Source: Callorhinchus milii
Taxonomy: Eukaryota
Assembly (NCBI RefSeq): GCF_018977255.1
Contig: NW_024704742.1
Span: forward strand, 102,426,001-102,490,000
Direction of reading: 5' to 3'
Length of the DNA: 64,000 bases
The notes under the pieces are model-generated. The model had not been told where the DNA came from and did not search any database. It saw only the letters and a program-made list of their open reading frames with translations. The position numbers and the translations under genes are program-made. This document shows, piece after piece, positions 1 through 64,000 of this stretch. The stretch's first letter is position 1, and every line of letters starts with the position of its first letter.

Positions 1-919
1 AGAACCTCGAGCAATTCAATTATTGTGGCTCATCTGTAACAGTATGTTTACATCTGCAGGGCACATTCACTTCATCCTGAAGTCAATATATATCCATCCT
101 CATTGTAGACCTGAATATTTTTACAAGGGCTCACACTAAATGACTGTAGCATTCACAGAGTCAAGAATATTAAAGTAGAGCATTTAAGTTTTTTTAAAAA
201 TGCTGACAGTAATTTACACAATTATAAAATTACTTTTCCGAAAATATTGTCTATAAAATCCAATGAAGTGGGGCGTTGCACTGTGTCACTTACGTAGTGG
301 ATTTCATGGTAATTTGATAGTGAAAGTAAATTTATATTTCCAAATGATCCAACTGCTGCTCTATTTTCACTGCACTATTAGTTATTTTAAAGTAGGAATA
401 TTTTTAGCTATGAAAACACCGGAAAGTGATGTATTTAGACCTAATGTTTTAATTTCCATTATGTGAATAGAAATAAACTCATCAGACATCTGGCTTTTCC
501 TGAAATACATTCATAGAGTACCCTGAAATCCAGCATTTACATAATTTTTCACAGTGTAAACATTTGTTCTTTAATCACAGATAGCTAAATTAATCATCTT
601 TTATTTATTATTTTCAAACTTGATTTTTCAAATGTTCACTGATTTTGCTTTTATTTAACCAAGGCATACCAATTCATTTACACATGGGAGCATTGAAGGA
701 AACAGGACAGTGTATTTTCAGTGACAAATCCTTTAGAGATAGTATTTTGGGATGTTTATTCTCCACTTTGACAGCCAAATAAGACACGATTTATAATTTG
801 AATCCTGAAGATCTCCAACACTGCTGCTCCCCTTTAACTGCTCAGCTTACAAGCTTGAAGTGTGGCCTGATCTAATAGCTGGGGGTTGGCAGGAGTGTTG
901 TCATGTTCACTCCACTCGT

Positions 920-1030
920 AATAATATTAATAATAAAGCACTATTGATATAGCGCTTTATCATCGAGACATCTCAAAGCGCTTCACAGGATTTTACTGTA
1001 ACATCTAGTGACTGTGTATTTGTAGGCATC
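920..1030 (-). mobile_element. SINE 3' tail fragment (L2-derived tail)
   Basis: Reverse strand reads ...CCTGTGAAGCGCTTTGAGATGTCTCGATGATAAAGCGCTATATCAA followed by an ATT-rich tail, as in the full SINE copies. Confidence 0.7.
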
Positions 1031-1074
1031 ATTTAGAGGAATTGAGCTGCGGACATTGCGTTCTCCACTTTTTC

Positions 1075-1365
1075 AAACACTGCTCTGACCTTAGCTGAGC
1101 CATACCAAGAAAACGATGAACTTTGGGGTCTAAGCCTTCAGTCACTAGGCCCATAACCTCTGGGCCTCCCTACCTCTATCCCTCTGCCTTGCCCTTTCTC
1201 TATCTGTCTTTAAATTCCACCTTAAAACCTACTTCTTCAATCCTGCCTATGGGCACCTTTCCTTATTCCCTTGCTCTAGGGAGTCCAACCGCAATACTGT
1301 GAATTGCTCTGAGATGTTATCTTTTGTGAAGATCTCCCTCTTTTGTAAATGCAAGTTGTTATTAT
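1075..1365 (+). mobile_element. Degraded L2 LINE 3' end
   Basis: GCCTTCAGTCACTAGGCCC...CTTTAAATTCCACCTTAAAACCTACTTCTTC (FKxxLKTxxF-like) and terminal GTAAATGCAAGTTGTT resemble the better-preserved L2 copies in this window. Confidence 0.65.
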
Positions 1366-1433
1366 AATTTGTTAGTTATGCAAACCATGTATAATCCCAT
1401 ATGTGAAGGGGAAAGTTACAGGCAACCTCAACT

Positions 1434-1632
1434 GGGGACCAAATTGCAGGATTTGTAAAACAATTGTAGCTAGTGAATCCTGGATGTTTCATTGACTGAC
1501 CTTTGCAACTCCATTCAGATTCCAATCTCTGTTTCGACTTCTGTAAAATCTGCATCCGAGCAGAGTTCCTGAGGATCAGCCATGACACATCCCGGATTTG
1601 CTACTTACTAATCCTTTTGCAATTTAGTCCTC
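1434..1632. mobile_element. Foldback/MITE-like palindromic element
   Basis: Termini GGGGACCAAATTGCA / TGCAATTTAGTCCTC are inverted; inner AATCCTGGATGTTTCATTGACTGACC pairs imperfectly with GATCAGCCATGACACATCCCGGATTT. Confidence 0.65.
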
Positions 1633-2259
1633 TTTTTGTAATTAGCAACCAAAGAAAAGGATTATATGTGATCCTGGAATCCTTTACGTTGGTTGTTAAT
1701 TGCTTAACTAAGGGCACTTGTAATTCCCACTTTACATATGTCTTTACAGATGGTTACTAAACCTTGTAAATTAGGTCCACATGTCAGCTTTCCACATCCT
1801 GGCTGAGGAGTGCAGACCACCTGAAAAGTGACGTAGTTCACTCTTTACATCTGTTGCCCATTCAACATTAACACTAGAGACAGAATAGCAGAGCTGTGCC
1901 CACTCCAGCAACTCTGATCTTTGCACATTACACAGAGAGACTTCCAAATGGTCAGTCTGCAACACATTCATTATTTCCTGGGTGTGAATCCTTTTGTGAT
2001 TTTAAATTTTAAACTCCATTATCAAACTTTTCAAAGTGACTGGAGTGAGAAAGCCAGAGCCAATAAATATATGGTGGGTCCAGGGCTGAATGAAGGATTT
2101 CCTGGGACCACAAATCAATGGAGTCAAATTCATCCTCAATTGAAATTGTTGAAATCGCTTCTGTTGATCTCCCTCATACTTTTGATTGCAAGTCAAAAAA
2201 AGCATTGGTGATTGTTTTAAGAAAGATAGAGTCCATAACCACTCATTTACAGGGTCAAA

Positions 2260-2590
2260 CCCGGCTCAGTTGGTATTGGAGTATTCTCATCTCTGAGTCA
2301 GAAGGTTTTGCACTCAAACCCCACATTGTGACTTAAAGTTCATGGTCTATGCTGCCACTCCAATGCAGTGCTGAGAATGTGCTGCATTGTCAGAACTGCT
2401 ATCCTTTGGATTAGATGTTAAACTGAGATCCCATCTGTGGATGTTCAGGTGGATTGTATAATGATATTTGAAAACAGATGCGAGTTTCTCTCAGTGTCCT
2501 AGTCACTAGCCCCCAGAGATAAAAAAAAATCACTCACTTCATGGCTATTTGTGGGACGTTGCTTTGCACAAATAGACTGATGTTCTGTGG
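2260..2590 (+). mobile_element. Deu-domain SINE (SacSINE1/AmnSINE1-like, family B)
   Basis: Head GGCTCAGTTGGT...CTCTGAGTCAGAAGG, then GATGTTAAACTGAGATCCCATCTG...TTCAGGTGGA, then TTTGTGGGACGTTGC. Confidence 0.7.
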
Positions 2591-4133
2591 TGTTGGTTTG
2601 TGTGTTTCACATCTGATTTTATTGTATTCTACTAAACTGAGTATCTGATCGTATGCAGTGCTTACTGTATCTTTCTAATCACATCTGTTTGATAATGAGC
2701 CTCGGTTGTTGGTTTAGACTGGAGAATGTAACTCTGGGAGGTTACAACACTGCACAGAGGAATAATGTGATTTGCGTCAGAGTATTTCAATCTACTGTAA
2801 ATTTATTGTCAAAGCTGTTGCAATAGGGTTGGCCTAATTTCACCAGTGCTGAAAGTGTTGCCTGAATGGAGTGTGGTGTTTAGCAATGGACAGCAAATAG
2901 AAACGATTGTCTGAGTGTACAGAGAGCATGAGAAATCCCCATTGGGTGCAGTCTCAAAACATTTCATCAATAAACACGGCTTTAAAATTCCAGAGAGAGA
3001 AAGCATTTAGCTGTGAGGAACATAACATTACTGTTGCAGCGCTAACATTAGCTGTTACCTATTGGGTGTGATTTCTTTTTCTGTAGACTTTCCTTTCAGG
3101 CAGAGAAGCAGTCTTCTTTATCTTCTAACTTTACCATAAAAGTTTCCAGCAGGGAGCAGCTGGTTTTCCATTTTGGCTGCCTTTCTCTGGCTCCACAGCT
3201 TTCATTGGCAAATCAATGGCTGCTTATATTTTTCCCCCCAAACTGAAGTTTTCGTATGCAGGGACTGACACACTCTCGAATACTTTGACCTGCTATGGTG
3301 AGCTGCTGCCATTCAGAGGAGTTGCATTACAAATAGCGGAAATTAGTAGGGGGCTGCTGTCATGCTACTTGTCACATCTTGTTTTCAATCTCTTGAAATC
3401 ACGTTCAGCACTTTCTCCTTTCGCATTTTGATTCCCTTTGAAGGTAAATAATGCAGTCGATGGAGTTTTTCAGGCGATAAATGTGGAACTAAACATCAGC
3501 GTTAAGAAATAATGAAAATGATTAGTCTTTCAAATTTCCATGAAACATTCGTTTGTTTCACGTTTAGCCATTAGCGTAAATAATGTCCATGGCGAGCTTT
3601 TGTTATGTACTCTGAACAACTTGATGCATTTCTGTAGTATTCAGAGGACTGTCTCAGACAATAATATTTTTACTCCGTGTGTGTGTTTTTTTATTGAATA
3701 ACCGCTTCACTGCTTGTGGTCAGGAATCATTCAATGAAATCATTCTCTTGTGAAACAAATGGTCAAAACCAGCATCACAATTCAGTTTATTACTTCAGGA
3801 ATTAATTAATGTCACTTCACACACATTTGGGACCAAACAGTGTGACAAATCTTTGTTATTGACTAGATGTGTGGTAACCAGTGTTGAAAATTAAATTTTC
3901 TTTTACATTTGGATTTGAATTGGTCTTCAAGGGCCTAAAATTCAATTTTCTGTGAAACAGATTCTAAATCTAATGTTCACTGCTATTTGGAGCTGTATTT
4001 GTTGGATTAGTCTCCTTGAAAAGACCAGTGAGTGAAGCTATCACCCAGTGCAGCTCTTAACCATACAGAACAAAAAGACACAGGTGCTGTGTTGATAGCT
4101 AAAATTAATCTCAGTGCCTCTGTAGTAATTAAG

Positions 4134-4444
4134 ATTGCATATGATGTAGAGTCTTATTATGTCATTGAGATGCCTCAAAGCGCTTCCCAGAATATACGGT
4201 AGAGTGAATTAACTGTATATTTTGTGGGTGAATCGCAGCAGTCAATTTTGCACAGCAGTGTCCCACTAACAGTCTTGGAAAGCGATCCACCAATCGACTA
4301 ATGACCGGGTTCCTACTTACTGCTAGGTAAACACAGGCATGTGGAGTAAGGAAACTTGCCTAAGGTTTCGCCCTACCCAAGAATTGAGCCCAGGTCCTCT
4401 TGCTTACGAGGCAAGTGCTCTAACCACTGAGCTACAGGACTCCA
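4134..4444 (-). mobile_element. tRNA-Ala-derived SINE, family A, long subtype
   Basis: Reverse strand: GGAGTCCTGTAGCTCAGTGGTTAGAGCAC head, internal TGTTTACCTAGCAGTAAGTAGGAACCCGG segment, L2-type tail. Confidence 0.9.
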
Positions 4445-5149
4445 TCAACTGTGGCGTTTAATTATTTGAATCTCAGCAACTATGTTACTCAATTGCCTTC
4501 CGTGGGTCTTGGGAAATATGTATTCTTTTAATTTTCACTTAAAAGTCATTTAATTTATTGGTGCAATTGCCTTGTTGCTGATGACCTGTCAGTGTCAAAT
4601 CAATACTGGACCAATTTTGTAAATTTGAAATCAATGGTTTCTCGGTACTTAATATGTTTTTGCCCTAATGATACTAGATGACGCCCTGTCACTTTAAGCA
4701 TTCCATATTGAATATGCTATTGATCATCATTGCTGAAGAAAGAAATAGTGATGCTCTAAAGTTAAAGCTTTCCCCAACAGTTTATTTAGTAAACCCAGTG
4801 CTTAATGTGGAACTAATCCATACAGATCAAGAACCCCCAAAACAACATTTGTTGTTGTTGTGTAACCCCAATCTAATTGGCTGAGGTAACTGATCTTAGT
4901 AGAGTCACCTGGTCTAAGAAACAGAAACATCTTTCTTGTTCTTGCTCTGGAGACCTAGAATTTCTCCCAGTTACACATTAAGATCATCATGTTAAAAAGC
5001 GAGATGGTACAGAATTTAGAAAATTCTTGAATTCAGTCTTAATTTGGAAACTGTTTCAAAAATTGGACAAGATGGCAGCAAAACATTTTTTTAAAATCAC
5101 TTTTGAGGCCAAATGATGATCACAAGTATCGATTGGGATCCAGAAGAGA

Positions 5150-5260
5150 AATAATAATAATCCTTGCATTTGGTATAGCACCTTATCATGTCATTGAGGC
5201 ATCTCAAAGCACTTCACAGAACATATTGTAAAGTGGATTCACAGTATTTTGTAGGCAAAA
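5150..5260 (-). mobile_element. SINE family A 3' fragment
   Basis: ATAATAATAATCCTTGCATTTGGTATAGCAC...CTCAAAGCACTTCACAGAA on the plus strand. Confidence 0.8.
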
Positions 5261-7574
5261 CATTTTTTAGTTTTTTTATCTAGTTTTGATATGTATCACT
5301 ATTTTGTTTCTGATCAAGCAGCAGGCCAAAATCCAAGCTGAATTCCTCCTTGGTGTGAGGAGGAAAGCCAAAGGGGAAAGTTGTAAAATATCCAATATAC
5401 TGTTTGCATTTCAATTGAAACCAAGTGCTTCCCACACCTCCTAGCTATAGGATAGTTATAGCAAATTGCATACAGGGTTACCAACTCTCTTCCATGCAGA
5501 AGAGGTGTTCAGTTCAGGTAGACCAAGCATAAGAGAGAACTTACAAAAGCATTACTTTCAATATAAAATTCAGGTGTTTAAGATATCACAGAGGATGTCA
5601 GCTGAAAGTCATCTTCTGCATTCATGTATTTTGTTGTCACTTGGAATAAAGTATCCATAACAAAATAAGGCAGAATAACCAATATTATATTCATAGTGTT
5701 ACATTAGTAATAGTTCTCCATGGAGTGGTAATTGTCATAGGGAAAAGGTTTCAATTGAGTTACATAAGGTATATTGTATAGGAGAACATGATAAAAGATC
5801 TTCTGTTAGCACTATCTAACAGATCAACTTTGGCTCAGCAAATATATATTCTAGGCCTGCACTCCATTCAGCCAGAACAATAGAAGCAGAGGAATGCAAC
5901 AATACTGCAAACAGGTACAGGAGTTATTAAGCTGAGTAAAATTGAAACGGATGATGTGATCACGATACAGGTTTTCAATTACTTGGTGTGAAGCATGAAT
6001 TTGATATTTAATGACATTTCAACCATGAAGAAAGATTCATTGCTGCTTTAGGATGGATGAATTTAGAATGTCTTTCTGCAAGCAACTTCCCGCAACTCAA
6101 ACTCAACCCAATCCGGTAGCTTTGTAACCCTTTCTGCGTAGCGGTTTCAAAGGGAGTAACTGATTTTCCCTAAGATTGTTGTTGGCAGCTTATAGCCTGT
6201 GTGTATAAGAACAACAGATAGTGAGTATACCTCCATCTACTGTGGTGAATTGTTAAAGGCTAACCTTCCACTGCAAGGCATTTTTACATCAGTAACTCTG
6301 TAACTCCACTTATCAATTTCTATTCTATTCCATTTTGAGAAACGACAGAGCACATAGATTGTTCAAAGTTATAAAGTTGTCACTGGCCTGACAGCAAGCT
6401 CTTTTTTTATAGAACATTTCATTATACGTTTTGCACTTTATGAGTATAGAATCGTGGGGAATCTGGATGTAACCATAGCAAACAGGTTGCCAATATTTCC
6501 CCATAAACTCATGGTTTGTTAGTAAATGATCCTGGTCCTATGGTAAAGTACTTAGATACCCAGTGGTGACCAGTACAATATGAATAATATTCAGCATGTG
6601 ACTTGCCCACCTAATCCACAAATGGCAAGGTGAAGAATATTCCTGGTGAAATGTGTTTTAGATGCTCTTGATGATGATTTTGTTGTTGTCTAAAATGTGT
6701 CTAATGTTCCTCAGACCAAGCCAATTGTTGAGCTGTGCCTCTGAATGAGTTGATCTATTATTTTAGCTGAGAGTTTTCTTTAAGAAAATTGAGAGCTATC
6801 TAGTTTTCCATCAGCACTTACCCAATAAACCATCAGGCAGTGAGAAGAAACCTGTAGCATAATGGTTGTAATGTAGACTGCATTTTCAGTCACAAACAAA
6901 TGAAGGTTATTTCATTTCAGCAGTCAACAGCAAAGTGATTTCTCTTTAATTCTGAGTAAATGACTTAAGGCAATGTGATATGTGCTTTGCTTTAACGTCC
7001 ACTGTAGGTTTAAATGGTATCTGTGCACGTTGAAAACAGAATCAATGTCTTCAAGGCAAAAATTATATTCCGCTTTTACACAAGGGCTCTTTCAACAAGT
7101 CATGCCTTGCAACCCAGTGTGCGCTCTGTAAGTTCACTAATAAAGTTATCCATGAGCCCACTGTGCATATATGAATGTTTTCTCTCATAACATTTTTGTT
7201 TTACTTGGAAGCCATGTGCTCCACAGCTTGTCTCTGTTCTGAATATTTCATCCACAGACTGAACAGATATTCCTTTTGTTCTTCATACACGAGATTTTCC
7301 TTCATGCTAGACTCAATAATTTTGTCTTCTGTGGCACTGTGATCCCACCTTGGTTTACATTCATCTGTTAAACCCCAAATGACTTTTGCAGTATTTATAT
7401 TTTGATGGGTTTGTCATGGTCAGCAGGATCTGTGGATGGTGTGATTAATTTGTCCAACAATTTGCTAGTAACATCGGCTTTTGCTGCTACAACTAAACAA
7501 GGGTCACTCAATGCAGCCTGATTATGAGATTCTTAGTTGCACTTTTTCTAGGTAGTAAAATCAACTCTATAAAG

Positions 7575-7962
7575 TTCGCTTCTGAGTCAAAAGATTGTGG
7601 GTTCAAATGACACAGCAGTACTTGAACTCACATAGTCTAAGCTGTTGCTCCAATGCAGTACTAGGGGTGTGTTGCATTGCGGATGAGATATTAAACCGAG
7701 ATCGGATCTGCCTGTTCAGGTGGACGTTAAAGATCCCATGGCACTCTTCGAAAAAAGAAGGAAGTTTCTTCCAGTGTCCTGGCTAACAATTCCCCTAATA
7801 AAATTGATCAATTGTTTCATGGCTGTTTGTGGGACATTGCTGTGCACAATTGTTCTGCTGCCTTTGTCTACAAACCACAGTCACTTAATTTCACAGTAAA
7901 TCCTGTGAAGTGCTTTGAGGAGTGATAAGGCACTATATCCAATACAAAGATTATTATTATTA
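7575..7962 (+). mobile_element. Deu-domain SINE (family B), near full length
   Basis: GATGAGATATTAAACCGAG...CTGCCTGTTCAGGTGGACGTTAAAGATCCCATGGCACT...CCAGTGTCCTGG (Deu core), then GGCTGTTTGTGGGACATTGCTGTGC and an (ATT)n tail. Confidence 0.85.
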
Positions 7963-8129
7963 AAATGTTCTGAGTCACTACCCATGTGAAGGTCAATATA
8001 TAAATGCGGGCTGTTGTATAAAATCTTTGCATTTGATATCGCCCCTATAAATTGGCTGCTGCATTTACTAAGAAGTACACAGTCACTATGCTTTACAATG
8101 AATCCTGTAAAACAAGGTACAAAGTAAAA

Positions 8130-8440
8130 ACATCTTAAAGTGCTTCACAGATAACTACTGTCAAGTGTAGTGACTGTATATTTTTAGTCAAAAATAACAG
8201 CAATTTTCATTCCTGGGCAAGATTGCACAAGGAGCTATGAAGTGAATGAACAACTTAGCTGGAGGATTCTTGGCCTGGGCACTGGGAGAAATTCCACTTT
8301 AAGGTTCATATAGTATCTGGGAATTTTTATGTTTACCTGAAAAGGCAGATATGGCTTCAGTTTAACGTTTCAACTGAAGGACGGAATCTGTGATACTGCA
8401 GCCTAGTACTGCACTGAAGTCTCAGCCTGGACTATGAGCC
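8130..8440 (-). mobile_element. Deu-domain SINE (family B), degraded
   Basis: TACCTGAAAAGGCAGATATGGCTTCAGTTTAACGTTTC...GTACTGCACTGAAGTCTCAGCCTGGACTATGAGC is the reverse complement of the Deu core. Confidence 0.65.
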
Positions 8441-8824
8441 CATTGAGAGTACAATTGAAATAAACTAGTACTTGGTTTGAGAAAATCCTGCATATTGATG
8501 CAACCTTTACAGTAGATTTGACAGCTCCTTTGGAAAATGTTTAATTGAGGAAATACTGGAAATTATTTATTGCTCTTTTTAAAAATCTTCTGTGATTCTT
8601 CTGTTCTTGTTGAGTGTTTTGCCAAAATCATTCAGCTTCTGTTGTTTCAAAGTAGTTTCTCAGAATTCGATTGGATTTTTAAAAAAATCTCTTTTCTCTT
8701 CCTCTCCTTTTCTCTTCCTCTCCTTTTTTGATCTGAAGGGTGTCTGATAAACATAGAAACCCATTGCCATGTGTAAGAGTATCCAAACCATTGAGGTTAA
8801 TTATAGAATCGCTTCCTGACACCT

Positions 8825-8920
8825 AAACTGAGATCAGTAAATTCAACACAGACCTGGGACTGCCCAGGTTTGCAGAGCTCGGTTTCACGCTGGGTGGTAA
8901 CTTAACCAACGGAGCTTCAG
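8825..8920 (-). mobile_element. Old tRNA-like SINE (unnamed family C), head fragment
   Basis: CTGAGATCAGTAAATTCAACACAGACCTGGG; related CTGAGATCAG-x-AACTCAGCACAGAC text recurs near 17400, 38785, 40075 and 49645. Confidence 0.5.
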
Positions 8921-9593
8921 AGGAGCACACCATGTTTGGACAGTTCATTGCTCTTTGTGGGACCATGTTCTCTCCAGCATAGCTATGTATTTGGCTACAA
9001 AAAAGTCATTACACTTGATGATAAATACTGTAAAGCTGTATGTTATGCTTCGATTTATAAGGCACTATAACAATTAACAGCAAATTACATTTGTATAGCG
9101 CCTTTCACGTCAGGAGAATGTTTTAAAGATCCTTACGCAGCTGACTGGACACTCAAGCTGGTGTAGGGTGGTGGGGGGAAGGGGATTAGGGGTGGGAAGG
9201 ATAGGTATCTTGTATAAAAATACAAGCTCTTCTTTTTGTATTGTCTTCAGTTATAATAATAAACCACACATGGTTTTCATAGTACCCTACATATTTGATA
9301 CAGCATAGCTGATGATCAAAATGGAGAGCCAGATTTACACAGTGGTTTGTGGGTGACCAAGATGGTTAGTGTTGGGGTCTTGCCTTATGGTTACTGCTGT
9401 AATAGTTTTTGGTGGATGTTGCTCAGACTACCCTAATTTAGAGAGCTGGGTGTAGTGATGTATATCCAGCCTTGTGTAGTGCTTGTGGCATTAATGGCTT
9501 GTCACATCATGAAATATGCATCAGTCAGTGTTATTTGATTGAAGCTTCTCAGTACTGTATTCAACATACTCAGTACATTATTATTATTATTAC

Positions 9594-10557
9594 AACTCTA
9601 CCTATCCTCCTCTACCCTCAACTCCACGACCACCGATGTCCTGACAGCTGCCTGTCTGACATCGAGTCCTGGACGAGAGACAACTTTCTTCAGCTCAAAG
9701 TGCTCAAAACTGAGGCCCTCCTGATTGGCTCACGTCAGCGCCTCCGCACCTCAGGTGCTGACAGCATCAACATCCAAGGCTGCACTCTCCACCTCTCAAA
9801 GCCAGTCAGGAACCTCGGCGTTCTGTTCCTGAGCTGTCCTTTTTTCCTCATATCTGCGCCACAACTGGCACCGCCTTCCATCACCTTCGAAACATTGCCA
9901 GACTACGGCACTACCTCACCCCTCACGCTGCTGAAACTCTGGTCCACGCCTTTATCACCTCAAGGCTGGACTATGGGAACTCTCTCTTCACCGGCTTTCC
10001 CGGCACCTCCCTCCACAAGCTGCAGGTCATTCAGAACTCTGCAGCTCGTGTACTGTCCCGCACCAGGCTTCGGGACCACATCACTCCCACCCTCGCTCAC
10101 CTCCACTGGCTCCCCATCCCCCAGAGGATCAAATTCAAGATCCTCATCCTCACCTACAAGGCTATTCACGTCCTTGCTCCCTCCTACCTCTCCGACCTAC
10201 TATCCCCCTACTTAGCTGCCCGCACCCTGCGTTCCTCTGGCTCTGGTCTGCTCCACATCCCCCGCCCCAACCCCCCTACCATCGGTGGCTGGACCTTCCC
10301 CTAGGCTCTGGAACTCCATCACCCAGTGCCTTCACCTTGCCTCCTCCCTTTCCTCCTTCAAGGCCAGTCTCAAGAACTTTCTCTGTGACCGTGCCTTCAG
10401 CTCCCCTTTCGACTCTCTACCCCCTCCTCGCTCCCTCCCTTCCCTCCCCTCACCATTTCCCCCCTGCTCGGGTCCCGACCCAATTGTCCAGCACCTTGGG
10501 ACGTCCTCCTGACGTGAAAGGCGCTCTATAAATGAAATCTTGTTGGTGTTGTTGTTG
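9594..10557 (+). mobile_element. L2 LINE, 5'-truncated (RT C-terminus plus 3' UTR)
   Basis: CLSDIESWTRDNFLQLKVLKTEALLIGSRQRL, with RLDYGN, IQNSAAR and LHWLPI across frameshifts; ends GGGACGTCCTCCTGACGTGAAAGGCGCTCTATAAATG plus (TTG)n. Confidence 0.92.
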
Positions 10558-10679
10558 TACATTATGTTTCTTTGTCACTTCTCCTTTAGCAATTTGTGGG
10601 TTTGCGATTAGAGCCTCCAATCTGTCATCTGTCTTTGTTTCGTGCAATTATGAGGCTGCAATGTGCTGTCACTACTTCA

Positions 10680-11100
10680 TTGAGATTAGAAGAAACTTTT
10701 CCATATAGAGGTTTTGGAGTATAACACGCTTTGCTACAAGCACTATTAAAGCTGAGACCATCACAACAATAACAACAATCATAGTTTACATTTATCTACC
10801 ATTTATCACATTGGAAGGACCTCTCAAAGTGCATTACACAGCTGATTGGGATCCTGGGGAAGCTAAGGTGATGGTGGGGGGAGGGAATGCTGAGGACAGG
10901 GGATGTGAAGCTCGGATGAACAGGTAGATCTTAAAATATAATGTCATGACAACATTTAAAAGGAATTGCAGAAACATTTGAAGATGAGCAAGATAAAAGA
11001 GTATGGTGACAGAGCAGGGAACTGGAAACTAGTTCTCTCCTGTGGAGTGCCTGACACTTACATAGACGTGATGGGCTGAATGGCTTCTTTCTTTCTGTAC
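10680..11100 (+). mobile_element. Degraded CR1 3' end interrupted by a minus-strand L2-tail insert (about 10765-10935)
   Basis: GATTAGAAGAAACTTTTCC...ACAACATTTAAAAGGAATT...GATGGGCTGAATGGCTTCTTTCT is typical of a CR1 3' end. Confidence 0.6.
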
Positions 11101-11199
11101 TTTGCCTTCAAAATACATAGTCACCAAACTTTATTCTAAATTCATGGAACACTTTGAGACATCCTCCCATCATGGAAAGTGCTATATCAAAAACAATAT

Positions 11200-11400
11200 T
11201 TCTTTAAGGATCATTATTTTTGTACTTCTATATGGTTTCTTTCTGTCCTGTATTTCTATATGGCTTCTATCTCTGGTGTTTTCTAAATGGTTTATTTCTA
11301 ACCTTTATCTCAAATGGTCTCATTTGGTGCTGTTTTCTATACAGCCTTTTTCTGTACTGTTCTATACAGCCTCCTTCTGAGCTTTATTACTATGCTCTAT
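11200..11400. repeat. Degenerate T-rich tandem repeat, unit about 25-30 bp
   Basis: Recurring TTCTATATGG / TTCTAAATGG / TTCTATACAGCC units. Confidence 0.5.
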
Positions 11401-11551
11401 TTTATCAAGTGCATCTACAGGCAATAAGTGGTTTCATTATGACATCTGAGACCAACATTAATCAATTAATGTTTGCCCTGGAATATTGCTTTTTTCTCCT
11501 GTTAAATTTGTTATTATCAAATGATGGAACATTGAAGCAGAACTGACATAT

Positions 11552-11878
11552 ATAATAATAATAATAATAATAATCCTTGCATTTGATATAGCGCTTTTCA
11601 CGTCGGGAGGACGTCCCAAAGCGCTTCACAGAACATACTGCAAAGTGAATTGACTGTATATTTGTGGGCGAACGCGGCAGCCAATTGCGCACAGCAATGT
11701 CCCACAAACAGTCGTAGATTGAAAATGACCAATTTATTATTGTTTTTGGTTTTTGGAGGGATTATTATTAGGCGTGTGGAGTAAGGAAACTTGCCCAAGG
11801 TTTCGCCCTGCCTGGAATTGAACTCAGGTCTCTCGCTTGCAAAGCGAGTGCTCTAACCACTGAGCTACAGGACTCCAC
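11552..11878 (-). mobile_element. SINE family A, short subtype, full length and young
   Basis: A box TAGCTCAGTGG, anticodon arm CTCGC-TTTGCAA-GCGAG, B box GAGTTCAATTCC, tail hairpin loop CTCCC, (ATT)n; near-identical to 59707-60041. Confidence 0.95.
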
Positions 11879-11984
11879 AAAATACATAAAATGCAGACTA
11901 TGGGTTGCGCATTATTAAAACTTATTTTAAAAAAGCATCAAACTAGCTATCTAGATATAGTTGTGATGACTAATAGATAAGAGA

Positions 11985-12399
11985 TCATAGAATCATAGAA
12001 TAATTAAGCACCAAAGGAGGCCATTCGGCACATCGTGTCTGTCCCGGATCTTTAAAAAGAGCTATCCAAATCAATCCATACCCCTCTCTCTTCCCATAGC
12101 CCTGCAAACTTGTCCTGCCCAAATAATTATCTACTTTTCTCTTAAAAGTTGTTATCGAATTGGCTTCCATCACCCTTTCAGGCAATGCATTCCAGATCCG
12201 AACAACTTGCTGGGTGAAAAAATTTCTCCTCACCTCCCCTCTGTTTCTTTTAACAACTATTTTAAATTGGTGCCCTCAGGTTACCTATCTACCCGCCAGT
12301 GGAAACAGTTTCTCCTTGTTCACTCTATTGAATCCCCTCATGATTTTGAAAACTTCTATTAAATCTCCGCTTAACCTTCTCTGCTCTAAGGAGAATAAT
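11985..12399 (-). mobile_element. CR1 LINE 3' fragment
   Basis: RRNFFTQQVVRIWNALPERVMEANSITTFKRKVD and EKRRxRGDLIE-like coding; 3' UTR GCCGAATGGCCTCC and TTCTATGATTCTATGAT tail. Confidence 0.92.
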
Positions 12400-12934
12400 A
12401 CTGCTGGCGGTTTGTGAGGTAGGACTCGAACCAGGCAAGTGGGGTCCCACTGAGGTGGATGCCGGAGGAAAGGCGGTGGAGGAGGATGGCGTGATCGACT
12501 GTGTCGAACACCACGGAGAGGTCCAGGAGGACAAGGAGGCAGAGAGAACTCTGGTCACAGAGAGGATGTCGTTTGTAACTTTCACAAGCGCAGTCTCTGT
12601 ACTGTGGGCAGGGCAGAAACCGGACTGGAGGGGTTTGAAGAGGGAGTGGGAGGAGAGGTGTGGGCGAAACTGATTGGCAACAACGCGTTCTAGGACTTTT
12701 GTGAGGAAGGGCAGGTTAGAAATGGGGCGGTAGTGGCTGGGGTTTGAGGGATCTAGGGAAGGTTTTTTGCGGGGGGGAGTGATGACAGCAGTTTTGAGGG
12801 GGGCAGGGACTGATTCAGAGGAAAGCGACTGGTTGATAATGTCAGCCAGTAGTGGGCAGAGGAGGGGGCGCTGGGTGACCAGCAAGTTGGTGGGGAGGGG
12901 TTCGAGGCAGCAGGTGGTGGGTTTCATGGAGGTG

Positions 12935-12978
<44 letters not shown>

Positions 12979-14200
12979 CCTTGCATTTGATATAGCGCTT
13001 TTCACGTCTTCTAGACGTCCCAAAGCGCTTCACAGAATATACTGTAAAGTGAATTGACTGTATATTTGTGGGTGAACGCAGCAGCCAATTGCACACAGCA
13101 GTGTCCCACAAACAGTCATGGATTGAAAATGACCAATTTATTATTGTTTTGTTTTTTTGGAGGGATTATTATTAGGTGTGTGGAGTAAGGAAACTTGCCC
13201 AAGGTTTCGCCCTGTTGGGAATTGAACTCAGGTCTCTCGCTTGCAAAGTGATGGTGGGTGAGAGGGAGGAGGGAGAGATGGGGAGGGAGGAATGTAGGAT
13301 GGTGGTGGTGGTAGGAGAAGATGATGGGGAGAGTGAGGGGGACAGAGAGGTTATGGTGGTGGGTGACAAGAGGCAGGTGGATGAGGCTGCCTGGCAGAAG
13401 TTGTGAATTTTAAATGAAAAGAAGTCCATGGCCTCCTCGCATTTGGCATTTGATACGAAGATTGAGGAGGCCTGAGGGGAGCACGGAGGAGGCAGTAGGT
13501 GGTGGAAAAAAGGGTTTTAGGGTTGTGTTTAGCCTCCAAGATGATGTTGGAGTAGAAGGCTGTTTTTGCACTTGTCAAAGAACGGTGGTAGCTGTGGAGA
13601 TGCTCGAGCCACAGTTGGCGGTGGACTATCAGGCCAGTTTTCCGCTATCTGCGCTCGAGCAGCCGAGTTTGGGTTTTTAGGCGGCGGAGATGGTTGTTGT
13701 ACCGAGGGATCAGGTGGGTTTGGAGATGGTCCTGGATTCAGAGGGAGTTGAAGGTGGAGGAGAGGCGATCATGGAGCTGCTGGAAGGCTGCTTCAGCATC
13801 TCCGCGGGTGGAAGGCCAGAGGAATAGGTTGTTTGATGATGCGAAGGCCTTTGTGAGGGTCTCAGGGGGTAGCCGTTTTCGAGGGCGGTAGAGGATGGTT
13901 GAGGGCTTGGTGGAGGAGAGAGGGATGTGAGAGGAGAAGGAGTTGAGGAAGTGGTCCGAGATGGCCTTGTCCACTATGCTGAAGTCGGAAATGTCAAGGC
14001 CGTGGGTGATAATGAGGTCAAGGGCATGACCATGGTTGTGGGTTGGTGAATTTATATGAAGGGTGAGGTTTAGGGAGGAGAGGAGGCAGTGAATTTGGCA
14101 GAAGTAGTGCAAGGGAAGTTTAGGTGGAGGTTGAAATCGCCCATGATGAGCAGGTGCTCGGAGCAGAGGGACAGGGAAGAGAGGAGAGTAGAGATGTCTG
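12400..14200 (-). mobile_element. L2 LINE ORF2 fragment (APE endonuclease plus RT N-terminus), split by a SINE
   Basis: EHLLIMGDFN, PTHNHGHALDLII and SDHF endonuclease motifs; [30 protein letters not shown] and [23 protein letters not shown] motifs; frameshifted. Confidence 0.93.
12935..13248 (-). mobile_element. SINE family A, short subtype, 5'-truncated, inserted in L2
   Basis: Long (ATT)n tail, tail loop TAGAA; head stops at the anticodon loop; L2 sequence continues on both sides. Confidence 0.93.
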
Positions 14201-14889
14201 TTTACTACTTTTCCTAGCTTTGTTTCATCTGCTTACTTGAAAATTGTATTCTCTATACCCAAGTCCATGTCATTTATATATTTGCTTTAAGGATCTATTC
14301 AGTATTACTGTTTTTCTTTTCTATGTTTATCTGTCATCTTTGTACTTCTTATTACTGTCTATATCTCCTTCCTAACAGTTGATACTTAGGTAAATACACA
14401 GAAGAAGACAATGACTTTAATTTGAAATCTTTTGATTTTAGCTCTTTATTTTTTCCTTCCAGGGACAGTTATCTACAAAGTCACAAAATATGTTTCAGTG
14501 ATGGTTTCATCTTATTCCACCCCTGTAGCTTCACTGAGGATGTTTAACATTATTTTCATTGTTGCACTTTTATTTCCTCATGTGGGAAACATCTGATATC
14601 TTAGGTTTGAGCCTCAAAACTAAATCTAAAATAGAAAAAGCATTAACATGTGATGACCAACTTGATGATGTTGAGTGATGAATGTGAAGCTGCTTATAGT
14701 CTAGGAGTGTGCATCAAGTCCATTGCGGTCTAGTGAAAGGATTGTATCGTATTCCTTTATGCTCTGTTAATGTGCATGTTGCTCTTCCTAAATGGGGTGT
14801 GTGATTTATTCCCTAGTTCTAGGAGTTCATAGATGAATGTGGATCTGATCCTTAACAGTGAAGTATGTGAATGTGTTTGCTTTTCCATT

Positions 14890-15270
14890 GGTTCATTGGT
14901 TGTACAGTATATGTTTGTGTCTGTATTTCTGATGATCTTGTCATGGTATATGTATGTACAGGTGTTCCTAGGAGTGATTCAGTGATAGCAGATGTAAACC
15001 CTAGAAAAATCTGCTTCTTGGATCTATGGTCCTGGGTGTATGTTTCTGTCTCTAATGGTTTGATGGTCTTGCGTGCTATGTCTACCTCTGGTGTTTATAG
15101 TCCTTGTGTATGTGTTTGTCTCTGAGGTCCAGTAATCATATGCGTGTTTCTATGTGTCTATCCCTAGGACCCATAGTCTTGTGTGTATGTTTCTGTCTCT
15201 GAAGACTTGTGATCCTATGCATATGTTTATCTCTGGGGTCTAGTGGTCCTGTATATATCTGTCTATAATG
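14890..15270. repeat. Degenerate minisatellite, unit about 33-38 bp
   Basis: Recurring GTGTATGTTTCTGTCTCT...GGTCC/GTCTT units, e.g. near 15036, 15106, 15183. Confidence 0.6.
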
Positions 15271-17059
15271 GACTGTATATATATTCACTCATCTCTGCTT
15301 GTCCAATATTTGACTTAATTAAACCAAAAAACTGAGTGTTTTGTAGCAAACAGTGGAATAAATTTGAATGTTCATCCTTTTCTAGAAGGAGATATCTAAT
15401 AAGCTATTTTTGTGTACAAATTAGAAATAATGAGTGCTTGGTAAGGAGCTATAGTTTAGCTGAAGGGCGTTACTCAAATCATAATGTCAGCTGAATCTAC
15501 AGGATTCAATTACAGTCATTAAGCTATTTAAAAATTCTACACTGCAGGCATTTTTACAATAAGACATATCAGCTGTTGGTTTACTAACAGCAAAAAGAGT
15601 CGATTGCACCCTGAACCTGTGTATGTGTCAAAATGTGATGCAGTTATCATGTTTGAAAGAACTTTGCACAATACCTTTAAGAGGCTACAAGGGTGCCTGA
15701 AAGAAATGTTGCTCTCATCTATTGTCATTGATCTAGTGGTGCAATTTATCCTTCTTGGAAAGGGGAAGGGGAGGAAATGGGATCTCCTTAGAGCGAGTAT
15801 GGTTCCTGAGCTAGGTGGGTCCATATTACGCCACGGCACTGCCGATGACAGACCAGCAAGTCTGGCTTGTTGTAAGGACTTGGAGGGGCACACTGGTCAC
15901 TGGCAGGGAGTCTTCCTGCTAGGCTCCTCTTACCCTGCAAGCCAAATCCATCATGGAAAGGGTGGTTCTAATTAGACAAGCAGCAGAAAGCAATGCTCTC
16001 AATGGCAAGCTATGTGATTTCAGTTGATTAACCACCAACAGTTACCCAACACACACACTGGGAGGACAAAGCATGAGTTCTTGTCAACCTATGCCTAATA
16101 CTCTCTGAAATTAGGTAAGTAGGATGCATTCCTCTAGGGATAGTGTATCCATTCTAGATACATGGACATTCCTGTGCTTTGGATAAGCATATGTGTTGCA
16201 AGCTTCTGTTTACTTTATTATCAACTACTTGATTGCAGAAGTATTCCTGATGGACTCTATGTCCTCAAACGCTTTTTGTGTCAATATAACAAACAGTAGG
16301 ACCATGATATTGGTAGAATATTAGGTATGCACTGTGTAGAATACAACATGGAGTATGCTTATAATAACATGAATTGCTTCTGAAATAAAATGTGTGCCGA
16401 ATATTAGATTCAAAGCCATAGGTACAGTGCTGTACCTGGTCTGAATTCTGCTTCTCTCTTAGTAATTAATGACAGTGTCCTTTCTTTACATTCAGGGCTT
16501 TTGTTGCAGCCTATTGCATCAAATAGGATTTCTATATCTCTGGGTTATAGCATGTGAATGCTTCTGATAGCATTATAAACCAAGAGGGGAAAATGAGAGC
16601 AGATTTATCACCTTAGATTGTTACGGCCAATAACAATGTCCCACGTTGGTTTTATTTTATATTTTTCACTGTTTGCACTTTTTGCACTGACAGTCAGTCA
16701 TCTGAGTGCCATTTCATGTACTGCTCTCGATATTACGTACTTACAGTATCTGAACAGCCTTTGCGCAAGTCAGTTAACACGCAGAAATACTCTACAGTTA
16801 TAATACTGAATGCCCTCCAGAGTCACATAATAGAAAAAGAGAATTTTATTGGGAAATGATACAATGCAGTGCTCTGATTTCCCACATGATGAAAGACACA
16901 GAGTTCTATCAACACTGTAACTCCCCCACAAATTAATATTTCGGCTTTTAAGGTTATTATTACATTGCTACATTACAAAATGAATGGTTTTAGATGTGAT
17001 CCTGTTTTGAAGGTTTTTTCTTCACCATATTTTTCCTCTCTTTTCATGAAGCAGATGGT

Positions 17060-17150
17060 GATGGGAGAGGGGATTAGGAGGGTTCGAATCACATGTGGAG
17101 TATAAACACCAGCAAAGTTTGGATAGGCTGAATGGTCAATTTCCATATAA
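17060..17150 (+). mobile_element. CR1 3' UTR remnant
   Basis: GTGGAGTATAAACACCAGCA...GGCTGAATGGTC resembles the CR1 end at 63620-63680. Confidence 0.5.
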
Positions 17151-17194
17151 TTGTATGAAGATACCAGCATTTGATTCCAACAAGCATCATCTTC

Positions 17195-17500
17195 CCTGTG
17201 GTATATTCCCCAGGGACCTGGTCTTTGTGTGCGTGCCTAAACAGTGAGTGTCACCAGCTATTCAGTGTTATAAAGTCTGATTCTGTCGTCATTGCGGACA
17301 TGGACTGACCAGCAGTAATCATTTGATATCAGTTAAGAACGTGAACCCTACCTGGGGATTAAGAGCTCTGAGATCAACCATGGCTTCTTCTGTTGCCCCA
17401 TTTGAGATCAACTGACTCAACATAGACGGGAAACCTAGGGCTTTCTGAGTTGGTATAGTTCACGTCCACACTGGGCAATGATCTTTCCAATAGAGCCACG
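17195..17500 (-). mobile_element. Old SINE family C, degraded
   Basis: CCTAAACAGTGAGTGTC...GACCAGCAGTAATCATTTGATA...TGAGATCAACTGACTCAACATAGAC is similar to 49490-49750 and 60330-60720. Confidence 0.5.
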
Positions 17501-19384
17501 TGGAGTTCAAAATAGTTTTATATATGAGCCCAAGAACCTTAAATGCATCTGGTCTCCATTTTGTTGGATCTTGACAGTCACAGAAAGGAAACGGAAACTG
17601 TAGAGTGGAGTTGACGCTCATTTGTAAACAGGACACACTGTGGAGGATCTCTGAGGGATTTCTTAAGCTGGTCACCAGATGTAGAGAATTTTACATTCCG
17701 TGATTTTAATTAAAAATTCCATTGTAATTACGGAACCCAAAATATCAACTGTACCTAGCGCACAGCACAACCTCATCTCACTTACTAGAAATGAAAACAT
17801 TTCACTAACAGTTCTCATTCAAATTTGCATATTCCATACACAATAAACTTTCGCACATTTATTTGTGGGACGCTGTGACTATAATATAGCTGGGCGTCTT
17901 ATCAGTAAATTGGTTACATGCCAGATAGTGTCAGGGCCAAGTAAACAATGTAGAGATCTTTTCCAGTTCTGCTCATGGAGAGTTTGTTTGCACGAAAGGG
18001 ACAGAATTTGCATCATGTACTCCACTGGCTTATCTATTACCTTCTACCATATCATTGGCAGTCATAACAATAACCAGAGGAGCCTGGACTGAAACAGATT
18101 CTGGTACATTCATGTAAAATAGATTATTTGCTTTCCTGTGTTTAGACTAGTTATTTGATTGTCATCTATATGGTCTTATACATAAAGCAGTCTGTTTTGG
18201 AGTTTTGGAGACTGCTGCTTTACAGTGAAATGTTGCTGAGCCCACGACTTCCAAGACCTATAAATTGCATGGTAAATTATATATCACTGCCCTCAACGAT
18301 TCCTCAATCCTGGGGCTTCTTTCTGAAATGCCATCAGAAATTGTTTCCTGTATTTACTCATTGCAGCACTAACAGAGATCTTTTTCCCCATGACATGAAG
18401 TCCGATTTGTGGAATTCTTAATTGGATTCCGTAATAAGCAACCTGAATCACACAAATGGGGTCTCACTCCTTCGGATAACAGTAAGTAGCTCACACAAGG
18501 AAAAGCCTTTCTGGCACATTCTACCTCTGGAGCGCAGTTGCAATGGACAATTGGAATTCTAATAGATTCCTTATTAAATAATCTCAGTTTTAAAAATACC
18601 CTAAATTAGACCCCCATTATTTTAAAGGAGACTTGATGATTTATTTGATCGAAATATGATTATTTTTCTACTATTGTTGTAGGTAGTTTGATATTTCACA
18701 ATGAACAAAAGCAGAGATAATATTTTGGAGTGTTTTAGTATATTTTTATACCTGCTTTATTTGAACCAATCCAGAGACCAGAATACATCCACTGAAAATG
18801 CACACAAACAAATATAACACTTTTAATAGTGCTTGTATTAGATACAGTGCCTTTCACATCAGGAGGACATTTCAAAGTGCTTCACAGGGTAAACTGTCAT
18901 GTATAATGACTGTATCTTAATTTTTTTAAATTAGCACAAAAAGGTGTCATGAGGTACAGCAATAAAAAGTAAATAATCCAGATATTATAATAAATGACAG
19001 GCCTAATGAATAACTAGTGAGGTGATCAAAAGAGCGCTTGGTGATTTATTATTAAAATATTTTAGACTTGAGATATTAGGCAAAAACGAAGTTCACAAAT
19101 TAAACGCAGGAAATATAAGTGACCTTTGCTGAGAAGTTTTCTCCAATCCTACCTGGATCATTTACTCACTACTGGGCTGATGAGTCATTAACTTCAAGTG
19201 ATGCTTCTCCTGCTGCTGTTGTCTCCTGCATTTGATTTCAGAAGATCTACTTTCTCATATTATAACCTTTAGTGTAATGGTAGGTCTGCTGAAACTCCTG
19301 TCACTCTAAGCTGTGACAATGGAGAAATTATGAATATTAACTTTCTGGTATTAATATTACTGATATTCAAAAAGAGAAAGGAGT

Positions 19385-19562
19385 ACTGGCCAAAGTTCCC
19401 CAGATAAAATTGGACATTTACTTCATGACGGTTTGCAGGATATTGCTGTGTGGAAATTGGCTGCTGTGTTCAACTGCAAACACACAGTCAATGCTGCACT
19501 TCACAGTAAAATCCTCTGAAGTACATTAAGACATTTTGATGGCGTGATAAGGCACCATAAAG
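19385..19562 (+). mobile_element. Deu-SINE 3' half
   Basis: GGTTTGCAGGATATTGCTGTGTGGAAATTGGCTGCTG...GGCGTGATAAGGCACCATA. Confidence 0.6.
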
Positions 19563-19979
19563 ATGAGAGGTGGAGGCTTGGGAGGGGGTTGCTTCTCAGG
19601 GGAAAAAAGGGGAAATCTAAACCCTGCAATCTATGAGCCAAATAAATGAGTGGGACGATCAAAAAGCCTTCAAAGAATTCATTCTTTTTTGGGAATGAAT
19701 TGAATGTTGGGTAGGAACGCAACTACATTGCAATCAAAAGACCACAACTATTTGCACATAGTCTGTAACAAAGGGTGAATGAGTTTTACAGGAACGCTGA
19801 TCCTTAAAATAACAAGGTGGATGTGCTTTTTAAAAAATATATGTTTTTCAAAACAGAAAGAATAATATTTAACATAACTTTCCTACTCAGGGCTGTAATA
19901 ATGGGGGCAGGGGGAAGGAGGGAAGTTGTGTACATGGGATCCTAAAACCTGAAAACTCCTGGAATTTCAAACCAGTAAC

Positions 19980-20250
19980 ATTACAACAATAACAACTTGC
20001 AGTTATATAGCGTCTCAGAGCGTTTGACAGTGACAGAGTCTAACAACGAGCCGAGGGAGAGGGTAGTGACCATTAGGCGGGATTTGAAAGTGGTGGGGGG
20101 TCGGGGAGGCAAGGTGGAGGGATTGAGGGAGAGAGTGTGATCGGGGTACAGAGTTTTGTGTGGATGAGTATCCGGGCAGCGGAGTTTTGGATTAATTGAA
20201 TTTTGTGTATGGTGGAGCTGGGGTGACCAGTGATGAGGGCATTGGTGGCA
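19980..20250 (-). mobile_element. L2 LINE 3' fragment with internal deletions
   Basis: NALITGHPSSTIHKIQLIQNSAARIL; tail ACGCTATATAACTGCAAGTTGTTATTGTTG. Confidence 0.8.
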
Positions 20251-23049
20251 ATATTTAGTAAAACACAAGCCAAGATTACATTTTCTTAAATAATGCATCA
20301 GATTTAATGTTCAACAGTCCATCAGAACTGATCAGCAACTTGAAACTGGGTGAATATTTGTACTCCTGGAATCATTGTACATTTAGAGTTGATGCAGAAT
20401 TAAAAGCTAGAAGCAAAAAGAATAAATGCAGAAAGAATACAGAGGTGTACAAGCAGAAGAATGTAAACTCTGGGCTTCTGAAAAACTACTAAATTAGAAC
20501 TAAAAAATAAAAAAGGGGAGAAAATGAATTCTTTAAAGACTATTTAAGAGAGCTGAAAAAAACAATACTTCCTATGATGCAAAAGAAAAGATGAAAGAAA
20601 AGAAAAGAGGCACGATGAAGAGTAAAATAGCCATAGAAAAAAGGAAGCCACAATGAATGAAATGTCAGGATTAAAAATTGCTGCCTTTGAGGGAAATGGT
20701 GATGTCACCTCAGCAATAAAAAAGGCCCCAAAGGATGTAAACTGTGTTTTCTGTTGGGAATCCTCTGTACGTTACATTGTTTTGCAAGACCTTAACTCCA
20801 ATCAAATCTCCAGTTTAGGCCGTATGAGTTAGTGTGAAGTGATGGGAGTGGGGGTGGGAATTCCCTGCAGAAAACTGGGTTCGCGTCCCAAGGTGCTTTT
20901 TCCAGGTTGAGAGACACCAACAACAGTTTTCCGTCAAGCACTTTTTCAACCTAATTATTCAGACAAGAACATCACAGGGCTGAAATTTCAAGTGGCAAGA
21001 TAGGTGGTGTCGGCCTCAGAAGGGATGTCCCCATTGTAATCGCAGATCATTAAAGTCTCCACCCGGAACACCACCAGTAGTCAGCCCTCTGGTGTTGAGT
21101 TCCCTGGCTGAGACAGCGGACAGGCACTACGCTTTTAGGCAGCTCTTGAGCACATCTTGAGGAAGACAGACAGTGGTTTAATATCTATGTTGGAAAGAGG
21201 GAGACAACAGCATCATGTCTGATCAAGAAAACGAATAACCAAAGTTCAATAAAAGGATAATGAAAGCAGCGGCAGTCCTGATGTGTTGTAAACTCCAAGT
21301 GGCCAAGGGTCCTGGAGATGACTGGCTGACCTGCAGGTCTGAGCTGGGAGAGTTGTTCTGACAGTCCCAGGGCGAATCTGAAACCTTAGATAATGAATAC
21401 AATCTGGAAAACAGGCATATAACATAAAACATTCTGCAAATCTGAGGCCAGCACAACAACAGCCCCTTTCATTTGTTTGCTGTGATTAATAGCATAGGGT
21501 GGACTGGTTTCAGTGACAAATTTCTACCTATTAGTTACACAGAACCATAACAAGATTGTGTTTTTACAGTTGCAGCGATTGGGCTCACTTTACATGCCAC
21601 AGTGCATTTTATCTGACCAAAATACCTGCTGTTGACATACAGAGACCATCAATAATGTTTCAGTACAATCCACCAGTTTGAGTGAGTTTCTCAAGCTTCA
21701 CGTTAATCGCCTGTGCATTCAAATGAAGTTAAAGAGACAACTTGTCTTTATGAAAACAAAAATGGATGACAAAATATTTTCGGGTTTGTTTGGATAAAGA
21801 CAAAAACAGAAGAGAGTAGTGTCATTTTAATGTCACAGAAAAGTGATGTATTGATGTGTTTTGATTTAAGTCATCACATTGATGTATGCATTGTCCTTTC
21901 TTTACCTATCATCAGATAGCACAGGATGATTTTCTTTTTTGACCATGTCTACAACCACCTCTCCTTTCTCCCTGGCTTGACATCAAACTATAATAATAAT
22001 AATGCCATTGTTCAGCACTCCGAGATGCTACCCTCTGTGAAAGGCGCTATATAAATGCAAGTTGTCGTTGCTGTACTTGTGGGGGGGAAATCTTTCAGAT
22101 AAAAAGTCAATCTCTAAGGGTTCTTTAAAATTCTGACTCCTGTTGAATGAGCACTCATCTGCCAGAAGTTGCAATGCCACTCAGGCCACCATACAATGCT
22201 GTTTGAACACCAGCCTTTGAAATCCCTTCTCGGTGGTGGAGCACCATTATAAATCCCAACCCAGACTATAACAAACTACAATAACTATCCACTATGCACG
22301 TATATAGACAGCCAGCTTGCCTCCTGCAAGCCAAATGGTTCTCCTGCTAAAATAAAAATGTCTGGCATCTGGACTACAAATGCGCAAAACCGGAAGTGCT
22401 GTCATTGGCTAGTTGATGACCTGGAAGTGATGGGGTTTTTTGCACAGAAAACTAAAAATGCTGACTACCAAGTCACTGGGTTGGCACCAAGGAAGTGAAA
22501 TCAGTGGTGACCAGATGTCAGATATTTTAATATGAATGCTGGCTAGTGTTATGTAATGTTAGCAAGATGCATTCATACACATTGAATGGGGTCCAGAGTG
22601 CAACCATATTAAAAATGAATTAATGCTGTAAATTGTATAACAAACCCTAATGATTTATTCCTACTCTGAAACAATTTTTTTCTTCACTTTTTCTGCCACT
22701 TCTTTCCAATAGGCAGAGAGTCTAATCACTAATTGTTGTTGAGATATTGACTTGTATAAAGATTGAAAGAAGGAACCATCACAACCTGAGTCCGTTTCAG
22801 TGCTGCCCCAATCCGCTACAGTGATCTGTGGTTTCTCTGACTCAATTTATTTCCTCTCTGTGGTTTCCTCACTGACATTCATTCCTACTCTTCTGAACAG
22901 AGTTCAGAAAAATACAGGGTTGAGTTAAAAAAATGTCATATAATCCCCCCAAAATCTGTAATACTATGAAGTACTCCTGATTATAATTGAATGTGCTTGC
23001 AAGCAAATTTTGGTGTTCTTCAAGTTAATATGGACACATATTCCCCAGG

Positions 23050-23240
23050 CATCTCCTGCAGTCATGTCAATCATACCCAAAGCCAGCCACCTGGTCCTCA
23101 CGCTTTCTGCTTTCAAAACCCAGCTAAAGCCATCTCTCTGTCTGCACCTTCAGCCACCTCCCCTTCCTTCCTATCTCATTCCCATCTCAAGCTCTGTAAA
23201 TCCATTTGAGATGTTCTCACTACGTGAAAGGCATCATACA
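23050..23240 (+). mobile_element. L2 LINE 3' end, degraded
   Basis: AFKTQLK coding followed by TTTGAGATGTTCTCACTACGTGAAAGGCATCATACAAGT tail. Confidence 0.6.
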
Positions 23241-23247
23241 AGTCTAC

Positions 23248-23448
23248 GTGGTGGTGGGGTGGTGAGGTGGAAAGATCCAGTCTGATGAGCCAGGATTTCT
23301 GGCAAGGTATAATCACAATGCCACTATCAGCATTTTTCAGCAATGTTTGAATCCCACAAGCCAAAGATGGAGAATAAATTATTTTCCACTCGCAAGATTC
23401 AAACAATCTGAATCAAAGCCAATATCCTTGGCCACTGTGAGGGGACTG
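23248..23448 (-). repeat. Unnamed dispersed repeat with internal hairpin (copy 1)
   Basis: Reverse complement aligns by eye with 50300-50497 (TCACAGTGGCCARGGATATTG...GATTCAGATTGTTTGAATC...GGATTCAAAC). Confidence 0.8.
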
Positions 23449-23824
23449 TACTAGCTGAAACAGTAGTCCAGCAAGGACAGTGAGACTGCTCAGAGCAGTG
23501 TTGGCAAACCCTAGGAGACTCGGGAGTCAGGAGTCGGCAATCCCGGTCTGATAAGCCATAGGTTTGCTGTATAAGTGTAAATGTTCATTGAAAGAAATGG
23601 TGAGTATTACGGGAATTCATTTTCAACATTATTTCAGCCAGTAGTCCAAGTAAGAAGATGTTCATTTGGCACTGTGGCAAGCTCACAGCAGAATTACTCG
23701 AAATTAAGTGCATGAAAGCAAGGGGGAATGTTGGCTCATTTAATGTATTCATTTTATATATGGACATTCATTTGATGTGTTGTCTGACAATGACATTCAT
23801 TGTACAAGATGCTAAAATATTGAT

Positions 23825-24405
23825 GATAATAACTACTTGGATTTATATAGCGCCCTCCACGCCGGACGGCATCTCAGAGTGCTTTACAGTAACGGATCCC
23901 GGGACCGAGTCAGGGGGAGGGGAAGGAAAGTGACCAAAGGCACGGTCGAAAAGAAAGGTTTTCAACAGAGACCTGAAAACGGGAAAGGAGGGAGTGAGAT
24001 GAAGGGAGTGAGGAAGGCAGTTCCAGGGCCTCGGGGCATAATGGCTGAAGCCATGGAGGGTGGAGCAGAGGACTCGGGGGACGAGGAGGAGGCCAGACCC
24101 GGAGGAATGAAGGCAGCGGGTACTGTTTTGAGGAGAGAGGAGGTCAGAGAGGTAGGGGGTTGCAGAGGAGTGCAGGGACTTGAATACAAGGGTGAGGATC
24201 TTGCTTTCTGGGATAGACAGCCAGTGCAGTCTGGCAAGGACTGGGGTGATCGGAGTGCGGGTGAGAATGTGGGCGGCAGAGTTTTGAATTATTTGGATTT
24301 TATGGATGGCAGTGGATGGGAGACTGGCGAGGAGGGCGTTGGAGTAGTCCAGCCTAGAGGTGACAAAGGCATGGACCAGCGGCTTTTGGGGAGAGGTATT
24401 GGCAG
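23825..24405 (-). mobile_element. L2 LINE 3' fragment
   Basis: LVHAFVTSRLDYSNALLASLPSTAIHKIQIIQNSAAHIL...LHWL...FRSLLKTFLFDRAF; tail GAGATGCCGTCCGGCGTGGAGGGCGCTATATAAAT. Confidence 0.92.
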
Positions 24406-24422
24406 AGACGGGGAAATAAAGG

Positions 24423-24570
24423 AAAATAACATAAAGGCTGGTGCCCCTCATATTCCTTTATCTTTCATCTATGGAGTTAATAACATCGTCGTAGTGTTAT
24501 ATGACAATGTTATAACCTCTGTGGATGAAAGATAAAGGAATATGAGGGGCACCAGCCTTTATGTTATTTT
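24423..24570. repeat. 148-bp palindrome with perfect 47-bp arms
   Basis: 24423-24469 is the exact reverse complement of 24524-24570; the 54-bp centre is also imperfectly self-complementary. Confidence 0.95.
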
Positions 24571-24594
24571 TCTTCATTATCAATATTTTATGAC

Positions 24595-24911
24595 TAATAA
24601 TAATAATCCTTGCATTTGATATAGCGTCTTATCATGTCTTCTAGACGTCTCAAAGCACTTCACAGAATATACTGTAAAGTTAATTGACTGTACATTTGTG
24701 AGCAAAACGCGGGATAGCCAATTGCGCACAGCAGTGTCCCACAAACAGTCATGGATTAAAGTGTCCAATTTATTATTGTTTTTTTTCTTGAGGGATTATT
24801 ATCAGGCGTGTGGAGTAAGGAAACTTGCCCAAGGTTTCACCCTGCTGGGAATTGAACCCACGTCTCTCGCTTGTAAGGCGAGTGCTCTAACCACTGAGCT
24901 ACAGGACTCCA
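24595..24911 (-). mobile_element. SINE family A, short subtype
   Basis: Complete tRNA-like head, TAGAA tail loop, (ATT)n. Confidence 0.93.
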
Positions 24912-25014
24912 TGTGCATTTATCACATTGAAACATCTCAAGGTTCTTTATATACTGAGTAACTTTGAAGATACTCTTGCAATGTACGCAAACTGGGCATC
25001 TTATCTGTAAGATA

Positions 25015-25375
25015 AATAATAATCCTTGTTTTTGATGTAGCTTTTGTCACATCAGTAGCATATCTCAAACAGCAAAGAATTACCATTTTTCTTGGTAAAT
25101 TCATATCAGGGAGGAATATTAGAGAAGTTGCTAGGAAAAATCAATACTCATCTTCAAAATGGTCTCACTAATTTAAAGTCCACCTGAACCACTTATATAG
25201 GTGGATGAAGCAGTGCAATATTTATTCCAAAGGATGGAACATCCAACAGTACAGTTCTCCTAGCACTGGAGTATTAGTTCAGATTTACTTACATCGAAAT
25301 TCTGATGTGTGGGGCTTGAATCCAGGTCTTTGACTGCAAGGTATGAGTGATGACATCTGAGCTGAATTGACACCT
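25015..25375 (-). mobile_element. Deu-domain SINE (family B), degraded
   Basis: TTTAAAGTCCACCTGAAC...GCACTGGAGTATTAG...GTGGGGCTTGAATCC...TGAGCTG. Confidence 0.6.
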
Positions 25376-26109
25376 AACTTGCTGTTAGGGAGCCTGAAAT
25401 GGAGCGAATAGATGAACAGGTGGTTGGTTGAAGCAGAAGACAATGGCTGGCAGCTAGAAGGAGTCTGCTGGCAGCCATGCTGTATTCATTAGTACTGAGA
25501 TTATTCGTGTTGCTGCTTTCAGCTTCAAGAAGCATTCGTGGACTGGGGAGTCCTACAGGGTATGAGCATCTGTTGGCCGTCTAACCAGAACGTAGCTTGT
25601 ACCATTGCCACAGATGACATTTGCAGATCGCAATCAAAACTTGTAGGATTGTTGTTGCCATTAGACCAGCATTGCAGAGTATTGCTTGGTGGACCTGACA
25701 CATACTTTAACATGGTCCTCCTTGGTTTCTTAAAACTTATGCAATCAATAACTTTGATATTTACAGGAACCTCTGGAGACTGTGAGTCAATTATAGAACC
25801 ATCAGCAACAAATTGTTGTGACTTGGAGACAAAACTTCTGAGGTGTGGCAGATTTGAGCTAGAGCTCTTTACATATGCTAGTGCATTTGCTGCACGTTTT
25901 TTCCATTTTAAAGTTTGAAGCAAAACGAAAAAGCATGCAGAATGATAGTGATATCTTAAATACCTTAACAGGCAGGTGGGACCTCAGTTTAACATATCAT
26001 CCACTTCCAAAAATGCAGGGTTCCCCAGCACTACTGAAATATAAGCCATAAGTTCCGACATGGGACTTGAACCCACAAACAAGAATGAACTTTAAGATCC
26101 TTTCCTTCA

Positions 26110-26290
26110 AACGGCACCATGGCATTGCTTCACCATACTTCACGGAACCTGGTGCAGGAGAAGACATAGGCTTCAGAGTTCTGGATGGCCTACAGCTTAT
26201 GTAGGGAAGAGTATGGGGAGTCTGGTGAGGAGGGTATTGGAATAAAAATCTGGACATGATGAAGATGTGAATGAGAGTCCTGCCCTCGTC
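26110..26290 (-). mobile_element. L2 fragment, degraded
   Basis: TLIHIFIMSR and KLQAIQNSEA-like coding on the reverse strand. Confidence 0.55.
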
Positions 26291-26602
26291 TTCCAGGACA
26301 CTGGTGCCCTCTGGGTTTAAATTGACCACAAAGTGAGACATACTAGTGGGATTGACCAGAATGATTTTACCCATTTTACCAATCCGTGTGTCAATTAACA
26401 TAGTTTATACGACTAAATGTGGAGTTTATACTCTAGGAAATCCCTGAATTCAAATGCCTAACCACAATTAAAAACCAGAATCCTGACCAAATAGAGACCA
26501 TTTCCTGGGTGTTTGTCTTGGCAAGTGTTCAAATGACGGGAAGAAGCCAGCCGTGCGGAATCAGAAGCCAGGAAGAGAGTGGTGATTGCAGGTAAATGCT
26601 TA

Positions 26603-26780
26603 AATAATATTAATATTAATAATCCTTTCATTTAATATAGTGCCTCATCCCATCATTCAGATGTCTCAAAGTGCTTCACAGAATATATTGTAAAGTGAAT
26701 TGACTGTGTATTTTGTGAGTGAAATATGGCAGGCAATTGCGCACAGGAGTGTCCCACAAGCAGTCATGGATTGAGTGTCT
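26603..26780 (-). mobile_element. SINE family A 3' half
   Basis: GTCTCAAAGTGCTTCACAGAATATATTGTAAAGTGAATTGACTG...CAATTGCGCACAG...GTCCCACAAGCAGTCATGGATTGAG. Confidence 0.85.
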
Positions 26781-27379
26781 ATTTTTTTAGAGAGAGGGGT
26801 GTTAATTAAGCAAGTAACAAATTTGCAGATATTTTTGAAGTGTTCTTGTCTCAATTGACACAGGGAACATTTTAACTCATCCTGAAAATGTTGCCGCATT
26901 TTTCATTTCTGTGCATCATTTGCCTTAGAAAGCAATGGGATATCAAACCAAAATGAATGAGCTGTCTGATTACAATACTTATAAAGTTAATGTTGTTTTA
27001 CCAACAATAATAATGTTGTCTCTTCCACACAAAGTTATCTGTTCTTTGCATGACTATCAAATTGCACTGTTGCTTTTATCCACTTGAACTTGCAGCCCAA
27101 TCAGAAAAGAGAAAACATGGAGCCATATGCACCTAAACCAATAGCTACTGGAAAGTTTGAGGAACTGAGTTCAACAAATGTAATCAATAAGGGTCCGAGA
27201 CAAATTTCTAGAAATGAACAGACTGAACCAACACTAATCTAAGAGATTGGAAAAGCAGCAGGCCTTTGGAATGAAAATAACTTATCTCGCAGTCACTCTG
27301 GTAGTGGGGACATCACTCATTATTCATAGTCTAATCCGTGCACTTCTATTTGCAGTGGAACAGTAGGACATTGTACATA

Positions 27380-27690
27380 GGAGTATCAGAATATACAGGA
27401 CCATTGAGGTTCATCTATCCAGTCCCAAGCAAAAATACTCCTAGTCTTTCCATCAGAGACTCTTCATTGGTTTATTTATCAAATAGTTATCAATTCTCTA
27501 TGAAATTTGATGAAACAGTCTGCCCCCTGGGTAATCCGTTCCACTTGTTCACCAATCTCTGCACACAGTTTGGTAGAGTCCATCCAATAAGACAAAATGT
27601 TACAATTTGCCCCTGCACTTCCACAGAGCTAAAGTCATGCTGTGATGGGCAGAGGTTTCTCTGCATAAACCATAATTCCCAATAATTCTT
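27380..27690 (-). mobile_element. CR1 3' fragment, degraded
   Basis: QRLVNKWNGLP coding; GGACTGGATAGATGAACCTCAATGGTCC 3' UTR-like sequence. Confidence 0.6.
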
Positions 27691-27699
27691 GCTATTAAT

Positions 27700-27920
27700 G
27701 TGGAGGATTGTTGGCCATAGCACCATTAGAAACTCTCTTCTCTTTTCAAATAATATTGTGGAATTTGTAACATCCTGAACTAGTAGACCGTTCAGTTTAA
27801 TGACTCATGTGGAGGACAGTAACTCCAAAAATGCAGCACTCCCCCAGTGCTGCCCTGGAATGTCAGCTCAGAGTCGGAAGACCCATAGTCTTCTGATCAA
27901 GGGGCAAGAGCCAAACTGAC
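27700..27920 (-). mobile_element. Deu-domain SINE (family B), degraded
   Basis: CAGTTTAATGACTCAT...ATGCAGCACTCCCCCAGTGCTGCCCTGGAATGTCAGC...CCCATAGTCTTCTGA. Confidence 0.6.
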
Positions 27921-28737
27921 ATGCTTGTTGCAAAATGCTTTTTTCCTAGGTGTGATGCACTAGTAATATTACTACTATACAGAGGATTGCTTCCATCACT
28001 CCCCCAAATTTCCCCAACACTGCATTGGAGTGTCAGCCTGGACTACGAGCTTGAGGTGGAACACAGTCCTTCTTATATTTCTGACGGAACAGGATGCACC
28101 ATGTTTATATTATTCAAGCACCTGCTTTAGAAGCAGCTCTGAAAGGCTGGCGATCGAGAATCCATCCTTTCCACTGAGACATCCTTTCCACTACACACAA
28201 ACTTTCCCTCCCTGGTGTTTGGGGAAGGTCTTTACACGTTAAATTAGGATGTGGTGGCACTGATAATGATGGAGGTCATACTCAGCCCACCACAGCCAGC
28301 CAGAAAACGTCTGTCCTTCGAATTGCCAAGAAGACCACATTCTTGGCCCTGCCAGATTTAGTTTATGGCATTCGGCCAAACTCAGGCTCCTAGCAATACT
28401 GTCGAGGCAAACACACCATGAGAAAATTTATTGTGCTTTTCTTTGCAGAATAAATCATTTTTACTTCCTGAAGTCTGAAAAAGGTTTGCTTTCTCCCCAC
28501 CCTTTGGATACCAGTGGCCAGAAACAATCAGGCCCCACAGTTTAGAAAAAGGTAACTGTTGCATATTACTTTAATGATTGAATTGGCAATTGGACATTGG
28601 CAATGAGAACCAAACAAGTATAAAAGAATTCTAGGAAAGTGAGTGGGTAGATTGTGGAAGTGTAAGGTTTAAATAAAGGAACTAGTAAATCTAAACTGTG
28701 TTTTGGATTTACAAATATTATAGTAACAATGATCCAT

Positions 28738-28900
28738 AGCACCAGAGAGATTGACAGTACAGAAGAAGGCCATTCAGCACATAATTTCTGTGCTGGCTTT
28801 TTGAAAGAGCAATCCATGTTGTCTTGTTTACCTGCTTTTTCTTCCTAGATTTGCAAATCATTCCTTTATTTGATATCTACCTGGTTCCCTCTTGAATGCG
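28738..28900 (-). mobile_element. CR1 3' end remnant
   Basis: ACAGTACAGAAGAAGGCCATTCAGCACAT...GCTGGCTTTTTGAAAGAGCAATCCA on the plus strand, same family as 12000-12130. Confidence 0.7.
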
Positions 28901-29679
28901 GATCTGCCTTGCCCACTGCACCCTACTTACTTGGTAGGATGACAGATAAAGAGTGGACACTTGGCTGAGGTACTGGTGAGTGGCTTATGCTCAATGAAGT
29001 GTATATTACACTGACTGCTTTTACACAGTGTGTTTGTTAACAAGGTCTTATAATCAACCATGAGGTGAATGAGCAATTAATCTGGGGTTTGTTATTCCAT
29101 TTCAGTGCAGGGAATCTCTCATGCTAATACAATTGCAGTTATTCACAGTTTCTGCCTATTTCAGGTCACCCAATTTAATCCATACCAAAAGAGATTTATT
29201 GCCTGTTTTTGTGCATCTGAATAGGTCACCTGCCCGTACTCTTCATCAGAAAACATTCCTATGAATTCCATGTAGGAACAACATTGACAATTCAGTAAAC
29301 ATATCCACTGATAGAATAGGAGCACATTAGGAGGTACAAATTATTTATCTCTTAGCAATGATGGTGAACATGTGTAGTCAGTGTATTTTTAAACCTATGC
29401 ACTTAACTACCTATGTCTGTTTCCAATTTTAGCCCTATTAGTGCCAAATCAATTGGAACAACTGGGATTGGTGGAAATTTTAGTCACACTCTTCAGGTTG
29501 TTAACCATCTGGACAGAAGTTTCAGTGGATTTCCAATGAAAGATTCTGTGTGGATGTCTCACTGTTGAATTGACTTGAAATTAGATACAAATCAAAGTAC
29601 TGTATATTGTAAGTAAAGCTATAAAGTATGTGGACTCTGTGGATCTGTTAGAAATTGCCTAAAGGATAATTGAAAAATA

Positions 29680-30650
29680 TCTAGAAGTTTCCAATGTCCA
29701 AACAATGTGAGGCAATAATAAAGGAAAATAGGATGTCAGGCTAGATTGCTTAATCAGTTGAATTTAGATCCTCAAAAGTCACATACTAAAGCTACATAGT
29801 GTTCTTCTCAGCTGGTGTACTGTGTACTAGTCACTGTGACTAGAAGATGTCTGTGCAGGGGGCATCCTATGAAGACTTCTCATACCCAGAGGAGAGTGAT
29901 TAGACCAATCCTCGGTATTAGATGAGCTTCGAGGAATAACCAGATATACTAGGAGTCTCCAGCTCTGATAAGAAACAACTTGGAGAGAATCTTATAAAGA
30001 TATGTAAGATGCTTTGAGAGAAAGTAAACAACCAGCAAAACAATTACATTGATATAGTGTCTTTTATGTCAGGAGGATGTCTCAAAGCACTACATACAAA
30101 CTGACTGGGAGCTGGGGTGGCCAAAAGCATGGTAAATAAAAGATGTAATGTGGGATTTGAAGGTGGGAAGGGAGAAGGTAGGGCAGAAGGAAGGAAGGAA
30201 ATCCAGAGAACAAAGGCAAAATGGTTGAAAGCTTGCCCACTGACTGTGGGGCATATTGGGTGGGGGACATGAAGCAAGCTGGTCCTCACTGAGCAGAGGG
30301 TCTGTAGAGCCACAGCAGGTCACAAAGTTAGAATGGGTTGAGGCCATGGAAGGATTCAAAGTGAAAACAAGTCAAAATAATACTTTCAGAAACACTAAAG
30401 CAGTGAGACAAGGTAGCTTGAGTTCAATGTGACAAAGGCAATTTCAAGACCAACTTGGAAGTATTGTTTCATACCAATACCAAATAGCAGTTAGAACAGG
30501 ATACCTGAAAGGGTGTTAGAGGCTTAGAGGATGCAACACTGTGCTTGTTTTTTTTTAAAAGATGGTTGATGATGTAACAGAAAGATGGTAGGATGGGTAT
30601 TCAGGAAGGATGAGATCAAATGGGCCAAACTTCTTCTGAATCTCGTTCTG
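29680..30650 (+). mobile_element. Old CR1 fragment interrupted by an L2 piece
   Basis: Degraded CR1 RT C-terminal text (CTCCAGCTCTGATAAGAAACAACTTGGAGAGAATCTTATAAAGATATGTAAGAT) resumes after 30380 towards a CR1-type 3' end. Confidence 0.5.
30033..30370 (-). mobile_element. L2 LINE 3' end
   Basis: LLHVPHPICPTVSGQAFNH and PTFKSH coding; tail GTGCTTTGAGACATCCTCCTGACATAAAAGACACTATATC. Confidence 0.8.
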
Positions 30651-31244
30651 ACCCTGGCTGAAGCTTTGGTTTCTGCTGTTCGGCATCTGTTCTACTAGCA
30701 TCAATCTGGCTGAGGGCAGATGGTTCCCTTATGGTTGGCTGCAATCTCTAATATTTGACAGCTCTGAATACTGACCTGCTTGGGCTGTTGATCCCATTGC
30801 CAAACATTGTCGCACTTTGAGCTTAGGGATTTAGACACATAGGCACGGAGGGGTACCAAATTAGTGATGATTCTATGGGAACCACCTTGTCAATTATTAA
30901 TTTTTCCATATAGTAGCTATGTCTTAGTCTAGAACAACATTAACCTCAGAGTGAGATAGGAATGCTCCTCAACCAGGTACCAACCTTTGACCTATTATAT
31001 GATCAATAGCACTATTTCCTTGAATACTTGTATTTTGAAGAGCAAGACCCTGACATCTGTACCCAATCTGAGCTTTTGGTGATGGTTTTGCTTTGTGCTA
31101 ACCTAGCAATTTACCCCTACATACATTCTCACCAACAATCCTCCAGGAAAAAGTGTTGTGGTTGTGTTGTAGGATTTTGCTGTGAGCAAAATGGCTGTCG
31201 TTTTACCTACAACTACACTGTCACTATGCTTGGCAGCAATCAAA

Positions 31245-32662
31245 CTACCACCCCATCTCCAACCTTCCTTTCCTCTCCAAGATCCTGGAATTAGTTTTTT
31301 CTTTCCAGCTTCGCTCCTTCCTCTCCGGCCACTCCCTTCATGAACCCCTCCAATCGGATTTCCATGCCACCCACAGCACAGAAACAGCCCTGGTCAAAAA
31401 TGAGATTCTGTCCATCTGCGACCAGGGCTCCCTCTCCTTCCTCGTCCTCCTTGACCTCTCTGCTGCCTTCACCACTGTCGATCACTCTATGCTCATCCAC
31501 AGCCTCTACTCTCACCTCAAGCTCACGGCTCTGTCCTTGACTGGTTCAGATCATACCTCTCACACCGCCTCTACTTCATCTCCACAAACAGCCTCCGCTC
31601 CATCTCATGCGGCGTTCCTCAGGCTCTGTCCTTGGTCCCCTTCTCTTCAATATCTTTATGCTCCCTCTTGGTGACATCATCCGCAGACATGGGGTCAACT
31701 TCCACATGTATGCAGATGACTCCCAACTCTACCTCTCTATCTCCACCCTGGACTCCAGGACCACTGCTGTCCTGACAGAATGTCTGTCAGACATCAAGTC
31801 CTGGATGAGAACTAACTTTCTTCAGTTGAACGTTAACAAGACCGAGGCCCTCCTGATTGGCTCCCGTCAGAGCCTCCACACCTCAGACACTGACAGCATC
31901 ACCATTCATGGATGCACACTCCACCTTGCTAAGTCAGTGTGGAACCTTGGCATCTTGGTTGACCCTCAACTTTCCTTTCTGCCCTACATCTGTACCATGA
32001 CCCGCTCTGCCTTCTCCCACCTCCACAACGTAGCCCGGCTCCGCCACTGTCTCACACCGCAGGCCGCCAAAACCCTCATACATGCTTTCGTTACATCGAA
32101 GCTCGACTATGCAAACTCATTGCTTGTCGGCCTCCCCGTCTCCTTCCTCCACAGGCTGCAGATCATCCAGAATTCCGGAGCCCATGTCCTCTCCCACACC
32201 ATGCTCCGTGACCCTATCACCCCCATCCTTGCCCAACTCCACTGGCTTCCCATCACACAGAGGATACAGTTCAAGATCCTGATCCTCACCTTCAAAGCTT
32301 TCCACAGTCTTGCTCCTTCCTACCTCTGCGACCTCCTAACCCCCTACCATCCTGCCCACTCCCTCCGCTCAGCGGGCTCCGGTCTACTTCATGTGCTACT
32401 ATTGGTGGGCGGGCGTTCTGCTAATCTGCGCCCCCCTCTAGACTCCATCCTGCAGTCCCTCCGCCTCACCCACTCCCTTGCCTCCTTCAAAATCCATCTC
32501 AAGACCTTCCTCTTCAACTGTGCTTTCGATCTCCCTGCTTCCCCCCCTAAACTCCCCCCTTCCCAATCCAGACCCCCAGTTCGGGTCCAAAACTTTGACT
32601 GTCCCTCGCCTTGGGATGTCCTCCCGATGTGAAAAGCGCTATACAAATTTAATTTTGTTGTT
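31245..32662 (+). mobile_element. L2 LINE, 5'-truncated, RT domain to 3' tail
   Basis: [19 protein letters not shown] and LVLLDLSAAF upstream (frameshifted); tail TTGGGATGTCCTCCCGATGTGAAAAGCGCTATACAAAT. Confidence 0.95.
31607..32632 (+). pseudogene. L2 ORF2 reverse transcriptase C-terminal half, 341-codon open frame
   Basis: GSVLGPLLFNIFMLPLG, FHMYADDSQLY (catalytic YADD), LQLNVNKTE, SKLDYANSLL, LHWLPI, FKIHLKTFLF. Upstream RT motifs are out of frame, so it cannot be autonomous. Confidence 0.9.
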
Positions 32663-33440
32663 AAATGTGAAGTAGTTTGAGAGGTTTCAACTTCATAGCT
32701 ACTACATCAAGTTATTACTATGTTCTGGATGACAGGTGAGTATTCAGGTGCTGATGACACAATATCATATATTGCTGAAGGAGCCTGGTGTCTGAGCTGG
32801 TGGATGATGTAGATGTGCCTGGGTTTGGCATGGTGTACTGTGTACTGTTGTTCAACTCCAGATGGTTCTGTTGATCTGTGGAGAGAAAGCAGCTATGTAT
32901 TAATAGTCCATTACATTGCCTCATTCCAACAGCAGTAATGAGAACATCCCATGTACTGACAAACAGTTGCTATATGACATAACGCCAAGCATCAGCGCTG
33001 CTCCCTTCTATTAATAGATGCAAACATTCTGATAGATTAAGTTGTTCCTGAAGACTTTAAGGGAATGAGGTAGTTCTTTACCAGTCAATAGTGGAGGTTG
33101 TGGACAAGCTGCATAGCCCCTGCCCCCAACTTCGACGTTCTAGACTGTAATGTGAAGCACTGAGATGTTTCAATAATGTGATAAGGCACTATATCAAATG
33201 CAAGGATCATTATTACTTCATTATTATTTTATTATTCTTATTGATAACTATTTTGGCCAAGGAATCATTAAGTGGACACATCAGAATATGCATCAAGTGT
33301 AGAATAAGCTTTTCTTATAGCTAGTCTAGCTGGTTTCTGATTTTAATGGGTTAAAAAGTAGTCAGGTTTTCCAATTGTTTCCAAATTGAAGGAAATTCAG
33401 TTCTCATTATAACCCATCATTTCTTTAAATAATATAATAT

Positions 33441-33753
33441 ATAATAATAATCCTTGCATTTGATATAGAGCTTTTCACGTCTTCTAGACATCTCAAAGTG
33501 CTTCACAGAACAGACTGTAAAATGAATTGACTGTATACTTGTGGGCAAAATGCGGCAGCCAATTGCGCCCAGCAGTGTCTCACAAACAGTCGTGGGGCTT
33601 GAAGTGACCGATTTTTATTGGGTTTTTTTCTTGAGGGACTATTATAAGGCATGTAGAGTAAGGAAACTTGCCAAAGGTTTCACTCTGCCGGGAATCGAAC
33701 CCAGGTCTCTCACTTGCAAAGTGAGTGCTCTAACCACTGAGCTACAGGACTCC
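33441..33753 (-). mobile_element. SINE family A, short subtype
   Basis: Complete head, TAGAA loop, (ATT)n tail. Confidence 0.92.
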
Positions 33754-33810
33754 AAATCATTTTGAACTACAAAACTGGTCACCTTCCGGGTCATAAAAAG
33801 TATGTTACTA

Positions 33811-33940
33811 CTAGTAAATAGGAACCCGGTTGTTAGTCAATTGACATATCACTTTTCCAGGGGTAATAAACATTTTTAAAAAAAATTGGTTACTCAATCC
33901 ACGACTGTTTGTGGGAAACTGCTGTGCACAATTGGCTGCC
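33811..33940 (+). mobile_element. SINE family A long-subtype middle fragment
   Basis: AGTAAATAGGAACCCGGTTGTTAGTCAATTG...CTTTTCCAGGGGTAATAA...CCACGACTGTTTGTGGGAAACTGCTGTGCACAATTGGCTGCC. Confidence 0.85.
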
Positions 33941-35287
33941 TCCGTCTCCTCTGTCCACCTTCCCATACATCGCCCATCCTCTCCTCAAACTCCAACTGTG
34001 AGGAGATACTGGACTTTCTCAAATCTAAAATCGAGGGGATATGTTCAGCCACCTCAACCCCGTCCCCCGACACCCCCACATCACCTCTCCCTCATGACCC
34101 ATCCCCACCCATCGCCCCCTATACTCCATCGACCCTATCTCTCCCTCCCCACGACTGTCCGCAAACTCAAACCCACCAACTGCTCCCTCGACCCCCAACC
34201 CCACCCCTCTCCTCGTCTCCCAGCTCCACCTTCTGGCCCCTCTCCTGTCCGATGTCATCAACTTCTCCTTGTCTATCGGTTCTGTTCCCAACCCCCTAAA
34301 AACAGCAGTCATCACCCCCATCCTGAAGAAACCTTCCCTGGATCCACCCCTACTCTCCAGCTACCGCCCCATCTCTAACCTCCCATTCCTCTCCAAGGTC
34401 ATGGAATGAGTCGTCGAGTCCCAGCTCCGCTCCTTTCTCTCTCGCTATTCCCTCTATGAACCCTTCAATCTGGCTTCCGCGCTGCCCACAGCACGGAAAC
34501 AGCCCTGTCGGACATCAAGTCCTGGATGAGAGCAAATTTCCTACAGCTGAATGTGAACAAGACTGAGGCCCTCCTGATCGACTCGCGCCAGCGCCTCAGC
34601 ACCTCAGGCTCTGGCAGCATCAACCTCCTCAGCTGCACACTACAACTCACCAGCCACTCAGGAGCCTAGGTGTCTTGTTTGACCCTCAACTGTCTTTTCT
34701 CCCCCACATTCAAGCCATGACCGGCTCTGCCTTCGCTCACATCCGTAACATCGCCCGACTCCGCCACTACCTCACCCCTCAGGCCACTGAAACTCTTGTT
34801 CATGCCTTCATCACCTCCGGACTCGACTATGCAAACTCCCTGCTTGTCAGCCTTCCCAACTCCTCCCTCCACAGGCTGCAGATAATCCAGAACTCTGCAG
34901 CCCGTGTCCTCTCCCGCACCAAACTCCGTGACCCCATCTCCCCCACTCTCGCCTGACTCCATTGGCTCCCTATCCTTCAGAGGATTCAGTTCAAGATCCT
35001 GGTCCTTACATACAAAGCCCTCCGTGGCCTCGCCCCATTTTACCACTACGACCTCCTAACCCCCTACCAACCCGCCCATCCCCTCCGCTCAGCCGGCTCT
35101 GGCCTGCTCCACGTACCCTAACCGACCCGCCCCACCATTGGTGGAAGAGCCTTCAGCCACTCCGCCCCCAACCTCTGGAATTCCATCCCTCAGTCACTCC
35201 GCCTCACCCCCTCCTTAGCCTCCTTCAAGTCCCACCTCAAGACCCTCCTCTTTGACCATGCCATCGGCCTCCCCTCCCTTCCCCCCG
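33941..35287 (+). mobile_element. L2 LINE fragment with the RT core deleted
   Basis: LKKPSLDP...[13 protein letters not shown]...HSTETAL joins directly to SDIKSWMRANFLQLNVNKTE; then FDPQLSFLPHI, GLDYANSLL, FKSHLKTLLF. Confidence 0.92.
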
Positions 35288-35354
35288 GCACTATATCAAA
35301 ATACAAGGACTATTATTATAATGTCACTATGGATGTCACTGAACATGTGTGCTA

Positions 35355-35492
35355 TCTCTATGTTTGTGGGATATTTCTTGTGCACAAAACACACAATCAC
35401 TGCCCTTTACAGTATATATCCTGTGAAGCACTTTGGGACATCCTCCAGACATGAAAAGTGCAATAACAAATGTAATATTTATTATTTTTATT
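35355..35492 (+). mobile_element. SINE 3' fragment
   Basis: TGTTTGTGGGATAT...CTGTGAAGCACTTTGGGACATCCTCCAGACATGAAAAGTGCAATA plus ATT-rich tail. Confidence 0.7.
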
Positions 35493-36276
35493 ATCCCCTG
35501 TCAATTCTACTCATAACAGATGCGCAGACCGCATGGGGTCAATCTCACTTTTTTAACCCACACATGGCAGCTGTTGCTCATCCCAATGTGTTTGCACAGG
35601 ATTCTACAACAAACAATCGTTTTTATAAGATTAAGGCCTCTATTTATTCCTTGTGTTTAAAGAGTAATTCTGTAACCTCAGCCAGAATCTTACCCAGTGA
35701 AGACCTTCAATGACTAACTCCTTGCTAGATGCACAATTTCAGATCAACACAGTGGTTCATCTGATATGTAATGCATTGAATGGAGCCTGCTGTCATTCTC
35801 CCGACACGCCTTATTGCACCCCTGTAGCCAATGTGCCGGTATTATAATCAGAGCAAATGCTGGATTAGCCCATGATTATGCAAATCAGGCCACTGGAAAA
35901 GGTTCTCTGAACATTTTTTCACAAGTACAGTCAGTGCATCTTTAAGAAGATGCTTTTTTGGAAAGAAAATCATGTTAATCGTTTGTGAATAAATAATCCT
36001 TGCATTTGATACACTGCCTTTCACAGCTGGTGGACATCTCAAAGAGACTCACACAAAAGTGTAGTGCCTGTGCACATAGAGGCATTGCTGGCATGTTAAA
36101 CCCATGTGCAGCACACGCGAAAATACTGTCTTTTTTATATATCGAAAACAAATTTCACGAGACCAGCTTGATAAGACACAGAAGCTCCCACTAAGCTTTG
36201 ATTTGCAATCGGTTTGAAATGCAGCATCTTAAGAAACATTTCAGAAATAGTTTTCTGCTGTAAGGATTGTAGTTTC

Positions 36277-36971
36277 AGGCGCTGACAGCATCAGCATCCA
36301 AGGCTGCACTCTCCACCTCTCAAAGCCAGTCAGGAACCTCGGCGTTTTGTTCGACCCTGAGCTGTCCTTTCTCCCTCACATCCGCACCACAACTGGCACC
36401 GCCTTCCATTACCTCCGGAACATCGCCAGACTACGGCACTACCTCCCCTCACGCTGCTGAAACCCTGGTCCACGCCTTCGTCACCTCAAGGCTGGACTAT
36501 GGGAACTCTCTCCTCGCCGGCCTTCCCGGCACCTCCCTCCACAAGCTGCAGGTCATTCAGAACTCTGCAGCTCGTGTACTGTCCCGCACCAGGCTTCGCG
36601 ACCACATCACTCCCACCCTCGCTCGCCTCCACTGGCTCCCCATCCCCCAGAGGATTGATTTCAAGATCCTCATCCTCACCTATAAGGCCATCCACGGCCT
36701 TGCTCCCTCCTACCTCTCAAAACTACCATCTCAAAACCTTTCTCTTTGACCGAGCCTTCAGCTCCCCTCTCGACTCTCTTCCCCCTCCTCGCTCCCTCCC
36801 TTCCCTCCCCTCACCCTGACCATTTTCCCCCCTCCTCGCTCCCTCTCTTCCCTCCCCTCACCCTGACCATTTCCCCTCTGCTCGGGTCCTGACCCAACTG
36901 TGCAGCGCCTTGGGACGTCCTCCTGACGTGAAAGGCGCTTTATAAATGGAATCTTGTTGTTGTTGTTGTTG
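36277..36971 (+). mobile_element. L2 LINE 3' fragment, same subfamily as 9594-10557
   Basis: Closely matches 9753-10557; has an internal deletion near 36718 and an approximately 46-bp tandem duplication in the C-rich 3' UTR; (TTG)n tail. Confidence 0.93.
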
Positions 36972-37649
36972 TAGTGGACTCTGGCTTGTTGACAATCCAA
37001 ATGCAGCGTTTTGTTTGCAAACAGGAATTCCAGAACCTTAAATTGAACAACTAAAAATAACCACATGTTTACTCTCGGCAATAACTAACCAAAGCCATCC
37101 TGCAACTTCCTGTAGGAAAACCCATCTCCATTGTTTCATTTATGCTGACTGACCTTAAAAGTAAAAGCTACAAAAACAAAAACATCAAGGGTCTGAGCGT
37201 GGGAAATTAGTTTTTTTTTCTGGTGTGTGCACTCTATTCTCTTTATTTACAATATTAAATAAAATATTGTTTTATATATCATCAATATTAGGTGATGTTC
37301 AAATTTGAGAAATGTCAGATATCACAGGGTTAAAAAAAATGTGCCATTTTCACAATAGTGAAAGGAAATCCACTGTTTCATAGCAGTGACCATAATCCAT
37401 TGTTTCATAATGGTAAAAAAAAGTAACATTTCATCATAAGTTCAATGTGATAATTTTCTCATTCTAAATATTCTGAAACGTCACAATTTTTCACCTCTTT
37501 ACCATTTGATGCTAAAAGAGCCCAGGAAATAAGTGACGTATGCACTTTCCCTCAACCACAGGTGAAAGTGACATACTCCTCAGACATTATGGTACCCGTG
37601 CGGGAAATTTCAGCCCTTCCTTCAATCCTTCAAAGTCAAAACAACAATT

Positions 37650-37862
37650 AAAAGAAAAAGCACGAGTGCTGGAAATCCACATTAAAATCGAAACAGAAAT
37701 CCTGGAAATTCACAACAGGTCACTCTGAAAAGAATAATAGGTTACATTTCAGGCTTGACCTTTCATCAGAGCTTTCTTCAGTTTTGACAAAGGGGCACAC
37801 CCAAAACTGTAATTTTTTTTGTCTTTTAGATGTTAGCCCTAGTCCTGCTGTTCATTTCCACC
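37650..37862. mobile_element. Inverted pair of Penelope-like element ends
   Basis: Left arm GTGCTGGAAATC...AAACAGAAATCCTGGAAATTCACAACAGGTCA is reverse-complementary to the Penelope-type end at 53030-53095; right arm is a decayed plus-strand copy. Confidence 0.7.
37740..37773 (-). ncRNA. Putative minimal type I hammerhead ribozyme motif (decayed)
   Basis: Reverse strand AGCT-CTGATGA-A-AGGT-CAA-GCCT-GAAA-TG-TA-ACCT: CUGANGA core, short stem II, GAAA, UH site. Confidence 0.55.
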
Positions 37863-38424
37863 AATGGATTTTAATGCAGAAGTAATGTTGCTTGAATAAT
37901 CGACTGGCAAGATGTGATGAAATTCATCAGGAAGCTTTATTCTGCTTATCAATTGAATTATTCTAAAAGTAACTGGATAAAGACCAGATCAGCAATAACA
38001 CTAAGGGATATTGTGAATGAGTTGGAAGGTACGATTAATAAAAAAAAGTTTAGAAAAACAGGCACGTACATCACTGACACAATAGTCCGAACAGCCCCCT
38101 TTCTCCACTGGAATTGTCTCTGATCTACTGGTAGGTATTTTTTTCCCTTGTCTCCTGAAGGAAGTCTCACACTGGGTTGCAGTTCCGGAGATACCATTGT
38201 TACCCTTTGGTGTTTCTTCCAAATCCCCATTCTTCATGCGTGAATCTGGGCAGCAAGGGCTTGCAGGCTAATATTGCCAGCCAAGCCCAATCCTATACTT
38301 ACACTACTGTGTGCAACTGGCTGTGCTTTTCATCCACACAATGTGTCAAAAGCAAGGAATATTTTTATTACTTATCTCGACAACCACACTTAAGCACTTT
38401 CTAGCAGGTGGCATTGAATTCAGA

Positions 38425-38695
38425 ACTGATGCAGTTAGAATTGAGGTCAGGAAGCTTTTCTTCACATAGAGGGGTGCAAATATGTGGAATACTGTGTCCC
38501 AGAAAGCTGTGAAGGTGGAATCGGAATAATCAAAAGAGAGATATACACATATTTGAGCAGTGGGTGTATTAAGTCGTATGCAAAAAAGCATGGCATTGGG
38601 ATTCAAAAAATTGCCATGATCTACTAAACTGGTAAAACAGGCTTGATGGTTTGGATGGCATTTTCCTGTTCCTGTTTTCCTATATTCTATGAACT
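38425..38695 (+). mobile_element. CR1 3' fragment
   Basis: GTCAGGAAGCTTTTCTTCACATAGAGGGGTGCAAATATGTGGAATAC...GCCATGATCTACTAAACTGGTAAAACAGGCTTGATGG...CTGTTCCT. Confidence 0.75.
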
Positions 38696-38699
38696 GTGA

Positions 38700-38880
38700 T
38701 GAGCAGCACAAAGCTCTGGCTGATTTTTCCCTTCATTAGCACTGTGGACTGAGATCAATTGAGGCATTGACACAGTTGCCCTGACTGAGATCAGATAACT
38801 GAGTGGAGCCCAGGGATCTTCCAAACCTGCATGGACCAGTGCCATAATAGAGGGTGAGCTTACTCGCAGAGCCATTAGCG
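38700..38880 (-). mobile_element. Old SINE family C 5' part
   Basis: CTGGCTGATTTTTCCC...CTGAGATCAATTG...CTGAGATCAGATAACT...TTACTCGCAGAGCCA. Confidence 0.5.
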
Positions 38881-39994
38881 GAATTCAGCTCAGCATTGCA
38901 GAAGCCATCTTCTCTGTCCTGTGTCAGTCTCAGTGATAGAAGCTGAAAAAATCTGGCAAATATTCCAACAGTGCCTAAATCTGTCATTGCCTCATTAAAA
39001 TAACCATTTTCATATGTGTCAAACTTCAAAACATCACGGTGTCTCCCGGGAAGCTTCTAGTACAATCATAGTGGATGCATTGCTGATTGACTGTGAGCTC
39101 TATTGAGATTTGACACCATGCTTCTCACACTAGCAAAATGCAGGCTGCTTTCCAATGAGCAGAAATAGATACAGCCAGGTGCATGGATGGATTCCAGTAA
39201 GAAATTAGGATGTCCTGTACAAAATGCATAGCTGTATAGATTTAGGATATGTATAAGATTCACGCTGACTGAGACTGTCAAGAGGGTTTCACCTACACTT
39301 TGGAGAATGCAGTACCATTGAAAACTCCTCTTGTTCTGAAATAGCACTAAAACTTCAAATAAGCTCACAGCTTCAAATAAGCTCACAGTTTCAGTCCCTG
39401 CAGTTGTTGCAAATTAATTCTTCAATGCCTCTGAATGGCCTTTGTGGTTTTCAGGATCCACCTGCGTTGCCTGTGGTGTGACATCTGCAGACTCACTTCC
39501 TGTCATTTTTACTGCTAAATATTCCTATTGGAATTAGCAGATTGTAAAGTCTAGCAGGACATTTAATGAGAATATTTCTTAGTTTATAACATTAGCACAC
39601 TGTAAAGTCTAGAGAAGTTTTAATCATAAATGTATTATCCTGTTTTGAAAACATCAGAATGCATTCTTCAGCGCAATCAATGTTTTACAACTTGATGCTT
39701 ACACATTTCTTATTAAGCATTCTGTTAAGAAATACTGCAAATTCGATCCTATTATCACTCAACGTGACATGAAAGTAACATTTATTGCGGCATCTAAGTG
39801 GCAAATAGGAATACATTTGTTTGGAGGCTAGATCTAGACTGAAGATTGTATTACTGGTAAGTTCCAGCAGAAGGAATTGAGTTTCAAGATGTGACTGCTG
39901 TCGTAAGAAATCATGAGGAAACACTCTTTACTTCAACAGGACTAGCTCTTCTCCTCCAGTGGCTCAGTGAGTAAATGCAAACACTCACAAGAGG

Positions 39995-40182
39995 ACATGA
40001 TAGCTGTTTTGTCTCCCCTCCTTTGTCAGGGAGACTGAGGCTAATTGTAGCACCTTTCTTCCTGCTGTCCAGATACGATCAGCGAACTCAGTACAGAGCA
40101 GATTTTGAATCTGAGGTATTCTGGGACTGTGCAGATCAGTTTCACACTGCATAGAGCCTTCACCTGATGAACCATGGGGGAA
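39995..40182 (-). mobile_element. Old SINE family C 5' part
   Basis: CTGAGGCTAATTGTAGCACC...GATCAGCGAACTCAGTACAGAG...TTTGAATCTG. Confidence 0.5.
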
Positions 40183-40633
40183 GCTGGTCGTATTGCTTTT
40201 GGATGAAATTGCACTTTGATTGCAAACTGTCACAGAGCTTCTTGGAGCAGCAGAAGGTGACACTTTAACAATCACTGGTGTTCGAAATGCTGAGCTGCAA
40301 GAAATTGGCTGACATCATCATTTCTCCCAAAATAATGGGATGTGATCTAGAGTTACACTGCACCTTTTAATACAAGGGCTTTTGTCACTGAATCTTATTG
40401 ACTGAGTCAGAGAGCACTGTGTCCTTGGGTTGAGATATCAAGTAAGGTCCTGCCCACTGCATCTTTCACTAAACTGGGTTTGAAGGAAGGATCTGATGGC
40501 AGATATTCATTTTGCACCTATTAAGTGCACTAATCAAAACACTCACTCCGACATGTGCCACTAGCACAGAAACCACTTTAACAGGATACTTCAGTAGTCA
40601 ATCTGCTCTGCTTTTGTACTATCACTTCATGTA

Positions 40634-40960
40634 GTGAAGTCCTGTAGCTCAGTGGTTAGAGCACTCGCTTTGCAAGTGAGAGACCTGAGTTCAATTCCAG
40701 GCAGAGGGCCAAACCTTGGGCAAATTTCCTTACTCCACACAGAGCCTAATAATAATCCCTCCAAAAACAAAAACAATAATAAATTGGTCATTTTCAATCT
40801 ACGACTGTTTGTGGGACATTGCTGTGCGCAATTGGCTGCCGCGTTCGCCCACAAATATACAGTCAATTCACTTTACAGTGTGTTCTGTGAAACGCTTTAG
40901 GACGTCCTCCCGACGTGAAAAGCGCTATATCAAATGCAAGGATTATTATTATTATTATTA
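40634..40960 (+). mobile_element. SINE family A, short subtype, young
   Basis: A and B boxes, TTTGCAA anticodon loop, CTCCC tail loop, (ATT)n. Confidence 0.95.
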
Positions 40961-41354
40961 TGTAATTTTGGGCTAGGTTCGCATCCCTCTTTCCATTCAG
41001 GCTAAATTCAGGCACAGTATCCAATTCCACTGACTGACGAAGGATGTTCTATAAAATCAGTTCAGTTCCTGTCCTTGTTACACATAAGATTACAAGTTAC
41101 CAGTTGTCAGTATAATGGTAGAATGTCACACTGGATCCAAATATAAGAAGCAAGGAAGGGACAAAAATACAACATTCTTTAGCAAAAATGGTTAAACAAA
41201 CCTAGAGATTAATGCAGCCTTTTTAAGAGCAACAATGGTGGACTTTGTGTTTGCTCAAGCCAAATTGATAAGCTTCGTAGAAGATCAGCCATCTCCATCC
41301 CTGGTCTTCTATAGTTGGCAACCAAACAGCATGCAGATCTAATACCATTTGAGC

Positions 41355-41770
41355 TGTCAGTCTGGCTCAGGTTTAACACTCTCACCTCTGAGTCAGAAGA
41401 TTGTGGGTTCAAGCCCCACTTTCATCTTGTAGTCTAGTGTAGTGCTGGGAGAGTGATATTTTATCAGAGGTCCTTCAGATGAAACATTAAACCAATATCC
41501 TGTCTGCCTATTCACGTGGATGTTAAAGGTGCTATGACATGACTAGATAAAAGAAGGCTGTTTCTCCCAATACCCTGGTCAACAATCTCCAAAATTTGAA
41601 AATAAATAGATTGTTGAATTTAGCTGAGAGTAGTAGTTCAATGTGTACACATTTAGCTGTTGGGTTTGCCTACAATTGCACAGTCACTACATTTCACAGA
41701 AAACTCTGTGATGCGCATTGAGACATATTTGCATTAAAGGCGGTATATCGAATGCAAACATTATTGTTAA
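41355..41770 (+). mobile_element. Deu-domain SINE (family B), near full length
   Basis: GGCTCAG...CTCACCTCTGAGTCAGAAGATTGTGGGTTCAAGCCCCAC head; GATGAAACATTAAACC...CTGCCTATTCACGTGGATGTTAAAG core; tail GGCGGTATATCGAATGCAA. Confidence 0.75.
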
Positions 41771-42784
41771 TATTGAAATAAAACTGCTTAAATCTGAAGT
41801 AAAATGTTCACCCACTGAAATCACTGTCGCCTATCACATTACTGTTACATGTTTACTTAATGGAACTATGTAAGAAAGTGTAAGGTTGGATGTATTAAGA
41901 ACGAAAGACAGGAGAACATTTCAAATGAGGAAACAGCAAATGTATAGATGAACAAAGGAATTTAAGGTCCAAATACATATATCATTAAAGGTTAGTTCAC
42001 AGTTGCAGAAAGAAATCAAAAAGGTTAATGGGATGCTGCACTTAAAACAAAGAGTTCCTCATTAACAAGAAGGATCTTCCTACCAATGTTGTTTTAGCCA
42101 ATTAAAGATACAGTATGTAAGATGTTTTTAAAAGCAGATTATTACATTATATGCACTAATTTTACCCAAAATAAATCAGCAAATTATAAAACCAAGTACA
42201 TTTTGACACACACCTATAGAGTACTGTATAATGAAATCTTCCCAAAAGAATCAGTGGCGCGTGAGTAAAATATTTAATTAGAAGCAGTGAAATCACTTTC
42301 AGCCTCTTCAATGAGTGACTGTGAAGTGAAGGGCTGTTCAAATGGAAAGGGTCAGCAGAGGCTAACTTGCTATTGTATAGCATTTCACAGACATATTTTG
42401 TAGCTGAAGTCAAACAGCTGGAATTTCGGGCGAAGGAAATTGCTTTCCATTTAGTATTCCATTACTTTTAAGAAAAAAATAATTTGCACGTCGTTTATGT
42501 TAAGACATATTTTTGCTGCCAATTTTCTCCTCTTTCTAAAGCTGGTGATTCCTTTGCTGGAGCACAATCCATAACTACAAGTGGTCCTCCAACACTTCAG
42601 CCAAATGGCCTTTTCTCATGTCTGAATTGACTGTGAGTTTAGGCAAGCTGTACAACCACAGGAAAGAGAGGGGAGGTATCACAGCCTAACCCAAATCACT
42701 CTTCACCTCACACACACCACTAGAAGGGGCTGCTGGAGATGAACTCTGGTTGATTTATCCTCCATAATCCATTATTTAGGACAC

Positions 42785-43026
42785 GACATTGGGATAAACT
42801 CCCTTCTCTTTTGAAGAGTGCTATGGGATCTTTAATGTCCACCTGAACAGGCAGACAGGACCTCAGTTTAATATCATTAAAGGTGCACCTCCAACAATGC
42901 AACACTCTCCCATTACGGTATTGGAATGCTAGACTAGATTATGTGAATTCAAAGTCGCGACGTGGGGTTCGAATCCACAATCTTCTGACTCAGAGACAAG
43001 AGTGCTACCAACTGAGCCAGGCTGAC
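42785..43026 (-). mobile_element. Deu-domain SINE (family B) 5' half
   Basis: Reverse strand GGCTCAGTTGGTAGCACTCTTGTCTCTGAGTCAGAAGATTGTGGATTCGAACCCCAC...CTGCCTGTTCAGGTGGACATTAAAGATCCCATAGCACT. Confidence 0.85.
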
Positions 43027-43577
43027 TAATACAATTGTGGATGCTAAGCTACTGAAGCCAGTGAGATGAATGTGCTGCAAAGGAAGTTTTCTAATGTTTA
43101 TTAATTTCTGATTAAATGTACTTAATGAGATAAAAAGGTTTCACCACAACTTCAGGAAACAGCAATTGGTGCAAATCCTGATTTAAGGCCTGACAGCGAC
43201 TTTGATCAACTGATCATTTCCAGAGCTGTATGTGACCTGCTTATTGGGAGATAGCTGTCTCTGGTGAATACTGTATGTAAATAGTTCAGCTCTTTTAAAA
43301 CCATATGAGCACACTTATATTCACAGCTTCCTTTCAGATGATTGAAAACTGAATAGATTGTGCTTAGACTGCTACACGGTCATAAATGTTCACAAGGTTG
43401 GTCTGGAAGAAGAAGGCTCTTCAGTACAATTAAATCTCATCCTTCAAGAAAACCCATCTTACAAACCCTTCATCAAGCTGCTTTATACATGAATTTAGTG
43501 TCCTGGCTCATGAAGTCCAATATATAAAGGTATGCAGGACAAGAGATAATAGGTAGTTGTGCCAGTGATCACAAGCA

Positions 43578-43889
43578 AGTCCTGTAGCTCAGTGGTTCGA
43601 GCACTCGCCTTGCAAACGAGACACCTGGGTTCAATTCCAGGCAGGGCAAAACTTTGGGCAAGTTTCCTTACTCCACACGCCTAATAATAATCCCTCCAAA
43701 ACAAAACAATAATAAATTGGTCATTTTCAATCCACGACTGTTTGTGGGACATTGATGTGCGCAATTGGCTGCCGCGTTTCACCCACAAATATATGGTCAA
43801 TTCACTTTACAGCATATTCTGTGAAGCATTTTGAGACGTCTAGAAGACATGGAAAGCGCTATATCAAATGCAAGGATTATTATTATTAT
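43578..43889 (+). mobile_element. SINE family A, short subtype
   Basis: Head GTCCTGTAGCTCAGTGG, B box GGTTCAATTCC, TAGAA tail loop, (ATT)n. Confidence 0.93.
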
Positions 43890-44240
43890 GACAGGGACTG
43901 TAACTCAGCAGTTGTGCTTACCCAAGTGAGTTACAATCGTCTACATCAGCATAAAACAATGTAAAGGGTATGTGCGACGAGTAGGAAATTGGGGAAAAAA
44001 GACCATTCAGTCTTTCAAGCTCACTACTTTCACAACTATGCAAAACCTATCCTACCATAGCTTTCCACCCGTCTTATTTTCTCAGACAAAGACATTCATT
44101 CAATTAATCTTTGTTGATTTTGATTCAGCAGAAACAGCAATCCTTTGGACATCAATTCACAAATCCCACTCTCTCTCTGCTGGGAGAACAAAAAAAACTC
44201 CTTTCCAAATGACATTCTTGAACGTTAAACAATTATGAAG

Positions 44241-44526
44241 TAATAATAATCCTTCCATTCAATATAGAACCTTAACACGTCTACGAGACGTCTCAAAGCA
44301 CTTCACAGAATATACTGTAAAGTGAATTGACTGTTATTATGGCAATTATGGCAGCCAATTGCACACAGTAGTGTCCCACAAACCATCATGGATTGAGTGA
44401 TCAAATTATTTTTTTTTGAAGGAAGGAATTATTACCCCCGGAAAAGTGATCTGCCATTCGACGAACAACCGGATTCCTACTTACTGCTAGGTAAACAGGG
44501 GAGTGTGGAGTAAGGAAACTTGCCTA
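44241..44526 (-). mobile_element. SINE family A, long subtype, head missing
   Basis: Contains CCTACTTACTGCTAGGTAAACAG and GTGGAGTAAGGAAACTTGCC on the plus strand. Confidence 0.9.
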
Positions 44527-45334
44527 ATCAATCTGAAATAAAACTCCCAAGTACTCGTTGCCTTCAGCAGGGTTGATTTCAACTTGTCACTCACGTTGAA
44601 TATAAAAACTGCCAAAGTTTGCAAATCCATTAATAGCTAAAATCATGAACCTGAGCTGGAACTGAATCACGCCTGCATTAAATAATTATAACTGACATTC
44701 TTTCGTGGAAGTACAAATTGCGTCTAGCAGGCCATCGCATCACTTTCATCTTAACATGGAGCTACTTTTCAATTACTATGAATACTTTGAAGAGGAGCAA
44801 GAAAGAATTGTTTGTTGAAAGCTGCATTAAAACTTGACCTTGTTTGGTTCCAAAATGTTGCTATCAGCATCAAAGTGCAGTGCAGTACTGAAGTTATTGT
44901 TTCAGAAAAAATGGGATAAGATTTGCTTCAGGCAGTGACAAGAACATAAAACAGAGTCATTTTCTTTTTCACAATCATTGAAGCAGAATCCCTTATCTGT
45001 TTGCTATATACAATTGATCATAAAACTCTTATCTACCACCTACACAAAACTGAACATAAATACAAATGATTTTTTTCCTGCTGAAATGCATTCCAGACTT
45101 CTGACCGGGATTCAAGATAGCATTGAAACATTGTGAGTTTTAAAAAATGCATTTTTAGTAATTTGCAGAGTAGCACAATAGACAGGAATAGCCTTCCAAC
45201 TGTAATGGAGTCCAGAGATTAAGCATCTTTCAACACACCACATGATCATATCATTGTATGGTCAATCCCATTTTGTTATATATTATTGTGTACTTTATCA
45301 CAACGGCACCTTATTCTTATCTTAATATTCTTAA

Positions 45335-46240
45335 TATACTACTTCTCCTCCAGCTGCAACTCCCAGTCCGCTGATGTCCTGTCAGCTTGTTTGATGGACA
45401 TCAAGGCCTGGATGAGTACAAATTTCCTGCAGCTGAATGTCGTCAAGACGGAAGCTATACTCTTTGGCTCTCATCATCGTCTTCTCTCCTGTGGGTCTTA
45501 ACTCCACAACCTTCCTGGGCTCTCCCTCACACTCACCGAACCCGGGTGCAACTTAGGCGACAGGTTTGATCGCCAGCTTTCCTTTCTACCCCACATCTGT
45601 TCCCTGAAGAGGGCTGCTTTTTTTCCACCTCCATCACTTTGCCCACCTCCATCTGTACCTCACAACCGACACAACCGAAACCCTCTTCCACACTTTTGTC
45701 ACTTCCTGGCTGGCTATTCCAATGCCCTCCTCGCTTGTCTCCCCAGCTCCACCATACACAAAATTTAATGAATTCAAAACTCTGCCGCCCAGATATTCAC
45801 CTGTACAAAACTCTGACCCCTACCACACCAGTCCTTGCCGGGCTCCACTGGCTTCCAATTACCAAATGGATCGACTTCAAGATTCTCTCACTCGTTTTCA
45901 AATCCCTTCATTCCCTTGCACCTCCCTACCTATGTGATCTGCTTACCCGCCACTCCACCACCCACTGTCTCTGCTCGGCTGGTCCGGCCTCCTGTTTGTC
46001 CCTCATCTACTGTCAGTTGCCGTGCCTTCAGCCACAAAACTCTGGAACACTCTCCCTCAATCCCTCCACCTTGTCCCCTCCATCCCCACCTTCAAATCTC
46101 ACCTAAAGACCTTCCTTTTTGATTGTGCTTATGGTCACCACCCCTCTCCCTCTCTCCTGGTTTGTTGTCGGACTCCGCCACTGTCATGCACTCCAAGACT
46201 CTACCCCGCATGAACAGCACTATATAAATGCAAGTTGTTT
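45335..46240 (+). mobile_element. L2 LINE 3' fragment
   Basis: CLMDIKAWMSTNFLQLNVVKTEAILFG, LHWLPITKWIDFKIL, TFKSHLKTFLFDCAY; tail GCACTATATAAATGCAAGTTGTT. Confidence 0.9.
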
Positions 46241-47021
46241 TTTTAATATAAATTGAGTTACTACTTTTTCGACTTAAACTTTTTCTACTTTTCCGACGTC
46301 AAACAGCTATACACATGTAAATTTATAGTGTATTGTTTGTATTGTACCTAAATAGTACTCTATCTGGGGAATGAAATGTTCCTTCCTTTGTTTTTTCCTC
46401 TGGTTAAGGTCAACCAGAGCCGTAATGTCTGAATTATCAGAAAGCAGTTCTAAACATTGTGAGTCTGTCCCTCTTATTGATGAAGCTGCCCCTTTTGGGG
46501 TGTTCCCACCAAGAAGAAATCGAAGCTGTGCACACTAGCCAAAACAAAGATGGTCACTATCAGCCTGATCGCTTCCACCACCTCATTGTCTCCCTTATAT
46601 CATTATGAATAATATTATTATTAATATTTTTTGGAATTAGGTTAGTAGGAAGCGTCTCTCCAAGGAGAAAGTGCATGTTACATTCCAACAATCTATCTCT
46701 GGGATTTCCATGTGTAGATGGGATGCATAGAATTCTCAGTTTGGTTTTGATACTCTTAAACATGGTGATGGGTTTCCGCACGTGTCAGACACCCGGCTGA
46801 CCCCCCAAAACATTACCTCCCTTATTGCTTGGTCCTATCACAGCCTGATCAGGAATTACTGGTGTACCTGCCACTTGCCTTATGTACACACCCATGGAAA
46901 ACAAATTTGTTAAATAAAAAAAAGAAATACTTTTCCATTTAATAAATTGTGTATATGTTAACATGTGCCATGAAAGCCATGTTTTTTGCTATTCTGTTCA
47001 ATGTTTCATCTTTTTGTTTCT

Positions 47022-47389
47022 TAATAATAATAATAATCCTTGCATTTGATATAGCACTCTTCATGTCTTCTGGACATCTCTAAGCGCTTTACAGGATATA
47101 TTGTAAAGTGAATTGACTGTTTATTTATGGGCGAAACGCAGTAGCCAATTGCACACAGCAGTGTCCTACAAACAGTCCTGGATTAAGTGACCAAATTATT
47201 GTTGTTTTATTTTTTGTTGTTTTCAAGGATTATATCCCCAGAAAAGCGATCCACTAATCGACTAACAACTGGTTTCTTACTGCTAGATAAACAGAGGTGT
47301 GCGGAGTAAGGAAACATTTCGCCCTGCCGGGAATAGAACCGAGGTCTCTCGATTGCGAGGCGAGTGCTCTAACCATTGAGCTACAGGAC
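47022..47389 (-). mobile_element. SINE family A, long subtype, near full length
   Basis: Head, internal CTCTGTTTATCTAGCAGTAAG...GTTGTTAGTCGATTAGTGGATCGCTTTTCTGGGG segment, tail. Confidence 0.9.
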
Positions 47390-49489
47390 ATTTTATTCTT
47401 AAAATAAAACAAAAGCTGCATGTTTTAACTTTCCTGCTTCTCCTTTTTTGAAGCTCAGCTACTCATTGGATTACCTTAGTGAGGCACATGTGAACTATGT
47501 TTAATGCGAGCTTCACTTCAGTTGGCATACAGTGGCACACGAAAATCAATCATCTGAACTATTTTTGTTCTAGTTCCCGCAAGCTAAGGTAAACACGATG
47601 TAGATGAGTCAAGAGACAGAAAATGAATTACATTAACAAGCTGTTTCAATGGTGTTTTAATATTGTAGCCTCGAACATTGTGACTTTGAATGGGATTCTT
47701 CATTTAAGGAATCTGGGACATACGTCTTGTGGGAACTTTGTCTGACCCGTTCGAATTCTGGAGGGGAATTACCATGAGTCATTATGAAACGTGTGACGTA
47801 CTCCAGTTACTAGAAGGAATCCCCATCCAGATTTTTTAATTGAGGAATCCTATTGGAAATTACAACAATTTTCCACCACACTGTGAGGATATTTTACAGC
47901 TATATTTGGTACTCGGGCTGCCACCAGGCAATATGGGTGTCGGACATGGAAGAAAATCATCCCTCGGCCTTACCTTTGCTGCTTCTAAAACACACAAGGC
48001 TCTCCCCACCTTCGCTTCCAACATGGTCTTATTTCCTATATGAAGCTGTTATTGAAGAAGGATGAGCTGGTGATGGTAGCTAGGACTGGAAGCTGAACCC
48101 AGCAATAATAAGCATAAGTATAAACAGGTGGAAGGATTGTGGGCCCTAAAATAAACAGGCCCTGTTCATCTTTTTGGCAGGGCAGTGAGTCCAGATACAT
48201 CCAACTACTATCCAGAAGATACCCTCCCCCACCATGCCAGGTGGTGAACAGCAGGAAGGAAGCTCAATCTGTATAGAGGAAGTGGAGCAGAATAAGGACC
48301 ATTAGTTGTAATAAGGTTTACTCAAAGCACAAGGAGGAGTGTAGGTTAAAATAAGTGAAATGTAAACTCAAACTGTAGCATTTGCTGCAGACAATGTATC
48401 AAATGACATCAGTTAGCCGTTCTAAATTGGTTGTTTAAACCCTAATCAATAGATGTATTATCCAATGTATTGAGCATTTACAGCATTTTATAAAATAGCT
48501 ACAGAACTGGATTCCCATGTAGAGGAATCAACACTTTGTCTTAGGTAATCCATCCCCACACTTAAGATTTGATTTATTTCAATACTTCAGGGTGCCAATT
48601 CATTCATCTTCAATTCTTTTTCCTTTTGTTTTCACACTTCCTCCTTCTTACCCCTTGACTCGATGGAATCTAGTTGATTGTTTGAAGTCCTGTGATATCA
48701 CCTGTCGTGGTAATAGAGAAGTCTATGCTGATCCACCTGTGAGTGAGTTGCATTGTGAGCCCCTCTCCTCTGTCGAGCATGCTTTGTGTGAGTAGGAGTT
48801 GCCAAGTTGACAATCCCTACTGATGAGAAAAGCAACATCCTAAAGGCTTCTTTTGGATCTTATATTACAGATGCAAAACTTTCTATAGAAGCTTTCATTC
48901 AATGACCTAAAAAGGCTTTAAACAGGGAAGGGAGGGAAAAGGGTGGGGAAAGTAAATTTGTCAAACCTAAGAACTAGCCTCAGTAATTTCACACACATGT
49001 GATATCACTTACATGTGTTATTGTCTCATTGTTAACATTAAGTGTGCTGGCACAACATGCAACCCTTGTTTAACGGATGTCAAGAGTACCAGCTAAATAT
49101 TACAATGAAATGGTTGACTTTACTATGGATCTGAAACCTACCTATGGTCAAATCTGTTGATTTTAACAACATGTATTTATATACCACCTTCACGCAAGAA
49201 ACATTTTAAACTTCTGTCCCATGCAAGTTTGCAGCAGTCACGCAAGAATATACAATCAAAATATATCCACTTTACAGTATATTCTGTGAAGCTCTTTGAG
49301 ATGTCTCAATGCTGTGATAAAGCGCTATATCAAATGCAAGGTTAGTATTGTTATAGTCCAGTCTCATCTTCAAAATATTGTCCTGAAAAGCTAGATTTTT
49401 CCTTGCTCCTGATAAAACTGCTGTTTACTATTCAGGTTTTAGGAACAAAGAAATAGCTTGAAATCTATTTAAAAACATTTGTGAGCTTG

Positions 49490-49755
49490 ATGATCAGTAT
49501 CGGTGTATTCACCTGCAGGGGCCATCACAGCCGAGCCCAGCTTAACCCGATTCTGACATCATGTGATATTCACACACAAGGACCTTACGGTGGGGCTGAT
49601 CTCCTCTCTCTATCCCTAAGCAGGAAAGCCAACTGTAACACTCCAGCTGAGATCAGCAAACTGAGCACAGACTGCGATTTGAACCTACAACTGTTCCATC
49701 TTCATAATGTAATGCTGCACCAGAGCTGTGTCTTGATCCACCAGACGAATGGGGA
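49490..49755 (-). mobile_element. Old SINE family C, degraded
   Basis: CATCACAGCCGAGCCC...GCTGAGATCAGCAAACTGAGCACAGACTGCGATTTGAACC. Confidence 0.55.
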
Positions 49756-50299
49756 GGTTAGAGGAGGAGTTTTGTTATGTTGAAGGAACCAAAATGATCT
49801 TATTTGCGGTTGCTAAATTGATGCTCTATTAATGGGTTAACATAGATCTCTGTTGCAAACTCAGCACACTGTCCTGTGAGAATGGCAGACATGTGATTAA
49901 GATTCCTCACATGTTGAGCACACTGACTGGGAGCGATTCCATGAAAGGGAAGCTGCAAAAAAAAGGAGATGAGCTCCAGTGTGGATAATAAACAACAAAC
50001 AACAAATTGCATTTATATGGGGCCTTTCACATTGAGAGGATGTCCCCAACAAGAGGCACATGGGCGATCATGAAGAGGAGGAATGACATGAAGGGGGGAG
50101 GGGTCACAGAGAGTTTTGAAAAAAAATGTATAGGAAGAAATTCCACCTTTGTTTCAGATTTACTCTAAGTCTGACTTACTGGACTCCGGGACCAAACCTG
50201 AAACCAGACAATTTTCGCGGGCTTGTACTCCTGTAGATCCTCGCCAGCCTATCTCTTCTAGCATGTGCTAATGCTGTGCTGAGCAGCCTCACCATCCCT

Positions 50300-50497
50300 G
50301 CAGGCCTTCACAGTGGCCAGGGATATTGACTGCGATTCAGATTGTTTGAATCCCGAGAGCAAATAAGTCATCTTCTGCTTGCAGGATTCAAACTATTACA
50401 ATTTTTGAAAAATGCAAGTAAATCATTGCAATTGCACTTCGCTGAAAATTCTGGTTTGCCGTATCTCTTCACACCCACCCCCCACCACCACCACCCC
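50300..50497 (+). repeat. Unnamed dispersed repeat with internal hairpin (copy 2)
   Basis: Homologous to the reverse complement of 23248-23448; GTTTGAATCC (50344-50353) pairs with GGATTCAAAC (50384-50393). Confidence 0.8.
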
Positions 50498-51409
50498 ATT
50501 AGTCCAGCCAGATGGGATTTAAGAGTATTTATGTAGCGTGTTCAGAATTTTACAAATTGTTGGATTCATTTTTAATGTTAAAGTTCATTTTCTGTACTTT
50601 TCAAAGAATCTTATAGGAAAACTAAAACATTACGTTTGATAGAGTAATGCACCCAGGTAGAATAGTAGAACAGAAATGAGGTAGGGAGTGGAAGGGCAGC
50701 AGGAAGGTGAACTGAAAAGTTGAGCAGAAGTGGGAAGTAGAGGTTATTCTAGTTTGCAAAAAAAACGTATTCAGTAAATCCCATCATGTTCTCGTGGCTA
50801 TGGACTTAATATACCTTCCAGTTGGACATTATCAAATCCTCAACTGTCTGGCAGCTTAAGATGCCTTCCGAAGTGAAAGGCACTATATAAACTCAATTTG
50901 TTGTTGTTGTGTCAGAAATGCAGCTGGTTTCAATCTCTTTAATAAAGGTATCTAAAGTTTGGAGGAGTAAAGCTGTGTTAGAGATTCCCATGAGAGCCCC
51001 AAACCTCCAGCAGTGAAACAAAGTGGCTCCAAATGAGACACATTGAAAAGAGGTTGGTGGAAAGGCCATGTGGCACTCTGCTGCTATCAGGCTTGCCAAC
51101 CACTTTGTGGCTGCTCACTGAACATCAAGGTCACCTCTACTGACAAAGCTATTAACATTAATGGCACAAGAATGACCACAAACACCTCACAATACAGCGT
51201 GCTACACAGAAACAAACAGACAAGATTAGTCTTATTTTTGTTTCCTTTCTGTACAAGAGAAAAATGCAAACCTTGATTTTTTTTAAAAAATGAAATATTT
51301 TTAGATTATATACAAACAAATTTACTGATTTTTCGATGTAGTTCCTGTCTGCTTCCATCGTGTGCAGCGGGCGGCTGGAATTTGAAACCAACCATTGTGT
51401 GCCACAGTC

Positions 51410-51600
51410 GTCAGCACTCTCACCTCAAAGTCTCAAATTTGGGGGTTAAAGTCCCATGTCGGACTTGAAACACAGTTGGTCTGGGCTGATACTCCAGCAC
51501 AATGCTGAGAGAGTCATTCACTCCATGGCTGCTTGTGGGACATTGCTATGTGTAATTGGTTACTGTGTTTCATCCAAAAATACACAGTCACACCACTTTG
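51410..51600 (+). mobile_element. Deu-domain SINE (family B), internally deleted
   Basis: AGCACTCTCACCTC...GGGTTAAAGTCCCA...GGCTGATACTCCAG then ATGGCTGCTTGTGGGACATTGCT. Confidence 0.6.
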
Positions 51601-52674
51601 TTACTGGAGGAAAGCCAATGCCAGCAGCTTAAGATGTCTTCCGAAGTGAAAGGCACTACCTTATGGAGGGGAGTGGAAAAAAGGAGAGGAATCAAGCAAA
51701 ATATCCTCACTATCGGGAATTGTGTGAGCTTGATAAGGATTATTAACTCTTGGTTCAAATAATCCTCTCGAAGCTATCAGTTTACATTAGATTTACTCAG
51801 TGTTGCACGTTACCTAATTGCGACTAAGTCAAACTCTGGCTCCAAACAGCACTTCAATCATGACAAGCTGTTGTTGATCCAGCCAATAAGTTCTCCTTTA
51901 TTGCTTCATTGTGCTTTTGTGTTCAGTGATATATAGCGTAACCGTAACGCTATCTCACACATAGTAAATTTAGTTTAGTGTTAAGATCCCTCCCTCTCCC
52001 TCAGCCAAACTAAGGGGTGAAACAAAATCCCCATTTCTCCTCGCACTGCAGAATTGTAACTCGCTATGAAGCTGAAATGGATGAGAGTCATTTATTCTGA
52101 ACACAAACTTCCCTTCTTCCTCCTCGAAGTTTCCTAGAGCCGTAGAGCTGGAGGTTCACAATAGGCTGGCCTAACACTTGATGTAAGACTCCTTATTTTT
52201 AGCTGTAAATCAAATGTCAGAATATGCATTGTGCAGGTAATTTAATGCTGACTCGGGACAGACCTCACTGTAAACCCTGGGGAACTGTTTTTAGTTCAGG
52301 TCACCTCAATTTGAACTGAAAACGACCCACAACCCCTTTGATTTATTGGGCTGGTTGCCCTCAGAACACTGAGGGCCAGTTCTACAGGGTTTAGAGTATA
52401 AACGGAGCTAATAAGAGCTGGTCTCATCCAAGGACCAGGAATGGATGATTGGTATTGTAGTCTGCAGTCTTGCTGCTCTTAAACCACCTTTAGGGACAAT
52501 GCTGTGAAATGGAAATCAAGCTTAGTCTAACATTTAGAAGGGAAGTATTCAGGCTTGGCCTTGGGCTCCACTATTGTTAAGCGCTCTGAGACACGTAGAG
52601 AGTGCTATATAAGTGTAAGTTGTTGTTGTTGAATTGGGTAAATACTTGAGAAAATATAATATTAAATATAATAT

Positions 52675-53106
52675 TTCTTCCACCTCCCTCTCTTCTGTGA
52701 CCATCACCAATCATTTTGGTCTCAGACATACCTTCTCTCTCCCTGATCTGCCCGTTTTTGTTGCAAGCTCTTTCCCACCCCTCCTTTTTGTTTTGCAGTA
52801 TTAACCCCTCTATTCACCTGCTTTGTTGCAATCCCCCCCCTTTGTTCTGCATCATTAACATCTGTAACCCATCACCCCCTGTCCTCTACCCCACTTTCTC
52901 TTTTGTCTTCCTTGCCCTGCCTCCCCCTCTCTGTTAGCCCTTAAAAGCTTCTCCCTCCCAAAATGCCCCAGTTCTGACGAAGGATCGTGGACCCGAAATG
53001 TTGACCCACTTTCCTTTCTCCATAGATGCTGCCTGACCTGCTGAATGTTCCCAGCGACTTCTGTTTTTGTTTTCAGATTTCCAGCATCTGCAGTATTTTG
53101 TGTTTG
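52675..53106 (+). mobile_element. Penelope-like retroelement terminal fragment
   Basis: C/T-rich run, then CAGTTCTGACGAAGG...GAAATGTTGAC...CATAGATGCTGCCTGACCTGCTGAATGTTCCCAGC...TTCAGATTTCCAGCATCTGCAGTATTTTG, the end sequence I recall from chondrichthyan Penelope-type repeats. Confidence 0.75.
52969..53006 (+). ncRNA. Putative minimal type I hammerhead ribozyme motif (decayed)
   Basis: AGTT-CTGACGA-A-GGATC-GTG-GACCC-GAAA-TG-TT-GACC: intact CUGANGA and GAAA, stem II with one mismatch. Confidence 0.6.
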
Positions 53107-53163
53107 GATAATATTAAAGGGTATGGGGAAAAGTAATGGAAGATGTACTGTGGCGACCAGAAC

Positions 53164-53706
53164 TGTGTACAGTTCTGGTCGCCACAGTACAAAAACGATA
53201 TTTAAGAAATCGAGAAGATACAGAGGAGGGCAACCAAAATGATTGAGGAATTGGAAGGACTGGACTATGAGGAGAGACTAAGTAAATTGGGCAGGTTCAC
53301 GCTGGAAAAGAGAAGATTGAGAGGTGACATGATTGCTCTCTTTAGATTCTAAAGGGACAAGACAATATAGATCATGACAGGCTGTTTCAATTTGTCCAGA
53401 ATAGTAAAATCAGAGGACACGGCCTGCGATTGAAGGAGTAAATTCAGAATGAATCTATGCAAACACTTATTTCAGTGAGCAAATAGTGAACCTGTAGAAC
53501 AGGCTTTCTAGGGAGACGGTTGAAGCAGGAAGTGTTGATTCTTTCAAACGCAGATTAGATAGTTTTCTTTTAGGAAATAACATTATGGGATATAGTACAT
53601 AGGTAGTTTGGGACATACATGCATGCGAGCACCAGGAAGGTGGAAGGCGAACTAGATGGACCTTGGGCTTTTTCGTCCAACATTTCTTATGTTCTTATGT
53701 TCTTAT
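53164..53706 (+). mobile_element. CR1 LINE, 5'-truncated
   Basis: CVQFWSPQY...EKIQRRATKMIEELEGLDYEERLSKLGRFTLEKRRLRGDMI; ends in (TTCTTATG)n. Confidence 0.93.
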
Positions 53707-53899
53707 ATTAGAGCAGATGGCTTCAGTGGGAGAGCTGACTTAATGGAGAGAAAATCCCCCTGTGCTGACAACCCTCAATGATTCATTCCTCAGACTGACC
53801 ACCATAAAATATTAAGCAAAATGATGGAGCCTATTTGATTATAATTTTTATTTCATTGGCTATTTGGGGTGGGGGGATGGGAGAAGTGTAGCTGTCAAA

Positions 53900-54195
53900 T
53901 CTCGTGTAATGTCTTTGTGGTCTATAGGCAAAAACAGTGGACAATTTATGCGCAGCAATATCTCATAAATAACCATGAAGTAAATGACCAATTCTTGGCT
54001 AGGACATGGGAAGGAATTCCCTACTCTTTTTGAAAAGTGTCATGGGATTGTTAGTGTTCACTGAATGGGGAGATAGGACATTTGTTTAATGTCTCATCTG
54101 AACGATGACATCTATCAAATCACAGCACTCCCTCAACATTGCATTGGATTGCACTGTGAGCTCAAAGTCCAATCCTGAAATGAGGCTTGAACCGT
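53900..54195 (-). mobile_element. Deu-domain SINE (family B), degraded
   Basis: AGTGTCATGGGATTG...TTTAATGTCTCATCTGAA...CAGCACTCCCTCAACATTGCATTGGA...GGCTTGAACC. Confidence 0.65.
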
Positions 54196-55699
54196 TTTAA
54201 ATCTCAACACATATGAAGAAGGACAGACAGACAGACAAAAGCATTACTTGTGGGATAAACAGAATGATTGTTGGATAGGGGACAGAATAATATGAATTAT
54301 AGTTACACTCACAAAAATGATTAGGTATTCTCTGAAGATGCTGCCAGAGTTACTTAATATTTCTTTACAACGGGGGAGTCTCCAATTGTAAATAGTCAGT
54401 CGCAGGTTCTTGGTTCCTCTGGTAACTGTGATTATTCTTTTCCTATTTTTCATTGAACCATCTTAGCAGTTGTTTCAACTGTTAGAGCTGTCTTATCAGA
54501 AAAACAATTACCTTAGTTTAGAGTGTTGCTCAACATCAGAAATTGTGAGGTAGATTTGCAGTACACTACAGGAAAGGAGAGCTCTGTGTGGTTTATATTC
54601 TAGCCATCCCTCTGGTGCATACTTGAGGCCCCAAATGCCTTGGTTTCCTCCAATCTGTGCCTGTATTCATATGCAACAACAACAACTTGCATTTGTGAAG
54701 TGCCTTCTCCCAATGCTTAAATGTGCAAATGAAATTTGCTTCTCTCTGAAGGGAGAGATTGCAGGTTCCAGAAGTAACAAACAGAAACACTGCGTCTCTG
54801 AATTTTCAGTCACTGGAATTGGATACTCTTAAGCATGACATAGTTACGAAACAAAAACAAACATTTGGAGAACGTTGGAATCCTGGCACATCTCTTTCCC
54901 ACCACTATTTCTGTTTGATGGGTATGTATGAAAGGAAAACACTAGGCTCCAAACAACCTGGATCCACAAGGAGCCTGGAGAACAGACTGAGGAAAGAGGT
55001 TGTAAAGGATTATTTATTTCAGTGAGAGGTACAAGATCCAAATTGACCTGACAGCCCTTGCAAATGTTTAGATATTTGAACTGTTACATATGGCTTTGGT
55101 GCTAAACATTTTTTTTGCAAACTGCAAAAAGAAGACTGTGGTAATCCTGTAATCCCAAATTTACACATTTACCAAGTGCCTTGGGTATATTAGTGCAAGT
55201 GTGTGTGTGTGGGCGCATGGGGAGAGCTGCAATAAAACTCTAGTGGTCCTCTTTACCATCGCTCACATGTTAAAGCATAAAAGCATTACAATATTTTCAC
55301 GCATTAAGCTGACTATCTCTTCACCTGTTTTCAATTGCTAAACATAACACTGGAGGTGGGAGGGCAGTGAGCTGTGTGTTAGAGTGTGTGGATTTCGGTC
55401 TCGCCTTAGTCAGTGTTACAATGCTGACAATGTAGTCCAAACATAGTAAAGTAAATTGCATTCTTCAGTGCAGAAGTTGTGTGAACAGTTATAGAAGTTG
55501 TGTTTAGTATATCCCTGTTCTGTTTTGATTCTGCGTCCACTTTCTGTCCCCCATCACCTCTCTCTTTCTCTCTCTCTCTCTCCTCACTCGTGAACAAATG
55601 CATTCCTGGCTGTGGATCTGTTGTACTGCAGCACACATGCAACTGTGACTCGTTATATTTCACCAAACATGTATCTGTAGTTCTGTCACATAGGTGCCA

Positions 55700-56585
55700 G
55701 CTTGATTTAGGGTCAGAAGGCTGTGGGTTCAGGCCCCATATGAAGATTTGAGTTTATAGTCTAGGACAGGGGATCTCAAGCTTTCACAGTGAGCCTCCAT
55801 AAGCCAAGAAAAAAATAACTGCACCTCCCACAGTTCACCAAGACAACACAAAGAAGTGAAAATCCCATATTCCACAACAATATGAGCAACAAAGGAGAAC
55901 AGCTCCAATTGATACAATTACAATAAGAGTATGAGCATCACAAGCACCAATTTTACTTCGCAAATCAGCCTCTGTGCTATCCCACTGCTCTGCCCAAAAA
56001 GAACACAAATCACAGCAACCAAAACAAAACTGCACAAACACTCCAGAAAATCACAGCACCAAACATCTACAGGCCATCAGTACAACATACATCTTTCCCA
56101 ACCCCATCAGTGGGAGGAGTGAGTGGGATTCGGGGTTGCAGTGTAAAAAGGTAGAGGTGGTGTTTGGTTGTTGCGGGGCCTGGCTGTGAGGACAGCCTCA
56201 CAAAATCGGACACTGTTGGGAGGCACGTAACCGGCACCTCCCTGGGACCACAGTTTGAGAACCTCTGGTCTAGGATGACATGCCAGATCAGGTTGACACA
56301 TTGTAATTGGTGTTGTCCTTTATATGAGATGTTAAACTGAAGTCTCATCTGCCTGTTCTTCAGGTGACCATTAAAGATCCCATTACACTATTCAAAATTT
56401 CACCCAGTGGCCTGGACAACAATGATCCAGATAAATTGGTCATTCATGGCTCATGGCTGTATGTGGGACTTTGCTGTTTGCAAAGCATTTGCTGCATTTG
56501 TCTACAAAAGCAATCACTACACTTGCGAGTAATTACTCATGAAGCCCTTTGAAACGTTTTGACATGTTAAGGCACTTTAATGCAT
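55700..56585 (+). mobile_element. Deu-domain SINE split by a hAT insertion
   Basis: Head GTCAGAAGGCTGTGGGTTCAGGCCCCA...ATAGTCTAGG before 55767; Deu core ATGAGATGTTAAACTGAAG...CAGGTGACCATTAAAGATCCCAT after 56275. Confidence 0.75.
55767..56267. mobile_element. Non-autonomous hAT (Charlie-like) DNA transposon, 501 bp
   Basis: TIRs CAGGGGATCTCAAGCT / AGTTTGAGAACCTCTG (13 of 16 match); exact 8-bp TSD GTCTAGGA at 55759-55766 and 56268-56275. Confidence 0.9.
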
Positions 56586-58342
56586 ATTTTTTTGGCCTGA
56601 TGCAGCACAAACCAGGCTGAGACCAGCTGTGATGCAGCACAGTATAAGTAAGTATGTGGCTAACAAGAATCAAATACAAACAACTCAAAGACAGATTCCC
56701 CTTCCAGGCACCTTATAAAATCTAAAATAAAATAAATAAAAAGTGGAGAATCTGCATTCTCATCTCAAACATCAGGTGTTTTGTACTCCAGGAGAGGGTC
56801 AAGGTGACTTGAATAATTTACCACATAAGAAATTTGAAATCAGTTTTCCTCCTTTAAACAGCCCCAGATGAAGCAATTTTAAACATTATTTGAATATTGT
56901 TCATTCCAACAACCAATATTACATCTAGGTTGTGGATTGATTTTAGATGGACTAAGGCACACTGTAAAGGCAGCAATTAACCTGAAGTATTACACATTAA
57001 ACTGACCATATTTCTGGATTAAACCTGTGCTGGATTCTTTAATCCAACCAATAGATAATTACTAGAAACCCTTTCCCTTCACTTGAAAGCTTTATTGCCA
57101 CTGACATAGAATTAACCTCCCCACTGTTCAATCATTAAAATGTAGCTGGAATGTAAATTAATTGTTGATGGGCCACATGAGTGGTGACAAATAGTAAAAT
57201 AGATAATTGATACCCCTCAAATTAAATTATTGAATTGAAAAATACTCAGTACACAGACTTATGAAAGCAACGCTGTTATGATTGTCTATGATAGAAGACT
57301 TTCTTATTATTTTTTCAACCCCCCCCACCACTCTAATTTCTTGCCATCCTATCCTTAAGGCACTGACTTGTGTTGAGATACATTTCCACAGCCTCCAGCT
57401 GCCCTCTGGCACCTTGCATATGTGGACTTTCTTCACATGTGGCTGCAGATAGACCTCACCTCCCCTCAAGGCACCAACTCTTCTTTGTAGTACAGTTCCA
57501 TGAGCCCTTCAGTGTCTCACTCAAGTGATCTTTGATCACTTGTCAGCCTGGATAGTTAGTATTGGGAGACATTTGCCAGCGAAGGGTATCATAACCAAAT
57601 CCTATTCTGATCTCACATGATGAGGCCTACATTGTCTAAATTATAGCCGGCATCTCGAACGCTAACTTAACAGAAGTTGGAACTGAGACTAACTGTGAAT
57701 CCTTCTGCAAATCCCGCAATTTATATCCCAATGTCTTTTAACTTTGCAAGAGGGAAATTGTGATTAACCATCAATGGCATGTCCTCCCAACATGAAAAGC
57801 GCTAGACAAAGGTAATTTTGTATTTTGTAATAGCAGGAACCCATGGTTGTTCTGTATCTTAGCCCAAAGGAGCTTCTGCTGCCTGGCTAAAACCAGTGCA
57901 GATCACAATCAAACATTTGGTCTGGATGGCCTAGTGCTATATCAAATGCAAGGATTATTATTATTATTATTATTAGACCAGCCAGTGTCTTTACTCTGGG
58001 AACCAGCAGGGAACTGAGAGTCATGCTTGCATCCATATGACACTCACTCCATAACTGTCTATAATTCTTTGATTGAAAGGAGCCAAAAAAGGACTGCTAA
58101 AAATACATATTGAAAATAATTCTGAAGTGTGGATGTGATGCTGCCATGATTTGATTGAGACAGATGCTAACAATTCATTGAATGATAGATGTAAGTGATC
58201 CCACATTCTTTCAAGAATGGTTCTGGTTACCTCTTGTGCTGTGCTCTTATCCGCTGAAAGTGAGACCCAGCTGTACATTTTCAGATACAAACACACATCC
58301 TTAAAGGAATGACTGAATAGTAATAACATGCTTATGCTGAAA

Positions 58343-58690
58343 ATAATAATAATAATCCTTGTATTTGATATACTGTTGTGCCTTTCATGCTGGTGAACAT
58401 GTCAAAGTGCTTCACAGGATTTACTGTAAAATGCAGTGTCTGTATATTTTAAACAACCAGCCAATTTGTACACACCATGGTTCCACAAACAGCCGTAAAC
58501 ACCAACTTGCATTGATATAACACCGTTCACTCTCGGAGCACTGAAGTGAATCACCAAATTTATCTGGGGGATTGTTGACCAGGATGCCGGGAGAAACTTC
58601 CTTCTCTTTCTTATTAGTGCTATAGAATCTTTAATGTCCATCTGAACAGGCAGACAAGACCTTAGCTTAATGTCTCATCCGAAGGATGGA
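58343..58690 (-). mobile_element. Deu-domain SINE (family B) 3' two-thirds
   Basis: ATCTTTAATGTCCATCTGAACAGGCAGAC...TTAATGTCTCATCCGAAG core; (ATT)n tail at the left end. Confidence 0.8.
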
Positions 58691-59706
58691 TTCCTTGTGC
58701 TCATACTGAAACCAGGCCAGTGAATTTAGTTGTGCTGAAGGCTTTCTGTGTCTCTGGCACCACTGGGTCCTGTGCTTCAGTCGGATGACCCATCCTCATT
58801 CTGTAGTACAGCATACTCAATCGTCTGTTACTGCTTCAATTTCTGCCCTTAGGAAAAGCACAGATGGGTTCCACTGAACCAGTATTTTGATACTGTCCAG
58901 TGAATGAACCGAGTCATTACATTAAGGAGCATAAACACTGGTTTAGTGTGTACAGCCTAGATCAGGACAGTCTGAATTGCATTTGATCTCCAGAGAGAGA
59001 CCAACTTTCTCACTGTGTGCCCTTGTTTTATACCCAGTCTATTCAGACCTCCTGCAATGTTTCCCACTTTACCTGAGAGGGCAAGAAACTCAGAAAGTCT
59101 CCAAGACGTTTCTGCCAGTACTGCCCTGAACTCAATAAAGCGCTGTCTTTAACAACCAGTTTGAGAGTCAGTGAGTCTCAACGAATGCCGCACCAAACAT
59201 GTATGTCAGTTGTGGATGCCATTTAGTGTTGGACCCTCCGGCTGAGAGTGCAGTTCTGTATCACTTAAATTACCGGCTGCCTGTGACTGCAGTCTTTGTG
59301 TTTCCTCTCACCCTCTTCCGTAGAACTGTTTTGATAATGTAATACAAGAGGCTTGCTTGTCTGTTAGAAATCAGTTTCTATAAACAACATTAAGTCATTC
59401 AATCACTTACTTAATGTCGTGTAAACTTCCATTTGTTAATGGAGTATAGCGTTTCCCCAGCCTTGGCCTCAGGTTTACATCAAGGAGCTGATCAGCGCTT
59501 TAACATGACCAGCGCCCAAGTCATCTTGCCCTTAGCTTGAGGGTCAAGCTGTGGACTTGAACAAATAGATTCTGTATTGTTGGCCTCCATGGTTCACTAA
59601 AATTTCAGTTAGGAAAACTGAACTAATTCAATCCCCATTGCAAAGAACATATTGTTTAAACAGATTGCTTTCACCCATTATGATTGGACTGGTGGCTATT
59701 GTAGAG

Positions 59707-60041
59707 GTGGAGTCCTGTAGCTCAGTGGTTAGAGCACTCGCTTTGCAAGCGAGAGACCTGAGTTCAATTCCAGGCAGGGCGAAACCTTGGGCAAGTTTCC
59801 TTACTCCACACGCCTAATAATAATCCCTCCAAAAAAACAAAAATAATAATAAATTGGTCATTTTCAATCTACGACTGTTTGTGGGACATTGCTGTGCGCA
59901 ATTGGCTGCCGCGTTTGCCCACAAATATACAGTCAATTCACTTTACAGTGTGTTCTGTGAAGCGCTTTGGGACGTCCTCCCGACGTGAAAAGCGCTATAT
60001 CAAATGCAAGGATTATTATTATTATTATTATTATTATTATT
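59707..60041 (+). mobile_element. SINE family A, short subtype, full length and young
   Basis: A box TAGCTCAGTGG; arm CTCGC-TTTGCAA-GCGAG (anticodon TGC, Ala); B box; tail AGCGCTTTGGGACGTC-CTCCC-GACGTGAAAAGCGCT; (ATT)10. Confidence 0.96.
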
Positions 60042-60309
60042 GCCCAAAGCTGAAGTATTATATAAGACAAGTACTGTAGATGTCTACACAGTTTATTGGG
60101 TCTTAATGAGCCATAAGAGCAGGTTGTGCATAGCCCTAAGAAGAAGTATTTCCACCTGATTCTTAACTTTATTTAGAACTGATTTATAAAAGAAACTCCC
60201 GAGTGTTAAAGAGGTACCTTCTTCACGGAAAAAAAACATTTGACAAACTCAATGATTTGACTTATAACTCAATTTGTTTTGGCAGATTTTGCTCTACAAT
60301 CTATTCCCT

Positions 60310-60720
60310 TTCCACCTTCTTTCTTAATAGCATTCTGACTCCTTTGCTCCCTTTTACTGGGCTATGGTTCAACATGAATTAAGTGCCTCCCAAAACCCTG
60401 CCCAAGTAACCATCATTCATGTGTGAGCCTCTGAGTTTCGGCAGGCTGTTCAGCCTCAGATTGAGGACTGGTTATCCAATACGTGTGCAGTATACTAAAT
60501 GTTTCAGATTTATAGTTTATATTAACAATTACATTCTATCCCAATATATACAATTGACTGGAGCCTGATCCTAAGTTCACCCAACATCCACAAGCGCACA
60601 CTCTCCAGTAGGGGCGTGTGATGAATAACAATCAAGAGTGACAACCCCAGCTGATTTTTTTTGTCCTCTCAATCAGGAGTAACGCAGGCGACACAAACTG
60701 CCAGCACAAGCTGAGTGCAA
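60310..60720 (-). mobile_element. Old SINE family C body, degraded and interrupted
   Basis: GCCCAAGTAACCATCATTCATGTGTGAGCCT...GGCAGGCTGTTC...GCCTGATCCT...CACCCAACATCCAC...CCCCAGCTGATTTT; similar text near 42540-42740 and 57480-57620. Confidence 0.5.
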
Positions 60721-60754
60721 AACGTACCTCTGGTAGTGAATTATTAGTTCAATT

Positions 60755-61061
60755 GTGGAGTCCTATAGCTCAGTGGTTAGAATACTTGCCTCACAAGTGA
60801 GAAACCAAGGTTCATTTCCCAGCCGGGTGAAACCTTAGGCAAGTTTCCTTACTCCACACGCCTGATAATAATCCCTCAAGAAAAAAAACAATAATAAATT
60901 GTTCACTTCAATCCACGACTGTTTGTGGGACCCTGCTGTGCACAATTGGCTGCCGCGTTTCGCTCACAAATATACAGTCAATTCACTTTACAATATATTC
61001 TGTGAAGCGCTTTGAGACATCTAGATGACGTGAAAAGCTCTCTATCAAATGCAAGGATTAT
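60755..61061 (+). mobile_element. SINE family A, short subtype
   Basis: Complete head to tail; tail loop TAGAT. Confidence 0.92.
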
Positions 61062-61783
61062 AATTGTGTTCTGCACTCAGTGTGGAGCATACCAAGTCTA
61101 TACTGTGGAGCCTTCATTCAAATTGCCAATGCAGTGTTCCCCAAACACTGTATTGGAATGTCTGCCAAGACTATGGGCTATAATGCCCGATGTCCTCATC
61201 GCAGAGGGCATCCAGTATTCACCATCAAAGTTCATACATGAATGATGAATAATAGGCAAGCTAGCAAAGTTAGAGTGTGATGCATGAACTCCAGTAGAAG
61301 GAGGAAAAAGTTAGAGGGGTTCAGGAGGGAGAAAATTGAAGAACACAACTTCCAACAAGTTTGATATATGTTCAGCAGTGATATATATCTGGCAACTCAC
61401 AGTGATAGATATATCGTACCCCTCCCCCTTTGTTAGTGATTTTGCATGGAGTGTTATCTTTGCTATGTATGTGCCGATATTTTCTCTGTTCAAACCGGTA
61501 GGTTGTTTATACTTACTTGACACAAATCTCTCATTTGGAACAATTCCAAGGTCAGGAGGTGGGAAGTTTTATTCTACTTTGTGATCAGAGAAAATAAGGC
61601 CATACTCTCTGTACTGAGCTATTTAAAATGTATCAACTACCGATTTGTAACAAATGCTGATTAATAGTTGTTGGTAGAGTCAGGGTTATAGACTCAAGGT
61701 TCCTGTGTCTCCATTACATTCTCTTCATCTATTGAACTAGAATAAAACAGAAAATCTGCTGCCACCTTCACATTATCAACTGT

Positions 61784-61860
61784 GGGGTGAAATTTGAGAC
61801 ATTTTACGAAATGGCATTTTATGCTATAATGGCGTAATGAAATGTTACAAATTTCACCCT
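61784..61860. mobile_element. Tiny MITE-like element with GGG-starting TIRs
   Basis: GGGTGAAATTTGAGACATTT and AAATGTTACAAATTTCACCC are inverted (18 of 20 match). Confidence 0.65.
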
Positions 61861-62989
61861 ATGGTATAATCTATATATAAAGATTGCGATTTCAGTGTAA
61901 GAAAGATGAATGTCAGTTCGATGTGTTGAATTTTCAAGGTCAACATGTAATGGCCCTGGTCTTTAAAGGACAATGTTTAGCGAGATTGATGAGCTGTACT
62001 TTGATTCATCAGAAGGACGTTACGAGAAAATGACACAATGATTTACGTCATTGCATCGTTCACAAACAAATGGAAAAAAAGGTTTGTAAAGTAATTTTTC
62101 ATACAGTGCACCTCTCATAAAAACAAATATCTCAAAGTGCTTTAGGGAATGCGATTAATTGGAAACGAAGTGAAGACAGTTATGAAGGCAACCCTCAGCT
62201 ATTATACAGCAATGTCCCTTTAACACTAGACCAGTCAGAGCTTCAGCTTGAGGTTCAGTTTTCAAGCCTGTTCACGGCCTGGTGAACACAACATTGCTGA
62301 AAGAGGGAAGAGAGTACATGAGGTTTTTTCAATTTCCAATTTCATTTTTGAGGGCCTAATCCTAATAATGCAACTGTGAGCAAGTCTGCCCAGTGCACCG
62401 AGAGACATAGGACACAGCGTCCATACAGACCAATAGAAAATATGGATTGCAACTCACTACACCAGACTGACAGAAACACTGGACACTATAGGTCAGTTAG
62501 GTCTAAGACTAGAGGGATTTTGTGAGATGCTAGAACCACTTTTTATGTTTCATAAATGCACTTTAAGAGCTGAATGATGCAATCTGCTAATTAACACATC
62601 CATTGAGATCAGAAAATGTGCATCATTCAGCATATTAAATAGGCCGTGTTGATCATGAATTTGGCTCATGCATTGGACTACTGATTAGCGGCACGGGGGC
62701 TTTATTTTGCCATTTTTGTTTACCTAAGCCTGTATACCATTAACCAGCTGCCTAGCATTGTAATCTGTGTGTTGAACTTCCCAATGCCCACAGCCGCCTA
62801 CTCCAGATGACCATAGAGAATGGTAGAAGGGATTTGGCTCCTGCGCACCCGGGAACCAGTGATTGTGTTAATCATCATAAAGTCACTAATTTCAGTGCGT
62901 GTGTTGGCACTAATAGTGTTAATTGGCAAGAAGTAGGAAGTGGTGTTCCACATGGACCGCTCTGCTGTTCACCACATAAATAAATGATT

Positions 62990-63685
62990 TGGACTCAGAT
63001 ATATGAGGTATTGTGTCACTAAATACTAAATTGTGACACACTAAACTGGTGAAGGATTTCAACATGCTGAACATAAATAGATTGTTTGCAATTGGCATGT
63101 TCATAACAAGTAAGCAGAAATTGAAGATAGCCACTAACAGATCTATGAGAGTTTGGGAGAAACCTCTTTCCGTAGAGGGTGGTGAGAATGTGGAACTCAC
63201 TGCCAGGCGCTGTGTTTGAAGTGGGAAGCATTTAAGAGGAAATATGATACATGCATGAGAGAAGAGGGGTGAGGGGAAGCTAGGAAGGGAGTATATATTA
63301 ATAATAATAATCCTTGCATTTGATATAGTGCTTTTCACATCTTCTAGACGTCTCAAAGCGCTTCACAGAATGTGCTGTAAAGTGAATTGACCGTATATTT
63401 GTGGGTGAAACGTGGCAGCCAATTGCGCACAGCAGTGTCCCACAAACAGTCGTGGATTGAAAATGACCAATTTATCATTGGTTTCTTTTGGAGGGATTAT
63501 TATCAGGCGTGTGGAGTAAGGAAACTTGCCCAAGGTTTCGCCCTGCCGGGAATTGAACCCAGGTGTCTCACTTGCAAGGCAAGTGCTCTAACCACTGAGC
63601 TACAAGACTCCAGTAATATGGAGTATAACACCAGCATAAACTAGGTTATCTGAATGGCTTGTTTCACTGTTGTACATTCTATCTT
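62990..63685 (+). mobile_element. CR1 3' fragment interrupted by a SINE
   Basis: GAGGGTGGTGAGAATGTGGAACTCACTGCCA (RVVRMWNSLP); 3' UTR resumes at about 63620 (GGAGTATAACACCAGCAT...TGAATGGCTTGTTTC). Confidence 0.8.
63299..63611 (-). mobile_element. SINE family A, short subtype, inserted in CR1
   Basis: Complete head, TAGAA loop, (ATT)n. Confidence 0.93.
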
Positions 63686-64000
63686 TTTAACACATCACAC
63701 GTCTCAATTTTTGCCCTGTAGCCCTTTGAGGCAGTAACTACACCGGATGCCTGAAATTCCACCAAGACGTTCCCAATAAGCCTATTTCATCTTAAATTTT
63801 AAGATTTTAAATTTCAAGATCTTAAATTAAGTTATACTTTAAAAGATGGATCCATTTGAATATGGACTTTCAAATTATATTTTCCACAGTTCTGCATGAC
63901 CTTAAAAATTGAAGGCAAGATTTACTTTTTGGCTAAGAGGAGATGGAATTTCTAACCTCCGGTGAAATGGTCTGAATAGTTGGTTAATGTAGTTGCATTT

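What the first reader, a model, noticed from the sequence alone, without database searches (positions are those of the whole stretch)
52969..53006. Hammerhead-ribozyme core inside a Penelope-type element end
Seen: CTGACGA (52974-52980), hairpin GGATC/GACCC, GAAA (52995-52998), a 2-nt TG, then TT and GACC, which can pair partly with the upstream AGTT. Established: Penelope-like retroelements carry minimal type I hammerheads with a very short, often palindromic stem III that is thought to work as a dimer. Inference: this is such a ribozyme, with TG probably a decayed CG, so the family consensus may be an active self-cleaving RNA spread through this genome. This particular copy may be dead.
Basis: partly seen in the sequence, partly recalled or inferred. 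Interest (0 to 1): 0.7.

Follow-up and report, generated by a model that had tools for sequence, protein, structure and literature searches.

The report
Decayed hammerhead in Penelope-like element end
The motif is a real but mutated copy of the small self-cutting RNA design that Penelope-like jumping genes are already known to carry near their ends, left here in a short, probably inactive fragment of a very abundant repeat, so it is an ordinary example of a described kind.

Summary
All catalytic-core letters of a minimal type I hammerhead are present, but this copy fails the published descriptor because of an A.C mismatch in stem II and does not fold as a hammerhead. It belongs to a very abundant repeat: 11,603, 21,192, 19,317 and 3,831 contig records in four public runs. 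Inside the 37-base motif the family majority differs from this copy at three listed places, and each repairs one broken pair: 52984 G (92-96%), 52999 C (63-80%), 53006 T (97-99%). With them the motif fits the descriptor and folds as a hammerhead. The motif lies in a ~430-base insertion with a sharp 3' end, no poly(A) and an AT-rich 8-11-base target-site duplication, as expected for a 5'-truncated Penelope-like end. A link to an RT/GIY-YIG ORF was not shown, and cleavage was not tested. The kind was described in 2014, and this scan has already noted it many times in this and other genomes. Correct catch, low novelty.

The parts
52676..53107 (+). Insertion body: 5'-truncated end of a high-copy repeat, read as the 3' UTR / pseudo-LTR of a Penelope-like element (starts at 52667 if the 11-base duplication is the true one); C/T-rich upstream part, hammerhead, then ~100-base tail; no poly(A)
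   Evidence: Family depth starts in bin 52674-90, rises towards the 3' end and falls from 31,027 (53099-115) to 25 (53116-132) in X1; flanking duplication; sequence
52656..52675 (+). Left copy of the candidate target-site duplication: 11 bases at 52656-66, or 8 bases at 52668-75
   Evidence: matches of 11 or more bases in 1 of 5000 random pairs, 3 of 5000 shuffles of these flanks, 12 of 5000 AT-rich natural pairs; matches of 8 or more in 61, 171 and 209 of 5000
53108..53118 (+). Right copy of the candidate target-site duplication
52970..52973 (+). Helix I, 5' arm
   Evidence: pairs with 53003-06: 3 of 4 pairs in this copy, 4 of 4 with the majority T at 53006
52974..52981 (+). Core C3-A9 plus the extra unpaired nucleotide before stem II that is typical of PLE minimal hammerheads
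   Evidence: consensus line of Fig. S3; no variant of 10% or more listed here (14 rows not shown)
52982..52994 (+). Stem II, 5 pairs with a 3-base loop, G10.1-C11.1 closing pair; A at 52984 breaks the middle pair in this copy
   Evidence: majority G at 52984 in 95, 92, 94, 96% of depth
52995..53001 (+). Core G12-A15.1, then 15.2/16.2 (TG here, CG in the family majority) and U16.1: the 4-base palindrome that can form helix III only between two molecules
53002..53002 (+). N17 (U); predicted cleavage 3' of this base
   Evidence: position from the published numbering; cleavage not tested
53003..53006 (+). Helix I, 3' arm
53026..53105 (+). ATG and the tail to the family's 3' end; possibly the first 14-26 codons of the parent ORF and the optional 30-40-base PLE tail (inference)
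   Evidence: loose-end clusters at 53068 and 53100-53105; distances; no protein relative found
37651..37773 (-). Second, more decayed relative with the same core boxes and tail; A-U in place of G-C at the base of stem II
   Evidence: local alignment score 80 against at most 42 in the reversed-window control

Best explanation
This is a dead-on-arrival, 5'-truncated copy of the 3' end (pseudo-LTR) of an endonuclease-bearing Penelope-like retroelement, inserted into an AT-rich site with a short duplication. The parent element carried a minimal type I hammerhead: helix I of 4 pairs, a 5-pair stem II, and in place of helix III a 4-base palindrome, so that two copies in a tandem transcript (or one copy helped by the element's protein) must pair to build the active site and cut after U17. 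After insertion this copy gathered three changes that break one pair each in helix I, stem II and the palindrome, so it most likely does not cut. Shown: the letters, the family, the majority letters, the fold prediction, the ends and the duplication. Inferred: Penelope parentage, dimer or protein-assisted cleavage in the parent, inactivity of this copy.
For: Majority letters repair exactly the three broken pairs in all four runs; 1 of 27 letter triples would do so, rough chance 4e-5 when positions are counted too. The majority form fits the published descriptor and its lowest-energy fold is hammerhead-shaped (-11.4 kcal/mol, stem II pairs 0.98-1.0) while this copy's is not. Extra nucleotide after A9, G10.1-C11.1 and the palindromic 15.2-16.2 are the marks given for PLE hammerheads in PMC4209133. 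Gradual loss of depth towards 5', sharp 3' end, opposite-strand joints at 52969-52977, no poly(A) and an AT-rich duplication match PLE insertions as described in PMC8557442 and PMC3846280 and the AT-rich cutting preference in PMC11167929. The family's end lies 66-103 bases past the cleavage site; in the Anolis element reverse transcription starts 111-118 bases into an ORF whose hammerhead cut lies at base 26.
Against: No RT or GIY-YIG coding remnant in or next to the insertion, and no outside copy or protein that would tie the tail to such an ORF. Only one compensatory change was seen (G-C to A-U, second copy; a similar form in one loose-end consensus of X20), and it departs from the conserved G10.1-C11.1. 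The two 3' end clusters are weak evidence: the loose ends at 53068 have 0.4 agreement and may in part be family variants that run on. All catalytic letters of this copy are intact and U.G wobble pairs could replace the palindrome, so 'dead' rests on a folding prediction.
Confidence: 0.85

Rival explanations
1. The repeat is a non-autonomous short element (retrozyme-like or SINE-like) derived from a Penelope end, amplified on its own by a partner's enzyme, rather than truncated copies of an autonomous element. The hammerhead would work in tandem units.
For: No coding remnant seen; copies are short and very many; non-LTR retrozymes are reported as non-autonomous PLE derivatives, also in one cartilaginous fish (bioRxiv 10.64898/2026.07.22.740005).
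Against: No tandem unit here (only one relative in the window, 15 kb away on the other strand); depth decays gradually towards 5' with no sharp 5' end, as for random truncation.
Confidence: 0.1
2. This very copy is an active or host-used ribozyme that cuts a passing transcript.
For: All core letters and G10.1-C11.1 are intact.
Against: Three pair-breaking changes relative to the family, stem II not predicted to form; no same-strand partner in 64 kb; single minimal hammerheads did not cleave in PMC4209133.
Confidence: 0.03
3. The core boxes are a chance match inside an unrelated repeat.
For: No Rfam hammerhead match; the copy fails the strict descriptor; its fold is no more stable than shuffles (z 0.95).
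Against: The family majority repairs all three broken pairs and meets the strict descriptor; 0 of 400 shuffles give the relaxed motif.
Confidence: 0.02

Closest known systems
Minimal type I hammerheads (min-HHR) in the pseudo-LTRs of metazoan Penelope-like elements (Cervera and De la Pena 2014, PMC4209133; parts 1-2 of 4 of the text and all three parts of the supplementary PDF read)
   Same: Core boxes, extra nucleotide after A9, G10.1-C11.1, palindromic 15.2-16.2 without helix III, short helix I, U at position 17 as in many rows of Fig. S3, occurrence as thousands of single dispersed motifs from truncated elements.
   Different: This copy has an A.C mismatch in stem II and TG for CG. None of the 56 rows of Fig. 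S3 is from a cartilaginous fish, which this genome probably is (my recall of such repeats; not tested). No ORF link shown here.
Poseidon element of Anolis carolinensis, PAc (Frangieh et al. 2024, PMC11167929; parts 1-2 of 4 read)
   Same: Hammerhead a short way upstream of the genomic 3' end; AT-rich target; possibly two alternative 3' ends 30-40 bases apart.
   Different: In PAc the ORF starts at stem II; here the first candidate ATG lies 24 bases past the cleavage site. PAc cleavage was shown and needs the protein; nothing was assayed here.
Non-LTR retrozymes (Li et al., bioRxiv 10.64898/2026.07.22.740005; part 1 of 5 and search passages read)
   Same: Non-coding, type I hammerhead, related to PLE pseudo-LTRs.
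   Different: Retrozymes are defined there as tandem repeats with a hammerhead in consecutive units; this is a single dispersed copy with a target-site duplication.

Membership tests
min-HHR of PLEs | CUGANGA and GAAA-NN-U-H core | tested here: met
   descriptor
min-HHR of PLEs | Stem II of 3-7 uninterrupted pairs with G10.1-C11.1, in this copy | tested here: not met
   A.C mismatch at 52984/52992; strict descriptor gives 0 hits
min-HHR of PLEs | Stem II of 3-7 uninterrupted pairs with G10.1-C11.1, in the family majority | tested here: met
   G at 52984 in 92-96% of depth; descriptor met
min-HHR of PLEs | Helix I of 3-7 pairs | tested here: met
   3 pairs in this copy, 4 in the majority form
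min-HHR of PLEs | [quoted passage not shown] | tested here: met
   A at 52981
min-HHR of PLEs | Palindromic 15.2-16.2 | tested here: met
   met in the family majority (C at 52999 in 63-80%); only U.G wobble in this copy
min-HHR of PLEs | Covariation in the stems across family members | tested here: inconclusive
   one double change in the second copy; one-sided C>T at 52986 in 4-26%; no multiple alignment could be made
min-HHR of PLEs | Self-cleavage as a dimer or with protein | not testable with these tools
   needs an assay; laid contigs only, which cannot show RNA ends
EN+ Penelope-like elements | ORF with PLE-type RT and GIY-YIG endonuclease ending upstream of this sequence | tested here: inconclusive
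   none in this truncated copy; no whole genome; outside searches blank
EN+ Penelope-like elements | Frequent 5' truncation with a fixed 3' end and no poly(A) | tested here: met
   depth profile in 4 of 4 runs, with the caution that subfamily divergence also lowers upstream depth
EN+ Penelope-like elements | Inverted or tandem pseudo-LTR arrangements | tested here: inconclusive
   12 of the 15 joints shown are opposite-strand joints (120 not shown); this locus itself has a single copy
EN+ Penelope-like elements | Optional 30-40-base tail at the 3' end | tested here: inconclusive
   loose-end clusters at 53068 and 53105, 37 bases apart, in 4 of 4 runs, but low agreement
EN+ Penelope-like elements | Target-site duplication in AT-rich DNA | tested here: met
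   11-base (or 8-base) direct repeat at both ends; the exact left end is ambiguous
Non-LTR retrozymes | Tandem units each with a hammerhead | tested here: not met
   no tandem array at this locus; other loci not examined

The most novel reading that the evidence does not exclude
The family's thousands of genomic copies keep a fossil record of hammerhead cleavage in vivo: an excess of copies whose 5' end lies exactly at 53003, made by reverse transcription of the cleaved 3' product. Depth rises 1.4-1.6-fold between 52999 and 53006 in all four runs, which fits, but it rises as much or more between 53009 and 53016, and 53003 is not among the loose ends shown, so the sign is not specific. If real it would be direct genomic evidence that PLE hammerheads cut during transposition, which the papers read leave open.
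Probability: 0.07. Interest if true: 0.6.

Novelty: new member of a known kind. Interest (0 to 1): 0.15.

Why it matters
As a single locus it matters little: it is one worn copy among thousands. The family adds a lineage that is missing from the 2014 list of PLE hammerheads, and its size makes it a good statistical resource for an open question, namely whether these ribozymes cut during the element's life cycle (PMC8557442 calls their function unclear; PMC11167929 found cleavage dispensable in vitro and saw no RNA ends at the site).

Tried and rejected
Rfam: no hammerhead match; the miRNA-like matches at 53138-53197 come from a fold-back in the neighbouring LINE fragment. No whole genome is held, so no assembly-wide alignment, copy count or ORF walk was possible. 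Degenerate motif scans found 0 matches in viral contigs and 0 in metagenome contigs; a 22-base tail pattern gave 3 metagenome loci, which on reading have no hammerhead or tail around the match and look like chance hits in coding DNA. The short peptide from ATG 53026 found no relative (0 hits among 1.84 billion representatives; no candidate among longer proteins; no Pfam family); these are weak tests. Pfam on 36 of the 60 ORFs of 100 or more codons gave RVT_1 in 3 (12-13 kb, 31-33 kb) and none near the motif. No RNA holder listed; run X20 is only guessed to be RNA and is contigs, so nothing can be said on expression or cleavage. Local folds of the genomic copy are no more stable than shuffles. 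Two weak matches at 41034 and 48131 have no tail and were rejected as copies. Sequence look-up in earlier findings returned nothing. Lunse et al. 2017 on dimer cleavage is not held; I saw it only as cited in PMC6765202. Literature searches: hammerhead+Penelope+ribozyme 38 papers; Penelope+shark+transposable elements+cartilaginous 2 papers, not opened; six PLE terms 10 papers; 'hammerhead ribozyme'+Callorhinchus 0. These do not cover Repbase, Dfam, subscription journals or bioRxiv supplements, where this family may already be listed. I rejected 'no preferential conservation of the core among copies' as a refutation: dispersed dead copies decay neutrally, so the informative test is the majority letter, which was met.

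Full report
Observation. Read in hammerhead numbering: helix I 5' arm 52970-73, core C3-A9 52974-80, an extra A at 52981, stem II 52982-94 with a 3-base loop, G12-A15.1 52995-98, 15.2/16.2 at 52999-53000, U16.1 53001, U17 53002, helix I 3' arm 53003-06. Three pairs are broken in this copy: A.C at the outer end of helix I, A.C in the middle of stem II, and TG where a palindrome is expected. Rfam has no hammerhead match here. The published minimal-hammerhead descriptor (PMC4209133, Fig. S7) gives 0 hits in the window; a relaxed form allowing one internal stem II mismatch gives this site alone, and 0 of 400 dinucleotide shuffles give any (strict form: 3 of 400). The relaxed form was set after seeing the motif, so this test alone is not decisive.

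The family. No whole genome is held, so I laid contigs of four public runs on 52640-53140 at 80% likeness: X1 and X20 of organism A, X5 of organism B, X11 of organism C; 4 of the 24 runs listed. They gave 11,603, 3,831, 21,192 and 19,317 records, so the stretch belongs to a very abundant repeat shared by three organisms; depth is not a copy number. Within 52970-53006 the table lists five variable places. Three are majority differences: 52984 A>G (94.9, 92.4, 94.0, 95.5% for X1, X5, X11, X20), 52999 T>C (74.0, 62.7, 64.3, 80.2%) and 53006 C>T (97.4, 98.0, 96.9, 98.5%). Each repairs one of the three broken pairs. One of 27 letter triples would do that; counting positions too, the rough chance is 4e-5. 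The other two are minority changes: 52986 C>T (4-26%), which keeps a U.G pair, and 52989 G>A (0.4-17%) in the loop. No variant of 10% or more is listed in the two core boxes or at 53001-02, but 14 rows of the table were not shown. The lower share of C at 52999 fits CpG decay (inference). With the three majority letters the motif meets the strict descriptor, its lowest-energy fold is the hammerhead shape (-11.4 kcal/mol; stem II pair probabilities 0.98-1.0, helix I 0.57-0.83) and the 4-base stretch 15.1-16.1 is self-complementary; for the genomic copy all these pairs have probability 0.0 and another fold wins.

The insertion. Family depth begins in bin 52674-90, climbs towards the 3' side, and drops from 31,027 to 25 between bins 53099-115 and 53116-132 in X1, with the same drop in the other three runs. 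Some of the upstream decline may be divergence between subfamilies, not truncation. An 11-base direct repeat flanks the stretch (52656-66 and 53108-18), with an 8-base alternative left copy at 52668-75; matches of 11 or more bases arose in 1 of 5000 random pairs, 3 of 5000 shuffles of these flanks and 12 of 5000 AT-rich pairs, matches of 8 or more in 61, 171 and 209. So the insertion is about 430-440 bases, in an AT-rich site, without a poly(A) tail. Twelve of the 15 joints shown join opposite strands, several from 52969-52977 (120 more not shown), and loose ends cluster at 53068 and 53105, 37 bases apart, in all four runs. These recall the inverted 5'-truncated copies and the optional 30-40-base tail of PLE insertions (PMC8557442 and PMC3846280, search passages). 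The tail reading is weak, since the loose ends at 53068 agree only 0.4 and those at 53072 are plainly the family running on past a one-base gap. An ATG at 53026 lies 14 and 26 codons before the two end clusters; in a rotifer element the pseudo-LTR holds the first 12 codons, 22 with the tail. That is a resemblance only: the peptide found no relative.

Surroundings. One more relative lies at 37651-37773 on the minus strand (score 80; reversed-window control at most 42). It is more decayed, has G at the place of 52984, and A-U for G-C at the base of stem II. There is no same-strand partner in the window and no tandem array at the locus. No RT or GIY-YIG remnant lies in or beside the insertion. 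The window is repeat-rich animal DNA with 9 tRNA-like heads of a dispersed repeat and 3 RT fragments. I take the animal to be a cartilaginous fish from my recall of such repeats; this was not tested.

Mechanism. Established (PMC4209133): minimal hammerheads of metazoan PLEs lack a stable helix III, and two copies pair through the palindrome to build it; a single Schistosoma motif did not cleave, and dimers and trimers cleaved weakly. In the Anolis element the hammerhead cleaved only with the element's protein, cleavage was not needed for insertion in vitro, no RNA ends were seen at the site, the endonuclease preferred AT-rich DNA, and reverse transcription began inside the RNA at two nearby sites that match the genomic ends (PMC11167929). 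Inference for this family: the parent transcript held the hammerhead about 66-103 bases before the points where copying started, copying often stopped early, and short ends such as this one were scattered through the genome. The parent's ribozyme probably cut after U17 as a dimer or with protein help. This copy has since lost three pairs and has no partner, so it probably does not cut (confidence 0.85 for the whole reading). Against it: no ORF link, thin covariation, and inactivity rests on a folding model, as all catalytic letters are intact.

Membership. The family majority meets every sequence and structure feature of the minimal PLE hammerhead that I could test; this copy fails one (uninterrupted stem II) and is best called a decayed member. 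Membership of the endonuclease-bearing PLEs rests on truncation pattern, 3' end, duplication and the hammerhead type; the defining ORF was not found. It does not meet the tandem-unit definition of a non-LTR retrozyme at this locus.

Novelty. The kind is published. None of the 56 rows of Fig. S3 is a cartilaginous fish, and one search pairing the ribozyme with a chimaera genus name found 0 papers, but a 2026 preprint reports hammerhead-bearing retrozymes and PLEs in one such species (its supplements are closed and may list related families), and repeat databases were not searchable. This scan has noted the same kind before: 9 notes in this genome fit the look-up, 8 shown, and 6 were shown for other genomes; these are unchecked notes, read after my own tests, and are not counted as support. 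The boldest reading left open is that copy 5' ends pile up at the cleavage site; the depth step there (1.4-1.6-fold) is matched by a neighbouring step and is not specific. Verdict: real motif, decayed copy, new member of a known kind, interest 0.15.

Noticed in passing
window 53144-53191 (+), fragment running to about 53700: A 48-base near-perfect palindrome (2 mismatched positions) sits at the 5' end of a LINE-like 3' fragment, 26 bases after the right duplication; it looks like a fold-back at a truncated insertion and causes the miRNA-like Rfam matches. The CR1-type label is from recall; part of its translation matches the RT-bearing ORF at 12336-12395.
   Followed up: partly
window 53010-53025 and 53058-53077 (+): Two pyrimidine-rich runs ending in AG look like splice acceptors inside the element's tail, the first directly before ATG 53026; PLEs are known to keep introns near the pseudo-LTR. 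53024 is G in 33% of depth in organisms B and C but 2% in X1.
   Followed up: no
window 53020-53101 (+): The tail can fold into a long imperfect hairpin (-20.1 kcal/mol, z -1.56, 18 of 200 shuffles as good), a possible counterpart of the stem-loop where reverse transcription starts in the Anolis element.
   Followed up: partly
runs X5 and X11 against X1: Organisms B and C show subfamily letters at 17-45% (52986, 52989, 53009, 53024, 53047, 53056, 53058) that are rare in organism A, pointing to lineage-specific bursts of the family.
   Followed up: no
window 4369-4440, 11803-74, 24837-908, 33680-751, 40642-704, 43578-649, 47319-90, 59711-82, 63538-609: Nine tRNA-like heads of a ~330-base dispersed repeat (tRNA-derived SINE); two copies (11552-11878 and 59707-60034) are 98% alike, so the family is young.
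   Followed up: no
window 24415-24578: A 164-base self-inverted stretch (85% identity to its own reverse complement) between a LINE-like fragment and a SINE.
   Followed up: no
window 36781-36884: A 47-base unit repeated 2.2 times (93% match) inside a LINE-like 3' fragment that is 90-92% alike to 9751-10559.
   Followed up: no
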